Origin: Candidatus Stahliibacteriota bacterium
GTDB taxonomy: Bacteria; Hydrothermota; Tepidihabitantia; SM23-42
Direction of reading: 5' to 3'
Assembly (NCBI GenBank): GCA_030602565.1
Contig: JAUVZL010000004.1
Coordinates: 12,518-76,517 of the forward strand
Length of the DNA stretch: 64,000 nt
The position numbers and the translations under genes are program-made. A model generated the notes under the pieces. It made no database searches, was not told where the DNA came from, and saw only the letters and a list, made by a program, of their open reading frames with translations. Shown in pieces: positions 1 through 64,000 of the stretch (position 1 is the first letter of the stretch; each line of letters begins with the position of its first letter).

Positions 1-357
1 ATTGTACCCCGAGAATTCTTGCTTTCGATCATCACACCCCGTTTGGTCCCGGGTAAAGGAGAAACCGATGTCTGCGTTATGTACAATACCTTGATCGGTA
101 AAAAGGACGGTAAAAAAGTGAAGATCGAATATTACATGTGGGACGAGCCGCGTGAACCAAAAGAGATATCCGCAATGATGCGGGTAACCGGATTCCCTCT
201 GGCAATTACCGCCGCGATGATTGCCAAGGGCAAAATTACGGAAAAAGGCATTGTTGCGCCTGAAGATGCGATTAAAGGTGACCTTTACACCGAATTCATG
301 GACGAACTCAAAAGGCGCCAAATAGACATATTAGAGGTTTTTGAAACCATAGAGTAG
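1..357 (+). CDS. Saccharopine dehydrogenase-family protein, C-terminal part (5' end outside window)
   Basis: Frame open from the window start; motif SAMMRVTGFP...GIVAPE is typical of the saccharopine dehydrogenase C-terminal domain. Confidence 0.75.
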   Translation: MVPREFLLSIITPRLVPGKGETDVCVMYNTLIGKKDGKKVKIEYYMWDEPREPKEISAMMRVTGFPLAITAAMIAKGKITEKGIVAPEDAIKGDLYTEFMDELKRRQIDILEVFETIE

Positions 358-375
358 TCTGTGCAACAGAATCGC

Positions 376-410
376 CCCCACACCAAAGATTTTGGTGTGG
401 GGTTTTTTTT
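376..410 (+). terminator. Intrinsic terminator, 12-bp stem plus T8
   Basis: CCCCACACCAAA-GAT-TTTGGTGTGGGG followed by TTTTTTTT, between convergent genes. Confidence 0.85.
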
Positions 411-413
411 CGC

Positions 414-3400
414 TTAACCCAGCTTAGTAGGCAGCTTCAGACTCGGTCTTTTCCCAAACTTGGGGATCTTGGGCGGTCTCTTTTTCATTAACTTCAGACA
501 TTCTTTTACGCCTCTTGTTAGTTGTGGGTCGCGACCTTTAACATAATCCTGCGGTCTGTTCTCAACTTCGATATCCGGGTCAGTTCCGTAATTCTCCACA
601 TGCCAGCCGACGTCAATAAACCAGAAAGAGTATTCTGGTTGGGTAGTCAAACCACCGTCAGACAAGGCATAATATGGAGAAATGCCGATAACGCCACCCC
701 AGGTTCGTTTTCCAATAAGCGGTCCGAGCTTATATAATTTGAAGGCATGGCTGAATATGTCGCCATCTGAGCCGGCGTTTTCATTGGTTAAACAGACAAT
801 TGGACCAAGTACTGATTCTGAAGGATATGGTTCAGGCGGTGCCCAACGTTGAATGTCATAGCCGACTCTCTTACGTGCCAATTTTTCAAGGAGGAGTTCT
901 GAAACGTGGCCGCCGCGATTGAACCTGACGTCGACGATAAGACCTGGATATTGAATTTCACTCAAGAAATAGCGATGGAATTCAGCAAATCCAGCGGGTC
1001 CCATATCTGGGATATGGACATATCCTATCTTGTGCTTGCTCGCCTGGTGGATCTTTGCGCGGTTTACCTCAACCCAATCACGGTAGCGCGCCCCGGCTTC
1101 ATCCTTAAGAGCTTTTACGGTAACCGTTTTTTTGTTTCTTCCTTTTGAATTTGCCGTGGTTATGGCGAGCTCTACACCTGCACGATTGACCAGCATCTCC
1201 CCGGGCAATGTTTTTTTGTGGATTCTTTTGCCGTCGATGCTGAATAGGAGGTCGCCTTTTTTGATATTCAATCCTGGTGCGAGCAAAGGCGAAGTCTTGG
1301 ATTGATCCCAGGGGTCCCCTTTGACAATGTTTGTTATGCAATACGCATTGAATTTCCGGTCGTATGCCAAATCAGCGCCAATAAAGCCCTGTCTGTACTG
1401 GGGATGTTTTCGGTAGTCGCCACCCCATTCATAGGCGTGTGAAGTACCAAGTTCACCCTGCATTTCCCAGATTAGATCAGAGAATTCTGTGCGTGTACCG
1501 AGTCGGTCCAGCAAAGGCAGGTATTTTTTGTACACCTTTTTCCAATCGATCCCTGACATATCTTTGGTCCAGAAATGATCGCGCTGCAAACGCCAGACAT
1601 CGCGGTACATCTGGCGCCATTCATTGCGCGGTTCAACAAGTACTTTTATGCGCGCGAGATCAAGCCAACCGCTTTTTGGTCCGACCGGATCTTTTTGGAG
1701 TTTCTCATCTAGTTTTTCAACCGGTTTAGCAACCCTCAATCGATTTTGTGCTCGGTATACAAGGATTTCACCGCTTTGAGAGACTTTGAAACTGACGATG
1801 CCTGAAGTGATGATACCTGCCTTTTGCTCCTTAAGGTCAAAGACATGGAGTGTCGCCTTGGATTGGACAGCCTCAGTAAACCATGATTCAATACCGCCGA
1901 TGATTGGAGATTTCGTGTACAAAACCTTATCCTTGATCCCCCAAATCTGTTGGTATATGCCAGCTTGCACTGGAAAAGGTATGACCCGATCTTGAATACC
2001 TGAAATGTCGATTTTTAAACGCTTTAACGGCTTCTTGGATTGTAACATCGTCTTGTCAGAAGCCGGCATCTGGAGTCCTTTTGGTGGGATCTGGGTGTAC
2101 TTAAATGGTGAAGCTGTATCTTTACTCAGGGTTATTAGATAAGGTTTCATATTTGCTGGAAAGCCGAGCTCAAACTGCATTGTGTCATATACCGGGTCAA
2201 AATGCCGATTCGACAAAAAATAGAGGTAATTGCCATCAGGGTCAAAGTTCGGTGAGAAATCCCATAATACAGTCCTTGTGGCAACATACGTCTTGCTGGT
2301 CCTGGTATTGCATAATTTGATACACTGAGTCCTTGTTGAATTCGTGAAACTATAGGCAAGCCACGTACCGTCGGGTGACCAGGTTATTCCGTTGATTCGA
2401 TAATATTTGCTCCGGTCGAGTACTATGCGCTTCTTTGATTTTAGATTCACAAGGATCAATTCAAAACGATGATTGGTTAGGGCAACCAGTGGTTTGGTTG
2501 GCGAAGGTTCAAGTTCGATCGGTCGACCAATATCCAACATGGGAAGGTTTTCTACTTTCTTACTGCCTTTAGTATGGTGGATTTGCAGAGCATCTTCACC
2601 TTTGTCATCAGTGACGACAATCAGGTGTTTTCCATCTGAGAGCCATCGGCCAAGACGGTAACGCGCCTTGGTTGTTTGTCCGGCTTGCATTACCGGACCT
2701 TCCCAGTTCGACATTGAAAAAACCTTGCCGCGACTCGTTACTGAAACCATCTCACCTTTAGGGTGTACTGAGTAGTCTTCTAAATAATCTGCTGCATTGA
2801 CAAATTTGCGATTAGTTTGAACACGCGGACTATGGTACTGGATTCTTACTTTCTTTGATTTACCTTGCGCAGGATAGTAGACATATAAGTCACCTCCAGC
2901 CTGGTATGTGATGTTTTTGCCATCAGTACTTGCATTTCTCACGTAGAAGTCAGTGTGAATGGTGTGGCGCTGTAGTCCTTTACCACTTGGCAAACATGAG
3001 TAGATATTGCCGATACCTTCATGATCACATATGAAATAGATCCTTTTGCCAATCCACATCGGTGAGGCGAAATTTCCCTTAAGGTCTATCAACTTGTTAA
3101 AATTGCCGCTGCCGCGCGCATCTATCCAGAGTACGCCCGCAGTACCTCCACGATATCTTTTCCAGCGTGCCGGATCAGCGGTGTACCGACCAATGACAAC
3201 ACTTGAACCAGGACCAAATGAAATCTGGGTAGCTGGTCCAACGCGAATGATTCTCGGTGTGTCCTTATATTTACTTACTGAATAGATGTACATCGTCCTT
3301 AAATACCACTGTTTAGTATTGCTCGCGAAAATGATTCGCTTGCTGTCATGACTCCAGCCAACTACGGTGCAAGTGGTGCCTAAGTAAGTCAACCTTTTTG

Positions 3401-3629
3401 CAGTTCCACCTTGGGCTGGCATAGAGTATATTTCAGATTGTCCTTCTTCAAAACCGACAAATGCAACATCCTTGCCATCAGGTGAAATCAAAGGGTGGCT
3501 TACTTGAGCGAGGTTTGAGGTCAACCTTCGTGCCATACCGCCCGGTGCAGGAACTGTCCAAAGATCATCTTCGCAAACAAAGATAATCGTATTTTTATTA
3601 ATTGTTGAAAAACGATAATAACCTTGCAT
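414..3629 (-). CDS. Tricorn protease homolog (peptidase S41)
   Basis: 1071 aa; N-terminal propeller repeats, WKRYRGG motif, PDZ region, DVRFNRGG and catalytic AGSDGD, GKRTWGG. Confidence 0.95.
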   Translation of the reverse strand: MQGYYRFSTINKNTIIFVCEDDLWTVPAPGGMARRLTSNLAQVSHPLISPDGKDVAFVGFEEGQSEIYSMPAQGGTAKRLTYLGTTCTVVGWSHDSKRIIFASNTKQWYLRTMYIYSVSKYKDTPRIIRVGPATQISFGPGSSVVIGRYTADPARWKRYRGGTAGVLWIDARGSGNFNKLIDLKGNFASPMWIGKRIYFICDHEGIGNIYSCLPSGKGLQRHTIHTDFYVRNASTDGKNITYQAGGDLYVYYPAQGKSKKVRIQYHSPRVQTNRKFVNAADYLEDYSVHPKGEMVSVTSRGKVFSMSNWEGPVMQAGQTTKARYRLGRWLSDGKHLIVVTDDKGEDALQIHHTKGSKKVENLPMLDIGRPIELEPSPTKPLVALTNHRFELILVNLKSKKRIVLDRSKYYRINGITWSPDGTWLAYSFTNSTRTQCIKLCNTRTSKTYVATRTVLWDFSPNFDPDGNYLYFLSNRHFDPVYDTMQFELGFPANMKPYLITLSKDTASPFKYTQIPPKGLQMPASDKTMLQSKKPLKRLKIDISGIQDRVIPFPVQAGIYQQIWGIKDKVLYTKSPIIGGIESWFTEAVQSKATLHVFDLKEQKAGIITSGIVSFKVSQSGEILVYRAQNRLRVAKPVEKLDEKLQKDPVGPKSGWLDLARIKVLVEPRNEWRQMYRDVWRLQRDHFWTKDMSGIDWKKVYKKYLPLLDRLGTRTEFSDLIWEMQGELGTSHAYEWGGDYRKHPQYRQGFIGADLAYDRKFNAYCITNIVKGDPWDQSKTSPLLAPGLNIKKGDLLFSIDGKRIHKKTLPGEMLVNRAGVELAITTANSKGRNKKTVTVKALKDEAGARYRDWVEVNRAKIHQASKHKIGYVHIPDMGPAGFAEFHRYFLSEIQYPGLIVDVRFNRGGHVSELLLEKLARKRVGYDIQRWAPPEPYPSESVLGPIVCLTNENAGSDGDIFSHAFKLYKLGPLIGKRTWGGVIGISPYYALSDGGLTTQPEYSFWFIDVGWHVENYGTDPDIEVENRPQDYVKGRDPQLTRGVKECLKLMKKRPPKIPKFGKRPSLKLPTKLG

Positions 3630-3658
3630 ATAATCTCCTTGTTTGTTTTATTATTTTT

Positions 3659-3686
3659 ATTATAATGATAATCACGCCAGATGCAA
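3659..3686 (-). promoter_or_regulatory. sigma70-type promoter of tricorn gene
   Basis: TTGCAT-N16-TATAAT on the minus strand, upstream of an AAGGAG RBS. Confidence 0.65.
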
Positions 3687-3711
3687 GTCTTGAATCACCT
3701 TGCTCTTTGTC

Positions 3712-3739
3712 TTGACATATTATTTATTTAGAATAGACT
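3712..3739 (+). promoter_or_regulatory. sigma70-type promoter of the birA-coaX-tsa operon
   Basis: TTGACA-N16-TAGACT followed by TAAGGAGGT RBS. Confidence 0.7.
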
Positions 3740-3752
3740 AATATAAGGAGGT

Positions 3753-4259
3753 ATGATGAAAATATGGGTTTGCTTTGTTTTACCGCTGATTATTATTGGC
3801 TGTGCTGGTCAGGGCGCGATTGAGTTCGGCATTAATGATGGCGCGCTCTTTGACGGCACCCTCGGTGATATCAGTATGACCGTTACGAGAATTGAGATGC
3901 CTGAAGGTGATGTATACACAATGGTCTGGGAAGGTGCAAAAGAAGTGGTCGTTGCCCTCGGGGTTGCTGATTTCGTTAGTATCACTGATCGCTATGTTGA
4001 GGTAACCCCAGGTTCTTATCAGAATGTCAGGTTGACTGTTGAATCAGTACGTTATATACAGGATAGCAAAAGTGTTCTACTTATTGATACATCATACCGA
4101 TTTACTGCCACTGCATTCTCAGCACTTCCCGTCGCAGAGAATTTCGATCAAGAATTTGTCGTCGGTATTATGAGCACAACATGGTTTGATATTGATCCGC
4201 CAAAGATCAAGGACGGGTACGTAGCGTTTCAAGGAGCATCGCTTAAGATTAATTATTAA
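3753..4259 (+). CDS. Hypothetical lipoprotein
   Basis: Strong RBS; hydrophobic signal ending IIIGC (lipobox-like). Confidence 0.65.
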   Translation: MMKIWVCFVLPLIIIGCAGQGAIEFGINDGALFDGTLGDISMTVTRIEMPEGDVYTMVWEGAKEVVVALGVADFVSITDRYVEVTPGSYQNVRLTVESVRYIQDSKSVLLIDTSYRFTATAFSALPVAENFDQEFVVGIMSTTWFDIDPPKIKDGYVAFQGASLKINY

Positions 4260-4264
4260 TCTTA

Positions 4265-4960
4265 ATGATCAAGCAGATCATCAGGTTCAAAACAGTAGTA
4301 TCGACACAAGATACAGCAAAGAGATTTGTAAGTCAAAATAAAGAGCTGGCGATTTCCTCTTTACATCAGAAAAAAGGTCGCGGTAGACAGGGCCGGACAT
4401 GGTATTCACCAGCCGGGGGATTATATGTTTCACTTTTGCTTTTTCCACGTACTCAGCTGAGTTCGATCCCCATGTTGGCATCTCTGGCCGTGGTGAAGGT
4501 CCTGGAAGATTATGGTTTTTCCCGGATATCAATACACTGGCCCAATGATGTCCTGCTCAATCAGAAAAAAGTATCAGGTATCATATGTGAGCAGTTCAAG
4601 AATGCAATTATCTGCGGGATAGGTTTGAATGTCAATAATGATGACTTTTCACCGAGATTAGAAAATGCCACATCTCTCAAGATCGATGCAGGAAAGACTT
4701 TTGATATCGACGAGATACTCAGTCATTTTATCGGCAAATTCAATCCGCTGTACAACGAGTTGCAGAGTCTGGGAATAAAGGTGAAGGAGGTATTGAATTA
4801 CATCGATAGTATTGGCGAACCAGTTGAAGTGGTTACGTCCAAGGGCGTTATCAGGGGTTCGGTGTATGATATTGATGATGATTGGGCGCTTTTACTGAGA
4901 GATGAAACTGGGATGATCAGGAAGTTCTATTACGGTGATGTCCGCAAGTTGAGATGGTAG
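4265..4960 (+). CDS. birA: Biotin--[acetyl-CoA-carboxylase] ligase, lacking the N-terminal HTH
   Basis: STQD, QKKGRGRQGRTWYSP, WPND, KVSGII, GIGLNVN motifs. Confidence 0.93.
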   Translation: MIKQIIRFKTVVSTQDTAKRFVSQNKELAISSLHQKKGRGRQGRTWYSPAGGLYVSLLLFPRTQLSSIPMLASLAVVKVLEDYGFSRISIHWPNDVLLNQKKVSGIICEQFKNAIICGIGLNVNNDDFSPRLENATSLKIDAGKTFDIDEILSHFIGKFNPLYNELQSLGIKVKEVLNYIDSIGEPVEVVTSKGVIRGSVYDIDDDWALLLRDETGMIRKFYYGDVRKLRW

Positions 4961-5691
4961 CCGCTTTTGACATTGGTAATTCAAACATCCATCTTGGTGT
5001 GTATCGCGGTGGGCGTCTTGTGAAAAGAACAGTATCGCCAGTACATAGTAAACATATTGAGTGCGACCTAATGAAGATGCTGGACAGAAAAAAAATTACT
5101 GGTGCCGCTATTGCTTCAGTTAAACCCAAGCTTACATCAAAAGTAGTGCGTTTTCTCAAAGGCCAATACAGGATAGAACCAGTCATTGTTTCCTCAAAAG
5201 TAGATTGTCATTTGAAATTTGACTATCACAAGCCAACGACGCTTGGTGCAGACCGTATTGCTAATGCAGTCGGTGGCTTGGCGCGGTATAAAAAAGATCT
5301 GCTCATCGCGAGTTTTGGAACGGCGACGACCCTTGATATTGTTTTAAAGGACGGTCATTACTTGGGTGGACTTATCACACCAGGTGTGGGTTTACTCTTG
5401 GATGGGCTTACAAGCCGAACCGCACTTTTGCAAAAAGTCGCTCTTCAAGCACCCCGTAGGTTCATCGCTCAAAGTACAGAAGAGTGTATTCAGTCAGGTG
5501 TTGTCAACGGTGCGGTAGTGATGATCCAAGGGCTTATCCAGGGGATAAGGCGGGAATGTAAGAAGAGATTACTATGTGTTGCGACTGGAGGCTGGGGTCA
5601 GTTTATGGCAAAGCAGGTTAAGCAAATCGCTTGTTTTGATCAAGATCTTGCTACCTTTGGAGTTTTCAAAATATATGAATACAACGCATGA
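4954..5691 (+). CDS. coaX: Type III pantothenate kinase
   Basis: DIGNSN, LGADR, FGTATT, GGLITPG, ATGG motifs; usual neighbour of birA. Confidence 0.95.
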   Translation: MVAAFDIGNSNIHLGVYRGGRLVKRTVSPVHSKHIECDLMKMLDRKKITGAAIASVKPKLTSKVVRFLKGQYRIEPVIVSSKVDCHLKFDYHKPTTLGADRIANAVGGLARYKKDLLIASFGTATTLDIVLKDGHYLGGLITPGVGLLLDGLTSRTALLQKVALQAPRRFIAQSTEECIQSGVVNGAVVMIQGLIQGIRRECKKRLLCVATGGWGQFMAKQVKQIACFDQDLATFGVFKIYEYNA

Positions 5692-5692
5692 C

Positions 5693-6118
5693 ATGAAACG
5701 TACCAGGAAAATAACATCGTCTTCTCCAAAAGAGACTATGGATCTCGGTAAGGCACTCGCTAGCGAGCTGAAACCAGGGGATATCATCTGTCTGTACGGC
5801 GAATTAGGGAGCGGCAAGACTGTTTTTGTAAAGGGTGTATGTATGGGTTTGGGTGTTGAGGAAGAGGTTACCAGTTCAAGCTTTGTTATTGCAACTGAAT
5901 ATGAAGGGAGGATGCCGGTTGTTCATATCGACCTCTACCGTCTCGACAAGCAAGCATTGGATATGTTACTGATCGACGAGTATTTTATTGAGGATGGTAT
6001 TACCGTGATCGAATGGGCGGATCGACTCGATGCAAAATCGATCGCCGGTATCTATGTGAAAATTGTCATAGATGAGCAGAAAAAACGGGAGCTGACAATT
6101 GAAGATCTTAGGGATTGA
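5693..6118 (+). CDS. tsaE: tRNA threonylcarbamoyladenosine biosynthesis ATPase TsaE
   Basis: GELGSGKT Walker A, HIDLYRL, IEWAD. Start moved to the ATG at 5693, just after the coaX stop. Confidence 0.93.
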   Translation: MKRTRKITSSSPKETMDLGKALASELKPGDIICLYGELGSGKTVFVKGVCMGLGVEEEVTSSSFVIATEYEGRMPVVHIDLYRLDKQALDMLLIDEYFIEDGITVIEWADRLDAKSIAGIYVKIVIDEQKKRELTIEDLRD

Positions 6119-6785
6119 AACATCATCGACTGTTTTTTCTTTGTCAGTGTATGAAGATAAGAGACTGCTTTGTGAAATTAAGAGGAGTCGTCAGCCACAT
6201 AGCGGGTCTCGGGATGCTGGGCTGTTTACTGAAGCAAGGCAACTTATCGACGAATTCAACAAAGGAGAGATCACCGCGCTTGCGGTGAGCATTGGACCGG
6301 GGATGTTTACGTCGTTGAGAGTTGGCCTTAGTTTAGCTAAAGGGTTAGCTTTGGCAAAAGGGATCCCTACGGTTGCGGTAAACACACTCGATGTCATCGG
6401 CATTCCATTATCGTTTACAAAAGAACCTGTCATTGCCGTAATCAATGCATTCCATCAGGAAATATATGCTGCCGTATATGAATGGGGTAAAAGAACGAGC
6501 GCGTATAAACTTACAACACCTGATATGGTTCTTGACCATATTGAAGGCAGTGCAATAATCGCTGGTTCTGGTGTTGATGTATTCAGAAAAAAAGGCTTGG
6601 CGATTAATAGCGAGAAGCTGATTTTCTTAGAAGAAGATTTTGTTTTACCTTCTGCAGTAAAAGTTGTGAGCATAGCGTTACCGAAAATCAAGGCGAAGGA
6701 ATTTGACGACATTGAAGTACTTGAACCTTTTTATATAAAGAAGACCGATGCCGAGAGAAATTACAATAAGACCAATGTACCTTGA
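6099..6785 (+). CDS. tsaB: tRNA threonylcarbamoyladenosine biosynthesis protein TsaB
   Basis: ILGIETSS, GPGMFTSLRVG, C-terminal EPFYIK; TTG start overlapping tsaE. Confidence 0.92.
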   Translation: MKILGIETSSTVFSLSVYEDKRLLCEIKRSRQPHSGSRDAGLFTEARQLIDEFNKGEITALAVSIGPGMFTSLRVGLSLAKGLALAKGIPTVAVNTLDVIGIPLSFTKEPVIAVINAFHQEIYAAVYEWGKRTSAYKLTTPDMVLDHIEGSAIIAGSGVDVFRKKGLAINSEKLIFLEEDFVLPSAVKVVSIALPKIKAKEFDDIEVLEPFYIKKTDAERNYNKTNVP

Positions 6786-7194
6786 TGACATAGACAAGGT
6801 CCATGCATTAGAGGTAGAGCTTTTCCCAAACCCTTGGCCCAGGTCTTTTTTCGAACATGATTTGGTGGCGAAAAGAACTATTGCTTTTATCATAGAATGC
6901 GAGAAAGAAATGATAGGGTATTCGTTAGCATCTTGTCATGATGGGAAGTTCCACATAACGAATATTGCGGTAACTAAAGAGTGTCAGCGCAAGGGGTTTG
7001 GGACTGAATTAGTGCACCGGCTTGAAAGGATCGCGCTTGATCGAGGTTGCACTTATGCCTATCTTGAGGTCAGGACTGATAACATTGCGGCGATCAAGAT
7101 GTATAAAGATCTTGGTTATGCTATTGCACGCCGGCACAAGCTATATTATATTAATGGTGACGATGCCTATGTCATGGATAAGGAGCTAAGATGA
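6748..7194 (+). CDS. rimI: Ribosomal-protein-alanine N-acetyltransferase (GNAT)
   Basis: FPNPW, HITNIAV..QRKGFG, LEVRTDN..A..MY, YYINGDDA; follows tsaB. Confidence 0.9.
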   Translation: MPREITIRPMYLDDIDKVHALEVELFPNPWPRSFFEHDLVAKRTIAFIIECEKEMIGYSLASCHDGKFHITNIAVTKECQRKGFGTELVHRLERIALDRGCTYAYLEVRTDNIAAIKMYKDLGYAIARRHKLYYINGDDAYVMDKELR

Positions 7195-7718
7195 ATATAA
7201 TCCTTATGTTTGCACTTATCACCGGTGTGAACCTTTACTATGTGAAAGATTCACCGGATTTACTGGTCAGGATAACTTCGGAAACCCAGGTTGAGAACCT
7301 GACTCTGTACTACAGTTTCTCAAGGACTGATTGGGATTCCGTGGTTGTAGAACGGAAAGGTAGGTTGTTTGAAACCAAATTGAAGTCACCCGACATACCG
7401 CTTTTAAAGGTCATCGGCCTATATTTTACATACACTAACGGTGAAACTGATGACAATAATGGTGGATTATACCTTTATGAATTGAGTATATACCCACGTA
7501 TCCTCATGCCATTTTCTCTTGAAGATTTTGAGGTCATGGTCGAGCAGGCAAGAAAAAAGATACTATCTCACACTCATATTAGCGAAGCGGTCAGGTTACT
7601 CAGTTATATGGGAGATATGCTGCAAGTAGTTCCGTATGTCAAGGATGAACAGAGTGAATCAGACAGGAATAGATTGCTCATTGAAGTTGAGGACCTGAAG
7701 AGTAAAATCAGCCGATAA
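7191..7718 (+). CDS. Hypothetical exported protein
   Basis: ATGA overlap with rimI, AAGGAG RBS, short hydrophobic N-terminus. Confidence 0.6.
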   Translation: MNIILMFALITGVNLYYVKDSPDLLVRITSETQVENLTLYYSFSRTDWDSVVVERKGRLFETKLKSPDIPLLKVIGLYFTYTNGETDDNNGGLYLYELSIYPRILMPFSLEDFEVMVEQARKKILSHTHISEAVRLLSYMGDMLQVVPYVKDEQSESDRNRLLIEVEDLKSKISR

Positions 7719-7730
7719 AATGAATCCTTT

Positions 7731-10700
7731 ATGAAATGCCCGAAGTGTGGTTTTAAGAACCCAGAAGATGCCAGGTTCTGCAATCAGTGTGGTGCTCAAC
7801 TCCATGTTGTCACACGCCGCAGAGACCGGGGGCAGCGAAGACGTGTCGCGGTGCTTTTCGCAGACATTTCGGGTTTTACGCCACTTTCAGAAAGCCTCGA
7901 CCCCGAGGAAGTCAGGGATTTAATAGACGCTTGTTTGCAGCGTTTAGCCGGGGTAATCTATAAATATGAGGGGTACATTGATAAATTCATCGGCGATTGT
8001 ATTATGGCGCTTTTTGGTGCCCCGGTTGCTCATGAAGATGATCCACTGCGCGCCGTCATCTCGGCACTCGAACTTCAGCAAGAAATAAGAGAGTTTAACA
8101 AAGAAAAGAAATTAGATTTCTTTCTTTCCATCGGTGTTAATTACGGACTAGTTGCTACTGGCGACCTTGGTCGACCTGGCGAGTATACAGTGATGGGTGA
8201 TGTTGTAAATCTGGCGCAGCGTCTCCAATACGCAGCTCCAAAAGGTCGAATCTATACGAGCGAATCAGTCTATAAACATACCTCAGAAGAGATAACATTC
8301 AAGAAGTTGAAGAGGATAAAAGTCAAGGGTAAGAAAGTAGCAGTCCTTGTTTATGAACCACAATCGGTCCAGCGACAGTATTCATTGCGTCGGATAAAAG
8401 AGTTGCCCTTGGTTGGTCGTGGTCAGGAGTTGGATAAACTCCTCAGTTTGTATTTGAAAACCGAATCTGGCTCTGGTCAGATCGTGTCGATCATTGGTGA
8501 AGCCGGGATAGGTAAGTCAAAGTTGACATATGAATTTAAGAAGCAGCTGACAAAAGATACCTTTGTTATTGAAGGAAGGGGTATTCAATATCTGAGTTCA
8601 GCTTCTTATCTTGTTTTACAGGACATTCTGAAAAACCTTTTAGGTATCGAGGAGATTCGTACAAAAGAGAAAGCGGCGCATCAGGTCGATAAATTCATTA
8701 AGGCAACCCACTTTTCCTCGCTCATAAGGATTGTGCCGTTTCTAAAATACTTCCTGGGTATACCCTTGAGTCCTGGTGATCACAGTCGTTTTACATCGAT
8801 GCAACCAAAAGACCGAATTAGAATGATAAATGAAGCGCTACGCACCTTATTGCTGCGTATCTCGAACATAAAACCACTTGTTATCATATTTGAGGACTGC
8901 CATTGGATTGACCAAGAGACGATTGACTTTATGCACTGGCTGGCAAAAGATATTGGCAACAAAAAGATGATGATAATCAGTTTGTTTCGTCCAGAATTCA
9001 ATATAGGTAAGAAAACGCAGCGCTTGGCTCACTTCACGCAACTTGATCTAAAACCGTTGAATCAGGATGACACAGCTACATTACTGTATGGTTTGCTTCG
9101 CTGCAAGAATATCGAAGATAAGCTGGTAAGACTATTGATGAAAAAATCAGGACGCGTACCATTTTACATCCATGAGCTCGTTAATAACCTTCTGAATAAT
9201 GATATAATATATATTGAAGAAAGTACGGCAAAGTTGCGACGTGGCAAAGAATCGGCCGTTCCACGCACGCTTGATGAATTGGTCATGTCAAAGGTGGACA
9301 AACTCGATGGTGAGCAGAGGGTGATCGTTGATATCGCTGCAGTCATCGGCGACGAGTTTTCAGTTAAGTTGCTTAATACTGTGCTCGAATTAGGTAAAGG
9401 ACTGAAAGATGATCTATTCATGCTGATTCAAAAGGGTATTGTCCAACCCCTGCAAACTGCAAAAGGTACGCCAACGAGTGAGGTAAAATACACTTTTGGT
9501 CATTCGCTTATGAAGGAGGCAATTTATCAATCTCTGCTAAGGAAAACAATAAAAGAGTACCATCAGCAAATTGGTTTTGCAATTGAGCAAGTCTATGCTC
9601 ATGATTTAAGTGAATACTTTGACGTGCTGGCAAATCATTTCTTGATTGCCGGTGAAAAAGGCAAGGCTGTAGAGTATCTGGAAAAGGCGGCAGACCGTAA
9701 GAAAGAGCTCTATGTAAATGAAGAAGCCATTGATCTCTATCACAAGGCTATCAAGCTCATTGATAAAGATAATTATAAAGAAACCGCTGATATGTATGAA
9801 AAGCTCGGTCAGATCTACGAACTCATTGGCCAGTATGATAAAGCGAAAAGTGCTTATGCGGAAATGGGTAAGAGCGGAAAAAAGAATGTTTTGACACGGG
9901 CGCGGTCTTTTATTGCAAGGACCGAGGTATTTATCGGTCAAGGGCTATTTGACCAAGCCATAGCCATGCTCAGTAAAGCCGAACGAGCACTGAAGACGAT
10001 TAGAATATCTAATAGTAAGGCGAAGATTGAGCGAGCTAATATATTACGACTTAAATGTTGGATTTACCGAATAAAAGGTAAGATGGATATAGCTGAGAAA
10101 AAGGGTTTGGAAGCTATTTCCTTGATCAAGAAAGTGAAGAGCAAGAAAGCGTGGCAGCATAACAAAGAGTTGATGCATACATTACTCGTTGCCCATGCGC
10201 CACTTGCTATTGTCTATTCCTTTCTGGGCGAATATGAAAAAGCTGTGCATTTATTGGAACAAGCATTGCTCATTGCTGAAGACCTCGGTGAACGCCGGGC
10301 ACTTGGTGATGTATACAATATTTTGGGTACTATATACCGTACCCAGAGTAAGTTTAACCAGGCAATAGATGCCTTTGCCATGAAATTGAAGATTAGTCAG
10401 GAATTGGGCGACAAGGGTGGTATTGGCATTGCCTACTGTAATCTGGGTAATGTTTATGAGAACAAAGGAGAATATGAAAAAGCGAGTGAACTGCTCAAGA
10501 ACTACTTGAAAATAAATAGAGAACTTGGCAGTAAACATGGTATCGGTACTGCCTACTGCAATTTGGCGGTTGTTTATCAACATTCCTGTGAGTATGGAAA
10601 AGCAGTAGAGGTGCTTGAAGATGCGTTGAAGATCAGCGAAGAACTCGGTGACAACAGAATGATTACACTTGTTTTGCAGACTTTCGGTGAAGTATACGTG

Positions 10701-11309
10701 AGTAGGCTTGAATACAAAAAGGCGGTTTCATTGTGTCAAAAAGCTTTGAACATAAGCAAGAAAGCCGGTGACAAATGGCTCATTGGTAGTACTTCGCGCC
10801 AGCTTGGCGCAGTTTATACTGAGATGGATGAACTGGTTAAGGCTGAGAAGTTTACAAGTGTTGCCATGAAGATTTTTGAGAACATCGGCAATAAAAGGTT
10901 TCTTAGTGCAATCTACAATACGTTCTCTACGTTGAGAATAAAACAGAATAGACTGGATGACGCATTTGATGCAGCTAATAGGGCAGTTGATTTTGCAAAA
11001 GAGATCGAGGCAATCGATATACATATTAGGACACTCATTAATCTGGGGATAATATACAGTAAAGAAAGTCGCTTGAAGTCTTTGGGCAAATCAAAGAACT
11101 GCTTTGAGCAAGCGCTCAGTCTTGCCCAAGAGTTCGGCAACAAGAAATTATTGGCTGATTGCTATTTTGAATATGCACGTACTTTCTGGGTATTGGGGAG
11201 TAAACAGGATAAAAACAAAGCGCGTAAAAATATCGCCAAGGCATTGAAAATCTACAAAGAAATCGATCTCAAAGCGCGGGTGAAAGAGATTGAAAGAATT
11301 ACTAGATAA
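7731..11309 (+). CDS. Zn-ribbon + class III adenylate/guanylate cyclase + STAND-type ATPase + TPR repeats
   Basis: CPKCG..FCNQCG; LFADISGFT, DKFIGDCIMA, YTVMGDVVNLAQRL; GEAGIGKS and IIFEDCHW; MalT-like TPRs at the C-terminus. Confidence 0.92.
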   Translation: MKCPKCGFKNPEDARFCNQCGAQLHVVTRRRDRGQRRRVAVLFADISGFTPLSESLDPEEVRDLIDACLQRLAGVIYKYEGYIDKFIGDCIMALFGAPVAHEDDPLRAVISALELQQEIREFNKEKKLDFFLSIGVNYGLVATGDLGRPGEYTVMGDVVNLAQRLQYAAPKGRIYTSESVYKHTSEEITFKKLKRIKVKGKKVAVLVYEPQSVQRQYSLRRIKELPLVGRGQELDKLLSLYLKTESGSGQIVSIIGEAGIGKSKLTYEFKKQLTKDTFVIEGRGIQYLSSASYLVLQDILKNLLGIEEIRTKEKAAHQVDKFIKATHFSSLIRIVPFLKYFLGIPLSPGDHSRFTSMQPKDRIRMINEALRTLLLRISNIKPLVIIFEDCHWIDQETIDFMHWLAKDIGNKKMMIISLFRPEFNIGKKTQRLAHFTQLDLKPLNQDDTATLLYGLLRCKNIEDKLVRLLMKKSGRVPFYIHELVNNLLNNDIIYIEESTAKLRRGKESAVPRTLDELVMSKVDKLDGEQRVIVDIAAVIGDEFSVKLLNTVLELGKGLKDDLFMLIQKGIVQPLQTAKGTPTSEVKYTFGHSLMKEAIYQSLLRKTIKEYHQQIGFAIEQVYAHDLSEYFDVLANHFLIAGEKGKAVEYLEKAADRKKELYVNEEAIDLYHKAIKLIDKDNYKETADMYEKLGQIYELIGQYDKAKSAYAEMGKSGKKNVLTRARSFIARTEVFIGQGLFDQAIAMLSKAERALKTIRISNSKAKIERANILRLKCWIYRIKGKMDIAEKKGLEAISLIKKVKSKKAWQHNKELMHTLLVAHAPLAIVYSFLGEYEKAVHLLEQALLIAEDLGERRALGDVYNILGTIYRTQSKFNQAIDAFAMKLKISQELGDKGGIGIAYCNLGNVYENKGEYEKASELLKNYLKINRELGSKHGIGTAYCNLAVVYQHSCEYGKAVEVLEDALKISEELGDNRMITLVLQTFGEVYVSRLEYKKAVSLCQKALNISKKAGDKWLIGSTSRQLGAVYTEMDELVKAEKFTSVAMKIFENIGNKRFLSAIYNTFSTLRIKQNRLDDAFDAANRAVDFAKEIEAIDIHIRTLINLGIIYSKESRLKSLGKSKNCFEQALSLAQEFGNKKLLADCYFEYARTFWVLGSKQDKNKARKNIAKALKIYKEIDLKARVKEIERITR

Positions 11310-11320
11310 AGAATCAGGCG

Positions 11321-13441
11321 TTAAGGCAATACTTCAATTCTCGGTACAATATCCTGGATTATCTTGTGCTCGGCAAACCATTCAAGTATTGCCTGGTATG
11401 TATCCTTATCAGTTATTGTGTAGTCTATATTCTTGCCCAAGAAACGTTGTGCCCGCTCAGCAAGATAATCCTCGGTGGCGACTGTGTATTTCTTATTTGG
11501 CTTGAGCGTTGTTTGTGTAACTTTGATAGCTGAGTCTTCGGACACGTATTTGACTGTGAAACCAGAAATATAGCACCTCCAGTTTTCAGATTGATTCAGG
11601 TTATATTCCAGCATCTTTACTAATTCTTCACCCGATACTTTAAACTGACAGACCTTATTTCGGTAATGGCTATCATAGATGTTTTCAAGATAAATATTGC
11701 TTGAGATAATATCATTTCGGATCCCACTACGGCTAATCAGGGCGAGGTCTGCACCCGCAGCATCTTTGATCACATCTGCTTTCCAACAGCCCACAAGGGG
11801 ATCGTCACCCTGTTTTGTCAATTCAATTTCAGTCTTACCGATAAGGTATTTGTCTGGGGTATAGGTTTCAAATTCTTGTGTTCCTGGTTCAACGTTCCAG
11901 GAAACACTTATGCCGTCTGTAGACTGGGTACAGATAAGCTCCTTTACATCTTCAGTGAATCCCTCATAAACTACCGCACCATTGATAATCAACGTGGTTT
12001 CGTGTTCAGGGTTTAAGTAGTGCTTGGGTGGGAAGACACTCATTTTTGATATGTTGCTGGTGTTTATCTTTATTATGTTACCATACTTGACTTCGGCAGT
12101 GAGCTGTGCGAGTTGTCCCCAATTCTGCAAATCAGTTATCGCGGTCCAATACCACTTGCCATCTCTTGGTAATTCAGCAGCGCCAAAGATTTTTCTGGGC
12201 ACAATATCCTTTGCTTCTTTGGGTTTTTTGATCAATATTGACTGGTTTGATATAAAGATATTGCCATCTTCTGATCCGATATAGAAGGCGCCATCTGAAT
12301 ATTCTATTGACTTGGGTTTCCTTATCATTGGAGGAATCAGGTAGTACTGGTATTTTTTGAGGTTTTCTGTTTTAGCGATATAGTATAGATTGTCCTTCTC
12401 AATAAGAAGATATAAAGAATCTTCTTTCACCAATACATCGGCTAGTCTATCATAATCAAGATTCACCTCTTTGGTTCGCTTGCCATCAAAGCTAAAAAGG
12501 AGTGTTTTTGCCTGGGGGACGAGTTGTCGGTCTTTATTCAAATAGTCAATGTATTCACCAAAGAGCCCTGGTATATATAGTTTGTTTTTGAATACAAATG
12601 GGTTGGTTACATAGCAGAGTTTATCTCTGGGGATTATGTCTTCGCAGCGCCATTTTTTGCTGTCATATGTAAGGACATCACATTGACCAAAAATATCATT
12701 GGAAAGTATGAGATATTCATTGTCTGAAGAATATCTATGAGATAATGCTCCATGATATCTTATAGGGATGTCTTCTTTGGTCAAACCACTATAGGCAAAA
12801 GGGAATGCGTACAACTTATCTTTGTACACGATAAGAGCCTGTATGCGGTAAATACTGTTGTCCTCGCTCGGTGTTGCGTATGAGAGAGTCCAGGTCTTGC
12901 CAGTATCTGCTGAACAGAATATGCCCCCAAAGTAAAATTCAATATGCTCGCCGACACCACCAAAACTTCCTGTACTGACAAACAATTTTTCGTCATATGA
13001 TGCAAGGTGGTTGACGTGGATGCCATTCGGGATGGTTCTATGTTTTATCCAGCCGGTATCTGACAGGATATAGAAATTACCAAAATCCCAGTCTTCAGTG
13101 GCATCTATGCCAGGGATCATCAATGTATTATCAATGAGCTGGTAATAATATATCGCTTCATCAGCTACAGTAAAGTTAGAAACAAACTCCTCATTGTCTA
13201 AGTCATAGTATATAATATCAGTGGGACCAGTATTGACAACCGCATCACCATGGCCAAGATACAGTTTCTTGTTGTGGAATATAAGGTCATGTATGGGCCA
13301 TGCTGCTTGTTGTTTTTTTGCAGTAGGAAAACCGATCGATTCCAATTCTAAAAGGTAACACGGCGATAAAAGCTTCTGTCCCGTCAGAAAAAGATTCGGT
13401 AAAATAAAAATTAGCACAAGCCAAGACTTAAAATATTTCAT
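11321..13441 (-). CDS. Secreted protein with propeller-like N-terminus and 5'-nucleotidase C-terminal domain
   Basis: Signal peptide; Asp-box SADTGKTW; C-terminal ADLALISRSGIR..VSGEELVKMLE..YTVATEDYLA. Confidence 0.65.
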   Translation of the reverse strand: MKYFKSWLVLIFILPNLFLTGQKLLSPCYLLELESIGFPTAKKQQAAWPIHDLIFHNKKLYLGHGDAVVNTGPTDIIYYDLDNEEFVSNFTVADEAIYYYQLIDNTLMIPGIDATEDWDFGNFYILSDTGWIKHRTIPNGIHVNHLASYDEKLFVSTGSFGGVGEHIEFYFGGIFCSADTGKTWTLSYATPSEDNSIYRIQALIVYKDKLYAFPFAYSGLTKEDIPIRYHGALSHRYSSDNEYLILSNDIFGQCDVLTYDSKKWRCEDIIPRDKLCYVTNPFVFKNKLYIPGLFGEYIDYLNKDRQLVPQAKTLLFSFDGKRTKEVNLDYDRLADVLVKEDSLYLLIEKDNLYYIAKTENLKKYQYYLIPPMIRKPKSIEYSDGAFYIGSEDGNIFISNQSILIKKPKEAKDIVPRKIFGAAELPRDGKWYWTAITDLQNWGQLAQLTAEVKYGNIIKINTSNISKMSVFPPKHYLNPEHETTLIINGAVVYEGFTEDVKELICTQSTDGISVSWNVEPGTQEFETYTPDKYLIGKTEIELTKQGDDPLVGCWKADVIKDAAGADLALISRSGIRNDIISSNIYLENIYDSHYRNKVCQFKVSGEELVKMLEYNLNQSENWRCYISGFTVKYVSEDSAIKVTQTTLKPNKKYTVATEDYLAERAQRFLGKNIDYTITDKDTYQAILEWFAEHKIIQDIVPRIEVLP

Positions 13442-13493
13442 TTTTCCTCCTGATTGAGTATATGTGTTGGAGAGATGGAGTCAAGCCCGTTAA

Positions 13494-16094
13494 TTAAAAG
13501 GCTATCGATAGTCCAATTCTTACCTTTCTTGGTGCAGTATAGGTGTTGGTCGAGTCTTCCATGTCTGCCGCGAAAGCGTAGAATGCTTCTACTTGCTCCT
13601 CGCGGGTGAGTAGTCCATCATGATTCTTATCCGCCGGAGGCACGTAAAATCGCCTGTTATGAAAATCATATTCGAATGGGAAACACAGGGTATCGATAAG
13701 TCCTAAAGACACTAGTGGCGAATGTTCGCTAATCTTATATATTGTATTGAACACATTGATTATTTCCAGGTTGGCATTTAACAATACCTTACCTAATCTG
13801 AATGATTTTATAATAACGCAGTCAAATTGTTTCTGAAACTCATGTTTTAATACATTACGCTCTTCAGTTTGACCTTCGGCACCAGGTGGCGTATATGGAA
13901 AACCAACACCCAGATAACCGAAAAGATAGATTTTTGTCTGTAATGGAAGATTCGTAATACCCTGGATAAATATCCTGTGGCGCTGGTCAAAATCCAGATA
14001 ATATTCTTCCGCATAATATGTTAAAGTATCGTAGCTTTCCAGCCAATCATACAGATCATAGACTTCTTCTGCATAGGAACTCGTGCCGCGCGCCCATGAC
14101 AGCGTATAAGATATTTTGCCGGTGAATAATGAATTGGTAAATTCCAGAATCGCCTCACATCCTTTAATATTGGCTATCTCGATATTTTGGTAGCGCACAT
14201 AATCTCTGGGATAACCTAATACGAATCGAGTACCAATGAGGTCAGATATATCCTTGTAAAATATATTGAGCGTCGTGCTTAGATTGCGGTGTACCTGTCC
14301 CTGCAGGCCAATTTCATAGGCTATGGTTTTTTCTGGACCGAGGTCGGGATTACCAACCAAAGGCAACCATCTATAAAGATGGCGTGGTAATGGTATGAGA
14401 TTATAGTACTGGTACACATGATCATAGAGCGGCGGTTGAGTATACTTCCCCACATTGCTTCGGAAAAGGAATTTTTCAGTCACCATGACTGAAAATGCAC
14501 AACGCGGGGAAATAACTGTTTCCGGGTCACTATCTGGGATGCCGGTTTCAAAATGATCGATTCTGCAGCCGATTTTTGCATAGGCGCTTCTGATATCTAT
14601 GTTATCTTGAAAAAATAGAGAATATTCTTTGGGATGGAAATGATATTGATCGATAAGCCGACCCGTATCAAGAGCATGTATATATCTATGAGGTACAAAG
14701 TGAATGAAATTTTCTAAATCAAGATAGGTATATTCGAACCCTGCTTTTATTTCATGATATTTATGAGCCTGAATATTCGTGCTGAAATTTGCTTTCATGA
14801 CCTGCGATGATTTATCCTGATATTCAGGACCCTCGCCTTCGACTATAGGATAGTCATACAGCTGCAGTACGGGTGGTCCGTAATAAAACCAGTTGACGCC
14901 AAACGGATTTCTAGTAGTGAATTCCGGGTATTTCAGTAAATGATAATCCCTAAAAGCAAAGTCATCAAAAATACCATACTCGCGTTTTTCCTTTGCCCCG
15001 AACATCGTCTTTGAACATAACCTGCTAAGGGTTATATTAAAGAGTTTGCGTGAATCCGGCAGAAAATTTAAGCTGAGAACCTGAAGGTCGCCTTTTCTCA
15101 AGTCTGAGCGGTAGTGGTCAAGATTATATTTCCATTTTGTATCATAACGATCAAACTGGACCCTTGATTTTACGCCACTGAACCCTAATTTCAGTTTTCC
15201 TGATGGGATAAAAATCCATTTGCCGTACAATGTATAATCATATCGCTGTTTATGCGGCATAATTTGAAGCCTTGGATTCCAGTCATCAGTACTCATTACA
15301 TCAAAAGATAGCAGTCCCTTAAATTTCCGTGAAACCGGAATATGTACTGAGGACTGGTAATTTTGATACCCAAAACTATAGCAATCAAACATACTGGTTT
15401 CTGTTTTGCCGTAGAAATTAGTTTTAAAATGATTTGAAGGATATTCAGTTATTAAATTAATGACACCTGACATTGCCCTGCCGTATTCAGCATCAAATCC
15501 GCCGGGTAAGAATATTATCTCATCAATAATGCCCTTTGATATATTGATTGCCGGGGCACCAGTCTGAGGGTCGATGATCGACACATTATCAATTAGATAA
15601 AGAACTTCGGTCGCCCGTCCACCGCGTACATGCAAGGCAGTATCAAGCCGGGCAACTGATGGTTGGAATTGAACTAGATAGGTTGTATAATCAATAGGAA
15701 GCGCAGCAATTTCTTCTTTTCTAATAATATAGGTCGTGCTCGTCCAATCCTTTTCCACGAAAGGCGTCTTGTAGATTACCGTGATTGGTTCAACTTCGAT
15801 GGGTGATTGTCTGAGACTTACCTTCAGCCGAGCGGTCTGGTTTATCTCAACTGCAACGTTTTCAATCAATTGTGTTTCGTAACCAATACAGGAAACCTCA
15901 ATAGTATATGTGTTCGGTAGTACATTAAGAATGAAAAAAGCGCCCTCTTCATCCGTTGCCGTACCTGATTCTGTTTCGAGTATTATTACACTGGCATAAG
16001 GGATCGGTTCCTTCGTTGCCTCATCGATGATAACGCCTTGGACCTTGCCGGTTAGCTCACCAAATAGACATAGGACCAGAAATATATTTATCAT
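13494..16094 (-). CDS. TonB-dependent receptor with carboxypeptidase-regulatory-like N-domain
   Basis: GVIIDEATKEPIPYASV, plug LHVRGGRATEVLYLID, GGFDAEYG, GNPDLGPEKT, terminal Phe. Confidence 0.9.
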   Translation of the reverse strand: MINIFLVLCLFGELTGKVQGVIIDEATKEPIPYASVIILETESGTATDEEGAFFILNVLPNTYTIEVSCIGYETQLIENVAVEINQTARLKVSLRQSPIEVEPITVIYKTPFVEKDWTSTTYIIRKEEIAALPIDYTTYLVQFQPSVARLDTALHVRGGRATEVLYLIDNVSIIDPQTGAPAINISKGIIDEIIFLPGGFDAEYGRAMSGVINLITEYPSNHFKTNFYGKTETSMFDCYSFGYQNYQSSVHIPVSRKFKGLLSFDVMSTDDWNPRLQIMPHKQRYDYTLYGKWIFIPSGKLKLGFSGVKSRVQFDRYDTKWKYNLDHYRSDLRKGDLQVLSLNFLPDSRKLFNITLSRLCSKTMFGAKEKREYGIFDDFAFRDYHLLKYPEFTTRNPFGVNWFYYGPPVLQLYDYPIVEGEGPEYQDKSSQVMKANFSTNIQAHKYHEIKAGFEYTYLDLENFIHFVPHRYIHALDTGRLIDQYHFHPKEYSLFFQDNIDIRSAYAKIGCRIDHFETGIPDSDPETVISPRCAFSVMVTEKFLFRSNVGKYTQPPLYDHVYQYYNLIPLPRHLYRWLPLVGNPDLGPEKTIAYEIGLQGQVHRNLSTTLNIFYKDISDLIGTRFVLGYPRDYVRYQNIEIANIKGCEAILEFTNSLFTGKISYTLSWARGTSSYAEEVYDLYDWLESYDTLTYYAEEYYLDFDQRHRIFIQGITNLPLQTKIYLFGYLGVGFPYTPPGAEGQTEERNVLKHEFQKQFDCVIIKSFRLGKVLLNANLEIINVFNTIYKISEHSPLVSLGLIDTLCFPFEYDFHNRRFYVPPADKNHDGLLTREEQVEAFYAFAADMEDSTNTYTAPRKVRIGLSIAF

Positions 16095-16192
16095 TTTACC
16101 CCTCTTTCTATGATATTATAGTAACTATACCTATATTGTCAAGGCTCTGACTGGAAACCTCGTCTACGAAAATCGTCTATTGTCAGGCAAAT

Positions 16193-16290
16193 GGGGTCAA
16201 ATCTCGAAACTTGAAACTAATTGACGGCACTATAGAAATCCAAACAAGTGTTTGATGGCACGACCTTACCGATTATAGAAAAAGAACTGT
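16193..16290 (+). pseudogene. Probable remnant of a REP-associated tyrosine transposase (Y1/RAYT) 5' end
   Basis: ATG at 16255 reads MARPYRL*KKNC, like RAYT N-termini of the MARPYRLQxxNC type with a TAG at the Gln; preceded by GGGGTCAAATCTCGAAACTTGA. Very short match. Confidence 0.4.
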
Positions 16291-16425
16291 GTAAGCAATG
16301 AATTCTCTGCTCTTAACAATTGGCAAAACCAATAAATCCTATACAATGTTGTGGGGAGATCAGAAGATAAAGCAAAATAGATTGTGCAATTTGGACAAAA
16401 GTATCTATCGATAATCAATCTTTTA

Positions 16426-16453
16426 TTGACAAGTATGTCATTTTAATTATAAT
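16426..16453 (+). promoter_or_regulatory. Promoter of tRNA-Asn
   Basis: Perfect TTGACA-N16-TATAAT ending 8 nt before the tRNA. Confidence 0.85.
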
Positions 16454-16461
16454 AGCACGAT

Positions 16462-16827
16462 TCCTCGGTAGCTCAACGGTAGAGCATCCGGCTGTAACAA
16501 AAGCAGCTTCCACGAGAAATCGTGGTTGAAAAATCGGGTGAATTCAGGGAAGCCTAAGTTCTGATTTTTGTCATTGCGAGCGCGAGCGAAGCAATCTCAT
16601 ATTGGAATATGGTAATCCTGAGCCAAGCCCCGCACTTTTGATAAAAGTGCGGGGAAGGTGCAGAGACTATTCCGTAAGGAAGTACTTTTCGCTCAGTGCG
16701 GAAGGGAAGCGCCCGATCCCGCAATACCGGTAATAATTCGGTATCGGGAATGAGATAGTCCATTCTCTGATGAAAATCAGAGGTCAATGTAACCGGAGGG
16801 TTGCAGGTTCGAATCCTGCCCGAGGAG
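16462..16827 (+). tRNA. trnN: tRNA-Asn(GUU), exons 16462-16495 and 16790-16827, intron-containing; CCA not encoded
   Basis: Joined exons give TCCTCGGTAGCTCAACGGTAGAGCATCCGGCTGT|TAACCGGAGGGTTGCAGGTTCGAATCCTGCCCGAGGAG: 7-bp acceptor stem, TCCGG/CCGGA anticodon stem, 7-nt loop CT-GTT-AA, GTTCGAA T-loop, G discriminator. Confidence 0.95.
16496..16789 (+). ncRNA. Group I self-splicing intron (294 nt, no ORF) between anticodon positions 35 and 36
   Basis: P1 GCTGT/GCAGC with U.G at the splice site; P2 CCACGA..TCGTGG; P3 TCGGGTG/CGCCCGA; P AATTCAGGGAA; Q AATCCTGAGC; R CAGAGACTA; S GATAGTCC; P9 CTCTGAT..ATCAGAG; terminal G at 16789. Confidence 0.93.
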
Positions 16828-16930
16828 TTATTATTTCTCTTAACGAGGGTAGTGAGTTTAGAGAAATATAATCTCGAATCCCGTGATAACGGGTGAGAGA
16901 TACCTTTTTGAAACTCTGTTTAAACAAATA

Positions 16931-17209
16931 ATGGCAAAGATAATCCCACAACCTTGGTTTGTCTATATTGTTGAATGCAAAGATAAATCACTTTATGTGG
17001 GGATTACTACAGAAATTGAAAAGAGAATCAATGACCACAATTCAGGAAAAGGTTGTCACTATACTAAATACAGAAAGCCCGTTAAGCTTTTATTCTATGA
17101 AAAACATAAGAACCGCAGTTCAGCAGTCAAAAGAGAGCTGGAGATCAAAAAATTCAGCAGAGCGAAGAAGTTTGATCTAATAAAGAATGATTTCTTGAGT
17201 TGCAAATGA
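16931..17209 (+). CDS. Small GIY-YIG nuclease (UPF0213/YhbQ-like)
   Basis: FVYIVECKDKSLYVGIT..RINDHNSGKG..YTKYRKP..AVKRELEIKK; ATG at 16931 preferred. Confidence 0.9.
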   Translation: MAKIIPQPWFVYIVECKDKSLYVGITTEIEKRINDHNSGKGCHYTKYRKPVKLLFYEKHKNRSSAVKRELEIKKFSRAKKFDLIKNDFLSCK

Positions 17210-17240
17210 GATTATTAAGAGTATATTCGTAAATACCCCT

Positions 17241-17347
17241 CTGGCTTTTAATAAAAGCCCTTATTTTCTCTCTTGAGCTTTACGGGGATTAAACTCAACT
17301 TCTGCTTGCGTATCAGCTGATACTCTTGTATAAACAGCACATTTCAT
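17241..17347 (-). pseudogene. Serine recombinase N-terminal remnant, frameshifted and truncated
   Basis: MKCAVYTRVSADTQAEVEFNPRKAQE contains the catalytic YxRVS motif; a shifted frame continues EKIRAFIKSQ; the direct frame stops at 17261-17263. Confidence 0.75.
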
Positions 17348-17391
17348 AATATTATTTGTGATGAAATATTAATTCTTTAACTCTTCCATTT

Positions 17392-17514
17392 TCATATTAG
17401 TTCTTTGCGGCCTTTCCTTATTTGATAAAAAGCAATTAATATTCCAATAATTGCAGCTACTGCTCCAATGACGACAGCGATAGTTTTAATCTCCAACCAA
17501 GTGAGTTCATTCAT
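17392..17514 (-). CDS. 40-aa single-TM peptide, not in the ORF track; possibly a gene remnant
   Basis: MNELTWLEIKTIAVVIGAVAAIIGILIAFYQIRKGRKELI; GAGGAGG upstream; hydrophobic stretch followed by a basic tail. Confidence 0.45.
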   Translation of the reverse strand: MNELTWLEIKTIAVVIGAVAAIIGILIAFYQIRKGRKELI

Positions 17515-17570
17515 TTAGCTGGGTAAACCTCCTCATCTTTGTAATATGTACAGAGTTCCTCAGGATACTG

Positions 17571-18347
17571 CTAATCAATTTTAGGAGGGTAGAACACTCC
17601 CAAAATCATAAAATTATCGCGGAAGCGTTTCATGTTACCAACAAAGAAAAAAACATCATTTTTATCTGAGCACATTCGGGTTAACCAACGTTCTTTTATC
17701 TTTTCTAACAGTAAACCCTGCGATTTATATTTCATACGCCAGTCACGGTAAGCTTGTCCTATTTCCCAATCAATGATAGGATAGTTATGTCCAGGGCATG
17801 AGGGTTCATTATGACAATAGAATTTGTAGCGGAAATCATAAGGTATATTCTCAATCACCTCTTTATTTCTATCAAAGAGACTAAGCTGTGCATAGCATGA
17901 TTTTCTTGCCATCTCATCTTTTGGTTTTGCCTTAAGGCATTCAAAATCTACATTATGTGGTCTAAAGACTCCCAAAGATTTATCATTTTTCTTGCTTTTT
18001 CTCAATATTTCGCACATAGACTTATCAAGTGTAGAAAGAACCATTCTTTTTCTTCTATCCCATTTATTTCTTGTATCTAAATAACCTAATACTTTAATAC
18101 TACCTGCATCGATTTTGTAACTTTCTGGTCTTTTATCATCCTTTGGTTTATGTACTTTTACTTTAATTATACTATATTTTTTGAATTTTTTATCTTCATC
18201 TAAATCTCTAAAGGATATGGGATAAAGCCTTATCCATTTTCTTTTGTCAGTATCTATGCCTGCAACACAGACAGTTTCGCCATACTTTCTGCTCGGGTTA
18301 GGATATGCTTTTACAGTGATGAGGATTGTCTTTGTTTCATCATACAT
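17571..18347 (-). CDS. Conserved hypothetical partner of DUF488 (probable OB-fold nucleic-acid-binding protein)
   Basis: TVKAYPNPSRKYGETVCVAG..WIRLYP, DKRPES, IDWEIG, FFVGN, GVFYPP; 6 nt downstream of the DUF488 gene; AT-rich. Confidence 0.7.
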   Translation of the reverse strand: MYDETKTILITVKAYPNPSRKYGETVCVAGIDTDKRKWIRLYPISFRDLDEDKKFKKYSIIKVKVHKPKDDKRPESYKIDAGSIKVLGYLDTRNKWDRRKRMVLSTLDKSMCEILRKSKKNDKSLGVFRPHNVDFECLKAKPKDEMARKSCYAQLSLFDRNKEVIENIPYDFRYKFYCHNEPSCPGHNYPIIDWEIGQAYRDWRMKYKSQGLLLEKIKERWLTRMCSDKNDVFFFVGNMKRFRDNFMILGVFYPPKID

Positions 18348-18353
18348 TTACTT

Positions 18354-18788
18354 TTAGATATGTTTAACCATAAGACCGTTATCATCGATTTTCATTACTT
18401 CTTTTGCAACAATACTACGATGACATTTGTCAGGAAATCGTTCATAACACATAAGACAACAATTTTCACCTAAGACAATTTCATACAGTTCTTCAATAAT
18501 TTGTGCCTGAGATTTTATATATTTGTGATATTCTCTAAAAAAATAGTCATAATCACCATCAGATTTTAGCTTATCTCTTATAACCTTAGGACTTCCTAAA
18601 TCTCTAAAATGAATGTACTGAATACCGTTATTTTCTAAATACTGAGACAAATGTGTTTTTGAAAATCCTTTTTTTCTACTGATAGGAATCTCTCTGACAT
18701 CTATAAGGATTGATATGCCAAAGGTTTTGAGCTCGCAAATAAAGTCATCAAGATTCCTTTCTTGGTAACCTATTGTGTATAGCCTCAT
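18354..18788 (-). CDS. DUF488 family protein
   Basis: LYTIGY, LIDVREIPISRKKGFSK, LGSP, LMCYE..CHRS; ATG at 18788 has a GGAGG RBS. Confidence 0.9.
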   Translation of the reverse strand: MRLYTIGYQERNLDDFICELKTFGISILIDVREIPISRKKGFSKTHLSQYLENNGIQYIHFRDLGSPKVIRDKLKSDGDYDYFFREYHKYIKSQAQIIEELYEIVLGENCCLMCYERFPDKCHRSIVAKEVMKIDDNGLMVKHI

Positions 18789-19023
18789 TGGTTTCCTCCA
18801 TAACACCACTTTGCATGACAAAGAGGTATTATCCGTATCGTAATATATCATATATATTACGATTTGTCAAGCAGAATTTATTAATTTACACTCAAAAATT
18901 TCCCCTCTGCTCCCTTACCCAGACGAGAGGCGTTGAAAGGAATCTTTTAATAAAAAAATTCAATCCAAGCGGTCGCAATTCATTAATAAAAGAAAAATAA
19001 AATAAGGAAGTCGCTAAGGCTCG

Positions 19024-19086
19024 CCCCGTTAGAAGTAAGCCTAAATATCATAGATAATTATTGCGATTTTAAATTTTCTAACGGGG
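19024..19086. mobile_element. 63-bp MITE-like element with 11-bp terminal inverted repeats and a 4-bp target duplication
   Basis: CTCG[CCCCGTTAGAA...TTCTAACGGGG]CTCG. Confidence 0.7.
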
Positions 19087-19302
19087 CTCGTCCACGCTCT
19101 TGCCTCTGCAAAAGCAAGTCAAATCAGAGGTTTTTTTCCTTTGTCATTTGAAAAACTAATTTTGAAGCTGTTACCCCAAAAAGAAAAAATGGATTTCGTA
19201 ATGCAACCAGGTTTGTTTTCTTCGGTTTCTTTCCCTTGATTTAGTGATAATAGTAGGTATAATAATCATAATGATAATAGGCAAAGTAAGGTCAAAAGAG
19301 AT

Positions 19303-19605
19303 ATGAAAAAGCTACCAAAGTTTTTAAAGAAGTATTTTTGGGATGTAGAATTCAAAGAGATAGATCTACGAAAACGTAGAGTGTATGTTTTAAAGCGCAT
19401 TTTAGAATATGGCGACGAACAGGCCGTTGCGTGGATGCGGAAGAATTTCAAGAAGCCGGAAATAAGGAATCTTCTGACTAATTATCGAGGGTGCTCTCTA
19501 AAAAGCGCTAATTTCTGGGCATTTTTATTAGATATCCCGAAAGAGGAGGTGCTATGTATGAAAAAACCCTCATCAAAGGCACAAAAGAGAATCTGGCCCT
19601 ATTAG
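19303..19605 (+). CDS. DUF6922-like protein (putative antitoxin partner of a nucleotidyltransferase)
   Basis: KYFWDV..D....YVLKRILEYGD..AVAW pattern; own TTGATT-N16-TATAAT promoter. Confidence 0.7.
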   Translation: MKKLPKFLKKYFWDVEFKEIDLRKRRVYVLKRILEYGDEQAVAWMRKNFKKPEIRNLLTNYRGCSLKSANFWAFLLDIPKEEVLCMKKPSSKAQKRIWPY

Positions 19606-19655
19606 GACGTTCAGGTATTCAAAGAAGTTGTTTTAAGCAATATATGCCAAGTTGA
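19554..19655 (+). pseudogene. Truncated 5' stub of an AbiEii-like nucleotidyltransferase
   Basis: AGGAGGT RBS, then MYEKTLIKGTKENLALLGRSGI, stopping after 33 aa before any GGTA motif; position overlapping the DUF6922-like gene fits the usual pairing. Confidence 0.5.
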
Positions 19656-19667
19656 CGTTTTTATCCC

Positions 19668-19695
19668 TTGACACCTTGAAAATAATCATTATAAT
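19668..19695 (+). promoter_or_regulatory. Promoter of the C25 gene pair
   Basis: Perfect TTGACA-N16-TATAAT, 8 nt before the ATG. Confidence 0.8.
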
Positions 19696-19703
19696 TAAAA
19701 CAT

Positions 19704-22700
19704 ATGAGGAGGTATTTTTCTATTATTAGAATAAGACTTAAGTATCTGGTGCTTTTGGCGATTTTGAGTTCAGTAGTCTATGGACAAACCGGTGCCCGTT
19801 ATCTAGTCATTACCCCGGATTATTTTTATAATACTTTACAGCCTCTGGTTGAATGGAAATACAAAAAAGGTATGAAGCCGGCAGTGTATACGACAAGCCA
19901 GATTGGCGGCAGTGACACGGCAACGGTCAGGAATTTTATCCTCAATTGCTATGACACATGGGATATCAAACCAGAGTTTGTTGTGCTGGTTGGCCATCCT
20001 GGGTTTATACCCATGCGTTATTATCCTTATGGTGGATACAGTTATTACACTGATAACTATTACGGCAATATGAACGGTGATCTTTACAATGAAATTTTGC
20101 CGGGTAGGCTTTCAGTTCAAGATACTACGCAATTGAAGACCGTTATCAATAAAGTCCTTGCTTATGAACGTCACCCATTTACAAGCGATTCATTGTGGTT
20201 CAAAAAAGGGTGTGCAATAGCAAATTGCGATGGCTCGGACGATTCAATATATCTTTATTGCATGAGGTATGCGGAAAGTCTTGCCGTTAATAATGGCTTT
20301 ACGTTAGTCGATACATTGTGTGACTACTACGAGCATAACTACAACCATATAGTAAACGCGATAAATGATGGTCGAATGTTTGTGCAGTACCGCGGTAATG
20401 GGAGCGTTCATTGGTATGATCCTTTTGATATCAACCCTTATTCATTGGCTAACGGCAATAAGTTGCCAATCATTATTTCTACTACGTGCCAGACCGTTTC
20501 GTCAAACTCAGGTCCTATTCTTGGCGAGAATTTTCTAAGGGTTGGCACGCCGACGAATTTGCGAGGTGCCGTCGCATTTTATGGGGGTACGCGCAATACA
20601 AGTAATGCTGCCCATTTGAGAAATGCGGTTGCGATCGGTTTTCTCGATGCGATTTTTATCGATCAGAAACGCACCTTTGGCGAAGCTGGCGAAGGAGGGA
20701 GAAAAAGAGTTTATCAGCAATGGGGTGATCTTCGCGAATACAATAATTTCACCTGCCTCGGTGATCCTGAACTTAACTTGTGGACTGATACACCTTGTTC
20801 ACTTGACGTTAAGCACCCTGAATTTGCGCCTTTTGCAGCATCCAATTTTGTGGTCACAGTTAAGAATGCCAATGACCAAACACCGATCAGCAGTGCATTT
20901 GTCTGTGTTGCTGGGAAACTAGATACCACTGTCTATATCCTCGAAACAACTGATACTAATGGTGAAGCATATTTCAGCGTTGATCCGCAAATCCTCAACG
21001 ATACACTTTATGTGACAGTGACCGGCAGAAACCTTCTGCCTTATGAAGGGGCAATGCAAGTAAGAAGCTTCGACTATTGTTACATCGTCTATTTGAGCTC
21101 ATTTGTTGACGATTCAGTAGGTGGTAATAACGATGGCAGGATTAACCCCACTGAGGATATTGAACTACCGCTCTGGATTAATAATCTAAGCGAGAGCACC
21201 GGGGTAGCGATTATTGGAAAGCTGGCTTCAAACGACAGCTATATTACACTGACCGATACTTTAAAAGATTTTGGTGATATCACAGGCAATGACTCTGCGT
21301 ATACTGGTCCAGACGGCTATAATTTTATGGTAGCTCATTCATGCCCGGATGGACATCAAATAGATTTTGAATTGATATGTACAGATATCAATGATACAAC
21401 ATGGCTATCGACATTTTCAAAGACTGTCCGCTCTCCTGCTTTCAAGCTCAAAGGGATTACCCTTATTGGCGGCAATGGTAATAATATGCTGGATCCTGCA
21501 GAAACTTTGTCAGTAGTTGTCGCGCTTGAAAACCATGGTGCTGCTCCAGCCGACAGTGTAAGCGCTATCCTGCGTAGTGAAGCGTCTGAAGTTTCTATAA
21601 TCGACAGTATCGGTACCTTTGGTCATATCGGTGCGGATAGTCTTGAGGATAATGACCAGGATCCTTTTGTCGTAATCACTGATTCCAGTGCGCCAACAGG
21701 CACTGTTGTTAGCTTTAAGTTGCTCGTTTACTCCAATTACATGAATGATACGATGCGCTTTGATTTGGTTATTGGACAGAAAAACTATTATCTCTGGAAC
21801 CCTGATCCATTACCATCATCTGGCGAAAATATCCACGCTATTCTGAGTAGTACCGGCTATAGTGGTGACTATGGAACTAACCTGCCTTCAGATTTGAATA
21901 ACTATCAGACATTACTCGCTTGTCTGGGTGTTTATTCAATTCGCTATGTGATAACGCAAGGGAGTACTGAGGCGGTGGCAATTACTGATTATCTGAACAA
22001 TGGCGGCAGGGTTTATCTGGAGGGCAGTTCCGCATGGTTTCTTGACCCGCAGTATCACAATGGACATAATTTTAAACCACTCTTTGGTATCAATGCCATA
22101 ACCTGGAGCGATGGCGATATGGGACCGGTCGTCGGTCAAACCAGCACATTTACCAATAGTATGTATTTTGATTATGAAGGTGAGAATAGATATATGGACC
22201 ACACTGATCCAACTGGTACCGGCTTTCTGATATTTAGAGATAACAATAATTATTACAACTGCGGTGTGGCTAATGATCCTGGTTCATACCGGACTGTGGG
22301 CGTTTCTTTTGAACTGGGTGGACTTGTTGACGGGTCGCCGCCTTCAACGCGAGGTGCATTGCTTGATTCGATAATGAGCTTCTTTGGGGTACCACCACCG
22401 GGTGTGATTGAAAATTCTCCAGCGCGATTGAACATCGCTTATCTTAACATCTCACCGAATCCGTTTGCAAAACTAACAGAAATTAGGTTCGGCACAGAGC
22501 ATGGGGCAAAGGGCATAGAGTTTTTGGGAATCTACGATATTTTAGGACGGGTGATTCGTATTTTCCCTACCAGTCAGTGTAATCTGAATGAATCTGTGAA
22601 TTCTGTGTTGTGGGATGGTACAGACGAATATGCTCGTCCAATGCCGTCAGGTATATATTTTATTAAATTAAATACAGACAAAGCTCAACATATTAGAAAA

Positions 22701-22718
22701 ATCATTTTGATAAGATAG
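19704..22718 (+). CDS. Peptidase C25 (gingipain-family) protein with Ig-like domains and C-terminal sorting domain
   Basis: YLVITP..LQPLVEWK.KKG, TDNYYG, GRLSV, LGDPEL; C-terminal SPNPF..IYDILGR..WDG..SGIYF..KIILIR. Confidence 0.9.
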   Translation: MRRYFSIIRIRLKYLVLLAILSSVVYGQTGARYLVITPDYFYNTLQPLVEWKYKKGMKPAVYTTSQIGGSDTATVRNFILNCYDTWDIKPEFVVLVGHPGFIPMRYYPYGGYSYYTDNYYGNMNGDLYNEILPGRLSVQDTTQLKTVINKVLAYERHPFTSDSLWFKKGCAIANCDGSDDSIYLYCMRYAESLAVNNGFTLVDTLCDYYEHNYNHIVNAINDGRMFVQYRGNGSVHWYDPFDINPYSLANGNKLPIIISTTCQTVSSNSGPILGENFLRVGTPTNLRGAVAFYGGTRNTSNAAHLRNAVAIGFLDAIFIDQKRTFGEAGEGGRKRVYQQWGDLREYNNFTCLGDPELNLWTDTPCSLDVKHPEFAPFAASNFVVTVKNANDQTPISSAFVCVAGKLDTTVYILETTDTNGEAYFSVDPQILNDTLYVTVTGRNLLPYEGAMQVRSFDYCYIVYLSSFVDDSVGGNNDGRINPTEDIELPLWINNLSESTGVAIIGKLASNDSYITLTDTLKDFGDITGNDSAYTGPDGYNFMVAHSCPDGHQIDFELICTDINDTTWLSTFSKTVRSPAFKLKGITLIGGNGNNMLDPAETLSVVVALENHGAAPADSVSAILRSEASEVSIIDSIGTFGHIGADSLEDNDQDPFVVITDSSAPTGTVVSFKLLVYSNYMNDTMRFDLVIGQKNYYLWNPDPLPSSGENIHAILSSTGYSGDYGTNLPSDLNNYQTLLACLGVYSIRYVITQGSTEAVAITDYLNNGGRVYLEGSSAWFLDPQYHNGHNFKPLFGINAITWSDGDMGPVVGQTSTFTNSMYFDYEGENRYMDHTDPTGTGFLIFRDNNNYYNCGVANDPGSYRTVGVSFELGGLVDGSPPSTRGALLDSIMSFFGVPPPGVIENSPARLNIAYLNISPNPFAKLTEIRFGTEHGAKGIEFLGIYDILGRVIRIFPTSQCNLNESVNSVLWDGTDEYARPMPSGIYFIKLNTDKAQHIRKIILIR

Positions 22719-22726
22719 GGGGTGAG

Positions 22727-25700
22727 ATGAGGAAATATTTATTAGCGTTTTCTCTTCCTTTATTCATATTTAGTCAATCATTTGCCAAGAAACCCGAATA
22801 TATTGATCCATATGATCGATCAATGACTTCATATGCAGAGTGGTCAGCAAAAATAGTGCGAGAACCATTTACGATTGGTCGTGTTTATCAAACCGCGCGC
22901 GAGAACTACCAAAATGAATTGGTTGACATCGTGGTGTATGCGCCAATCTATGATGGCATACTTGATTCGCTAAGCGTGTACATCAGTGATCTTGAATCAG
23001 AAGGCTATACAATCCAGGTTGATACGGTAAGGGGTTGGAATGCGGAAGATCTTAGGGATCACTTTATTGCGCTCCTGCCCAGTGAACTCGTGGGTGCAGT
23101 ACTGATAGGCAATGTTCCATTTGCTTGGTATGAGATGGAAGGCGGCGAGGGGCGTGAGGAGTTTCCCATTGATTTATATCTTATGGATCTTGATGGTACC
23201 TGGATAGATAATGATGCAGATGGCCTGTTTGATAACCATACTGGGAATAAAGAACCAGAAATCTGGGTGGGCAGGATCTTTGCTTCATCTATAACCTGGG
23301 GTAATGAGATCTACCTTGTTAACAATTACTTCTCTAAGGTGCACAAGTACCGCACCGGCGGTTATAATATCTCTCAGAAAGCTCTTGCTTATGTGGATGA
23401 CGATTGGTATGGATACAATGATTGTTCGCTCGGTGATCTTTATGATACTGTAGACGTTGTCAGGAATTACAATACGACAACCGCAACTGATTTTAGAACA
23501 AGGTTCACTGATGCCTATGAATGGGTGCAGATATGCAGTCACTCTTCGCCCTGGGGTAATACATTCAAATATACAGGTGGTTATGCCGGGACGGTATTCA
23601 ATTTTGAACTCTGGTTTGAAAATCCACCGTGGTTGTTCCTAAACCTTTTCCAATGCAGTGGCACACGCTTTTTTGAAGAAAATTATTGTGGTGGAATCTA
23701 TATCTTTGGTCAGGACAATGGTCTTTTTGCCGTAGGGTCAGCAAAGGTTGGCAGCATGCTTTATTTCTCTGATTTTTATGGACCTTTGAATACCGGGATT
23801 TCCACGGGCGAAGCATTTAAATACTGGTTTGCCCTCCATGGTATTGATGACCCTTCATGGTTTTATGGCATGTGTATTTGTGGCGACCCGCTACTTAAGC
23901 CCAAACAATTAAGTAATATGTATGCCAGGCATGGGCGTCGCACTATCACCATTGATCCAAGGTTCAACTGGTCAGACCCTGAACCAGTTGATCTGGATAT
24001 AGAAACTGATGGTTATGTCGCAGCAACGACTGATGGTGCTGGTCGCATATGGGCAGCTTGGGTAACTGGTCGGTCGGTTTCGAATGGTCGTACGGAGATT
24101 TGCGTGTCGTATAATCAGAATAACGTCTGGAGTTCACCCGAGATTATTGATCCGTACATCTACTGGGATTTTTTTCCAGCCCTCACCTGTGATACTTCGG
24201 GTCAGGCAGTGCTTTCTTGGTCAAGGTGCTATGGCAGAAATTATGATATTTATCTAACTTCTTATGACGGCGCTAACTGGGCGGTTCCGTACCGGGTGAG
24301 CAGCCGGGCCACAGATGCCCTGCATCCTGCTATGACCGTTGATGGTGGGGCTCGACTCTGGGTTACCATGGAGCGTTGGAACCATCTGAACGGTGATATC
24401 TACTGCCGATACCATGACGGATCCACCTGGCAGTCGATGTTTGCGGTCACTATAGATGGAGCGAACGATTACAAGCCGAGTATGGCGACTGATAGCAACG
24501 GTGTTGCCTGGACTGCGTGGGCAAGTGAGCGTTACGAGGATAATAGAAACATTTATGTTAAGAATTACAATGCCGGTACTGGGCACTGGGAAAATCTACG
24601 GAGGATTACAAGCAACCCTGGTCAGGACCAGGATGTAAAGGTTGCGGTTGATGGTAATGGCGATGTATGGGTTGTTTGGACGACGTGGCGTCACGGGAAC
24701 TCTGACATTTACCAGAGTTCTTACAACGGTTCAACCTGGTCAAATCCACAAGCGGTCACGACTGATTCGAGTCGGGACGAGCACTGTGCCTTAGCGATTG
24801 ACCAGGATGGTTATCTCTGGTGTATTTGGCAATCAGACCGAAGCGGTGATTGGGAAATTCTTGCACGCTTTTACAGAGATGGACAATGGCACGACATTTC
24901 GAACATCAGTAACAACAGCTATTTCGATATTCTACCTGGGACCACGCTCGATGATTCAGGCAATATCTGGGTGCTTTTCCAGACCAACCGCAACGGCAAC
25001 TGGGACATCTATGCAAGTAAACTCTTCTCTGATTTGATAGAACCCCAGGTTGTAGTCATAGCACCAAATGGTGGTGAGGTTTTCTATACCGGTGAGATCG
25101 ATACCATTCGCTGGATGGCAATTGATAACATCGGTGTGGATTCTGTTTCTCTGGAGTTCTCAAGTAATGATGGAAGTTCCTGGCAATTCGTCGATAATCC
25201 AGGACCTCAGGATTCAGTATATGAATGGACAATACCTCCAGTACACTCGACTGAATGTCTGGTCAGGGTGCGGGCTTTTGACGCCGGCCTTAATATGGGT
25301 GAAGACGTGTCTGATTCCTTGTTTTCGATACTCGATAATATCGCTCCGCAGATCTCAGTATTGGTTCCAAACGGCGGTGAGATATGGTATTGGAACGAGG
25401 TTCATACGATTGAGTGGAATTCACAGGACAATGTCGGTATTGAGAGTCTTGATGTACACCTTTCACTTGATGGTGGTATGACGTATTCTTTGCTGCTCGT
25501 CCACATCACGGGCAATGATTCTCTATATGACTGGGCGATTCCCGAAACGACTTCCTTTGATTGTCTCATACGGGTAACGGGATATGATATTGGGGGCAAT
25601 ATGGACTTCGATGTCAGCGACAGTCTATTCACGATCGGTGAGCTTGGGATTGAAGAACTTTTGGGTATGCCCCAGGCGTTTGCCTTTAGTATACGGTCAT

Positions 25701-25936
25701 CAAATCCCTTTATCCATGCACTCAATATGAGGTTGCAGATCCCGCACAAAATGCCAGTAGAGATTACCGTCTATGATGTTAGGGGACGCGTTGTTGAAAA
25801 CATAGTGGATACTGAAATGGAGCAAGGTTACTACACGCTGTCTTGGAACAATTCTAATATCGCAGCAGGTGTATATTTCCTGCGGGTGAAAACAAAAGAT
25901 ATCAAAAAAACCGAGAAAGTTGTAAAACTAAAATAG
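22727..25936 (+). CDS. C25-like protease + propeller repeats + Ig-like repeats + C-terminal sorting domain
   Basis: LIGNVP, DLYLMDLDG, PEIWVGR, CSHS, FQCS, GDPLL; repeated D..G..W..W motifs; two PNGGE repeats; C-terminal AGVYFL..KVVKLK. Confidence 0.85.
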   Translation: MRKYLLAFSLPLFIFSQSFAKKPEYIDPYDRSMTSYAEWSAKIVREPFTIGRVYQTARENYQNELVDIVVYAPIYDGILDSLSVYISDLESEGYTIQVDTVRGWNAEDLRDHFIALLPSELVGAVLIGNVPFAWYEMEGGEGREEFPIDLYLMDLDGTWIDNDADGLFDNHTGNKEPEIWVGRIFASSITWGNEIYLVNNYFSKVHKYRTGGYNISQKALAYVDDDWYGYNDCSLGDLYDTVDVVRNYNTTTATDFRTRFTDAYEWVQICSHSSPWGNTFKYTGGYAGTVFNFELWFENPPWLFLNLFQCSGTRFFEENYCGGIYIFGQDNGLFAVGSAKVGSMLYFSDFYGPLNTGISTGEAFKYWFALHGIDDPSWFYGMCICGDPLLKPKQLSNMYARHGRRTITIDPRFNWSDPEPVDLDIETDGYVAATTDGAGRIWAAWVTGRSVSNGRTEICVSYNQNNVWSSPEIIDPYIYWDFFPALTCDTSGQAVLSWSRCYGRNYDIYLTSYDGANWAVPYRVSSRATDALHPAMTVDGGARLWVTMERWNHLNGDIYCRYHDGSTWQSMFAVTIDGANDYKPSMATDSNGVAWTAWASERYEDNRNIYVKNYNAGTGHWENLRRITSNPGQDQDVKVAVDGNGDVWVVWTTWRHGNSDIYQSSYNGSTWSNPQAVTTDSSRDEHCALAIDQDGYLWCIWQSDRSGDWEILARFYRDGQWHDISNISNNSYFDILPGTTLDDSGNIWVLFQTNRNGNWDIYASKLFSDLIEPQVVVIAPNGGEVFYTGEIDTIRWMAIDNIGVDSVSLEFSSNDGSSWQFVDNPGPQDSVYEWTIPPVHSTECLVRVRAFDAGLNMGEDVSDSLFSILDNIAPQISVLVPNGGEIWYWNEVHTIEWNSQDNVGIESLDVHLSLDGGMTYSLLLVHITGNDSLYDWAIPETTSFDCLIRVTGYDIGGNMDFDVSDSLFTIGELGIEELLGMPQAFAFSIRSSNPFIHALNMRLQIPHKMPVEITVYDVRGRVVENIVDTEMEQGYYTLSWNNSNIAAGVYFLRVKTKDIKKTEKVVKLK

Positions 25937-25964
25937 GCTAGAGTCAAATACTCACGCATTACTC

Positions 25965-26000
25965 ACTCCGTCACTCTGGTAATTACCAGAGTGACGGAGT
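25965..26000. terminator. Perfect 36-bp palindrome, probable bidirectional terminator
   Basis: ACTCCGTCACTCTGGTAA|TTACCAGAGTGACGGAGT between convergent genes; T-run on the + side. Confidence 0.75.
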
Positions 26001-26009
26001 ATCCTTTTT

Positions 26010-27302
26010 TTAGATACGTTGGGATAATAGATTTTTTATTTTGCGGTATAGTCTCGGTTTTGACTGAGGAAAGTGCCATGTATAGAAGAGGTTATTGTGA
26101 TATAAAGGGTCAGTCTTTTCATCAAAGCCGGTTTTTTCATATTCCTTGGTATGGGGAATGGGTGAGAATTCGCACAGATGTGCATGCACTTTCAGTTTAT
26201 GGCATAGCTTTATCGAATCGATTATCTCTTCATGTTCCTGACCAGGCATGCCAAACAATATGTAGGTATGTATTGTATCTGCAGAAAAGCCGGCTTGTTT
26301 CAGAACCTTGACTGCGTTAATGAATTCATCAGTGTTCACCTTACCACCGGTGCGTTTTTGAACCTCTGGATTGGTCGTTTCCAGGCTCAAATACATGGTT
26401 TTAAAATTCACCTTATACATTAAATGGGCTATCTCTTCAGTTATATACCGACAGTGTAAGCCATTAGAAGCGTGAAAGTTCAACTTGTAATTGTGCTGTA
26501 CGATTTTTTGCAGAAGGCTGGGAAATTTCTTGTTATAGAGCAATGCATCGTCAAAAAAGGCGATGTTTTTTGTCTTTTGTGCAAATCGGTCTAATTGCTT
26601 GATGACTACGTCATTAGCAAAAATGCTGAAGTTCGGGCACAATACCTTTATTGCGCAGTACGTGCAATTGAACGGGCAACCCCGTGAGGTTAGGATAATC
26701 CCATAATGGAGTTTATCATACAAAGAAAAATCAGGTGTAGTCCGAGCGGCGTTCAACTCAGTAGTTGCAGGATACCCTAAGTCAGCGAGTAGATTGATAA
26801 AATGTTCTTCTGAAGGTCCGGTAAAAACGATGTCCGCACCAGAATATTTTTTCGCATGCTTTTCACAGATCGTAGCGTAGATACCGCCGAGGATGATCTT
26901 GGTTTTTGGGAATTCTGCTCTCAGTATCTTAATCACCTCGAATACACCGAGATACCAGTAGGTCATGCTCGAGGTTATGAATATTATATCGGGCTTGGGC
27001 ATTTTTTTTATTACTTGGATAAAACAATCCCTTGGTATGCCGTATCGTTTATAGCGTCGCGGCACCATTTTAAATATTTCGGGTTTCTCGACAACTTCAT
27101 GGTGATATTTACCTCGACCAAATATATCGGTTTTGGTTTTGGTCTTGTAGTGCGGGTTCAAACGATCCATGCAATCAATAAAATCGATTTCAAACCTTAG
27201 TTCTTTCATAATATTTGCGACGGTCAATAAACCAACCGGTTTGTTCCAGAAATCGAACGCCTTGAAATCATACACCCAGGGGTTGACGAGAAGCGCACGC
27301 AT
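26010..27302 (-). CDS. B12-binding-domain radical SAM protein
   Basis: LLVNPW, LGGIYAT, TSRGCPFNCTYC (CxxxCxxC), FFDDALL. Confidence 0.9.
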   Translation of the reverse strand: MRALLVNPWVYDFKAFDFWNKPVGLLTVANIMKELRFEIDFIDCMDRLNPHYKTKTKTDIFGRGKYHHEVVEKPEIFKMVPRRYKRYGIPRDCFIQVIKKMPKPDIIFITSSMTYWYLGVFEVIKILRAEFPKTKIILGGIYATICEKHAKKYSGADIVFTGPSEEHFINLLADLGYPATTELNAARTTPDFSLYDKLHYGIILTSRGCPFNCTYCAIKVLCPNFSIFANDVVIKQLDRFAQKTKNIAFFDDALLYNKKFPSLLQKIVQHNYKLNFHASNGLHCRYITEEIAHLMYKVNFKTMYLSLETTNPEVQKRTGGKVNTDEFINAVKVLKQAGFSADTIHTYILFGMPGQEHEEIIDSIKLCHKLKVHAHLCEFSPIPHTKEYEKTGFDEKTDPLYHNNLFYTWHFPQSKPRLYRKIKNLLSQRI

Positions 27303-27466
27303 GGGCTTATTGTAGCTATTTGGAATGAAATATCAAGGCTGCAATTTTTTCATAGGTGATGCCAATTTGTTATGTTCATGCCTGCAAAAAATGGGCGTAA
27401 AACAAGTTTTTTCCAACCTTGACATGACTGTGGAAATGATTATGATTTACATTAAATGGAGTGTAA

Positions 27467-27688
27467 GTGAGCACAAAAATATATCGATTCAAGTCTGTTG
27501 AAGAAGCAGATAGGTTTGAGTGGATACAAAGAATTAAGCAAGGTTTGCCCTATTGGGAATTTGATCGATTTGAGTATGCCAGACTTTGTATTGCCTTTGA
27601 ACCAGGAATTTATAAGTTTAGAACTTTCAAAGAAAAGGAAGATTGGGAGTTTACCCAGGTCTGTGAAAATTGGAAACAGCAAAATTAG
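27467..27688 (+). CDS. Small hypothetical protein, putative antitoxin-like partner
   Basis: GTG start with GGAG RBS and own promoter; internal repeat IYRFKSVEE / IYKFRTFKE; overlaps the next gene. Confidence 0.6.
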   Translation: MSTKIYRFKSVEEADRFEWIQRIKQGLPYWEFDRFEYARLCIAFEPGIYKFRTFKEKEDWEFTQVCENWKQQN

Positions 27689-28158
27689 AAATATTGGCGG
27701 ATATCTGCGAAAGATTCAATGAAGAGCAGGTTAAGTATGTAGTTTGCGGAGCATTTGCCGGCAAATTACATGGTATTGAAGAAATCTCAAAGCAATTTAG
27801 ACCTACAAAAGATTATGATTTTATAATTGATGGCAGCAAAGAGAATGTTAAAAAAATTAAAGCTGCATTAAAGGACCTTTTCACGAAAATTGAGGATTTG
27901 CAGGATGATGAATTTGAAGAGTACACAACTATTCAGGTTGTTGAAGAAAAAAATGATCTCGTATTGGATTTGATTAAAGAGATGTGGGGAATGAATTATT
28001 CTTATGTTATCAAGGATGCTGTTATAATTGAGTTGAAGGACGTGAAGATTCCGGTAATAAGTATTAATAACCTCCTTTGTATGAAAAAAAATTCTTTCAG
28101 ACCACAGGATAGGTTTGATATCTATTGGCTCACAAAAATAAAGGGGAGAAAAAAGTGA
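27670..28158 (+). CDS. Nucleotidyltransferase-superfamily protein (DUF6036/AbiEii-like)
   Basis: YVVCGAFA..LHG..RPTKDYDF, IPVISINNLLCMK..RPQDRFD. Confidence 0.75.
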   Translation: METAKLEILADICERFNEEQVKYVVCGAFAGKLHGIEEISKQFRPTKDYDFIIDGSKENVKKIKAALKDLFTKIEDLQDDEFEEYTTIQVVEEKNDLVLDLIKEMWGMNYSYVIKDAVIIELKDVKIPVISINNLLCMKKNSFRPQDRFDIYWLTKIKGRKK

Positions 28159-28210
28159 GTTTGTTAAGAGCAAGAACCACAGGGATTGCGGCGTGGGATG
28201 AAATATAATA

Positions 28211-28354
28211 CTCCCTCTCCCTTGAGGGAGAGGGTTTACCCTGTGAAATAATACTGATTGAAACGTGATAAATCCATTACTATGTTCGCTACTGAACTTT
28301 CACTCTTATTACCGTCAAAAAACGTTGTATTTCACGGGGTAAAGGGGTGAGGGT
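28211..28354. repeat. REP-like hairpin interrupted by a 101-bp inverted-repeat element (28239-28339)
   Basis: CCCTCTCCCTTGAGGGAGAGGG-TTTA[CCCTGTGAAATA...TATTTCACGGGG]TAAA-GGGGTGAGGG. Confidence 0.7.
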
Positions 28355-28437
28355 TTCCTAAAATGTCTATTAAACAATCTGTCCAAGTTTCTGTTTCTTT
28401 ATATTGACTTTGCTCTGCAGATTTGTAGAATTGTAGT

Positions 28438-28659
28438 ATGGAAATAATAATTGTTCTTTTCTGGTTGGTCGCAATGGGAATCGGACTTCTGGCAACAGTA
28501 TTCTGGATATGGATGATAATCGAAGTCGCGACAAAAGAGCCTGAAAATGGTAATGACAAAATCGTGTGGATTCTTATCGTGGTATTGGCTGGTGTTATAG
28601 GTGCAGCAGTTTACTACTTTGTAAGAAGACCAGAACGAATAAAAAAGTTCGGTAAATAG
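28438..28659 (+). CDS. PLDc N-terminal-domain small membrane protein
   Basis: FWIWMII..KIVWILIVVLAGVIGAAVYYF; TTGACT-N16-TAGAAT ends 6 nt before the ATG. Confidence 0.8.
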   Translation: MEIIIVLFWLVAMGIGLLATVFWIWMIIEVATKEPENGNDKIVWILIVVLAGVIGAAVYYFVRRPERIKKFGK

Positions 28660-28707
28660 AAAGGAAACAATCCCTCTTGCTTAAGGGAGAGGGCAAGGCC
28701 TGTTCTA

Positions 28708-28815
28708 TCACCAAGCCTTTTTGTCTTTCTGTTTTTGCTTCCTTTCTTTCTTTGACATTCTTTTTTTCTTGGTTTTTGGTTTCTTTTTTTCTTTCTTATT
28801 TGGTTGCTTTGCCAT
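28708..28815 (-). CDS. 35-aa lysine-rich small protein, not in the ORF track
   Basis: MAKQPNKKEKKKPKTKKKRMSKKERKQKQKDKKAW; AGGA RBS; starts 13 nt after the glyA stop; TGA-TAG tandem stops. Confidence 0.6.
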   Translation of the reverse strand: MAKQPNKKEKKKPKTKKKRMSKKERKQKQKDKKAW

Positions 28816-28828
28816 TATTTGTCCTTTT

Positions 28829-30274
28829 CTACAAAGGTTTTGCTATCTGCTGTAAATTGTCGACGAACTTCTTGAAGAATTCCTTTTCAGGAAAGATGCT
28901 TGCCAAAATCTTTGCGGCAAAAGGAGCCGCTTCTTCTGTTGGAAGGCAATACTGCATTTCCAAAAATTTCTTTCTAAATATCTTAACTTTCTTTTTCACA
29001 TCAGTATTTTTTATGATAATCTCAGCTACGTATTCAGCAAGCACTTGGAAGTCTTTTTCTTTCATGCCAAACCTGGTCATTTCTTGGACACCCATTCTTA
29101 TACCGCTTGCTTTAAGAAAGCTCTCATCATCGGGTAATGCTTGATAATTCGTTATAATATTATTCTCTTCCAGCCTTTGGGCAAGGTCCATGCCTGTACA
29201 GTGTTTACTTACCCGGATAACGACTTGATGGGTTTCAGTAAAACCATCTGCTTGGTCGCCTTCAACATCGATCCCCTTGTCTTTAAGGGCTTGGGCAAAT
29301 GCCCGAGCATTTTTTCGCACCTGAGTTTGGTACTCTTTTTTAAAGACGTTCATCTCATAAGCTGCCATGAGTAGGGCGAGAAGTGTTCCCAAATGGTGGT
29401 TGCTCGTAGAGCCAGGGAAGGCTCGACTCTTGATATCTATCCAGAGCTTGGCTAATGGACTTCCTTTAGGTATGTTTGATGCAATTACCCCGCGTTGAGG
29501 ACCAAAAAAAGTTTTGTGCGTACTGCCGGTTACAATATCAGCGCCTTCTTTGAAAGGTTCTTGCAAAACCCCGTAGAGACCAAGAACATGAGCCATGTCA
29601 TACATAATGACTGGCTTTGGATCCCAGTCTTTTACAATATCACTGACAAATTCGACTGGTTCTTTATGCAAAAACATGGACTTACCAAAAACAATGAGTT
29701 CTGGTTTATGTTGTTCTAAGAGTTTCCTTAGTTCTTCGGTATCTGTTTTATAAAGACAATCTTTTTTCACCGGGAAATTTACAACTTTTTCTTTCCCGGT
29801 TGCTGGGTCTTCTTCGACATAATTGAAAAGGGAACCCATTGGTTGAGAACTGAGATGACCACCTTTTGTCAATTCATTATTCATCACCAATCTCAACTTG
29901 CGGAAGGGTTCACCTTGTTTTCTACCTCGGTTAATAAATTTCACATTAGCTTTAAACACCACTTCATTTGCCATTTGTCCGCTTATGGCTCTGAGTTCAA
30001 CTCTGGGACAGTCAAAGTACTGCGCCATTTCCTGTCTCAAATCCTCTTCAACATCTCGAATTAAGTTGATACCCTGATAAAAATATATTTCTTTTCCTTT
30101 CATGGTTCGGTGCTCAGCATACCTACCAGATGGGTCGGAAATCTCACACAACTTCACTAAAGAACTCGGCGTCGTCTCAGAAGGGATGAGGTTAACACAT
30201 TCCTTCTGGCGCCACCGGTTATTTTCTTCAATTTTTTCCGTTAAATTTTCTATTTTTTCAAATAATATTGACAC
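28829..30274 (-). CDS. glyA: Serine hydroxymethyltransferase, divergent type
   Basis: NLIPSE, GGHLS, YDMAHVLG, GSTHKTFFGPQRG (PLP Lys), FPG..SNHH, SGIRMG. Confidence 0.88.
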   Translation of the reverse strand: MSILFEKIENLTEKIEENNRWRQKECVNLIPSETTPSSLVKLCEISDPSGRYAEHRTMKGKEIYFYQGINLIRDVEEDLRQEMAQYFDCPRVELRAISGQMANEVVFKANVKFINRGRKQGEPFRKLRLVMNNELTKGGHLSSQPMGSLFNYVEEDPATGKEKVVNFPVKKDCLYKTDTEELRKLLEQHKPELIVFGKSMFLHKEPVEFVSDIVKDWDPKPVIMYDMAHVLGLYGVLQEPFKEGADIVTGSTHKTFFGPQRGVIASNIPKGSPLAKLWIDIKSRAFPGSTSNHHLGTLLALLMAAYEMNVFKKEYQTQVRKNARAFAQALKDKGIDVEGDQADGFTETHQVVIRVSKHCTGMDLAQRLEENNIITNYQALPDDESFLKASGIRMGVQEMTRFGMKEKDFQVLAEYVAEIIIKNTDVKKKVKIFRKKFLEMQYCLPTEEAAPFAAKILASIFPEKEFFKKFVDNLQQIAKPL

Positions 30275-30346
30275 ATAAATCTCCTTGCGTACTTATAGTA
30301 TTCCTTAAATTCTTGATGTCAAGGGTCGGAACAAGTTGGGTTTTTT

Positions 30347-30407
30347 GCCCAATGAATTGGGCGACTACAAGAAAATCAGAATTTGGTAGTGGTCGAGCTT
30401 GCTCGAC
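30347..30407. repeat. Divergent pair of GTAG-type REP hairpins
   Basis: Minus strand GTAGTC-GCCCAAT-TC-ATTGGGC (30347-30368) and plus strand GTAGTG-GTCGAGC-TT-GCTCGAC (30386-30407). Confidence 0.7.
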
Positions 30408-30478
30408 AGACTTTTGCAGCAAGAGAGACTATTGACTTTTCCTGTTGCCTATGTAGAATTAGGCGGAGTTAATGAGAT

Positions 30479-31726
30479 ATGAAGCTTGCAGTAGTTGGGT
30501 TACAATGGGGTGATGAAGGTAAAGGTAAGGTCGTTGACTATTTGGCGAAAGACTTTGACATTGACGCCCGATTTCAGGGTGGTACTAATGCGGGTCATAC
30601 GGTCCGCCACGAAGATCGAGAAGTCATTTTCCATCAAGTACCCTGCGGAGTCTTGAATAAAGGTGTTATCGGTGTTGTTGGTGCAGGGTGTGTGTTTGAC
30701 CCGGCAATTTTCTTCAGTGAACTGTCCAATTTAAAAAAAATCAATCCCAAGATCGAAGAATGCATAAAAATCTCAAAATATTGTCATCTGATCATGCCTT
30801 ATCACATTCTTATCGACAAGATACGAGAAGAATCAAAGCAAGGTATTGGCACTACAAAAAAAGGTATTGGGCCGGCTTATGAAGATAAATATGCTCGGGT
30901 CGGTTTAAGGGTTGGTGATCTTTTCAATCAAGAGTTCTTCAAAGAAAGACTGCGTGCGAATATTTCGAGAAAGAATCTTATGCTCATGGAAATCTATCAT
31001 GCTGAACCTCTGTCAGACAGTGAGATATTTGACAAATATATGGACTATGCGAAAAAGCTCAAGCCAATAGTTATTAATGACGCCGCATATCTTAATGACG
31101 CGCTTACCAAAGGTAAGAACATCATCTTTGAAGGAGCCCAGGGTACTCTGTTGGATATTGATTTTGGCACTTACCCTTATGTTACTTCATCACATACTGT
31201 AAGTGGCAGTGTTGGCGTTGGTCTTGGTTTACCACCGTTTTATGTTGAGCAAGTGCTTGGCGTTGCCAAAGCTTATACAACGAGGGTTGGTTTTGGACCT
31301 TTTCCGACCGAGAGCACCGAAGAATTTGGTAAAAGCCTTCGTGAAATAGGGAAAGAGTATGGTGCGACAACAGGCAGACCGCGTCGATGTGGACCTTTTG
31401 ATGCTGCTATTGTAAAATATGCAGCTCAGTTGAACGGTGTGAAAGAGATCGTTCTGACGAAATTCGATGTTTTGTCTTCATTTGATAAATTGAAAATAGC
31501 AGTGGGTTATACTAATGCACCGGCATTTGATCCTTTTATCGCGGATAGGTTAGAACCTTCCTATGAAGAAATTCCAGGTTTTAAGAAAGATATTTCCAAG
31601 ATAAGGGATTATGATGCCTTGCCTGATGAAGCCAAAGAGTACTTGAAATTGATTGAGCACTACACTGGTCTAAAAATAAAGTATATCTCAGTTGGACCAG
31701 AAAGAAATGCCGTCATAAGGCTGTAG
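30479..31726 (+). CDS. purA: Adenylosuccinate synthetase
   Basis: QWGDEGKGK, QGGTNAGHT, GIGPAYEDK, EGAQG, GTYPYVTSS, TTGRPRRCG. Confidence 0.98.
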   Translation: MKLAVVGLQWGDEGKGKVVDYLAKDFDIDARFQGGTNAGHTVRHEDREVIFHQVPCGVLNKGVIGVVGAGCVFDPAIFFSELSNLKKINPKIEECIKISKYCHLIMPYHILIDKIREESKQGIGTTKKGIGPAYEDKYARVGLRVGDLFNQEFFKERLRANISRKNLMLMEIYHAEPLSDSEIFDKYMDYAKKLKPIVINDAAYLNDALTKGKNIIFEGAQGTLLDIDFGTYPYVTSSHTVSGSVGVGLGLPPFYVEQVLGVAKAYTTRVGFGPFPTESTEEFGKSLREIGKEYGATTGRPRRCGPFDAAIVKYAAQLNGVKEIVLTKFDVLSSFDKLKIAVGYTNAPAFDPFIADRLEPSYEEIPGFKKDISKIRDYDALPDEAKEYLKLIEHYTGLKIKYISVGPERNAVIRL

Positions 31727-31871
31727 GTCAAGTTTTAAAAAACAACCGATTAAAATCAACACAAGGAAATATTTGGATCAGTGAACGCGGCAAGCGTTGA
31801 CTTTAAGCAAATCTTTAACCTTCATGAAATTTCCCCTTGATTTCTTTTTAATTATGTATATATTTATTTTA

Positions 31872-33050
31872 ATGGATGTTACAGAAGGAAGGGTCTGGGC
31901 AGAGATATTACTTGACCACTTGGTTAACAATTACAAAATCATAAAAAGGAAGGTAAAAAGCTCCGGAATCATGGCAGCGATCAAAGCAGATGCCTATGGT
32001 CACGGCGCGGTTGAAATTGCGCGGACACTTGAAGCTGAAGGTGTTTTTATGTTTGGCGTAGCCAGCGTTGAGGAGGGTATTGAATTAAGACAAGGCGGTA
32101 TCACGTCACGCATTCTCGTGCTCAGTCCGGTTCTGTATTCGCAGGTTGATGTCGTTTTTGAGTATAACCTAATACCGACGATATCAGAGATGAAATTCTT
32201 TAACCTGCTTGACGAAAAAGCACGGGTTCTGAAAAAACCTATTCTCGTTCACATTGAGGTGGATACCGGGATGACAAGGACGGGTTTTCCGTATAATACT
32301 GCTTCAGCAGCAATCAGAAAGATTAGAAGGTCGCCGCACATCAAGATAGAAGGATTGTTTTCACACTTCCCCCTGGCTGATAGAGATGGCGCATTTACTA
32401 AAACGCAGATAAGACAGCTTGATACCCTTGTCCGAGACTTGGCTCGGCATAAGATAAAGCCACGATTTATACATCTTGCTAATTCGTCAGGTATTTTCAA
32501 ACACATTGACTCACACCATAATCTTGTGAGACCAGGCATTGCACTTTACGGTCTTGCAGCATCTCCAGATATTAGATACGGCAAGGGTTTTATGCCGGTG
32601 ATGGCACTGAAATCTAAGGTTGTGAGCGTCCGGACCGTGAAGGCACATACACCAGTGAGCTATGGTCATACCTTTGTTACCAAAAAGAGGAGTAAAATCG
32701 CTACTATTAGTATTGGCTATGGTGATGGCTACCCACGGGTTCTTTCCAATATCGCCGATGTTCTGATAAAAGGGAAAAGGGCACGTATTGTCGGAACCGT
32801 ATGTATGGATTTGATAATGGTTGATGTTACTTACATAGCAGGTGTTAAGGTTGGTGATGTCGTGACCCTGATTGGGAAGGATGGTAAGGAGGAGATTACT
32901 GCTGAGGAATGTGCCAGGAAGTCAAAGACGATTGTATATGAGATAACATCAGGTATCGGACCAAGAGTTGCTCGTGTCTTCAAGTACAATGATCGTTTCA
33001 TAAGCGTGAGAAACCTCTTGGGTCGATGGCGATATGATGGAAAGGTGTAG
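31872..33050 (+). CDS. alr: Alanine racemase
   Basis: IKADAYGHG, DTGMTRTG, HLANS, RPGIALYG, GYGDG, VCMD; start moved to ATG 31872. Confidence 0.96.
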   Translation: MDVTEGRVWAEILLDHLVNNYKIIKRKVKSSGIMAAIKADAYGHGAVEIARTLEAEGVFMFGVASVEEGIELRQGGITSRILVLSPVLYSQVDVVFEYNLIPTISEMKFFNLLDEKARVLKKPILVHIEVDTGMTRTGFPYNTASAAIRKIRRSPHIKIEGLFSHFPLADRDGAFTKTQIRQLDTLVRDLARHKIKPRFIHLANSSGIFKHIDSHHNLVRPGIALYGLAASPDIRYGKGFMPVMALKSKVVSVRTVKAHTPVSYGHTFVTKKRSKIATISIGYGDGYPRVLSNIADVLIKGKRARIVGTVCMDLIMVDVTYIAGVKVGDVVTLIGKDGKEEITAEECARKSKTIVYEITSGIGPRVARVFKYNDRFISVRNLLGRWRYDGKV

Positions 33051-33111
33051 GAGGGTTCTTGAATTTTTATTTGTTCAACACAAGGAAGATATTTCCAAAA
33101 AGGAGGTATAG

Positions 33112-34113
33112 ATGAAGAAATTGTTGATCCTTATGGTGTTTGTCTCTTTGTTTGCACAGGAGTCAACTCACCTAGTCAAAATAGATGATACTCTATGGGA
33201 TATTGCAGATATTTATTATCAGAATCCGTTCCTCTGGCCCTATATTTGGCGCGCTAATTTGACGGAGATTGACGATCCTCACTGGATTTATCCTGATCAG
33301 ATGTTTGTCATTCCACCTCATCCAGAAGGCGAGGTAACCGAGTATGAGTATGTTCCGGAAGCGGAACGTACAATAGTGTCGATACCACCAGAGAAAAAGG
33401 TAGCTGAGGTTATTTCAGTTATCGAGCCGGATCGAAGAATATTCAGTGAAGAAATCATCCATCGCGCGGGATTTATACTTGAGGAAGATATTCCACTGTG
33501 GGGTAAGATAGTCGGTACTGAGCCAAGTGGTGAGAAATTGATTACCAGTTACAAGAAGGTCTACATTGATCGTGCTGAAGACATTAGCGTCGGTGATATT
33601 CTTACAATCTACCGCCCTGGGAAAACAATTAATCATCCTAAGACAGGCGAGTTTCTTGGTAAGGAAATTATCGTCTTGGGCAAAGCCGAAATCATAGATA
33701 TCGGCAATGAAGGTTCAAGGGCTAAAGTCATCGCTTCGTATGCTGTTATAAAGAAGGGTGATTACGTGCTTCCTTATGAACCAATTCTTGCCCCGGAAAA
33801 TGTGGAGTTGGTTGCCACCGAAGATGAGATTGAAGGATACATAGTGGAAGTAAAAGATGAAGGTCTCCTCACCGAGCCGCACGTCTTTGCCTATATTGAT
33901 CATGGAGAAAATACGGGCATCGCGGTCGGTGATTTATTTAATGTCTACCAGGAACGCAAGGTTGATGGTAAGGAGATGCCGGATTTCGATATCGCAAAGA
34001 TTCAAGTTATCAGTGTTTTCCAGAAGGCTTCAATCGGTTTGCTCCTTAATGTGAGAGAGACCGGCGTGGTGAAAAGGGGTGAGAAAATTAGATTAGCTAT
34101 GGAGGCAAGGTGA
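33112..34113 (+). CDS. Secreted LysM peptidoglycan-binding protein with C-terminal beta domains
   Basis: Signal peptide; DTLWDIA..Y.NPFLWPYIWRAN..I.DPHWIYP; HPKTGEFLG. Confidence 0.85.
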   Translation: MKKLLILMVFVSLFAQESTHLVKIDDTLWDIADIYYQNPFLWPYIWRANLTEIDDPHWIYPDQMFVIPPHPEGEVTEYEYVPEAERTIVSIPPEKKVAEVISVIEPDRRIFSEEIIHRAGFILEEDIPLWGKIVGTEPSGEKLITSYKKVYIDRAEDISVGDILTIYRPGKTINHPKTGEFLGKEIIVLGKAEIIDIGNEGSRAKVIASYAVIKKGDYVLPYEPILAPENVELVATEDEIEGYIVEVKDEGLLTEPHVFAYIDHGENTGIAVGDLFNVYQERKVDGKEMPDFDIAKIQVISVFQKASIGLLLNVRETGVVKRGEKIRLAMEAR

Positions 34114-34574
34114 AGGATAAAGGCACATTAAGTCAAGTATACCTTTTTCGTGAGCTGACGCCTAGTGAAATGGATGTTCTGATTTCTATTTCCAAAGAAC
34201 TACGAGTAAAGAAGGGCGAGTTTATCTTCAAAGAAGGTGCCATGGGTGATGCTTTCTACCTTATTGTCTCGGGTAGTGTGCGGATTTCAACGATCGTCCC
34301 TGGTGTGGGTGAGGAAGCTCTTACAATATTACGAGAAGGTGAGTACTTTGGCGAGATGGCTTTGATTGATGATGCGCCGCGTTCCGCGTCGGCTATTGCG
34401 AACGATGATACGATACTATTATTGATTGAAAAAGACAATTTTCAGAAACTGCTTGCTCAAGAAACCGGTATTGCCTATAAACTCTTGTGGGTATTTACGA
34501 GAACGCTATCGGCACGCCTGCGCAAAACAGATGAGCAGCTAAAGAGCATTCTCTCAATAGCCAAGACATTCTAA
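34110..34574 (+). CDS. Stand-alone cyclic-nucleotide-binding domain protein (no HTH)
   Basis: FKEG..GDAFYLIVSGSV, GEYFGEMALIDDAPRSASA; GTGA overlap with the LysM gene. Confidence 0.9.
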   Translation: MKDKGTLSQVYLFRELTPSEMDVLISISKELRVKKGEFIFKEGAMGDAFYLIVSGSVRISTIVPGVGEEALTILREGEYFGEMALIDDAPRSASAIANDDTILLLIEKDNFQKLLAQETGIAYKLLWVFTRTLSARLRKTDEQLKSILSIAKTF

Positions 34575-34707
34575 AAGATGGATCATGGGTTTGGAAGCTG
34601 GAAACTGGTAAGACAATATTAGACTTTGATTTGTCCGTAAGTATCACAGTTATTTGATTATTGTCAAGGCGCTGGTTTTATGAAGGAGTTGACAGCTACG
34701 GTAAAAC

Positions 34708-37700
34708 ATGTTTGATATTTTTGGCTCAAAAGATCCACAGAAAGCCTTATTAAAGGCACAGGAATACGTCAAAGATGGTCGTATTGATTCGGCTATTAAG
34801 ATGCTTGAGCACAATCTAACTGAGGACAAAGAATCATTCGACCTTTACTTACTACTTGCCCGTCTTTATTTTGAGTCTGGAGAAAGAGGGAGAGCGGTCG
34901 AGACGCTGCGTGCGGTAAAATCAATCGCTCCACCGCGGATTGAGGAAATCGTTGTGCTTATGTCTGAATTGTATTACCAGCATGCCTCTATTGATTCTGG
35001 TGATTTCCTGCTCCAGTTGCATATTGAGCAACATCGATACGATGAAATCAGCAAAACGCTAAGGCAACTTAGCGATCGGGAACTGAAGCTTCTAATAACC
35101 CGCTACGATAAACTCAAGCAAAGTATCGAAAGCAAGAATGTCATTTCAAAAAGAGATTTTGAACATATGCTTGTGCTTTCCTCAATACGTTTCTTCACAC
35201 ACGAAAGTGAACGAGCCATTGAAGCCATGGAGTCTATGATTGATGTCGAGGTTTATGCCCCCATAGTACTGGAGTGGATTCGGATAATATCCCGAGAAAA
35301 TTACAATGACTGGCGTGCTGCTTTGTTGCTTTTAAGAACACAAATGGCGGCCCAGGATTTTGACAGCGCTTTGAATACGGCCCAGCGAACAGCGGATAAG
35401 TTCGCAGATAGCGTTGATTCGCTAATTGCCATAATCAGTGCGGCCAAGCCGCCCAAGGAAATAGAGGGAACTTTCGCTCAATTCTTGACTGATTTGTACA
35501 TTAAGAAAGGCGACCTTGACGCGTCAATCGAGCTTCTTCAAGATCTGTTGAAGAAGGATACCAAAAAAGTCGATGATGTCATAAAAGGATTGCGCGAACT
35601 TGAAAGGATTAACCCTAAGAACCCGAGAATTATGTACGCACTCGGCGATACATATGTCAAAGCAAATAGAATTTCTTTAGCAGTAGCTGAATACGGTAAG
35701 ATATTAGAGGCTGACACAACCCAGCATGAACAGATCGTCAAAAAATATCAGGACGCATTTCAAAAAGCACCAAACAACCCGGAGTTGATTGATGGTTTGG
35801 TAAAAGCATATCTATCCAAGGATGACATAGGTGCTGCAGTAGATGTTGTTGAGACCGCCTATAACTCAGACCCTGGACTCCTCGACGAATATATTATTAA
35901 TCTGAATACAATATTGGATCAGAACATGGACAATGTTAAGGCACTTAATCTGTTAGGCGTATGTTATGCACACAAGGGCGACCACGAAAGTGCGCAGTTG
36001 ATATTTGAGAATCTTATAGACAGCCAACAGTACCAGTATGTTTTTGAATCAACCGAGGCGATTGTCAAAGAGAGACCTGATGACCTGGGTTATACGGATT
36101 TGTGTGCCAAGAGTATGTTAATGCTGGGTCAGGAGCAAAAGGCGCTGTCTTTGCTTGAGTACTTTCTCGATCAACACCCAGAACAAACTGCTTTGCTGAT
36201 ACCTACTTTAGATGCGATAATCAGCAAGAAACCAGACTTGGGTCCACAGATCATACCCATTTTCAAACAGTACAAGAAAGAGGATCTTTTTCTTGGTGAG
36301 CTTGCCCTGGCCCGGGCTTCGGCATTTACTGGTGACTATAATGCGGCGGTTGTGCTTTTCGAGAAACTATTTGAGGATGAGCAGCATAAAAACAACACAA
36401 AACGAGCACTGATCGAAGTTCTCCAACAAAGACCTAAGGTAGTACAATTGCTCTTAGCCGCCGCAAGGATATTCATGAAAGAAGGCGAAGTGGAAATCGC
36501 CACAAAATTCTTCAAGACTGCACAGACGGTTGATCCAAAAGCGTTTTTTGAAATTGTTGATGAATTCTATGATGCCTTGAAGAGTTTCCCTAAAGATCGT
36601 GAGGTTCGGATTCTATTAATTGATACCTTTTACAACCGGAAACTCTGGGATCGAGTTATTGATGAATCCAAGCATGCAATTGAAGTCTTTGGTCGCGATG
36701 CTCAATACTTTAACCTCAAATTAGGTCAGGCACTTGTTGAGAAGGGTAATCTAAGCGATGCAGTCAGACCACTTATGCTTTCACTTGAAGGTTCCCAAGA
36801 TTGTTCTGGGGAAGTGATCAAATACCTGGATAAAATTTTGTATATAGACAGGAGTAATGTACCTGCCCATTTTGCACGAGGTAGGGCTTTGAGCAAAGCC
36901 CGGCGAATTGATGAAGCGGTTGAGGAGTACCTTTTGACGGTCAGAATACTCCCTGCCCGCGCTGAGTATGTATATGAGGAACTGCAAACACTTTCATCGA
37001 AATCCATAGCAAACCCTTTAATTGTTTTTGCCGTGGGCAGTGTCGAACTCGTTCTCAAGAAACATGATGAAGCGATTAAACATTTGTTGCAAGCTTGTGA
37101 ACTAGATAATGAGTTGGTCAAACGCGTTATACCATTGTATGAGAAACTGATGAAAGCAGCTTCCTCACCCTTGCTTGATTTCTCTTTGGCTAAGGTTTAC
37201 CATCTTGCTGATCTAAAGAGTTCTGCGGTCAAATATTATATTAAAGCACAAGCTGCTGAGAAATCTTATCTGGAACCGGCAATTTCTGAAATGAAGAAGA
37301 TATGTGCCGAAAACCCGGATGATATTGAATCGCGCAAAGGTTTAGCAGAGATTTATTTCAATTTCAATAATCTCGAAGACTCCCTGGATTTGGTCAGTGA
37401 AGTCTATGAAGCAGATAAGAACGAAAGCACTTGGGCAAAGAAATTCGTATCAAACATTCTCCACAAAAACCCACAGCATATCCCCTCGTATTATTTCCTC
37501 GCGCATGTATTTCTGACTGAAAAAGCTCATAAAAAGGTTGTTGAAATCTACGGTAAACTGATTGAAATAGCGCCGGTTGAGATAACAAACATTATTGACA
37601 AACTCGTGATGTACGAGGAAAAAAGCGGCGAGCTCATGTTATACCTCGGTAACCTTTACAAAGACACTGGCGATATCAATAAAGCTCTTGAGCTTTTTGA

Positions 37701-38436
37701 TGAGCTTTTTACCCTCGATGCGAGTTTTGGAAATGCAATAACATATCAAATCAAGGAGATATTAAAGAAAAATGCTCATATTGGTTACGCATATCTGTTG
37801 GCTCAGCGGATATTTGTACATCAGAAAGAGTATGAAAGAGCTATCGAAGCCATCAAACGGGCTAGAGAGATGATCCCTGGAAGTGAAGAAATAACTCTTA
37901 AACAAGGTCAGATTTACTACGAGATGGGTGTTGCTGATAAGGCAATAAAGCTCTACACGGAACTTCTTGAGAAGACAAAAAACCGCAAGGCGATATATCG
38001 GTTGATAAAAAAAACACGCCGCGATTACTTCAAGAACAAGATTGCAATGATAAAGGGCGATACAGATGAGGAGAGACTGGAGCGGGCAAACCTCTACCTC
38101 CTTATGAATAAGCTATCGAAGACTAAAAAGGAGCTTGATTTCGTGCCGCAGAGTAGATTTTCGGTCAAGCACCACACATTGTTGAAGGCGAGGCTGCAAC
38201 TTAAGGACAGTCGTCCTATAAATGCCCTTGAAGTAATGAGAGACTTACCTGTGGATGAAGAAACCGCACCTGTTTATGCGGATATTTATGAAACCATGGG
38301 TTCTTATGAGGCAGCAGCACTTGTTCTGCGGGAGGCAGGTGTTGCTGATATGGAACAGAGGATTACAGGTTATGAAAGACTTGCCCAAGAGAGAAGGTTG
38401 GCAAAAGGAAAATATTTTATTGAAGGGAGGAGCTAA
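34708..38436 (+). CDS. 1242-aa all-helical TPR-repeat protein
   Basis: Repeated TPR signatures (ALGDTY, LLGVCY, LGQAL, ARGRAL, LGNLY); no signal peptide or TM segment seen. Confidence 0.8.
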   Translation: MFDIFGSKDPQKALLKAQEYVKDGRIDSAIKMLEHNLTEDKESFDLYLLLARLYFESGERGRAVETLRAVKSIAPPRIEEIVVLMSELYYQHASIDSGDFLLQLHIEQHRYDEISKTLRQLSDRELKLLITRYDKLKQSIESKNVISKRDFEHMLVLSSIRFFTHESERAIEAMESMIDVEVYAPIVLEWIRIISRENYNDWRAALLLLRTQMAAQDFDSALNTAQRTADKFADSVDSLIAIISAAKPPKEIEGTFAQFLTDLYIKKGDLDASIELLQDLLKKDTKKVDDVIKGLRELERINPKNPRIMYALGDTYVKANRISLAVAEYGKILEADTTQHEQIVKKYQDAFQKAPNNPELIDGLVKAYLSKDDIGAAVDVVETAYNSDPGLLDEYIINLNTILDQNMDNVKALNLLGVCYAHKGDHESAQLIFENLIDSQQYQYVFESTEAIVKERPDDLGYTDLCAKSMLMLGQEQKALSLLEYFLDQHPEQTALLIPTLDAIISKKPDLGPQIIPIFKQYKKEDLFLGELALARASAFTGDYNAAVVLFEKLFEDEQHKNNTKRALIEVLQQRPKVVQLLLAAARIFMKEGEVEIATKFFKTAQTVDPKAFFEIVDEFYDALKSFPKDREVRILLIDTFYNRKLWDRVIDESKHAIEVFGRDAQYFNLKLGQALVEKGNLSDAVRPLMLSLEGSQDCSGEVIKYLDKILYIDRSNVPAHFARGRALSKARRIDEAVEEYLLTVRILPARAEYVYEELQTLSSKSIANPLIVFAVGSVELVLKKHDEAIKHLLQACELDNELVKRVIPLYEKLMKAASSPLLDFSLAKVYHLADLKSSAVKYYIKAQAAEKSYLEPAISEMKKICAENPDDIESRKGLAEIYFNFNNLEDSLDLVSEVYEADKNESTWAKKFVSNILHKNPQHIPSYYFLAHVFLTEKAHKKVVEIYGKLIEIAPVEITNIIDKLVMYEEKSGELMLYLGNLYKDTGDINKALELFDELFTLDASFGNAITYQIKEILKKNAHIGYAYLLAQRIFVHQKEYERAIEAIKRAREMIPGSEEITLKQGQIYYEMGVADKAIKLYTELLEKTKNRKAIYRLIKKTRRDYFKNKIAMIKGDTDEERLERANLYLLMNKLSKTKKELDFVPQSRFSVKHHTLLKARLQLKDSRPINALEVMRDLPVDEETAPVYADIYETMGSYEAAALVLREAGVADMEQRITGYERLAQERRLAKGKYFIEGRS

Positions 38437-40613
38437 TGAAATGCCCATTTCTGGCGATAAGAAAAGATGTGTTCGATAAAGATGGGAATAAAACCGGCGA
38501 GGAAATCGAACTTCAGGAGTGTGTAAGAAATGATTGCATGATCTACGATGGTGCTACTAAATTATGTTCGCTGCTCTCTTCAAATATGAAAACTGGGGTC
38601 TTGATAGATGATCTTAAGAACGGCTTAAAAGACATAAAAGAAGAGATGTTCCAACGGTCAGAAGCGCTTGGCATAGTACTGTCGACAACGGTGCAAACAC
38701 TGCAGGAAGCTTTACTGGGACGTTTTGATATTTTGAAAAAGCAGAATGAAGTCATGGTTCTTGGTTTTGATGGATTAGTTGAGACGATAAGCAATAAATT
38801 TGAAGGCATCAAAACCAATTTTTCTGAACTCAACGAGACAACAAAAGCGCAGCGCGATGCATTAACTGAGAATTTCAAAACTTTGCGAGAAACTATCAAC
38901 AGTCAGGTAGAGAGCTTGAAGTCAAATGGCACCGCACTACAATCAATGCTCGAGGAGATAAATAGCACATACTCTCAGTTCATCATAGAAGTCAAGAACT
39001 TCAATGAGGCGTTTCTTATAAAACTAACCGAGTTCAGCGATTTCAGTTTAAAGAATGAGAAAGCCAATGAAGCGACAGTGTCAAAATTGGATATTTTGAA
39101 CGAGAATGTCGGTAAATTGGCGACTACAAATCAGGTAAGCCTGGAGACAATAAGTGGAGCGATTGAGAGGCTCGCAACAACGAATCAAGAGGTTTTGACC
39201 AAGCTAGATCAATTGGATCGTTTGGTCAACAGCACCGACGGCATCAATGATGCACTGAAAACTGAAGTTGCCGGGCTCAGAGCGGAAACTTTGAACGCAT
39301 TGAGTGGTATATCAACCAAGTTTGGTGAATTAAGCAGCACGTTTGCCGATACAATGAAACCTGGTATTGACAGCATGACCGAATTCATGAAAACCGAAGT
39401 TGTTGGGTTGAAGACCGACGTGATCAATGCGCTCACCGATCTTGCTTCGAAGTTTGATGATTTGGGTGGAGTGTTTACAGATTCTAGCAAAGTGCAGGAA
39501 CAGAGTCTTCAAGGGTTGATAACGAGTTTCGCCGGTGTTGGTGATAGCATAAAGGGCGATGTTACTGAATTGAAAGCGCATACTGCAACGATCCTTGAAG
39601 GGCTCAAGAATGATATAGGGGTTTACATCGATGGTGTGAAGTCAGAGATAAGCAATTTGAAGACCGATCAGACAGCCTCATTGAATAATGTTCAGGGTGT
39701 TATCATCCAGCTGCAGGAACTATTCAAACAGTCATCAGACAGTCTTGCGTCGATGAGCGACATGATGAAGAATTTAAACAGCAACTATATTGAATCACTC
39801 GGTAAGATTGCTGGTTTGGCAGAAGGTATGACAAAGGGCGTCGACAGGGTTGGTGAAGGAATGCATGATTCAGTAAAGGATCTTGTGAAGGAAATGAAAA
39901 CCGAGATCGGTGCACTTGAGAAGCAGTATGAGAAAACATTTGGTGATATTGCAAATCTTGCTGGCAAGTTTGATGAATTGAACATTCGGATCAGAGAGAT
40001 GACAAAAGAAGTGGAAAAGGAATTCAAAGATTCCTTTGACCGACAGGAGAAACTCTCTAACTACACCAAGACAATTCTTGAACATATGAAAGAATATTTC
40101 GTGAAGGAAGAAACGCGGTACAAAGAGGAGCAAGAAAAACGATGGAAGAAAGAAGGACTTGATCACTTTGACCGTGCTACATTGTATTATTATCGTGGTA
40201 ACTACGAACTTGCTGTAAATGAGATAAACAAAGCACTGGAGATTGAGCAGACCGCTGAGTATTTGAACCTCAAGGGTTTGCTCCTTGCCGAATTGGGTAA
40301 ATTCAATGAGTCAAAGAAGATCTACAAGAAGGCATTGGATATGGAGCCCAATATGTCTGAAATACACAACAACCTTGGCTTGCTGCATCTTCGGATGAAG
40401 AAACTGGATGATGCAGTAATCGCATTCCAACAGGCAATCAAGAAAAATGTTAACTATGCACACGCCTATGTAAATCTCGGTAAAGCTCTAATCGAAATGG
40501 AGAAGTATGACGAGGCTATTAAAGCCTATGAACATGCTATCGAAATAGATCCCTCGAACCACGAAGCCCGCGAAGCAATAAAGTTGTACAAAGAGGGCAA
40601 AATTGGCGAGTAA
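38436..40613 (+). CDS. Cys-motif + long amphipathic coiled-coil + C-terminal TPR protein
   Basis: MKCPF..EC...C.....C N-terminus; about 500 aa of helical repeats (repeated KTEVxGL); four TPRs; TAATG coupling with the upstream gene. Confidence 0.8.
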   Translation: MKCPFLAIRKDVFDKDGNKTGEEIELQECVRNDCMIYDGATKLCSLLSSNMKTGVLIDDLKNGLKDIKEEMFQRSEALGIVLSTTVQTLQEALLGRFDILKKQNEVMVLGFDGLVETISNKFEGIKTNFSELNETTKAQRDALTENFKTLRETINSQVESLKSNGTALQSMLEEINSTYSQFIIEVKNFNEAFLIKLTEFSDFSLKNEKANEATVSKLDILNENVGKLATTNQVSLETISGAIERLATTNQEVLTKLDQLDRLVNSTDGINDALKTEVAGLRAETLNALSGISTKFGELSSTFADTMKPGIDSMTEFMKTEVVGLKTDVINALTDLASKFDDLGGVFTDSSKVQEQSLQGLITSFAGVGDSIKGDVTELKAHTATILEGLKNDIGVYIDGVKSEISNLKTDQTASLNNVQGVIIQLQELFKQSSDSLASMSDMMKNLNSNYIESLGKIAGLAEGMTKGVDRVGEGMHDSVKDLVKEMKTEIGALEKQYEKTFGDIANLAGKFDELNIRIREMTKEVEKEFKDSFDRQEKLSNYTKTILEHMKEYFVKEETRYKEEQEKRWKKEGLDHFDRATLYYYRGNYELAVNEINKALEIEQTAEYLNLKGLLLAELGKFNESKKIYKKALDMEPNMSEIHNNLGLLHLRMKKLDDAVIAFQQAIKKNVNYAHAYVNLGKALIEMEKYDEAIKAYEHAIEIDPSNHEAREAIKLYKEGKIGE

Positions 40614-40634
40614 TATCGTCAAGAGGTAACAAAG

Positions 40635-41027
40635 ATGGGTATCCTTGACAAACTAAGAAAAGGCAAAAAGAGTAAATCGGTTTTAGACTCATTGATCAAG
40701 AAGAAAGAGCCGGACAAAGCTAAGGATGCAACGATTGAAAAATCAGATGACATTGAAGTTCGGGAGTTAAACCCTGTTGATGCAGAGAAGATCGCCATGC
40801 CCGAGGACATCGGTATGGAGCCCCTAGAAGAAGACGTTAAGCCTATGCGGGAATTTAGAACTGAAGGTATGCACGAATTCACTCTGGATAGTCTCGGGAA
40901 TTCACCAGGCGAAAAGTTGAAGGCAGAATGCAAAGCAAGGGTTAGTCGTCTGCTTGCTGAAGATAAGATAGATGAAGCGATCAGCGCGCTTCAAGAACTA
41001 AAACGAAAGCTCGCTGAACAAAAGTAG
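40635..41027 (+). CDS. Hypothetical charged protein
   Basis: GAGG RBS; MGILDKLRK N-terminus, acidic middle, helical C-terminus. Confidence 0.65.
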   Translation: MGILDKLRKGKKSKSVLDSLIKKKEPDKAKDATIEKSDDIEVRELNPVDAEKIAMPEDIGMEPLEEDVKPMREFRTEGMHEFTLDSLGNSPGEKLKAECKARVSRLLAEDKIDEAISALQELKRKLAEQK

Positions 41028-41035
41028 AACCTATA

Positions 41036-43675
41036 TTATTTCTTTTTCTTGAACTTCTCCTCTAATGCAGCATGGGCTGCAGACAAACGTGCAATAGGCA
41101 CCCGATAAGGCGAACAAGATACATAATCCATGCCGATCTTATGGCAGAAATGGATTGACTTTGGGTCTCCACCGTGCTCACCACAAATACCTATTTCGAG
41201 TTTGGGCTTGGTTTTCCTGCCGAGTTTAATGCCCATTTCAAGGATTTTTCCAACGCCGTCAATATCAATTGTCTTAAACGGATCATCTTTTAGAAGCCCC
41301 ATTTCAATATATTTGGGAACAAACTTTGCCACATCGTCACGAGAAAAACCAAGGGTTGTCTGCGTCATATCATTTGTACCGTATGAGAAGAAATCGGCGA
41401 ATTCGGCAACTTTGTCTGCGGTTAGTGCAGCGCGCGGGATTTCAATCATTGTACCGATCATGTACTTCAGTTTCACACCATATTTCTTCATGGTCTGCTT
41501 GGCTATTCTATCAACGATCGCTCTTTGATTGGCGAGCTCACCAGCTTCCATGACCACTGGGATCATGACCTCAGGTATCACCTTTATGCCCTTCTTAGAG
41601 ACTTCGCACGCGGCCTCAAATATCGCTTGTGCTTGCATTTCGGTTATTTCCGGATAGGTAATGCCGAGACGACATCCGCGATGTCCAAGCATAGGGTTAG
41701 ATTCGTGCAAAGAGACAACTATTGACTTGAGGTTGTCAAATGGTACGTTCAAATCATCGGCGAGTTTCCTTATTGACTCATCATCCTTAGGAAGAAACTC
41801 ATGTAAAGGTGGGTCAAGGGTTCTAATGATCACTGGCAAACCATCCATGGCTTTGAAAATACCGATGAAATCCTCACGTTGCATGGGCAGTAGTTTTGCT
41901 ACTGCTTTTCTCCTTCCTGCCTCATCCCGGGCAATGATCATCTCGCGCATCGCTGCAACACGTTCAGGTTTGAAAAACATGTGTTCAGTACGGCAGAGTC
42001 CTATGCCTTCGGCGCCATAATCGCGCGCAATCTTGGAATCTCCAGGGCGGTCCGCATTTGTTCTTACACCTAATCTTCTAAAGGAATCAGCCCATTTCAG
42101 TAATTGAATCACGTCTTTTGTCATTTCTGGTTCGATTAGTTTTACCTCACCTAAGATGACTTTTCCTTCGGTTCCATCAACGCTGATTATGTCACTTTTT
42201 CTCACCATTGTACTGCCTGCGGTGAATGTCTGGGTGGTCATATCGATATTTATTTCACCACAGCCAACAATACACGGTTTGCCCATGCCACGTGCAACAA
42301 CGGCGGCGTGTGAGGTCATGCCACCGCGTGCCGTGAGCAAACCTTTTGCTGCTTCCATGCCGTGTATGTCATCAGCAGATGTTTCGAGCCTCACCAGGAT
42401 AACCGCCTTGCCGTCCTTGGCAAGCCGAACAGCCTCTTCTGATGAGAAGACAACTTGACCAACCGCCGCACCGGGTGACGCAGGCAAGCCTTTAGCAAGG
42501 GTTTTATATTTAATTGTTGGGTCTATCATAGGGTGAAGGACCTGATCTAATTCAGTTGGTGTTACGCGCAGCACAGCCTCTTCTCTTTTTATCAGTTTCT
42601 GGGTCACCATGTCGACCGCAATCTTGATATTGGCAAGGGCGGTTCTCTTGCCAGCTCGTGTTTGGAGTATCCATAGTTTTTCTTGCTCGACTGTGAATTC
42701 AACGTCCTGAAGGTCACGGTAGTGTTTTTCTAGTTCTTTGAGTATACTGATGAGTTTATTGTAAGCAGCAGGTTGTAGCTTTTTCAGTTCAATCATCTTT
42801 CTGGGGGTTCTAATGCCGGCTACCACATCCTCACCCTGGGCATTCTGGAGAAACTCGCCATAGACTTTGTTTTCGCCGGTTGCTGGATTGCGCGTGAACA
42901 CGACACCGGTTGCAGAGTTGGTTCCCATATTGCCAAAAACCATTGACTGTACATTTATTGCAGTTCCCCAATCATCGGGTATCTTGTATATCCTGCGGTA
43001 TTCTTTTGCCCGCGGGGTGTTCCAGGAATTGAAGACTGCGCCGATCGCTCCCCACAGTTGTTCCCGGGGATCACCTGGAAACGCTTTTTTCGTTTCTATC
43101 ATGACCAGCTTTTTGAATTGTTTAACGATTTCTTTCCAATCATCACCACTAAGATCGAGGTCGGTTTTGGCACGCTTTCGTTTTTTCATTTTATCAACGA
43201 GTGCTTCGAATTTTTCTCGAGGGATCTGGAGGACAATATCTGAGTACATTTGAATAAAACGGCGATAGCAATCATAAGCGAATCGATGATCACCAGTTTT
43301 CTCGATTAATCCATTTATTGTCGAATCATTCAATCCAAGGTTGAGTATTGTATCCATCATCCCCGGCATCGAAGTACGGGCACCAGAACGTACTGAAAAG
43401 AGAAGGGGATTTTTCTTATCACCAAACCTCTTGCCGGTAAGTTTTTCTACCCTTGCAATGCCTTTTTCGACATCCTGTTTCAAAATCTTTGGGTACTTTT
43501 TCCTCTTGAGGTAGTCGATACACAATTCTGACGAAACAGTGAAACCAGGCGGTATTGGTACCCCAAGGTTTGTCATCTCTGCAAGGTTTGCGCCTTTTCC
43601 ACCGAGTACGTTTTTCATTTTTGCTGAGCCCTGTGCTTTTTTGCCACCGAAATTATAGACTAATCTTTTTGGCAT
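41036..43675 (-). CDS. ppdK: Pyruvate, phosphate dikinase
   Basis: LGGKGANLAEM, SVRSGA..SMPGMMDT, GGMTSHAAVVARG, GLCRTEHMF, GICGEHGGDP. Confidence 0.98.
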   Translation of the reverse strand: MPKRLVYNFGGKKAQGSAKMKNVLGGKGANLAEMTNLGVPIPPGFTVSSELCIDYLKRKKYPKILKQDVEKGIARVEKLTGKRFGDKKNPLLFSVRSGARTSMPGMMDTILNLGLNDSTINGLIEKTGDHRFAYDCYRRFIQMYSDIVLQIPREKFEALVDKMKKRKRAKTDLDLSGDDWKEIVKQFKKLVMIETKKAFPGDPREQLWGAIGAVFNSWNTPRAKEYRRIYKIPDDWGTAINVQSMVFGNMGTNSATGVVFTRNPATGENKVYGEFLQNAQGEDVVAGIRTPRKMIELKKLQPAAYNKLISILKELEKHYRDLQDVEFTVEQEKLWILQTRAGKRTALANIKIAVDMVTQKLIKREEAVLRVTPTELDQVLHPMIDPTIKYKTLAKGLPASPGAAVGQVVFSSEEAVRLAKDGKAVILVRLETSADDIHGMEAAKGLLTARGGMTSHAAVVARGMGKPCIVGCGEINIDMTTQTFTAGSTMVRKSDIISVDGTEGKVILGEVKLIEPEMTKDVIQLLKWADSFRRLGVRTNADRPGDSKIARDYGAEGIGLCRTEHMFFKPERVAAMREMIIARDEAGRRKAVAKLLPMQREDFIGIFKAMDGLPVIIRTLDPPLHEFLPKDDESIRKLADDLNVPFDNLKSIVVSLHESNPMLGHRGCRLGITYPEITEMQAQAIFEAACEVSKKGIKVIPEVMIPVVMEAGELANQRAIVDRIAKQTMKKYGVKLKYMIGTMIEIPRAALTADKVAEFADFFSYGTNDMTQTTLGFSRDDVAKFVPKYIEMGLLKDDPFKTIDIDGVGKILEMGIKLGRKTKPKLEIGICGEHGGDPKSIHFCHKIGMDYVSCSPYRVPIARLSAAHAALEEKFKKKK

Positions 43676-43778
43676 TTTTTAGCTCCTTTCATTTTACTCC
43701 GTAAAATTTGATTTAGATAGATGTAGGCGGATTCAGACGGATTTCCATTTTCTTCTGTATGCATCCGTTACTATTCGT

Positions 43779-45092
43779 TTAAATTCTAAGATGTTTTTTC
43801 AGAAACATCTTGAGTTTATCAACTGATTTTATTCTTAGCTCATAATTCACTTTTGCCGTGGGTTTGTTTAATGTCATCAGCTTGTGCAGGTCGACCGGCG
43901 TTGCCATTACTATTGAATCAGCCGGTACACTATTAATGCTTTTCTCGAGTTCTCTTATCTGCTTCTGTCCATAGCCCAGGGCAGGTATAAGCATACTGAT
44001 CTGTGGATATTTTACATACGCTTTTTGTATTGACCCGATAACATACGGTCTTGGATCGACAATCTTCTTGGCCCTGAATTTCTTGGCGGCAACAATACCA
44101 ATACCAAACGACATGCCACCGTGCGTGAGTGTTGGACCGTCCTCAACAACGACTACTTTGCGGTTGCGGATCAGTTCAGGTTTATCAACGATGCAAGGGG
44201 ATGTAGCTTCGAGTATAACAGCCCGCCTGTTCAATTTTCTTATATTTTCGTTGAGCAGCTTGACATCCTTGCGTGAGGCAGTATCGACCTTATTTATTAT
44301 TACAATATCAGCAAACCTGACATTCGCTTCTCCTGGATGATATACGGTTTCATCACCAACACGGAATGGATCAACGACAACGATATGCAAGTCAGATTTG
44401 TAAAACGGCAGGTCATTGTTGCCGCCATCCCAAACAATAACATCAGAGATCTTCTCGGCTTGTTTCAAGATCAGTTCATAATCAACGCCCGCAAAAATAG
44501 TGTTACCTCTTCTGACATGCGGTTCATATTCTTCACGTTCTTCGATCGTGCACTTGTGGCGATCCAAATCAGCCATCTTAGAAAACATCTGTACTGCCTG
44601 TTTTTTTAGGTCACCGTACGGCATTGGATGCCGGATTGCTGAGAACCTTACACCCTCCGCCTGCAGGATATCGCATATTAGCCTTGTCGTTTGACTTTTG
44701 CCGGCACCGGTTCTCGAAGCACAAATCGAAACAATCTTTTTCCGGGATTTTAGTACGGACGAGCTCAGACCCAATAACCAAAAGTCAGCCCCCGCGGCAA
44801 TTACTTCGGACGCCTTGTGCATTACATAATTGTGAGAAATGTCCGAGTAAGAAAAGACCACAATATCGGCTTTAAATTTCTTGATTGAATCGGTTAATTT
44901 ACTTTCTGGCAAAATAGGTATGCCACGCGGATACCTTTTTCCGGCAAGTTCTTTAGGATACTTACGCCCCGCGATATTGGGTATTTGGGTGGCGGTAAAG
45001 CAGACCACTTTAAAATCCTTATTTTTTCTGAAAAACACATTGAAATTATGGAAATCCCTTCCTGCTGCTCCCATGATAATCACCCGCCGCAT
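43779..45092 (-). CDS. P-loop protein of the cyclic 2,3-diphosphoglycerate synthetase-like family (candidate arginine synthetase ArcE type)
   Basis: MGAAGRDFHNFN, TATQIP, RTGAGKSQT, RHPMPYG, EEREEYEPH, WDGGNND, EDGPTLTHGGM. Confidence 0.8.
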   Translation of the reverse strand: MRRVIIMGAAGRDFHNFNVFFRKNKDFKVVCFTATQIPNIAGRKYPKELAGKRYPRGIPILPESKLTDSIKKFKADIVVFSYSDISHNYVMHKASEVIAAGADFWLLGLSSSVLKSRKKIVSICASRTGAGKSQTTRLICDILQAEGVRFSAIRHPMPYGDLKKQAVQMFSKMADLDRHKCTIEEREEYEPHVRRGNTIFAGVDYELILKQAEKISDVIVWDGGNNDLPFYKSDLHIVVVDPFRVGDETVYHPGEANVRFADIVIINKVDTASRKDVKLLNENIRKLNRRAVILEATSPCIVDKPELIRNRKVVVVEDGPTLTHGGMSFGIGIVAAKKFRAKKIVDPRPYVIGSIQKAYVKYPQISMLIPALGYGQKQIRELEKSINSVPADSIVMATPVDLHKLMTLNKPTAKVNYELRIKSVDKLKMFLKKHLRI

Positions 45093-45150
45093 AGAAATTC
45101 CTCCTTTCGATTATGACCTTCATTATAACCCACAAATCACTGGAAGTCAA

Positions 45151-45190
45151 TGATATTGGAGATTGTGATATTGGAGATTGAATATTGGTA
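45151..45190. repeat. Short degenerate tandem repeat
   Basis: GATATTGGAGATTG twice, plus a partial third unit. Confidence 0.5.
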
Positions 45191-45235
45191 GACATTTGAT
45201 TTCTAAAAAAACCCCATAAAAACAGCACTTTAATA

Positions 45236-45263
45236 TTGACAAAACTAAACTTTTGCGTATAAT
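45236..45263 (+). promoter_or_regulatory. Promoter of tRNA-Val
   Basis: Perfect TTGACA-N16-TATAAT. Confidence 0.85.
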
Positions 45264-45275
45264 ATAGTGTCATAA

Positions 45276-45349
45276 GGGCGAATAGCTCAGTTGGCGAGAG
45301 CGTCTGCCTTACAAGCAGAAGGTCACCCGTTCAAGTCGGGTTTCGCCCA
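45276..45349 (+). tRNA. trnV: tRNA-Val(UAC); CCA not encoded
   Basis: GGGCGAA/TTCGCCC acceptor stem, TCTGC-CTTACAA-GCAGA anticodon arm, GTTCAAG T-loop. Confidence 0.96.
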
Positions 45350-45416
45350 ATGTGCTTGTGTTTTAAAGGCAGTAATTGTAATAAAATTATGATAGAGAGA
45401 AAAAAGGAGACGGGTT

Positions 45417-45919
45417 TTGCCAAAAGGAAGACGAGGTATTAGAGGGGGGCTGAGACCCCATCTCGATGATCCGTATTTGACTAGAAAGAGTTACAAGGAG
45501 CCGACTCTTTGTCCGCGCTGCGGACTTGTTTATAGACGCCGGCGGTGGCAGAGAATTCCAGATTTTGATCCAAAACTGGCAGTCGGGCAGCATAAATGCC
45601 CGGCCTGCCGGAAAGAAGAAGATCATTATGTAATGGGGATTGTCTATATAACTGGTAATTTTTTCGCGCAGAGACGTGATCAGATTCTCAATATGTTGAG
45701 AAATGAAGAAGCTAAAGAGGTTACTCACAACCCGCTTGATAGAATCATTAATATCATTGAAAAAGATGATGAGGTTCGGGTTGAGACCACCTCGGAGAGT
45801 TTAGCAGTTCATCTGGGTAGAATGCTGTATCATTCCTATGGCGGTAGCGTGGAGTATAAATTCTCAGATGAGCAAAAGTTGGCAAGAGTCTATTGGTACA
45901 GAGAAAAGAAGGAGGAAAA

Positions 45920-45923
<4 letters not shown>
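45417..45923 (+). CDS. BCAM0308-family zinc-binding protein
   Basis: [32 protein letters not shown]; TTG start with AAGGAG RBS. Confidence 0.75.
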
Positions 45924-47853
<1,930 letters not shown>

Positions 47854-47862
47854 ATGAGACAC

Positions 47863-47956
47863 GGAGAAGGGGGGATGGGGAGTATCGGTGATATGCATAA
47901 CCAGAAAAAAACAGGTTCTTTCACCGTTTCTCCCTTTCCCCGGTTCTCCCATACTC
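47863..47956. repeat. Inverted arrays of degenerate octamers (imperfect long hairpin)
   Basis: GGAGAAGG GGGGATGG GGAGTATC GGTGA ... TCACCGTT TCTCCCTT TCCCCGGT TCTCCCAT. Confidence 0.55.
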
Positions 47957-47964
47957 AATAAGGT

Positions 47965-48282
47965 ATGCCTACTTACGAATACGAATGCACCAAGTGTAAA
48001 TATACATTTGAGGAATTTCAGAAAATCACTGACAAACCTCTGCAAAGATGTCCGAAATGCCGTAGTAAATTAAGGCGTTTGATTAGTGGAGGTGTGGGGT
48101 TGATCTTCAAAGGGAGCGGATTTTACGCAACTGACTACAAGAAACCTAACCTGCCGCAACCCCAGGAAAAAAGAAGTACCGAATTGAAAAAGTTAGACAA
48201 AAAACCAACCCCGCCTGCTAAAGTAGATTCAAAACCGTCAAAGACTGCTGACAAGAAACCTTTAGAAAACAAAAAATCTTAG
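47965..48282 (+). CDS. FmdB-family zinc ribbon protein
   Basis: MPTYEYECTKC..CPKC..RLIS..FKGSGFYATDY, with a low-complexity tail. Confidence 0.92.
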   Translation: MPTYEYECTKCKYTFEEFQKITDKPLQRCPKCRSKLRRLISGGVGLIFKGSGFYATDYKKPNLPQPQEKRSTELKKLDKKPTPPAKVDSKPSKTADKKPLENKKS

Positions 48283-48342
48283 ACTAATACTTAACCAAAT
48301 ACGTTGATTTCCAAACAGAATTGCGTATCATTGGCGTATAAG

Positions 48343-49371
48343 ATGATGTCAATGCAAGTCGAGAGTCCTGTATTCATCAGTGTGGGTGAGCCATCTGGTG
48401 ATTTGTATGCCTCATTCTTGGCCTGTGATATGAAAACCAAAACGCCAGGTCTGAGAATCTTTGCAGTGGGCGGCAAGAACCTGGTGGAGAGCGGGGTGGA
48501 TGTTCTGGTAGATTATGATAGAATGACGACGCTTGGTTTTACAAGCGGAGTCTTAACAGCCTATCGTAATTACACAATCTACGGAAAGATCGCACGCCTG
48601 ATGTACAGGATTCGACCTAAGACATTTATTGGGGTTGCTTACCCTGGTTTGAATATATTGCTCTGTAAGTATGCAAAGTATCTGGGTTGCAGAGTTTATT
48701 ATTTCCTTCCACCTCAGATTTGGGCATGGGGTACATTCAGAAAATACTTTATCAAAAAATGGGTTGATAAAGTCATTTCAGTTTTCCCGTTTGAATACGA
48801 ATTCTATAAAAAAATGGGTATTGATACAATTTATTTCAAAAATCCATTATTTGAGAGGTTGAAAAAGTACAAAAGAAATGATTTTAAAAAAAGAATCGGT
48901 CTCATGCCTGGTTCACGCAAAAGCGAAATCAAAAGGAATTTGCCGGTTATGATCGAGCTGATGAGGAGAATTGCTCAGAAAGGAAACGATATCGAATTTG
49001 TGTTGATTTTGCACTCAAGTCTCATAGGAGTAGGGCGTTCACGCCCGTTCTTCACGAGCCTAAAGGCTCTACTCCAGGATAAAGCAATAATTACAAGTGA
49101 AAATCGCTATCAAGCCATGAAGAACTGTGATTTGCTCATTGCCTGTTCGGGTACGGCGTCACTTGAGGCAGCAGCAATGGATATACCTCAGATTTTCTTT
49201 AATCGACCTTCATTTTTTGATTATCATATCGCAAAAAGATTCTTGAAGATCAAAGAGTATAACTTAACAAATTTGTATTATAATAGAAAAATAGTACCGA
49301 GTATTGTGTTACGTAATGCAGATTATATCTTACAGAGATTATTTATTGTAGTCAGTGATTGCATTTCTTGA
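48343..49371 (+). CDS. lpxB: Lipid-A-disaccharide synthase-like glycosyltransferase
   Basis: GEPSGDLY, PPQIWAW, FPFE, MPGSRKSEI, SGTASLE; start uncertain (48343, 48346 or 48352). Confidence 0.85.
   Translation: MMSMQVESPVFISVGEPSGDLYASFLACDMKTKTPGLRIFAVGGKNLVESGVDVLVDYDRMTTLGFTSGVLTAYRNYTIYGKIARLMYRIRPKTFIGVAYPGLNILLCKYAKYLGCRVYYFLPPQIWAWGTFRKYFIKKWVDKVISVFPFEYEFYKKMGIDTIYFKNPLFERLKKYKRNDFKKRIGLMPGSRKSEIKRNLPVMIELMRRIAQKGNDIEFVLILHSSLIGVGRSRPFFTSLKALLQDKAIITSENRYQAMKNCDLLIACSGTASLEAAAMDIPQIFFNRPSFFDYHIAKRFLKIKEYNLTNLYYNRKIVPSIVLRNADYILQRLFIVVSDCIS
49027..49075. repeat. Inverted GTAG-REP doublet inside the lpxB coding sequence
   Basis: GGAGTA-GGGCG-TTCA-CGCCC ... GAGCC-TAAA-GGCTC-TACTCC. Confidence 0.7.
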
Positions 49372-49480
49372 AGAAAAACTTCATCCTCGGAACTGACAAA
49401 ACCAAGTTTTATCTTTGAATTATTGGATGTTTCAGATATTGACTTCCTGTTTTTATATGGTATAGTACAAAAGGTGATAA

Positions 49481-50497
49481 ATGAAATTCTGTAAAAAATG
49501 TCTTCTTCCAGAAACATATCCAAAAATGAAATTGAACTCAGCGGGGTATTGCAACGTATGTATTGAATATGAAAGGAAATTTGGGGATTTTGATTTTGAA
49601 AAATCCGAATCAGAATTGAGGAAAATTTTAGAAAAAGAAACTGCAAAAAACAACAAACTTATTGTAACATGTAGTGGCGGGATTGACAGTTCATACGTTT
49701 TGTATTTATGCAAAACTAAATACAAACTTAATATAATCGGCGCCAATTTTGATCATGGTTTCCAATCTGAAACCGCCAAACAAAATCTCTCTAATTTAAG
49801 TAAAATTTTGAATATTGGTATTACCACAGTGAAACCGGATTATAGAATTTTATATCGACTATATCGCGATTTTTTGTTAAGAACCGGCGATTTTTGTACG
49901 CCATGCTGTCAAGGTTGCTGCCGTTCTGGTTTTGTAGTTGGTGACAATAATAACATACAGACAATAATCCACGGTGGTGTGTCTGGCTCGCGGGTTGAAT
50001 TCAATGTTCTCGGGATGTATAAACATCATTATGAAAGATTTATGAAGGTAGTTGGTAATGATTACAGTTTTGAGGAATTGCAGGATATAGTAACGCCAAC
50101 AGATGAAATAAAAAGATTTAATCTCATTTCATTACCTCAATATTTAAACTGGGATGTAAGAAAAATAATGAGAATATTAAGTAAAGAAGTAAACTGGAAG
50201 GCGATGTCAAATGGTCGGATCTGGCACGTAGATTGTATGATTGCTGATGCTGCCGATCATTTTCTTCAAAGGAAATTTGGGTTTTCAAGGCACTGGATGA
50301 GTATTTCGGCAAATTTACGCGCCGGTTTCATAAGTATTGAAGAAGCTCGTACTATGCTCAATGACCAGGAAGAAGGAGTAAGAGAGGAACCTAAAGAAGC
50401 TATTGATGCATTATTGAAAAAAACAGGTCTTGAGAGGAAGGAAATTAACGAACTACCATTTTTTAACAGCGAGCCCGCTATTAAATTTCTACCATAG
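49481..50497 (+). CDS. PP-loop ATPase, N-acetyl-sugar amidotransferase-like
   Basis: FCKKC..CNVC, SGGIDS, DHGF, FCTPC; visibly AT-rich. Confidence 0.75.
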   Translation: MKFCKKCLLPETYPKMKLNSAGYCNVCIEYERKFGDFDFEKSESELRKILEKETAKNNKLIVTCSGGIDSSYVLYLCKTKYKLNIIGANFDHGFQSETAKQNLSNLSKILNIGITTVKPDYRILYRLYRDFLLRTGDFCTPCCQGCCRSGFVVGDNNNIQTIIHGGVSGSRVEFNVLGMYKHHYERFMKVVGNDYSFEELQDIVTPTDEIKRFNLISLPQYLNWDVRKIMRILSKEVNWKAMSNGRIWHVDCMIADAADHFLQRKFGFSRHWMSISANLRAGFISIEEARTMLNDQEEGVREEPKEAIDALLKKTGLERKEINELPFFNSEPAIKFLP

Positions 50498-50576
50498 AAT
50501 ACAATAACAAAAATTACCCTATATTGCTACCAGATGATTTTGATTGACGACTATGTTATTTCGTATATAATAAATT

Positions 50577-51419
50577 GTGGAGACAGTGAATTTGGTGACA
50601 AACCCTTTTGGCATTGGCGAGAAGTTAATTTTTGAGCTATTGAAAAAGGGCGAGTCAGTTTACACGCTATTCCCTTCTCCTAAAGGCGTCCCCATGTCGT
50701 TTCTCGGTAAGATAAACCTTAAATATGGCTTCTTTAGATTTGATCGCGACACAAATGTTGATAAAACACTACCCAGGAAAGTCAAGTATGTGTGGCATTT
50801 GTATGAGGTATATAATGGTTCTTTCACGACGATTTTCAAATCAAATCCATGTGCCACGCTGCTTTTGCTCGATTGGGCAAGAAAAGTCGGCGTCAGTAAA
50901 TTCATATACCTCTCAAGTGGTGAGGTCTATGGTCAGGGGCATGACCTCGATGAAAAGGCTGGCTATGACCCACGCAGTTTTTATGCGACGACTAAATTCG
51001 AGACAGAAATACTTTTCCGCTATTATTTTAAATCATTTGCATTGCATACGGCGCGGGTTTTCTTTCCATTTGGAAAGAATTCACCGCCTGGACATGTGTC
51101 GAACTTTTATCAAGCAATTAGGGACGGTAAAAATGTTGATACAGAATACAGTATTATTAGCCCGACTTGTGTTGATGACACTATTGCTCCTTTGGTGAAG
51201 CTTCGGGATCTTGATGGGCATGAAGTGTTCAATCTATGTGGGAGTCCGGTCAGGGTTGATGATTTGGTCGATAAGATCAGATATGTGTGCGTCGGGTCGC
51301 CAAAGAAAATTAGTGTTGGTAAGCTCGAGCTCACCGGAAACAATTCAAAGGCGAAGCAAGTGTTGGGTTATCTAGAGACATCCCTCAATGAGGCAATCAA
51401 GAACTCTTTTGGCAAATAG
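50577..51419 (+). CDS. Atypical NAD-dependent epimerase/dehydratase (extended SDR)
   Basis: FIYLSSGEVYG, YATTK; the N-terminal GxxGxxG is degenerate. Confidence 0.7.
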   Translation: METVNLVTNPFGIGEKLIFELLKKGESVYTLFPSPKGVPMSFLGKINLKYGFFRFDRDTNVDKTLPRKVKYVWHLYEVYNGSFTTIFKSNPCATLLLLDWARKVGVSKFIYLSSGEVYGQGHDLDEKAGYDPRSFYATTKFETEILFRYYFKSFALHTARVFFPFGKNSPPGHVSNFYQAIRDGKNVDTEYSIISPTCVDDTIAPLVKLRDLDGHEVFNLCGSPVRVDDLVDKIRYVCVGSPKKISVGKLELTGNNSKAKQVLGYLETSLNEAIKNSFGK

Positions 51420-51463
51420 TCCAGCATCGCAAAATACGTGGTTTTCAAACACCCCATAACTGA

Positions 51464-52903
51464 ATGATTGATGTACTTCTTGTAAACCCCAGAGAACAGG
51501 GTGGTTTTTTTGAAAGAATGCCTCCGCTTGGTCTTGCCTACATGGCAGCTAATCTTGAGAAGCACGACCACTCAGTTAACATCGTGGATTTGGAAGTGGG
51601 GGGAAATGAACTCGGTCCGTGGTTAGAGAAGTCCAAACCAAAGTACGTGGGTATTTCGGGTACAACGCATACGCGTTTCGAGTCTTTTCATTTGGCAAAA
51701 GAAACAAAAGAATTCGACACAGCCATTGCTACTATCTATGGTGGGGTCCACGCTACTTTCACTGATATTGAGACCCTGGAGTGTATCGAGGATATCGACT
51801 ATGTGGTACGTGGTGAAGGTGAACATACTATTGTTTCGCTGGTTAATGCCCTTAAGAATGGCAAAGATCTCAGTAAGGTTAGGGGCATAACCTATCGTGA
51901 CCACGAAGGTATCCATAGAAATCCACCGGCTGAACGCATCCATGCTCTTGACGATTTGCCTGCACCAGCTTACCATTTACTTGATATTAACAAGTATGCG
52001 CTCAATATGGAATTCATTGACAAACGAGGTATTTCAACTATCACTTCGCGTGGTTGTCTTGCCCGATGCAGCTTTTGTTCAGCTAGCCGTATGTTCAACC
52101 ATCAGGTTACAACGCACTCGGCGCCGCGTGTCTTGGATGACATTGAGTTGCTCTTTGACAAATTTGGATACAAGGGCATAAAGATTTTCGATAGTACGCT
52201 AACTATGCAGCGAGAACATGTAAATGACCTGTGTGACGAAATCACGCGCCGCAGATTGAATTTCCCCTGGGAATGTGAGATACGGGTAGGTACGGTAGAT
52301 CAGGAAATGCTTGAGAAGATGATTGGTGCCGGATGTTATTACGTAAACTTTGGCGTAGAGTCAGCAAGTCAGAAGGTATTGAACCTTATGCGTAAAGGTT
52401 TTACAGTAGAACAGGCACAGGAGCTCTTGGATTGGTGTATTAGAATCGGGTTGAAGACAAAGGTCTTTTTTTCCTTTGGCCACATCGGCGAGACCATGGA
52501 AGATGTGGAAAAAACATTCGAGTTTATTGACAAGAACGCGGACAAAATAACAACTGTTGCGAGCGGCGCTGGTCTCAGAATTTATCCTGGTACCTATTTG
52601 GAAGAGTACGCCGTGAAAAACAGATTTCTACCCGAGAAGTTCAAGTGGAGTCTGCCTTATGATGATGAACGGTTGGAATCAATACTCCAGACGAGATGTG
52701 TGCCAATCCTGCTCCAACCTCAGCTTGGTTTTGTAGAGCTCGAAAGAATCGCGCTCAGGATTTACCGTCGAAGGTTCAGCGGCTTCCGGGGTTTAAAGCG
52801 CGGTTTTACAAAGATTACTGACAAAGATAAACTTAAGAAGTTGTGGAACCTTTTGAAAGTGCAGGTCAAACAAGTTTTCAAAAAAGACCGGTCCTTGAAA
52901 TGA
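51464..52903 (+). CDS. B12-binding radical SAM protein (class B methyltransferase-like)
   Basis: PPLGLAY, GGVHAT, RGEGE, SRGCLARCSFC, FGVES. Confidence 0.92.
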   Translation: MIDVLLVNPREQGGFFERMPPLGLAYMAANLEKHDHSVNIVDLEVGGNELGPWLEKSKPKYVGISGTTHTRFESFHLAKETKEFDTAIATIYGGVHATFTDIETLECIEDIDYVVRGEGEHTIVSLVNALKNGKDLSKVRGITYRDHEGIHRNPPAERIHALDDLPAPAYHLLDINKYALNMEFIDKRGISTITSRGCLARCSFCSASRMFNHQVTTHSAPRVLDDIELLFDKFGYKGIKIFDSTLTMQREHVNDLCDEITRRRLNFPWECEIRVGTVDQEMLEKMIGAGCYYVNFGVESASQKVLNLMRKGFTVEQAQELLDWCIRIGLKTKVFFSFGHIGETMEDVEKTFEFIDKNADKITTVASGAGLRIYPGTYLEEYAVKNRFLPEKFKWSLPYDDERLESILQTRCVPILLQPQLGFVELERIALRIYRRRFSGFRGLKRGFTKITDKDKLKKLWNLLKVQVKQVFKKDRSLK

Positions 52904-53967
52904 AAATATTGCATCTATCATTTGAGAATTTTCAGGATGTTCCCGGCTTATTGAGTCGCAGCCATAGATTTTTTGATGATGAAGGTGTCCTGGTGACTAT
53001 GACACCTTCAACCCTGGGTTTTCCCAATGGGATAATGCTAAACTACCCTCTGCTGAATTCTGGTTTGATAAGGGCAATGCGCCGGATGACCGGGCGGCAA
53101 AACGTCAATGTGCTCGAACATGAATTGAGATTGAGAATCAAGGGCGAAAATATATGGCAGAGGACGTTTTTCAAAATAAGGGATATAATTTGGTTGAATC
53201 AACTGCATAAATCATGGCGACGTTTTGACCTCGGTAATTTTGATATTTACCATTTTGATGGCGACTTGCCATTTATCTTTGGTGACCGCATTTTAAAGAA
53301 ACTTGAAAATAAGCGGATTGTCACGCATTTTTTTGGCAGTGAACTGAGGAAATGGGGGATGAATCCGTTTCTAAAAGAGTATGCACAGTTAAGAATAACG
53401 TCGGAATTGGATCATACAAAAATCGATCCATCCTTAGTATTCATACCGATTTCTTTTGATGTTAGTGGTATTACACCGAGACAGCATGAGAATAAAGTGC
53501 TGAGGATTGGTCACTCTCCAACGCGTAGATCGGCAAAAGGTACCGGAGATATTATCAAAGCAATCGACAGGTTGAAAAAGAAGACGCGCCTTGAGTTTCT
53601 ACTCATTGAAGGAGTTTCAAACAAAAAGTGTATGGAGCTCAAAGCGACGTGCGATATCGGAATTGACAATATTGGTAATTATGCAGGAACTGGTTATGGC
53701 CGAAGCGGGCTTGAATTCCTGGCTTTAGGTATTCCGACAATAGTAGAAATTCTGGATGACTACGAATACCTTTTGCCTGATCATCCTTTTGTCAAAGCGA
53801 CCAAAAGGAATTTCGAAGATGTTTTACATAACCTTTTGATAGATGCTGAGCTGAGAAGGAAGAAACGGGAGCAGGGTTTAAAATGGGTGAATGATTTTCC
53901 AGCACCCAAACGTATTATTACCAGGATATATGAGGAATATAGAAGACTCGGTTGGATTAATCAGTAG
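52900..53967 (+). CDS. GT-B fold glycosyltransferase
   Basis: HFFGSELR, HSPT.R..KGT, GYG.SGLEFLALGIP; start moved to ATG 52900 (ATGA overlap). Confidence 0.75.
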   Translation: MKILHLSFENFQDVPGLLSRSHRFFDDEGVLVTMTPSTLGFPNGIMLNYPLLNSGLIRAMRRMTGRQNVNVLEHELRLRIKGENIWQRTFFKIRDIIWLNQLHKSWRRFDLGNFDIYHFDGDLPFIFGDRILKKLENKRIVTHFFGSELRKWGMNPFLKEYAQLRITSELDHTKIDPSLVFIPISFDVSGITPRQHENKVLRIGHSPTRRSAKGTGDIIKAIDRLKKKTRLEFLLIEGVSNKKCMELKATCDIGIDNIGNYAGTGYGRSGLEFLALGIPTIVEILDDYEYLLPDHPFVKATKRNFEDVLHNLLIDAELRRKKREQGLKWVNDFPAPKRIITRIYEEYRRLGWINQ

Positions 53968-55475
53968 ATAGAGAAAAGGGTCATGTCATACAGATATGCC
54001 GCGCTACCTGATGCTTTGAACGCATCAAGCTGCGTTCCTAAAAGATCGAGGTAGGAGACAAAGAGCCTTTCTTCATCTACACCACAATGGGTGGCGACAT
54101 GAGAGAAGACGAGCCAAACCCTTTTGTTCCCTCTAAGCCTCTGTAGATCTTGGTAATAATTGGTCCAGTCCGAGCGGGATTCAATGCCCTCGACATATTC
54201 AATAGGAAAGCCATATCTGTCATGATAATAACGAAATGCATTGAGTGAAGCATAGTAAACATATATTACATCGCCATCGTGCAAATTCTCGTCAACGTAT
54301 TCTAATACTGTACGGAGTTCTTCTGGCGCGCGCGGTTTGATAAGGTGATAGCCGGCAAGCAATACTGGATGAATGAGCAGGATGACAACCAATGCTATTC
54401 CCAGGAAGTTTGACTGATGTCTTATTTTGTTTCTGATATCGCTGATCCCCTGGGCAATGACCAGGATCATAAATGGCGCCAGAAAAAGGAGTAGTCTACC
54501 TTCAAAAGGGTATCTGTGCAAACCTGATGCGATTAAAGCCAGAAGGATCGGCAAAACCAAAAGCAAGATAATTTTTTTCTTGTACCTGAACATTATGGCA
54601 CACCCCCACAAGAAAGCCAGTACTGCTAATAACAGTTCATATATTGAAAGCCCCACCGGGAATTTGAAAGTTCGCAAAAAGACATAAGCAAACCATTTGA
54701 TATCAGAGAGCGAGGTCGGGGGTAAAGGCATGAAACTTGACTGCCAAGCGGTTAATAGTTGTTCGTGTTTGCACAGGCTACTGAGGGTGACAAGGTAATT
54801 GGCAAGAAAACTTGCTAAGCCAAGCATGGTGGCGATAAGCAGACTGGGAAGTGTAGACCATTGCGGTCTGCGTAGGGCATAGATGTATATGACTATGAGC
54901 GATGCGCAAAATACGAATAGAGCCGGGTGTGAAAACCAGAGGCAAAGGGCACTGACAAAGCCGAAGAGCATTGTGTATTTGATCTCGAATTTCTTGTCGA
55001 AAACTAATATTGCCAACCAGATAATTAAAAGTGCTATGAAAACGTCGCTAGAGTATTGTTTTACTTCTGAAGCAAAGTAAATCAAATGATCACCGACCGC
55101 AAAAAGGACAAGGGCGATGGTAAGCGACTGTTCGCTTATGGTTTTCTTGGCAACTTTGTAGAATAGGAATAGCGCACCTATTCCCGTGATTAAAGGCAAG
55201 AAACGGAGTCCCAATTCACTCAGCCCAAAAAGCGTGCTCATGAACTTCTGCAACAATAAGAAGCCAACCGGAGCAGCCTGCGCATAGTCGAGCGGTTTGA
55301 GCAGTTGAGCATATGAACGTTGCACAATGTTCAATGCCAGTGCCGCTTCCCCCTCAGTGAGTGAGCGATTATAAATGAACTGGGCGATCCTTAATACAGC
55401 ACCTATCCCTATTATTAACCAGGGGATTATTCTCGAAGAGAATAGAGAGTTTTTTGCTCTATCGTCAATCTCCAT
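53961..55475 (-). CDS. Polytopic GT-C / family 39-like membrane glycosyltransferase
   Basis: RSLTEGEA, QAAPVGF, SEVKQYS, YPFEGRL and many TM segments; start at 55475 inferred from the promoter position. Confidence 0.8.
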   Translation of the reverse strand: MEIDDRAKNSLFSSRIIPWLIIGIGAVLRIAQFIYNRSLTEGEAALALNIVQRSYAQLLKPLDYAQAAPVGFLLLQKFMSTLFGLSELGLRFLPLITGIGALFLFYKVAKKTISEQSLTIALVLFAVGDHLIYFASEVKQYSSDVFIALLIIWLAILVFDKKFEIKYTMLFGFVSALCLWFSHPALFVFCASLIVIYIYALRRPQWSTLPSLLIATMLGLASFLANYLVTLSSLCKHEQLLTAWQSSFMPLPPTSLSDIKWFAYVFLRTFKFPVGLSIYELLLAVLAFLWGCAIMFRYKKKIILLLVLPILLALIASGLHRYPFEGRLLLFLAPFMILVIAQGISDIRNKIRHQSNFLGIALVVILLIHPVLLAGYHLIKPRAPEELRTVLEYVDENLHDGDVIYVYYASLNAFRYYHDRYGFPIEYVEGIESRSDWTNYYQDLQRLRGNKRVWLVFSHVATHCGVDEERLFVSYLDLLGTQLDAFKASGSAAYLYDMTLFSIY

Positions 55476-55684
55476 TATCTCCATTATATTAAACATAGTA
55501 TACAAGTCAACCGTTTTTCAGGACAATAGCCTTGACTTTGTCAAAAAAGCGTGTAGAATATCCCCATGATTTTAGATAAAGAGTACGGACCACCTTTAAG
55601 GACGCAATACATAATGGCTTGGTCATGTCTTCCTTATATGCATATTGACAAATAGTCAATTTCCATTAAAATTATGTTGGACTT

Positions 55685-56557
55685 ATGATTGATATGGATG
55701 TGGTTAAATACTTGGTAGAAAAAAAGGTGCCGGTTGATGAGGCACTTAAAAAATACTTTGCTGGCATAAACGCCTTTTTTGACGTAATGTATTATTCCAT
55801 TGGCAATGGTAAGAGGATAAGGCCTATTCTCACCATTGCGAGTTACGAGGCTAGCGGCGGGAAAGATTCTGAGCAGATAATGCCGATAGCCTGCGGTCTT
55901 GAATTGATCCATACTTACTCGTTAATCCACGACGATTTACCAGCTATGGACGATGACGATTATCGAAGGGGTAGAGTTGCTGCCCATAAAAAATTCGGGG
56001 AAGCCATGGCTATACTCTCTGGCGATGGTCTGTTCGCTCATGCCTTTGAACTCTTTGCACGGGGGAATGGGTTGGCAAATGAGAAACTCGCGGTAATAAA
56101 GTCAGTCAGTGAGGTGGTTGGGCCAAAAGGGGTTGTCTATGGTCAAACCCTTGATATTAGTAAAGACATGGCTCTGACCCCAAAATCCTTAAGACTCATT
56201 CATCTAAATAAAACCGCCAAATTTATCGCGGTTTCATTGAAATGCGGTGCGATAATGGCACAGGCATCCACATCTTTAATTGATGCATTATACAAAGCGG
56301 GTATCTGTATGGGCATGCTTTTTCAATACACTGATGATATCCTCGATGTCGTAGGTGAAAAGGAAAAATTGGGTAAGACTCCAGGTAAAGATGTCGCCGC
56401 GGGTAAGCTGACCGCACCGGCAGTCTATGGTTTGGGAGGTGCAAAGTTTCGTGCTCGGCGGTATGCTGAGCTTGCCAAAGAGAGGTTTTCCAGACTTGGC
56501 GAGAGATTTGATATCTTCAGTAGGATTACCGAGTTTATACTGGATCGGACATTCTGA
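55685..56557 (+). CDS. ispA: Polyprenyl (farnesyl) diphosphate synthase
   Basis: GKRIRP, ELIHTYSLIHDDLPAMDDDDYRRG, FQYTDDILD, GKD. Confidence 0.93.
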   Translation: MIDMDVVKYLVEKKVPVDEALKKYFAGINAFFDVMYYSIGNGKRIRPILTIASYEASGGKDSEQIMPIACGLELIHTYSLIHDDLPAMDDDDYRRGRVAAHKKFGEAMAILSGDGLFAHAFELFARGNGLANEKLAVIKSVSEVVGPKGVVYGQTLDISKDMALTPKSLRLIHLNKTAKFIAVSLKCGAIMAQASTSLIDALYKAGICMGMLFQYTDDILDVVGEKEKLGKTPGKDVAAGKLTAPAVYGLGGAKFRARRYAELAKERFSRLGERFDIFSRITEFILDRTF

Positions 56558-56587
56558 TATTATGTTCTCAGGTAATTACACAGTCCT

Positions 56588-58447
56588 ATGCTTATTCTAA
56601 GTAAGATCAAAGGTCCCAAGGACTTGCAGGATCTAACACTCGAGCAATTACAGGTACTTGCTCGTGAAATCAGAGAGAAGATTATCAATACGTGTGCTCA
56701 GACCGGTGGTCATGTTGCACCTTCGTTGGGGGTTGTAGAATTGACCATCGCGTTATACAAGGCATTTGATGTTGATGTCGACAAAATCATCTGGGATGTT
56801 GGCCACCAAACCTATGCTCAGAAACTGATTACTGGCCGCTACTTGAAATTCCACACGATAAGAACATATAAAGGGATTAGTGGTTTTCCAAAGAGGAAAG
56901 AGTCAAAATACGATGTCTTTGACACCGGGCATTCTTCGACCTCTTTGTCTGCAGCAACCGGTTTTGCTTTGGCAAGAGATCTGAAGGGCGACAAGTTCAA
57001 TATAATAAGTGTTATTGGTGACGGATCATTAAGTGCGGGTATTGCTTTTGAAGCACTCAATCACTTAGGTCATTTGAAAAAGGACGTGATTGTTGTCTTA
57101 AATGATAACGAGCGTTCTATCGGTGACACAGTAGGTGCGCTGTCTCAATATCTAACAAGAATTATTACGACGCGGACCTACAATCGCTTTCGCGATGACC
57201 TATGGAAATTCCTGGGTAAATTTCCACCGTACACGAGAGACCGGAGCAGGAATCTTGCCAAGTTATTCCAAGAGGGATTAAAGGGTCTGTATGCACCGGC
57301 AGTGATCTTTGAAGAACTTGGCTTCCGATATATTGGTCCGCTCAACGGCCATAAGCTAAGTGAGCTGATCGATACTTTCCAGAGAGTAAAAGAGATGAAA
57401 GGCCCAAGGTTTATCCACGTCGTGACGAAGAAAGGCAAGGGATTTGAGGCTGCTGAGAAGCATCCTGAAGCATTTCACGGCATCGGACCCTATTGTCCAG
57501 AGACCGGAGAAGTGAAAAGCAAGGCGCAATCCTGGACATCGGTATTCGGCGATGCCATTGTAAGGCTTGCCAAGAAAAACAAAAAGATCATCGCTATTAC
57601 TGCTGGCATGTGCCTGGGGACTGGTCTGAAAAAGTTTCGTGAAGAAATACCAGAGCGATTCTTTGACGTTGGCATCACTGAACAGCACGCAGTGACCATG
57701 GCTGCAGCACTTGCTATACAGGACTATGTACCGGTTTGTGCAATTTACTCAACATTCCTTCAGCGCGCCTATGATCAAATTATCCATGATGTTTGCCTGC
57801 AGGATGTACCGGTTATTTTTGCAGTTGACCGTGCCGGTCTGGTTGGCCAGGATGGCCCAACCCACCATGGTCCATTTGATATTTCATTTTTTAGATGTAT
57901 ACCGAATATAATCGTCGGCGCACCCAAAGACGGCGATGAATTGATTGCGATGCTCAAGACCGCAGTCAGTGAGCATAAACATCCCTTTGTAATACGCTAT
58001 CCAAGGGGTACCTGCCCGCCGGTCAAGAATAATAACCCTGATACGATCCCCATTGGTAAGTGGGAGATCCTTGAGCAAGGTCGAGATATCGCCGTGATCG
58101 CGGTCGGGTCAATGGTCAAGCAAGCACTCAGTGCCCTCGTTATTTTGAAGCGCAAGGGTCTGAACCCGACAATAATAAATGGTCGTTTTATCAAACCCTT
58201 AGATACTGATATGCTTCAAGAGCTCTCAAGGGGCGTTCATACAGTCATCACAGTTGAGGAGAACACACGCCGCGGTGGTTTTGGCAGCGCCGTAATGGAA
58301 TACTTCTCAGAAAAGGATGGACCGGTCAAAGTCCATTGCATTGGTCTTCCCGATACGTTCATTGAACATGGTTCGATAGATATCTTATTAGAAATCACAG
58401 GACTTAATGGAGCGGGTATCGCCGACAAAATACTTTCTTTTATATGA
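56588..58447 (+). CDS. dxs: 1-deoxy-D-xylulose-5-phosphate synthase
   Basis: GGHVAPSLG, WDVGHQ, GDGS..LNDN, YSTFLQRAYDQ, DRAG..DGPTHHG. Confidence 0.98.
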   Translation: MLILSKIKGPKDLQDLTLEQLQVLAREIREKIINTCAQTGGHVAPSLGVVELTIALYKAFDVDVDKIIWDVGHQTYAQKLITGRYLKFHTIRTYKGISGFPKRKESKYDVFDTGHSSTSLSAATGFALARDLKGDKFNIISVIGDGSLSAGIAFEALNHLGHLKKDVIVVLNDNERSIGDTVGALSQYLTRIITTRTYNRFRDDLWKFLGKFPPYTRDRSRNLAKLFQEGLKGLYAPAVIFEELGFRYIGPLNGHKLSELIDTFQRVKEMKGPRFIHVVTKKGKGFEAAEKHPEAFHGIGPYCPETGEVKSKAQSWTSVFGDAIVRLAKKNKKIIAITAGMCLGTGLKKFREEIPERFFDVGITEQHAVTMAAALAIQDYVPVCAIYSTFLQRAYDQIIHDVCLQDVPVIFAVDRAGLVGQDGPTHHGPFDISFFRCIPNIIVGAPKDGDELIAMLKTAVSEHKHPFVIRYPRGTCPPVKNNNPDTIPIGKWEILEQGRDIAVIAVGSMVKQALSALVILKRKGLNPTIINGRFIKPLDTDMLQELSRGVHTVITVEENTRRGGFGSAVMEYFSEKDGPVKVHCIGLPDTFIEHGSIDILLEITGLNGAGIADKILSFI

Positions 58448-61400
58448 ATTTAATACTTTCAATCATTCTTTTTTCGCAGTTGTCAACGCCCTATGAGACC
58501 CAGGTATTTCTCGATGCTGACGGTACGTTTCTGATCTATGCACGTTATTATCAGGGGGAGTTTATAAGCATTGACAGCGTGGTGAGTGTTGATAAGTACC
58601 TCGATGCAGGTCTTATGCTACGTAATCGCGAGGTGCTTTTACACCATCTCAAGCAGGGTTTGAGACAAAAAGGTGGCTATGCAAGCCAGGGTCTGTTCGG
58701 TACTTTTGAAATAGCTTTGCCTAAAGGTGGTTTTAGTGATTTCATGGGCGAAACCAGCAAACTTGATGTAGGTGGACACGTCAATATTACTATCGGCGGT
58801 AGCGAGACGTTTATTTCAAACCTCCCTGGTGAATCTGAATTCTCCTGGTTGCCTGAATTGGAGATGAAACAGGAGATGTCGATAAAACTTGACGGTGAGG
58901 TTGGTGACCGGATGCGTGTCTACATTGACCATAATTCAGAGAGGATAAATGAAACTGAAAATAAGATTACAGTTTCTTACCGTGGTCGGGAAGATGAAAT
59001 AATCCAAGAGATTGAAGGTGGTGATACTGATCTGTCGATCCCAGCGACTACATATACTGGTGACATACCTTCGCATCGCGGTCTTTTCGGAATCAAATCA
59101 TCGGCAAAACTAGGTCCTTTAGATATCGTCGCCATCGCATCAAAAGAACAGACCAAAACCCAGGAAATAGAGATAGAGGGTTCTACCCAGGCCCAGTATG
59201 ACACGACCTGGGCAAAGTACTATGAACGCCGTCGTTTCTTTTACGTAGGTACGTATGATTCAATCGTTAAGCTAAAAGTTTATGTCGATGATAATAATGC
59301 TCAGAATAATAATCAGGGCGTAACATTCTTTGCCCATGCTTACCTTGATATTAATGATGATAATATCCCTGACGACACGACTATTCAGACAAATCGTCAA
59401 AGCGGTTATTTCACTGAGCAGCTGGAAGGTGATTTCTATTTTCGTATCCCGCAATCAAACATAATTGAGCTCAATTATCAGCTGCCTAACAACCAAGTGC
59501 TCGGTGTTTGGTATGTAAAGATAAACAGTCTGGGACAAACCGATACAGTGGGTATTGTAACTGATGCAATACATAGCGATACAATGCAGCTAAAATTGAT
59601 CTGTCCTGATATCCTCGATACATTGTCATATACTTGGCATTATGAAAAGAAGAACTACTACCAGGTAGTAGCACCCGGGTCTAAGCTCGATTCACTGCGC
59701 ATCTACTATATAACATCGGGCGGCGAGCATATAGATAATCAGGATGGTGTGTCTTTTATCCAACTCCTTGGACTCGATGACGATAAGAACAACCTGATCG
59801 ATGAAAACATTGTTTTTTTCCAGGGGCGCGGTTTACTTATTTTCCCAGACACCATGCCTTTTGCATCGGCGGTGCTTGAAACCCCAGACATCGAAATTTA
59901 CACTAATCCGTATATGACCACTCCGGGCAAGTTCTATTTGTATAAAAAATCCATGCAAGCTAAGGCAGTCTATATGTTGCCTGATAACGTGAAGAAGGTA
60001 ACGGTATTTGTTGATGAAGTATTGCAGGATTCTATAAACGACTATCATGTGGATTATGATGGTGGCATACTTGAATTCAGAAAACCTATATTGCCAACGC
60101 AAAAGGTCAGAATCAAGATTGAATATGCGCCATTCTTCTCAGCGGCAGAAAAATCTCTTGTTGGGCTGCGCAGTACGGTGAGACCTTTTGGAGATGCAAT
60201 GCTTGGGTCTTCGTTCTTCTATCGGACAGAATCGTATCCAATGGACCATGTCCGGCTAAAAGAAGAACCTTTTAACAGGATGGTCTGGGAAGTAGATTTC
60301 TCCTATCCGCAGGATTTACCGGTTATTACAAAAGTGATCGATTGGCTGCCCTTGGTTGAAACGGAAACTGCTTCGAGGGTGAACATCAATTTTGAGGGCG
60401 CGTACTCTTTTTCTAACCTCAATGCCAAAGATGAGGTCTTTCTTGATGATTTGGAGTCATCGACCGTGATTAGCAATGATATTTCTGTTGCTAAGATCTC
60501 TTGGGCACTCTGTTCAAAGCCGATTGACAAAGATACTGCTAACTTTGTGCAGAACAGGATAATCTGGCATAATCTTCGTAAGGAGGATGTTCTCCATGCC
60601 GATGATATATATGAGGATCCTCTGGATCCTAATGAAGCAGCTGATGTTCTGAAGATAATTTTCCAGCCTGAACATGATTCGTCTTTTGGTGGTTTGACCC
60701 AATACATCTACAGTGAGAACTTCGAAGATATTGAGAACCTTGAACTAATAATAAAAGGCAAAGGCGGTGTTATTCATGTTGATTTTGCACAGGAGATCAG
60801 CGAAGACCAACTGTGTCGAAATGAAAGCGGTGAATTGGTTGGTTATCAGGCTTTTGACGATGAGGATAATGATAACAACAATGTTTGGAATCAGATGGGC
60901 GAGGATACTGGTTTGGACGGCGTGTACGGCGATGATGATGATTATGTGCCGGGTGCGCTTGATGATGGTAATGATGATTACCAAATCTATGACTATACCG
61001 GTGGCACAAACGGTACTGAGGGTAACGCATTATGGGATACAGAAGACCTTGATCGCGATGGCAATTTGAACACAAAGAACCGTTATTTCAGTTATTCAGT
61101 AGATCTTGGCGACACAACTTCAACACGCTACATAAAAAACGCTGGTTTGACTAATGGCTGGAAAATGTTCCGGGTGTCAATTAAAGATTCTCCAGAAATG
61201 GATACAGTGTTCGGTCAACCAAATTGGCACGATATTAAATACGTTAGGATTTGGTTTGATGGTTTTACCAGTACCGAGACCCTGATGATATACAAATTGA
61301 GTGCCACGGGCAGCAGATGGAAGAACTACGGTTTTGTTGGCGGTAAGTTACCGCCGCCTGGTGCGGTCTTTACGCTTACCCCGGTAAACACCAAAACTCA

Positions 61401-63846
61401 TTCATATTACAGATCACCCTATCATGAGGAGTATGATCAGTTTGGTCAGACCAAGACTGAGGGCGGTCTGGAATTCATGGTTGTGAATATCCCTCAGGGG
61501 ATTAGCTGCGTTGCCCACCGTAGAACTGATGAAAATGAGGATTATCGTGCCTATGATACACTGACTTTTTACTTGAATGCGCACAATACAAACCCTCTTA
61601 TTTCATTAAGATTGGGCAGCGATAGCCTGAACTTTTATGAGTACACTACTGAATACAATAATGGTGAGTTGGGCATTAACAATTACCGACTCTTCAAAAT
61701 TTCTATGCAGAGCTTCATCGACCTGAAGAGGGATAGAGATCCAGATGCTGATACGGTCAGCGATTTTACTCATACGGTTGTTGGTAACCCCTCATTGTCC
61801 AATAACCGGTATTTCGAAGTAAGAATTACCAATCAGTTTGTCACGTCACTGACCGATACAATATGGTTCAATGATATAAAGTTGAAATCACCAAAATCAG
61901 AAGTTGGCAGGATCTTTCGTGGGAATGGTTCACTCATACTTGCTGACCTTGCATCATTGAACTTCGCTTATGATGAATCAAACGGTCGGTTCAAAAGATT
62001 GTCTGAGTCCAAGGGCATCTCAACGGCGAGCGCTGGTCGAGGCTACTCAGTAAGTGGAAATATCTCGCTCGATAAGTTCCTACCTTTGGATTGGCACTTC
62101 AAGATACCGGTTGGCATGAGCTTCCGAAAAAATACCTCAGAACCAAGATTCTCCTATTATTCTGATGATGTTGAGATTACAGGGGAGGATCGAGAAGAAC
62201 AAAAGTCCAAGACTCTGATGCGTTCATATACCGTTGGTTTTTCCAAATCACAATCAAAAAACTGGTTTATGAAAAATACAATTGACCGAATCACCTTTAA
62301 CCATGACCGAACCCAGATCTATTCGCGGTCTGCTCTTAGCGCTGATACATCAGGCATCAAGAATTTCAGAGGTTCTTACACACTCGCCCCAAATCTGAGC
62401 TTCACAGTACTCAAGCAGAAATTCTTTCTTTTACCGAAGAATATTAATTTCAATGCCATCTACGCTGATAATTCAGTGAAAGCGTACCATCGTTCAAGCC
62501 TTGCTGATTCTTTTGAGCAGACTATCGGTGGTGCACAGCATCGTAAAACTCTGACGCCATCTTTCTCGGTTGCCTATTCACCCCACTCTATTATCAACGC
62601 TAATTATAACTTTGCTCAAACCCGCGATTCAGTTTTTGCGAGTAAGCGATACGGTGAAGAAGTGAGCAGAAACCAGAGTTTTAATACTTCGTTCTCTCCA
62701 AATCTTAAAATCGTCACACCGCGGTTCACATTCAACTCATCTTATAATGAAGATTTTCGTTTTGAGATCAGGCGGGACCAGGATCTGCGTAATGTAAGCA
62801 ATAGTGGGACTTATGGTGTTGACGGTGCTGTAAAAGTGGGCAGTATTGTGAGACTATTTACAAGATTGAGAGACGAGACTAAAGATACGCTCTATGTTGC
62901 TGGCTCGCCCGGGTGGATAGCCAGACAAATTGAAAGATTTGTAGGTTACATACAAAACGTGCAATTCAGATACTCACGACAGCGTAGTTCCAACTACCTC
63001 AATGTAAAAACACGCCCTGACTTCGATTATCAGTGGGGGTTGGTCGATTCAATACCTCCTGACGATATTGCCCAAGGTAGTTTTCCTGGTCGGGGGGTTG
63101 TTGACAACTATGGGTTATCGTCTGGGTTCAATTACAAATTCTTGAGTGCTAATGGTGGTTATACTGGTACTGTGAACCGAACTTTCAATTATGGTGGAGC
63201 ACAGACCAGAACAGATAACATGTCGTACCCGAACCTGAGTGTCCGCCTTATGAAGCTCGAAGCCCTTCCTTTTCTAAAGAAATGGTGTCGCAACTCATCC
63301 ATTCTGACAAATTTCAGCCAGACATTTGAAAAACGCTACGATGTGGTTGCTGATTCAGCACGTGACTTGGTTTCAGATTCCAAGACCTTGAATTTATCTC
63401 CTGTGGCAAGCTGGCAAGCAAGTTGGATCAAAGGGATATCAACGACCCTGGAGGTTAACTATTCAGAGACAAATAGCAGAGATTATTATGCTGACACCAT
63501 GGCCGTGGAGTCAAAGATGATTACACGGGGTGGCTCAGCAAGTTTTGCCTATACTTTTAGTGCGCCAAAGGGTATAAATATACCACTCCTCAGAGGGATA
63601 AAATTTTCCTCTAACCTATCAGTGAACTTGACGGTTAATTATAACCGGAGCACTAACTATTATAACGACCTCTTAAATCCCGCGACCAATACGAGCACCT
63701 TGAGTTCAACAGTCGGGATGTCTTATAATTTCTCCTCGTCCATAACCGGCGGTGCCAATTTCGATTACTCGAAAAGCGATGACATAAACAGTGATCAGGA
63801 CACAAGAAGGGTTGGGCTCAATATCTGGACAAACATAAATTTTTAG
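58444..63846 (+). CDS. sprA: SprA/Sov-like outer-membrane translocon of type IX secretion
   Basis: 1800 aa; YRGREDEIIQEIEGG, GLFGIK, FLDDLE, DTEDLDRDG.L, IKYVRIW, IWFNDI; beta-strand-rich C-terminus ending in Phe. Confidence 0.85.
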   Translation: MNLILSIILFSQLSTPYETQVFLDADGTFLIYARYYQGEFISIDSVVSVDKYLDAGLMLRNREVLLHHLKQGLRQKGGYASQGLFGTFEIALPKGGFSDFMGETSKLDVGGHVNITIGGSETFISNLPGESEFSWLPELEMKQEMSIKLDGEVGDRMRVYIDHNSERINETENKITVSYRGREDEIIQEIEGGDTDLSIPATTYTGDIPSHRGLFGIKSSAKLGPLDIVAIASKEQTKTQEIEIEGSTQAQYDTTWAKYYERRRFFYVGTYDSIVKLKVYVDDNNAQNNNQGVTFFAHAYLDINDDNIPDDTTIQTNRQSGYFTEQLEGDFYFRIPQSNIIELNYQLPNNQVLGVWYVKINSLGQTDTVGIVTDAIHSDTMQLKLICPDILDTLSYTWHYEKKNYYQVVAPGSKLDSLRIYYITSGGEHIDNQDGVSFIQLLGLDDDKNNLIDENIVFFQGRGLLIFPDTMPFASAVLETPDIEIYTNPYMTTPGKFYLYKKSMQAKAVYMLPDNVKKVTVFVDEVLQDSINDYHVDYDGGILEFRKPILPTQKVRIKIEYAPFFSAAEKSLVGLRSTVRPFGDAMLGSSFFYRTESYPMDHVRLKEEPFNRMVWEVDFSYPQDLPVITKVIDWLPLVETETASRVNINFEGAYSFSNLNAKDEVFLDDLESSTVISNDISVAKISWALCSKPIDKDTANFVQNRIIWHNLRKEDVLHADDIYEDPLDPNEAADVLKIIFQPEHDSSFGGLTQYIYSENFEDIENLELIIKGKGGVIHVDFAQEISEDQLCRNESGELVGYQAFDDEDNDNNNVWNQMGEDTGLDGVYGDDDDYVPGALDDGNDDYQIYDYTGGTNGTEGNALWDTEDLDRDGNLNTKNRYFSYSVDLGDTTSTRYIKNAGLTNGWKMFRVSIKDSPEMDTVFGQPNWHDIKYVRIWFDGFTSTETLMIYKLSATGSRWKNYGFVGGKLPPPGAVFTLTPVNTKTHSYYRSPYHEEYDQFGQTKTEGGLEFMVVNIPQGISCVAHRRTDENEDYRAYDTLTFYLNAHNTNPLISLRLGSDSLNFYEYTTEYNNGELGINNYRLFKISMQSFIDLKRDRDPDADTVSDFTHTVVGNPSLSNNRYFEVRITNQFVTSLTDTIWFNDIKLKSPKSEVGRIFRGNGSLILADLASLNFAYDESNGRFKRLSESKGISTASAGRGYSVSGNISLDKFLPLDWHFKIPVGMSFRKNTSEPRFSYYSDDVEITGEDREEQKSKTLMRSYTVGFSKSQSKNWFMKNTIDRITFNHDRTQIYSRSALSADTSGIKNFRGSYTLAPNLSFTVLKQKFFLLPKNINFNAIYADNSVKAYHRSSLADSFEQTIGGAQHRKTLTPSFSVAYSPHSIINANYNFAQTRDSVFASKRYGEEVSRNQSFNTSFSPNLKIVTPRFTFNSSYNEDFRFEIRRDQDLRNVSNSGTYGVDGAVKVGSIVRLFTRLRDETKDTLYVAGSPGWIARQIERFVGYIQNVQFRYSRQRSSNYLNVKTRPDFDYQWGLVDSIPPDDIAQGSFPGRGVVDNYGLSSGFNYKFLSANGGYTGTVNRTFNYGGAQTRTDNMSYPNLSVRLMKLEALPFLKKWCRNSSILTNFSQTFEKRYDVVADSARDLVSDSKTLNLSPVASWQASWIKGISTTLEVNYSETNSRDYYADTMAVESKMITRGGSASFAYTFSAPKGINIPLLRGIKFSSNLSVNLTVNYNRSTNYYNDLLNPATNTSTLSSTVGMSYNFSSSITGGANFDYSKSDDINSDQDTRRVGLNIWTNINF

Positions 63847-63892
63847 ACAAAATGGCTCTCGGAGTAAACAAAGAGCGTAGAGGTTCCTTTAG

Positions 63893-64000
63893 ATGTTAAA
63901 CAAGATTGCTGGTTTTCGCCAGGTGCTAATGATATCAGTAATTTTGTTTATTAACATAGACTTGCTGTCCGCGCGTCCACCCTATAAGCACTTTACTGAT
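63893..64000 (+). CDS. Start of a probable secreted protein (runs out of the window)
   Basis: GAGG RBS; MLNKIAGFRQVLMISVILFINIDLLSA..., frame open to the window end. Confidence 0.45.
   Translation, partial: MLNKIAGFRQVLMISVILFINIDLLSARPPYKHFTD

Follow-up and report, generated by a model that had tools for sequence, protein, structure and literature searches.

The window, that is, the whole stretch of DNA analyzed here, comprises 64,000 nucleotides of contig JAUVZL010000004.1 from a Candidatus Stahliibacteriota bacterium, a WOR-3 MAG. The locus of interest contains a tRNA-Asn gene (trnN) in two halves, an intron between them, a promoter-like site, and a neighboring gene for a GIY-YIG protein:

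16426–16453, plus strand: sigma-70-type promoter-like site, TTGACA-16 nt-TATAAT, with 12/12 consensus matches; a candidate promoter by its consensus match alone
16462–16495, plus strand: tRNA-Asn exon 1, 34 nt; acceptor 5′ strand, D arm, anticodon stem 5′ strand, and loop nucleotides 32–35
16496–16789, plus strand: group I intron, 294 nt, with no ORF; its last nucleotide is the terminal (omega) G16789
16790–16827, plus strand: tRNA-Asn exon 2, 38 nt; U36, the remaining anticodon loop, anticodon stem 3′ strand, variable loop, T arm, and acceptor 3′ strand
16931–17209, plus strand: GIY-YIG gene, 92 aa, with a GIY-YIG catalytic domain (73.9 bits), 103 nt downstream of trnN

The promoter-like site ends 8 nt upstream of the tRNA 5′ end. 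The last nucleotide of exon 1 is U35 of the GUU anticodon, which places the insertion site between anticodon nucleotides 35/36, i.e. after loop nucleotide 4 of tRNA-Asn(GUU). The discriminator of exon 2 is G, and CCA is not encoded. The original prediction, made from the letters of the DNA, held that two halves 294 nt apart rejoin into a tRNA-Asn when cut after U16495 and after G16789, and these coordinates proved exact. When the exons are joined by script, ARAGORN draws a tRNA-Asn(gtt) cloverleaf, and from the unspliced DNA with introns allowed it calls the same tRNA-Asn gene, annotated i(36,294). The joined product is identical at 71/72 positions to trnN genes that naturally lack an intron in two congeneric genomes (L016, L017), and these genes score 75.5 bits against the Rfam tRNA model RF00005. 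Because the joined product matches an intron-less trnN that scores as a tRNA, the junction is fixed at CUGU|UAAC, which is the GT|TAA junction that had been foreseen. The expectation that standard tRNA finders may miss such a gene was also justified. Default ARAGORN does not call the split trnN and reports within the window only a tRNA-Val elsewhere, and the split gene gives no match to the Rfam tRNA model.

The intervening sequence belongs to a well-defined RNA family. Positions 16434–16782 match the Rfam model RF00028 (Intron_gpI) with 94.2 bits (E 5.7e-23), above the gathering score of 50, a match far beyond chance that upholds the predicted group I identity at the level of the covariance model. 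The sequence also follows group I rules as had been claimed, with a U16495•G16503 wobble in P1 and the terminal G16789, both of which are invariant in 17/17 distinct intron copies. These copies, namely the window and 16 relatives, form the structure set, to which an explicit P1–P9 model of 78 pairs was applied on the alignment. The model contains the P3/P4/P6/P7 core and the two hairpins between P7 and P3 that had been read as IA-like, located at 16670–16681 and 16685–16705:

16490–16508, plus strand: P1, exon 16490–16495 with guide 16503–16508; 6 pairs, invariant in 17/17; loop of 7 nt
16510–16525, plus strand: P2 hairpin with GAAA loop; both-side changes at 5/6 pairs
16533–16540, plus strand: P3 5′ strand, pairing with 16710–16717; 8 pairs, 100% paired, of which 6 are invariant and 2 change on one side; also given by RNAalifold
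16544–16549 with 16616–16621, plus strand: P4; invariant or one-sided change only
16553–16554 with 16611–16612, plus strand: P5; invariant or one-sided change only
16558–16562 with 16604–16608, plus strand: P5a; both-side changes at 4/5 pairs
16562–16604, plus strand: insert in the P5a loop, carrying a genome-wide repeat (GTCATTGCGAG...GCAATCTC); the closest intron copies lack it
16622–16623 with 16658–16659, plus strand: P6; invariant
16628–16654, plus strand: P6a hairpin; both-side changes at 8/8 pairs
16663–16669, plus strand: P7 5′ strand with bulged A16664, pairing with 16756–16761 (pseudoknot); 6 pairs, invariant in 17/17
16670–16681, plus strand: P7.1 hairpin; 4 pairs, invariant
16685–16705, plus strand: P7.2 hairpin; both-side changes at 6/8 pairs
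16710–16717, plus strand: P3 3′ strand, partner of 16533–16540
16718–16748, plus strand: P8 hairpin; both-side changes at 6/10 pairs
16756–16761, plus strand: P7 3′ strand, partner of 16663–16669
16765–16782, plus strand: P9 hairpin with GAAA loop; both-side changes at 4/7 pairs; followed by 7 nt to the terminal G16789

The fold is conserved across the set. Standard pairs occupy 97.0% of the 1318 cells (17 copies, 78 pairs), compared with 32.9–44.7% in slid controls, in which pair partners were shifted by 1–3 columns. Both-side (compensatory) changes are found at 33 of the 78 pairs versus 6–10 in the slid controls, and none of 500 shuffles reached any of the observed pairing measures. The compensatory changes fall in P2, P5a, P6a, P7.2, P8, and P9. 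In helices P1, P3, P4, P5, P6, P7, and P7.1, pairs either never vary or have substitutions on a single side, which constitutes conservation and not covariation; the invariance of P1, P3–P7, and P7.1 is consistent with a conserved catalytic core. P7, which falls inside the R and S sequence elements of the Rfam alignment, is expected to be the guanosine-binding helix. Run on 10 copies and independently of the model, RNAalifold recovered the anticodon stem (an exon–exon pairing), P1, P2, P3, P5a, P6a, P7.1, P7.2, P8, and P9. Its P1 consists of the inner 4 bp including the splice-site U•G, P4 is mis-nested, and the P7 pseudoknot is beyond the method.

Two peripheral elements of the window copy are shared with the rest of its genome. 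The repeat within the P5a-loop insert occurs in 18 copies in the genome by regular-expression search, and the P6a hairpin is a short palindromic repeat present at 9 places. The 42-nt P5a-loop insert is absent in three related sequences (L003–L005) and from a metagenome contig that has 0 mismatches to the intron flanks it covers.

Splicing would most simply proceed by the group I pathway. The trnN would be transcribed from the consensus promoter at 16426–16453, and the guide GCAGCU (16503–16508) would pair with tRNA nucleotides 30–35 to form P1, placing U35 in the U•G wobble. A free guanosine bound in P7 would then attack after U16495, after which G16789 would occupy the same site and the exons would be ligated. 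P10 could contribute at most 1 bp, and it is probably the 5-bp anticodon stem that keeps the exons aligned; the Anabaena pre-tRNA was reportedly the subject of work by Zaug and colleagues in 1993. The inner four P1 pairs target CUGU (nucleotides 32–35), a sequence found in every tRNA-Asn(GUU) gene examined, which would account for a fixed insertion site across very different exons.

It is also conceivable, albeit improbable, that the ribozyme, though it performs the chemistry, folds in vivo only with help from a host-encoded or intron-encoded protein (a maturase or an RNA chaperone), and that the intron is therefore not autonomous. Phage introns of similar type self-splice in vitro, which counts against such a need. 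The core is complete, L2 and L9 are GAAA tetraloops that could make tertiary contacts, and no ORF resembling a maturase is found in the window copy or next to it. In favor of assistance, the two repeat insertions in the peripheral loops of this copy could slow folding, and protein-assisted splicing is known for group I introns, with a section of its own in the review by Hausner (2014). Autonomous self-splicing is considered the likelier reading.

The intron appears to interrupt a gene that the organism needs. The genome is a 2.74 Mb MAG of 104 contigs, estimated at 96.15% completeness and 2.64% contamination. It contains 45 uninterrupted tRNAs that cover every amino acid except Asn, and a single RF00028 match. 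A search of the 104 contigs with an intron-less trnN query found no second trnN, the other matches being Trp, Lys, Met, and Gly tRNAs. Likewise, no second trnN was found in three intron carriers assembled as single contigs (G010, G023, G152), where the query otherwise matches only tRNAs for Lys, Gly, and Met. Since a single trnN is found, Asn decoding would depend on splicing, a dependence that the original prediction had attached to the gene being single-copy and that now extends to the genome and three single-contig relatives. Three more intron-containing tRNAs called by ARAGORN in the genome (C49 Gly, C71 Ser, C98 Gly) are treated as false because they have no RF00028 support.

The absence of another trnN admits a different explanation: the intron has become a relic that no longer splices, trnN as interrupted here is a pseudogene, and an intact copy missing from the assembly supplies the tRNA for Asn codons. 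A MAG in 104 contigs with 96.15% completeness leaves some room for this, as tRNA genes are often missing from MAGs. However, the exons are identical at 71/72 positions to functional-looking trnN genes, the compensatory changes, spread over six helices, show that the fold is under selection, and the promoter is a perfect consensus match. Moreover, the single-contig relatives are without another detectable trnN, and the same arrangement recurs in 19/272 genomes of the phylum. A dead relic is very unlikely on these grounds, and a working intron in the sole trnN is the preferred reading.

As a ribozyme inserted in a bacterial tRNA, the window intron can be compared with the classical tRNA introns, represented by Azoarcus pre-tRNA-Ile and Anabaena pre-tRNA-Leu. 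All are group I introns of self-splicing type that reside in the anticodon loop, form P1 from anticodon-loop nucleotides with a U-1•G wobble, and end in G. In all of them the anticodon stem probably aligns the exons, and the distribution among relatives is patchy. The classical hosts are Leu(UAA), fMet, Ile(CAU), and Arg(CCU), with sites Leu.3, fMet.2, Ile2.5, and Arg.5 (Williams 2020, bioRxiv 10.1101/2020.01.27.920355), the same four tRNAs that the original prediction had named, and all four types belong to subgroup IC3 according to this preprint. In contrast, the window intron occupies none of these sites, being in tRNA-Asn(GUU) at 35/36, and contains P7.1/P7.2 and a phage-like core that set it apart from the classical IC3 introns.

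The architecture of the intron points instead to a phage relationship. Two extra hairpins, P7.1/P7.2, between P7 and the P3 3′ strand are said to define subgroup IA in the 1990 scheme of Michel and Westhof, whereas the IC3 architecture is without them. Phage introns of the Twort type, which we take to be subgroup IA2, have the same helix order as the window intron in the alignment, including P7.1/P7.2. P7.1 is shared almost letter for letter, the P4, P6, and P7′ elements resemble each other, and a GAAA-type loop caps P9 in both. A 33-nt stretch comprising the R element and P7.1 is ~94% identical by blastn to introns in several phages, among them a Staphylococcus phage (at a locus with three tandem introns), Pseudoalteromonas phage pYD6-A (in a DNA polymerase gene), and Roseobacter phage CRP-7 (in a ribonucleotide reductase gene). 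These phage introns are themselves RF00028 matches of 79–95 bits. The likeness is local in extent, as blastn against phage genomes found no full-length relative, with 0/12 records covering ≥80% of the query. The two also differ in setting, the Twort-type introns being in phage protein-coding genes and the window intron in a cellular tRNA. The consulted part of the Hausner (2014) review counts P2, P7.1, and P7.2 among class-distinguishing elements, lists IA1-3, IB4, IC1, IC3, and ID as occurring in bacteria, and notes that a structure of the Twort ribozyme exists. The window intron thus resembles IA2 introns of the phage Twort type and not IC3, a label that goes by resemblance and by the general definitions of the subgroups. 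Judged from its sequence, it would work like a classical tRNA intron and has the build of a phage intron.

The Williams 2020 preprint increased the tRNA intron types from 4 to 21. Its 17 added types were recognized by the same logic as used here, in that an RF00028 match falls within a split tRNA called by ARAGORN, with U-1 before the intron and G at its end, and in the nomenclature of the preprint the window intron would be Asn.4Ug. It is likely that an Asn type is among the 21; for the new types, neither subgroup nor ORF content nor distribution within WOR-3 is stated in the main text. Our search of accessible text, which covered sources other than the type table of that preprint, found no description of a tRNA-Asn group I intron, its subgroup, an HNH ORF, or its presence in WOR-3, and within the same scope nothing that places Asn 35/36 introns mainly in Patescibacteria. 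Lui et al. (2021) remark, in the part of the paper available to us, that some tRNAs in their genomes have group I introns.

Within the phylum, the intron core was found by blastn in 19/272 genomes, this one included. All carriers found in this way belong to one order, with 16/30 genomes of one family (f1) and 2/16 of another (f2). A covariance search of 151 genomes gave 12 above threshold, 8 of them in trnN: this genome, G025, five identified by ARAGORN, and G254 identified by eye, where ARAGORN had mislabelled the gene. The last six of these eight trnN carriers belong to two more distant families. The remaining covariance matches include at least one intron in 23S rRNA. An intron tree nests the copies of one genus (g10) among those of another (g1), and synteny beyond trnN and the GIY-YIG gene is kept in 3 close relatives only. 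The nesting is not used as evidence of horizontal transfer, as the tree has no strongly supported branch.

Metagenome and viral contigs extend this picture. A lineage-specific motif was found in 16 stretches, 15 of which are labelled ‘candidate division WOR-3’, ‘Candidatus Stahlbacteria’, or unnamed MAGs, and 13 of the lineage-motif stretches contain a complete split trnN according to ARAGORN. A motif match in a Pelagibacteraceae contig is set aside as chance, having no group I match. In viral contigs, the WOR-3-specific P7′/P9 motif was found in 0 stretches. The shared phage-like motif is very common, occurring in at least 119 metagenome stretches and at least 119 viral stretches. Among the 119 metagenome stretches listed, 9 are in split tRNAs: six in tRNA-Asn(GUU) at the same site and with quite different exons, two in tRNA-Thr(UGU), and one in tRNA-Phe(GAA). 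Among the 119 viral stretches listed, the motif falls in no split tRNA. One Asn-intron contig that does not look like WOR-3 encodes a GroEL with a flat 56–63% identity to the 60/61 sampled WOR-3 genomes giving a match, and this flatness places the contig outside the sampled WOR-3 lineages. The original prediction had regarded an Asn intron in an FCB-type genome as an extension of the known range. The occurrence in this genome is not an isolated extension, the intron being carried by several WOR-3 families and by contigs unlike WOR-3; the prediction was right on the facts and overrated the rarity.

Relatives of the intron show how it could have moved. An intact ORF of 115 aa lies in the P1 loop of 3/17 distinct copies (G010, G154, G155). 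The three ORFs are 70–75% identical, contain CxxC, HH, and CxNCHxxxH motifs, and match PHROG families of HNH endonucleases, with phrog_2255 at 108–116 bits. The Pfam HNH model reaches a sub-threshold 18.6 bits (cut-off 21.4) in one of the three, and a profile of all three gave 0 matches among PDB sequences. The reading frame runs through P1′, P2, P3, and P4 to a TAA stop in P5, and because it reads on to P5 the C-terminus of the protein (approximately the last 17 codons) is encoded by the ribozyme sequence P1′–P5 itself. An endonuclease encoded within the cyanobacterial tRNA-fMet intron was reportedly described by Bonocora and Shub in 2001. Compared with that case, the ORF of the WOR-3 introns is of the HNH family and located in the P1 loop; the window copy is without it.

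The window copy, with its P1 loop of 7 nt, contains no endonuclease ORF. The G017 intron has a deletion remnant of the HNH ORF, and intron copies in two more distant families have a frameshifted HNH ORF or remnants. Among 7 other genomes of the same genus, the intron is present in 4, trnN is uninterrupted in 2, and 1 is unresolved; several other genomes of the family also have an uninterrupted trnN. DNA contigs with the exact 16495|16790 junction are present in two sediment metagenomes that also carry the intron. These contigs match with 85% likeness over sides of 30–35 nt and may derive from other organisms, and for this reason they were rejected as proof of polymorphism within the species. 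The gain, decay, and loss of the ORF and intron form the usual pattern of a homing intron, from which we infer homing.

The GIY-YIG gene at 16931–17209 offers another possible source of mobility, as a free-standing homing endonuclease that mobilizes the ORF-less intron in trans (‘collaborative homing’). Its catalytic domain scores 73.9 bits, the 103 nt that separate the gene from the upstream trnN contain no terminator-like site, both genes are on the same strand, and the two are neighbors in 13 genomes. Yet the same gene is also downstream of the intron-less trnN in G002, G006, and G020, so it does not travel with the intron, and on this ground it is rejected as the intron's endonuclease. Its product of 92 aa has no DNA-binding domain that could be seen, and the HNH gene inside the intron already explains mobility in the lineage. 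A role for the GIY-YIG gene is accordingly highly unlikely, and former mobility by way of the HNH gene is preferred.

That conditional splicing tunes the supply of tRNA-Asn is hardly credible: the intron persists in the sole trnN across several families of the phylum and domesticated group I introns exist, e.g. one controlled by c-di-GMP in the part of the Hausner (2014) review consulted, but the Rfam scan found no sensor domain or further motif, close relatives are without the intron, and ORF gain, decay, and loss are the pattern of a selfish element. The sequence at 16496–16789 is very probably a group I intron that interrupts the only tRNA-Asn(GUU) gene of the genome at 35/36, an ORF-less descendant of a mobile intron that would splice itself out.

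The finding leaves the understanding of group I introns unchanged, and the intron is a real but fairly ordinary mobile element. A broader interpretation is tentative and, in our estimate, rather doubtful: an undescribed lineage of IA2-like introns may inhabit cellular tRNAs (Asn 35/36, with kin in Thr(UGU) and Phe(GAA)), provide the obligatory route to the only tRNA-Asn in parts of WOR-3, carry an HNH gene fused in frame to the P1′–P5 core so that translation and folding compete, and offer its loops as landing sites for genome-wide miniature repeats. The intron family links phage protein-gene introns with cellular tRNA introns. Its copies furnish a compact natural series of the homing-intron life cycle, from the intact HNH ORF through the frameshifted ORF and remnant to the ORF-less intron and empty site. 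Standard annotation reports such genomes as being without tRNA-Asn, and unless split tRNAs are looked for, checks of completeness and inferences from codon usage will be wrong for WOR-3 MAGs and other carrier lineages. In this set of uncultured sediment bacteria, an essential decoding function would depend on a ribozyme.

Two peripheral hairpins of the intron contain repeated sequence, positioned as follows.

16562-16604 (core about 16570-16601): repeat copy in the P5a loop
16626-16656: P6a hairpin, with a match to a short palindromic repeat (repeat length 27-31 nt)

The repeat of the P5a loop is built from constant ends, GTCATTGCGAG and GCAATCTC, which flank a variable inner hairpin, and 18 copies of it are counted by regular expression in the 104-contig genome (G000) that contains the window. 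In three sediment metagenomes, contig depth across the repeat ranges from 2558 to 25793, as opposed to about 13-130 in its surroundings. A metagenome contig that covers part of the intron shows 0 mismatches to either flank of the insert, yet does not carry the 42-nt insert itself. Because this contig is otherwise identical over the intron sequence it covers, the P5a-loop insertion is, on sequence comparison, a recent event. Five other copies of the intron (L008, L013, L030, L033, and L038) hold a like insert in the same loop, with inner hairpins that differ. The palindromic repeat of P6a occurs at 9 sites in the genome and is present in relatives as well.

The genes that follow trnN are listed next.

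16931-17209, plus strand: GIY-YIG nuclease gene, 92 aa (Pfam, 73.9 bits)
17571-18851, minus strand: adjoining genes for a DUF488 protein (165 aa) and a 258-aa protein

A gap of 103 nt separates the 3' end of trnN from the GIY-YIG gene, which has the same orientation, and the sole terminator-like site, at 17243-17259, lies beyond the GIY-YIG gene. This gene adjoins trnN in 13 genomes, among them both intron-bearing and intron-less forms of the tRNA gene, and the copies next to intron-less trnN in the same genus share just 47-49% identity with that of the window. Within the minus-strand pair, the DUF488 match of the 165-aa protein scores 105.6 bits, and the match of the 258-aa protein to the Dual-OB domain DuOB is weak and below threshold (21.6 vs 27 bits).

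When ARAGORN is permitted to look for introns, it labels three further tRNAs of the genome as intron-containing.

C49, C71, and C98: Gly gcc i(29,181); Ser gct i(33,153); Gly tcc i(38,39)

A group I model search of the genome gives no match for any of these (0/3), so they are probably false calls.

Introns that share the phage-like R-P7.1 core of the window copy split tRNA-Thr(UGU) after U33 in two metagenome contigs (L083 and L141) and tRNA-Phe(GAA) in a third (L106). The site in tRNA-Phe is probably likewise after U33; ARAGORN places it one base further on. Two other records hold more than one group I intron each.

L058 (Staphylococcus phage SapYZU04), 261-1082: about 820 nt of phage sequence that carries no annotation, in which three group I introns follow one another in tandem
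L306 (WOR-3 genome G227, another family), 139-438 and 1501-1758: a single 23S rRNA gene interrupted twice by group I introns

Judged by eye, the hosts of the group I introns at L304, L307, L308, and L323 look like rRNA.
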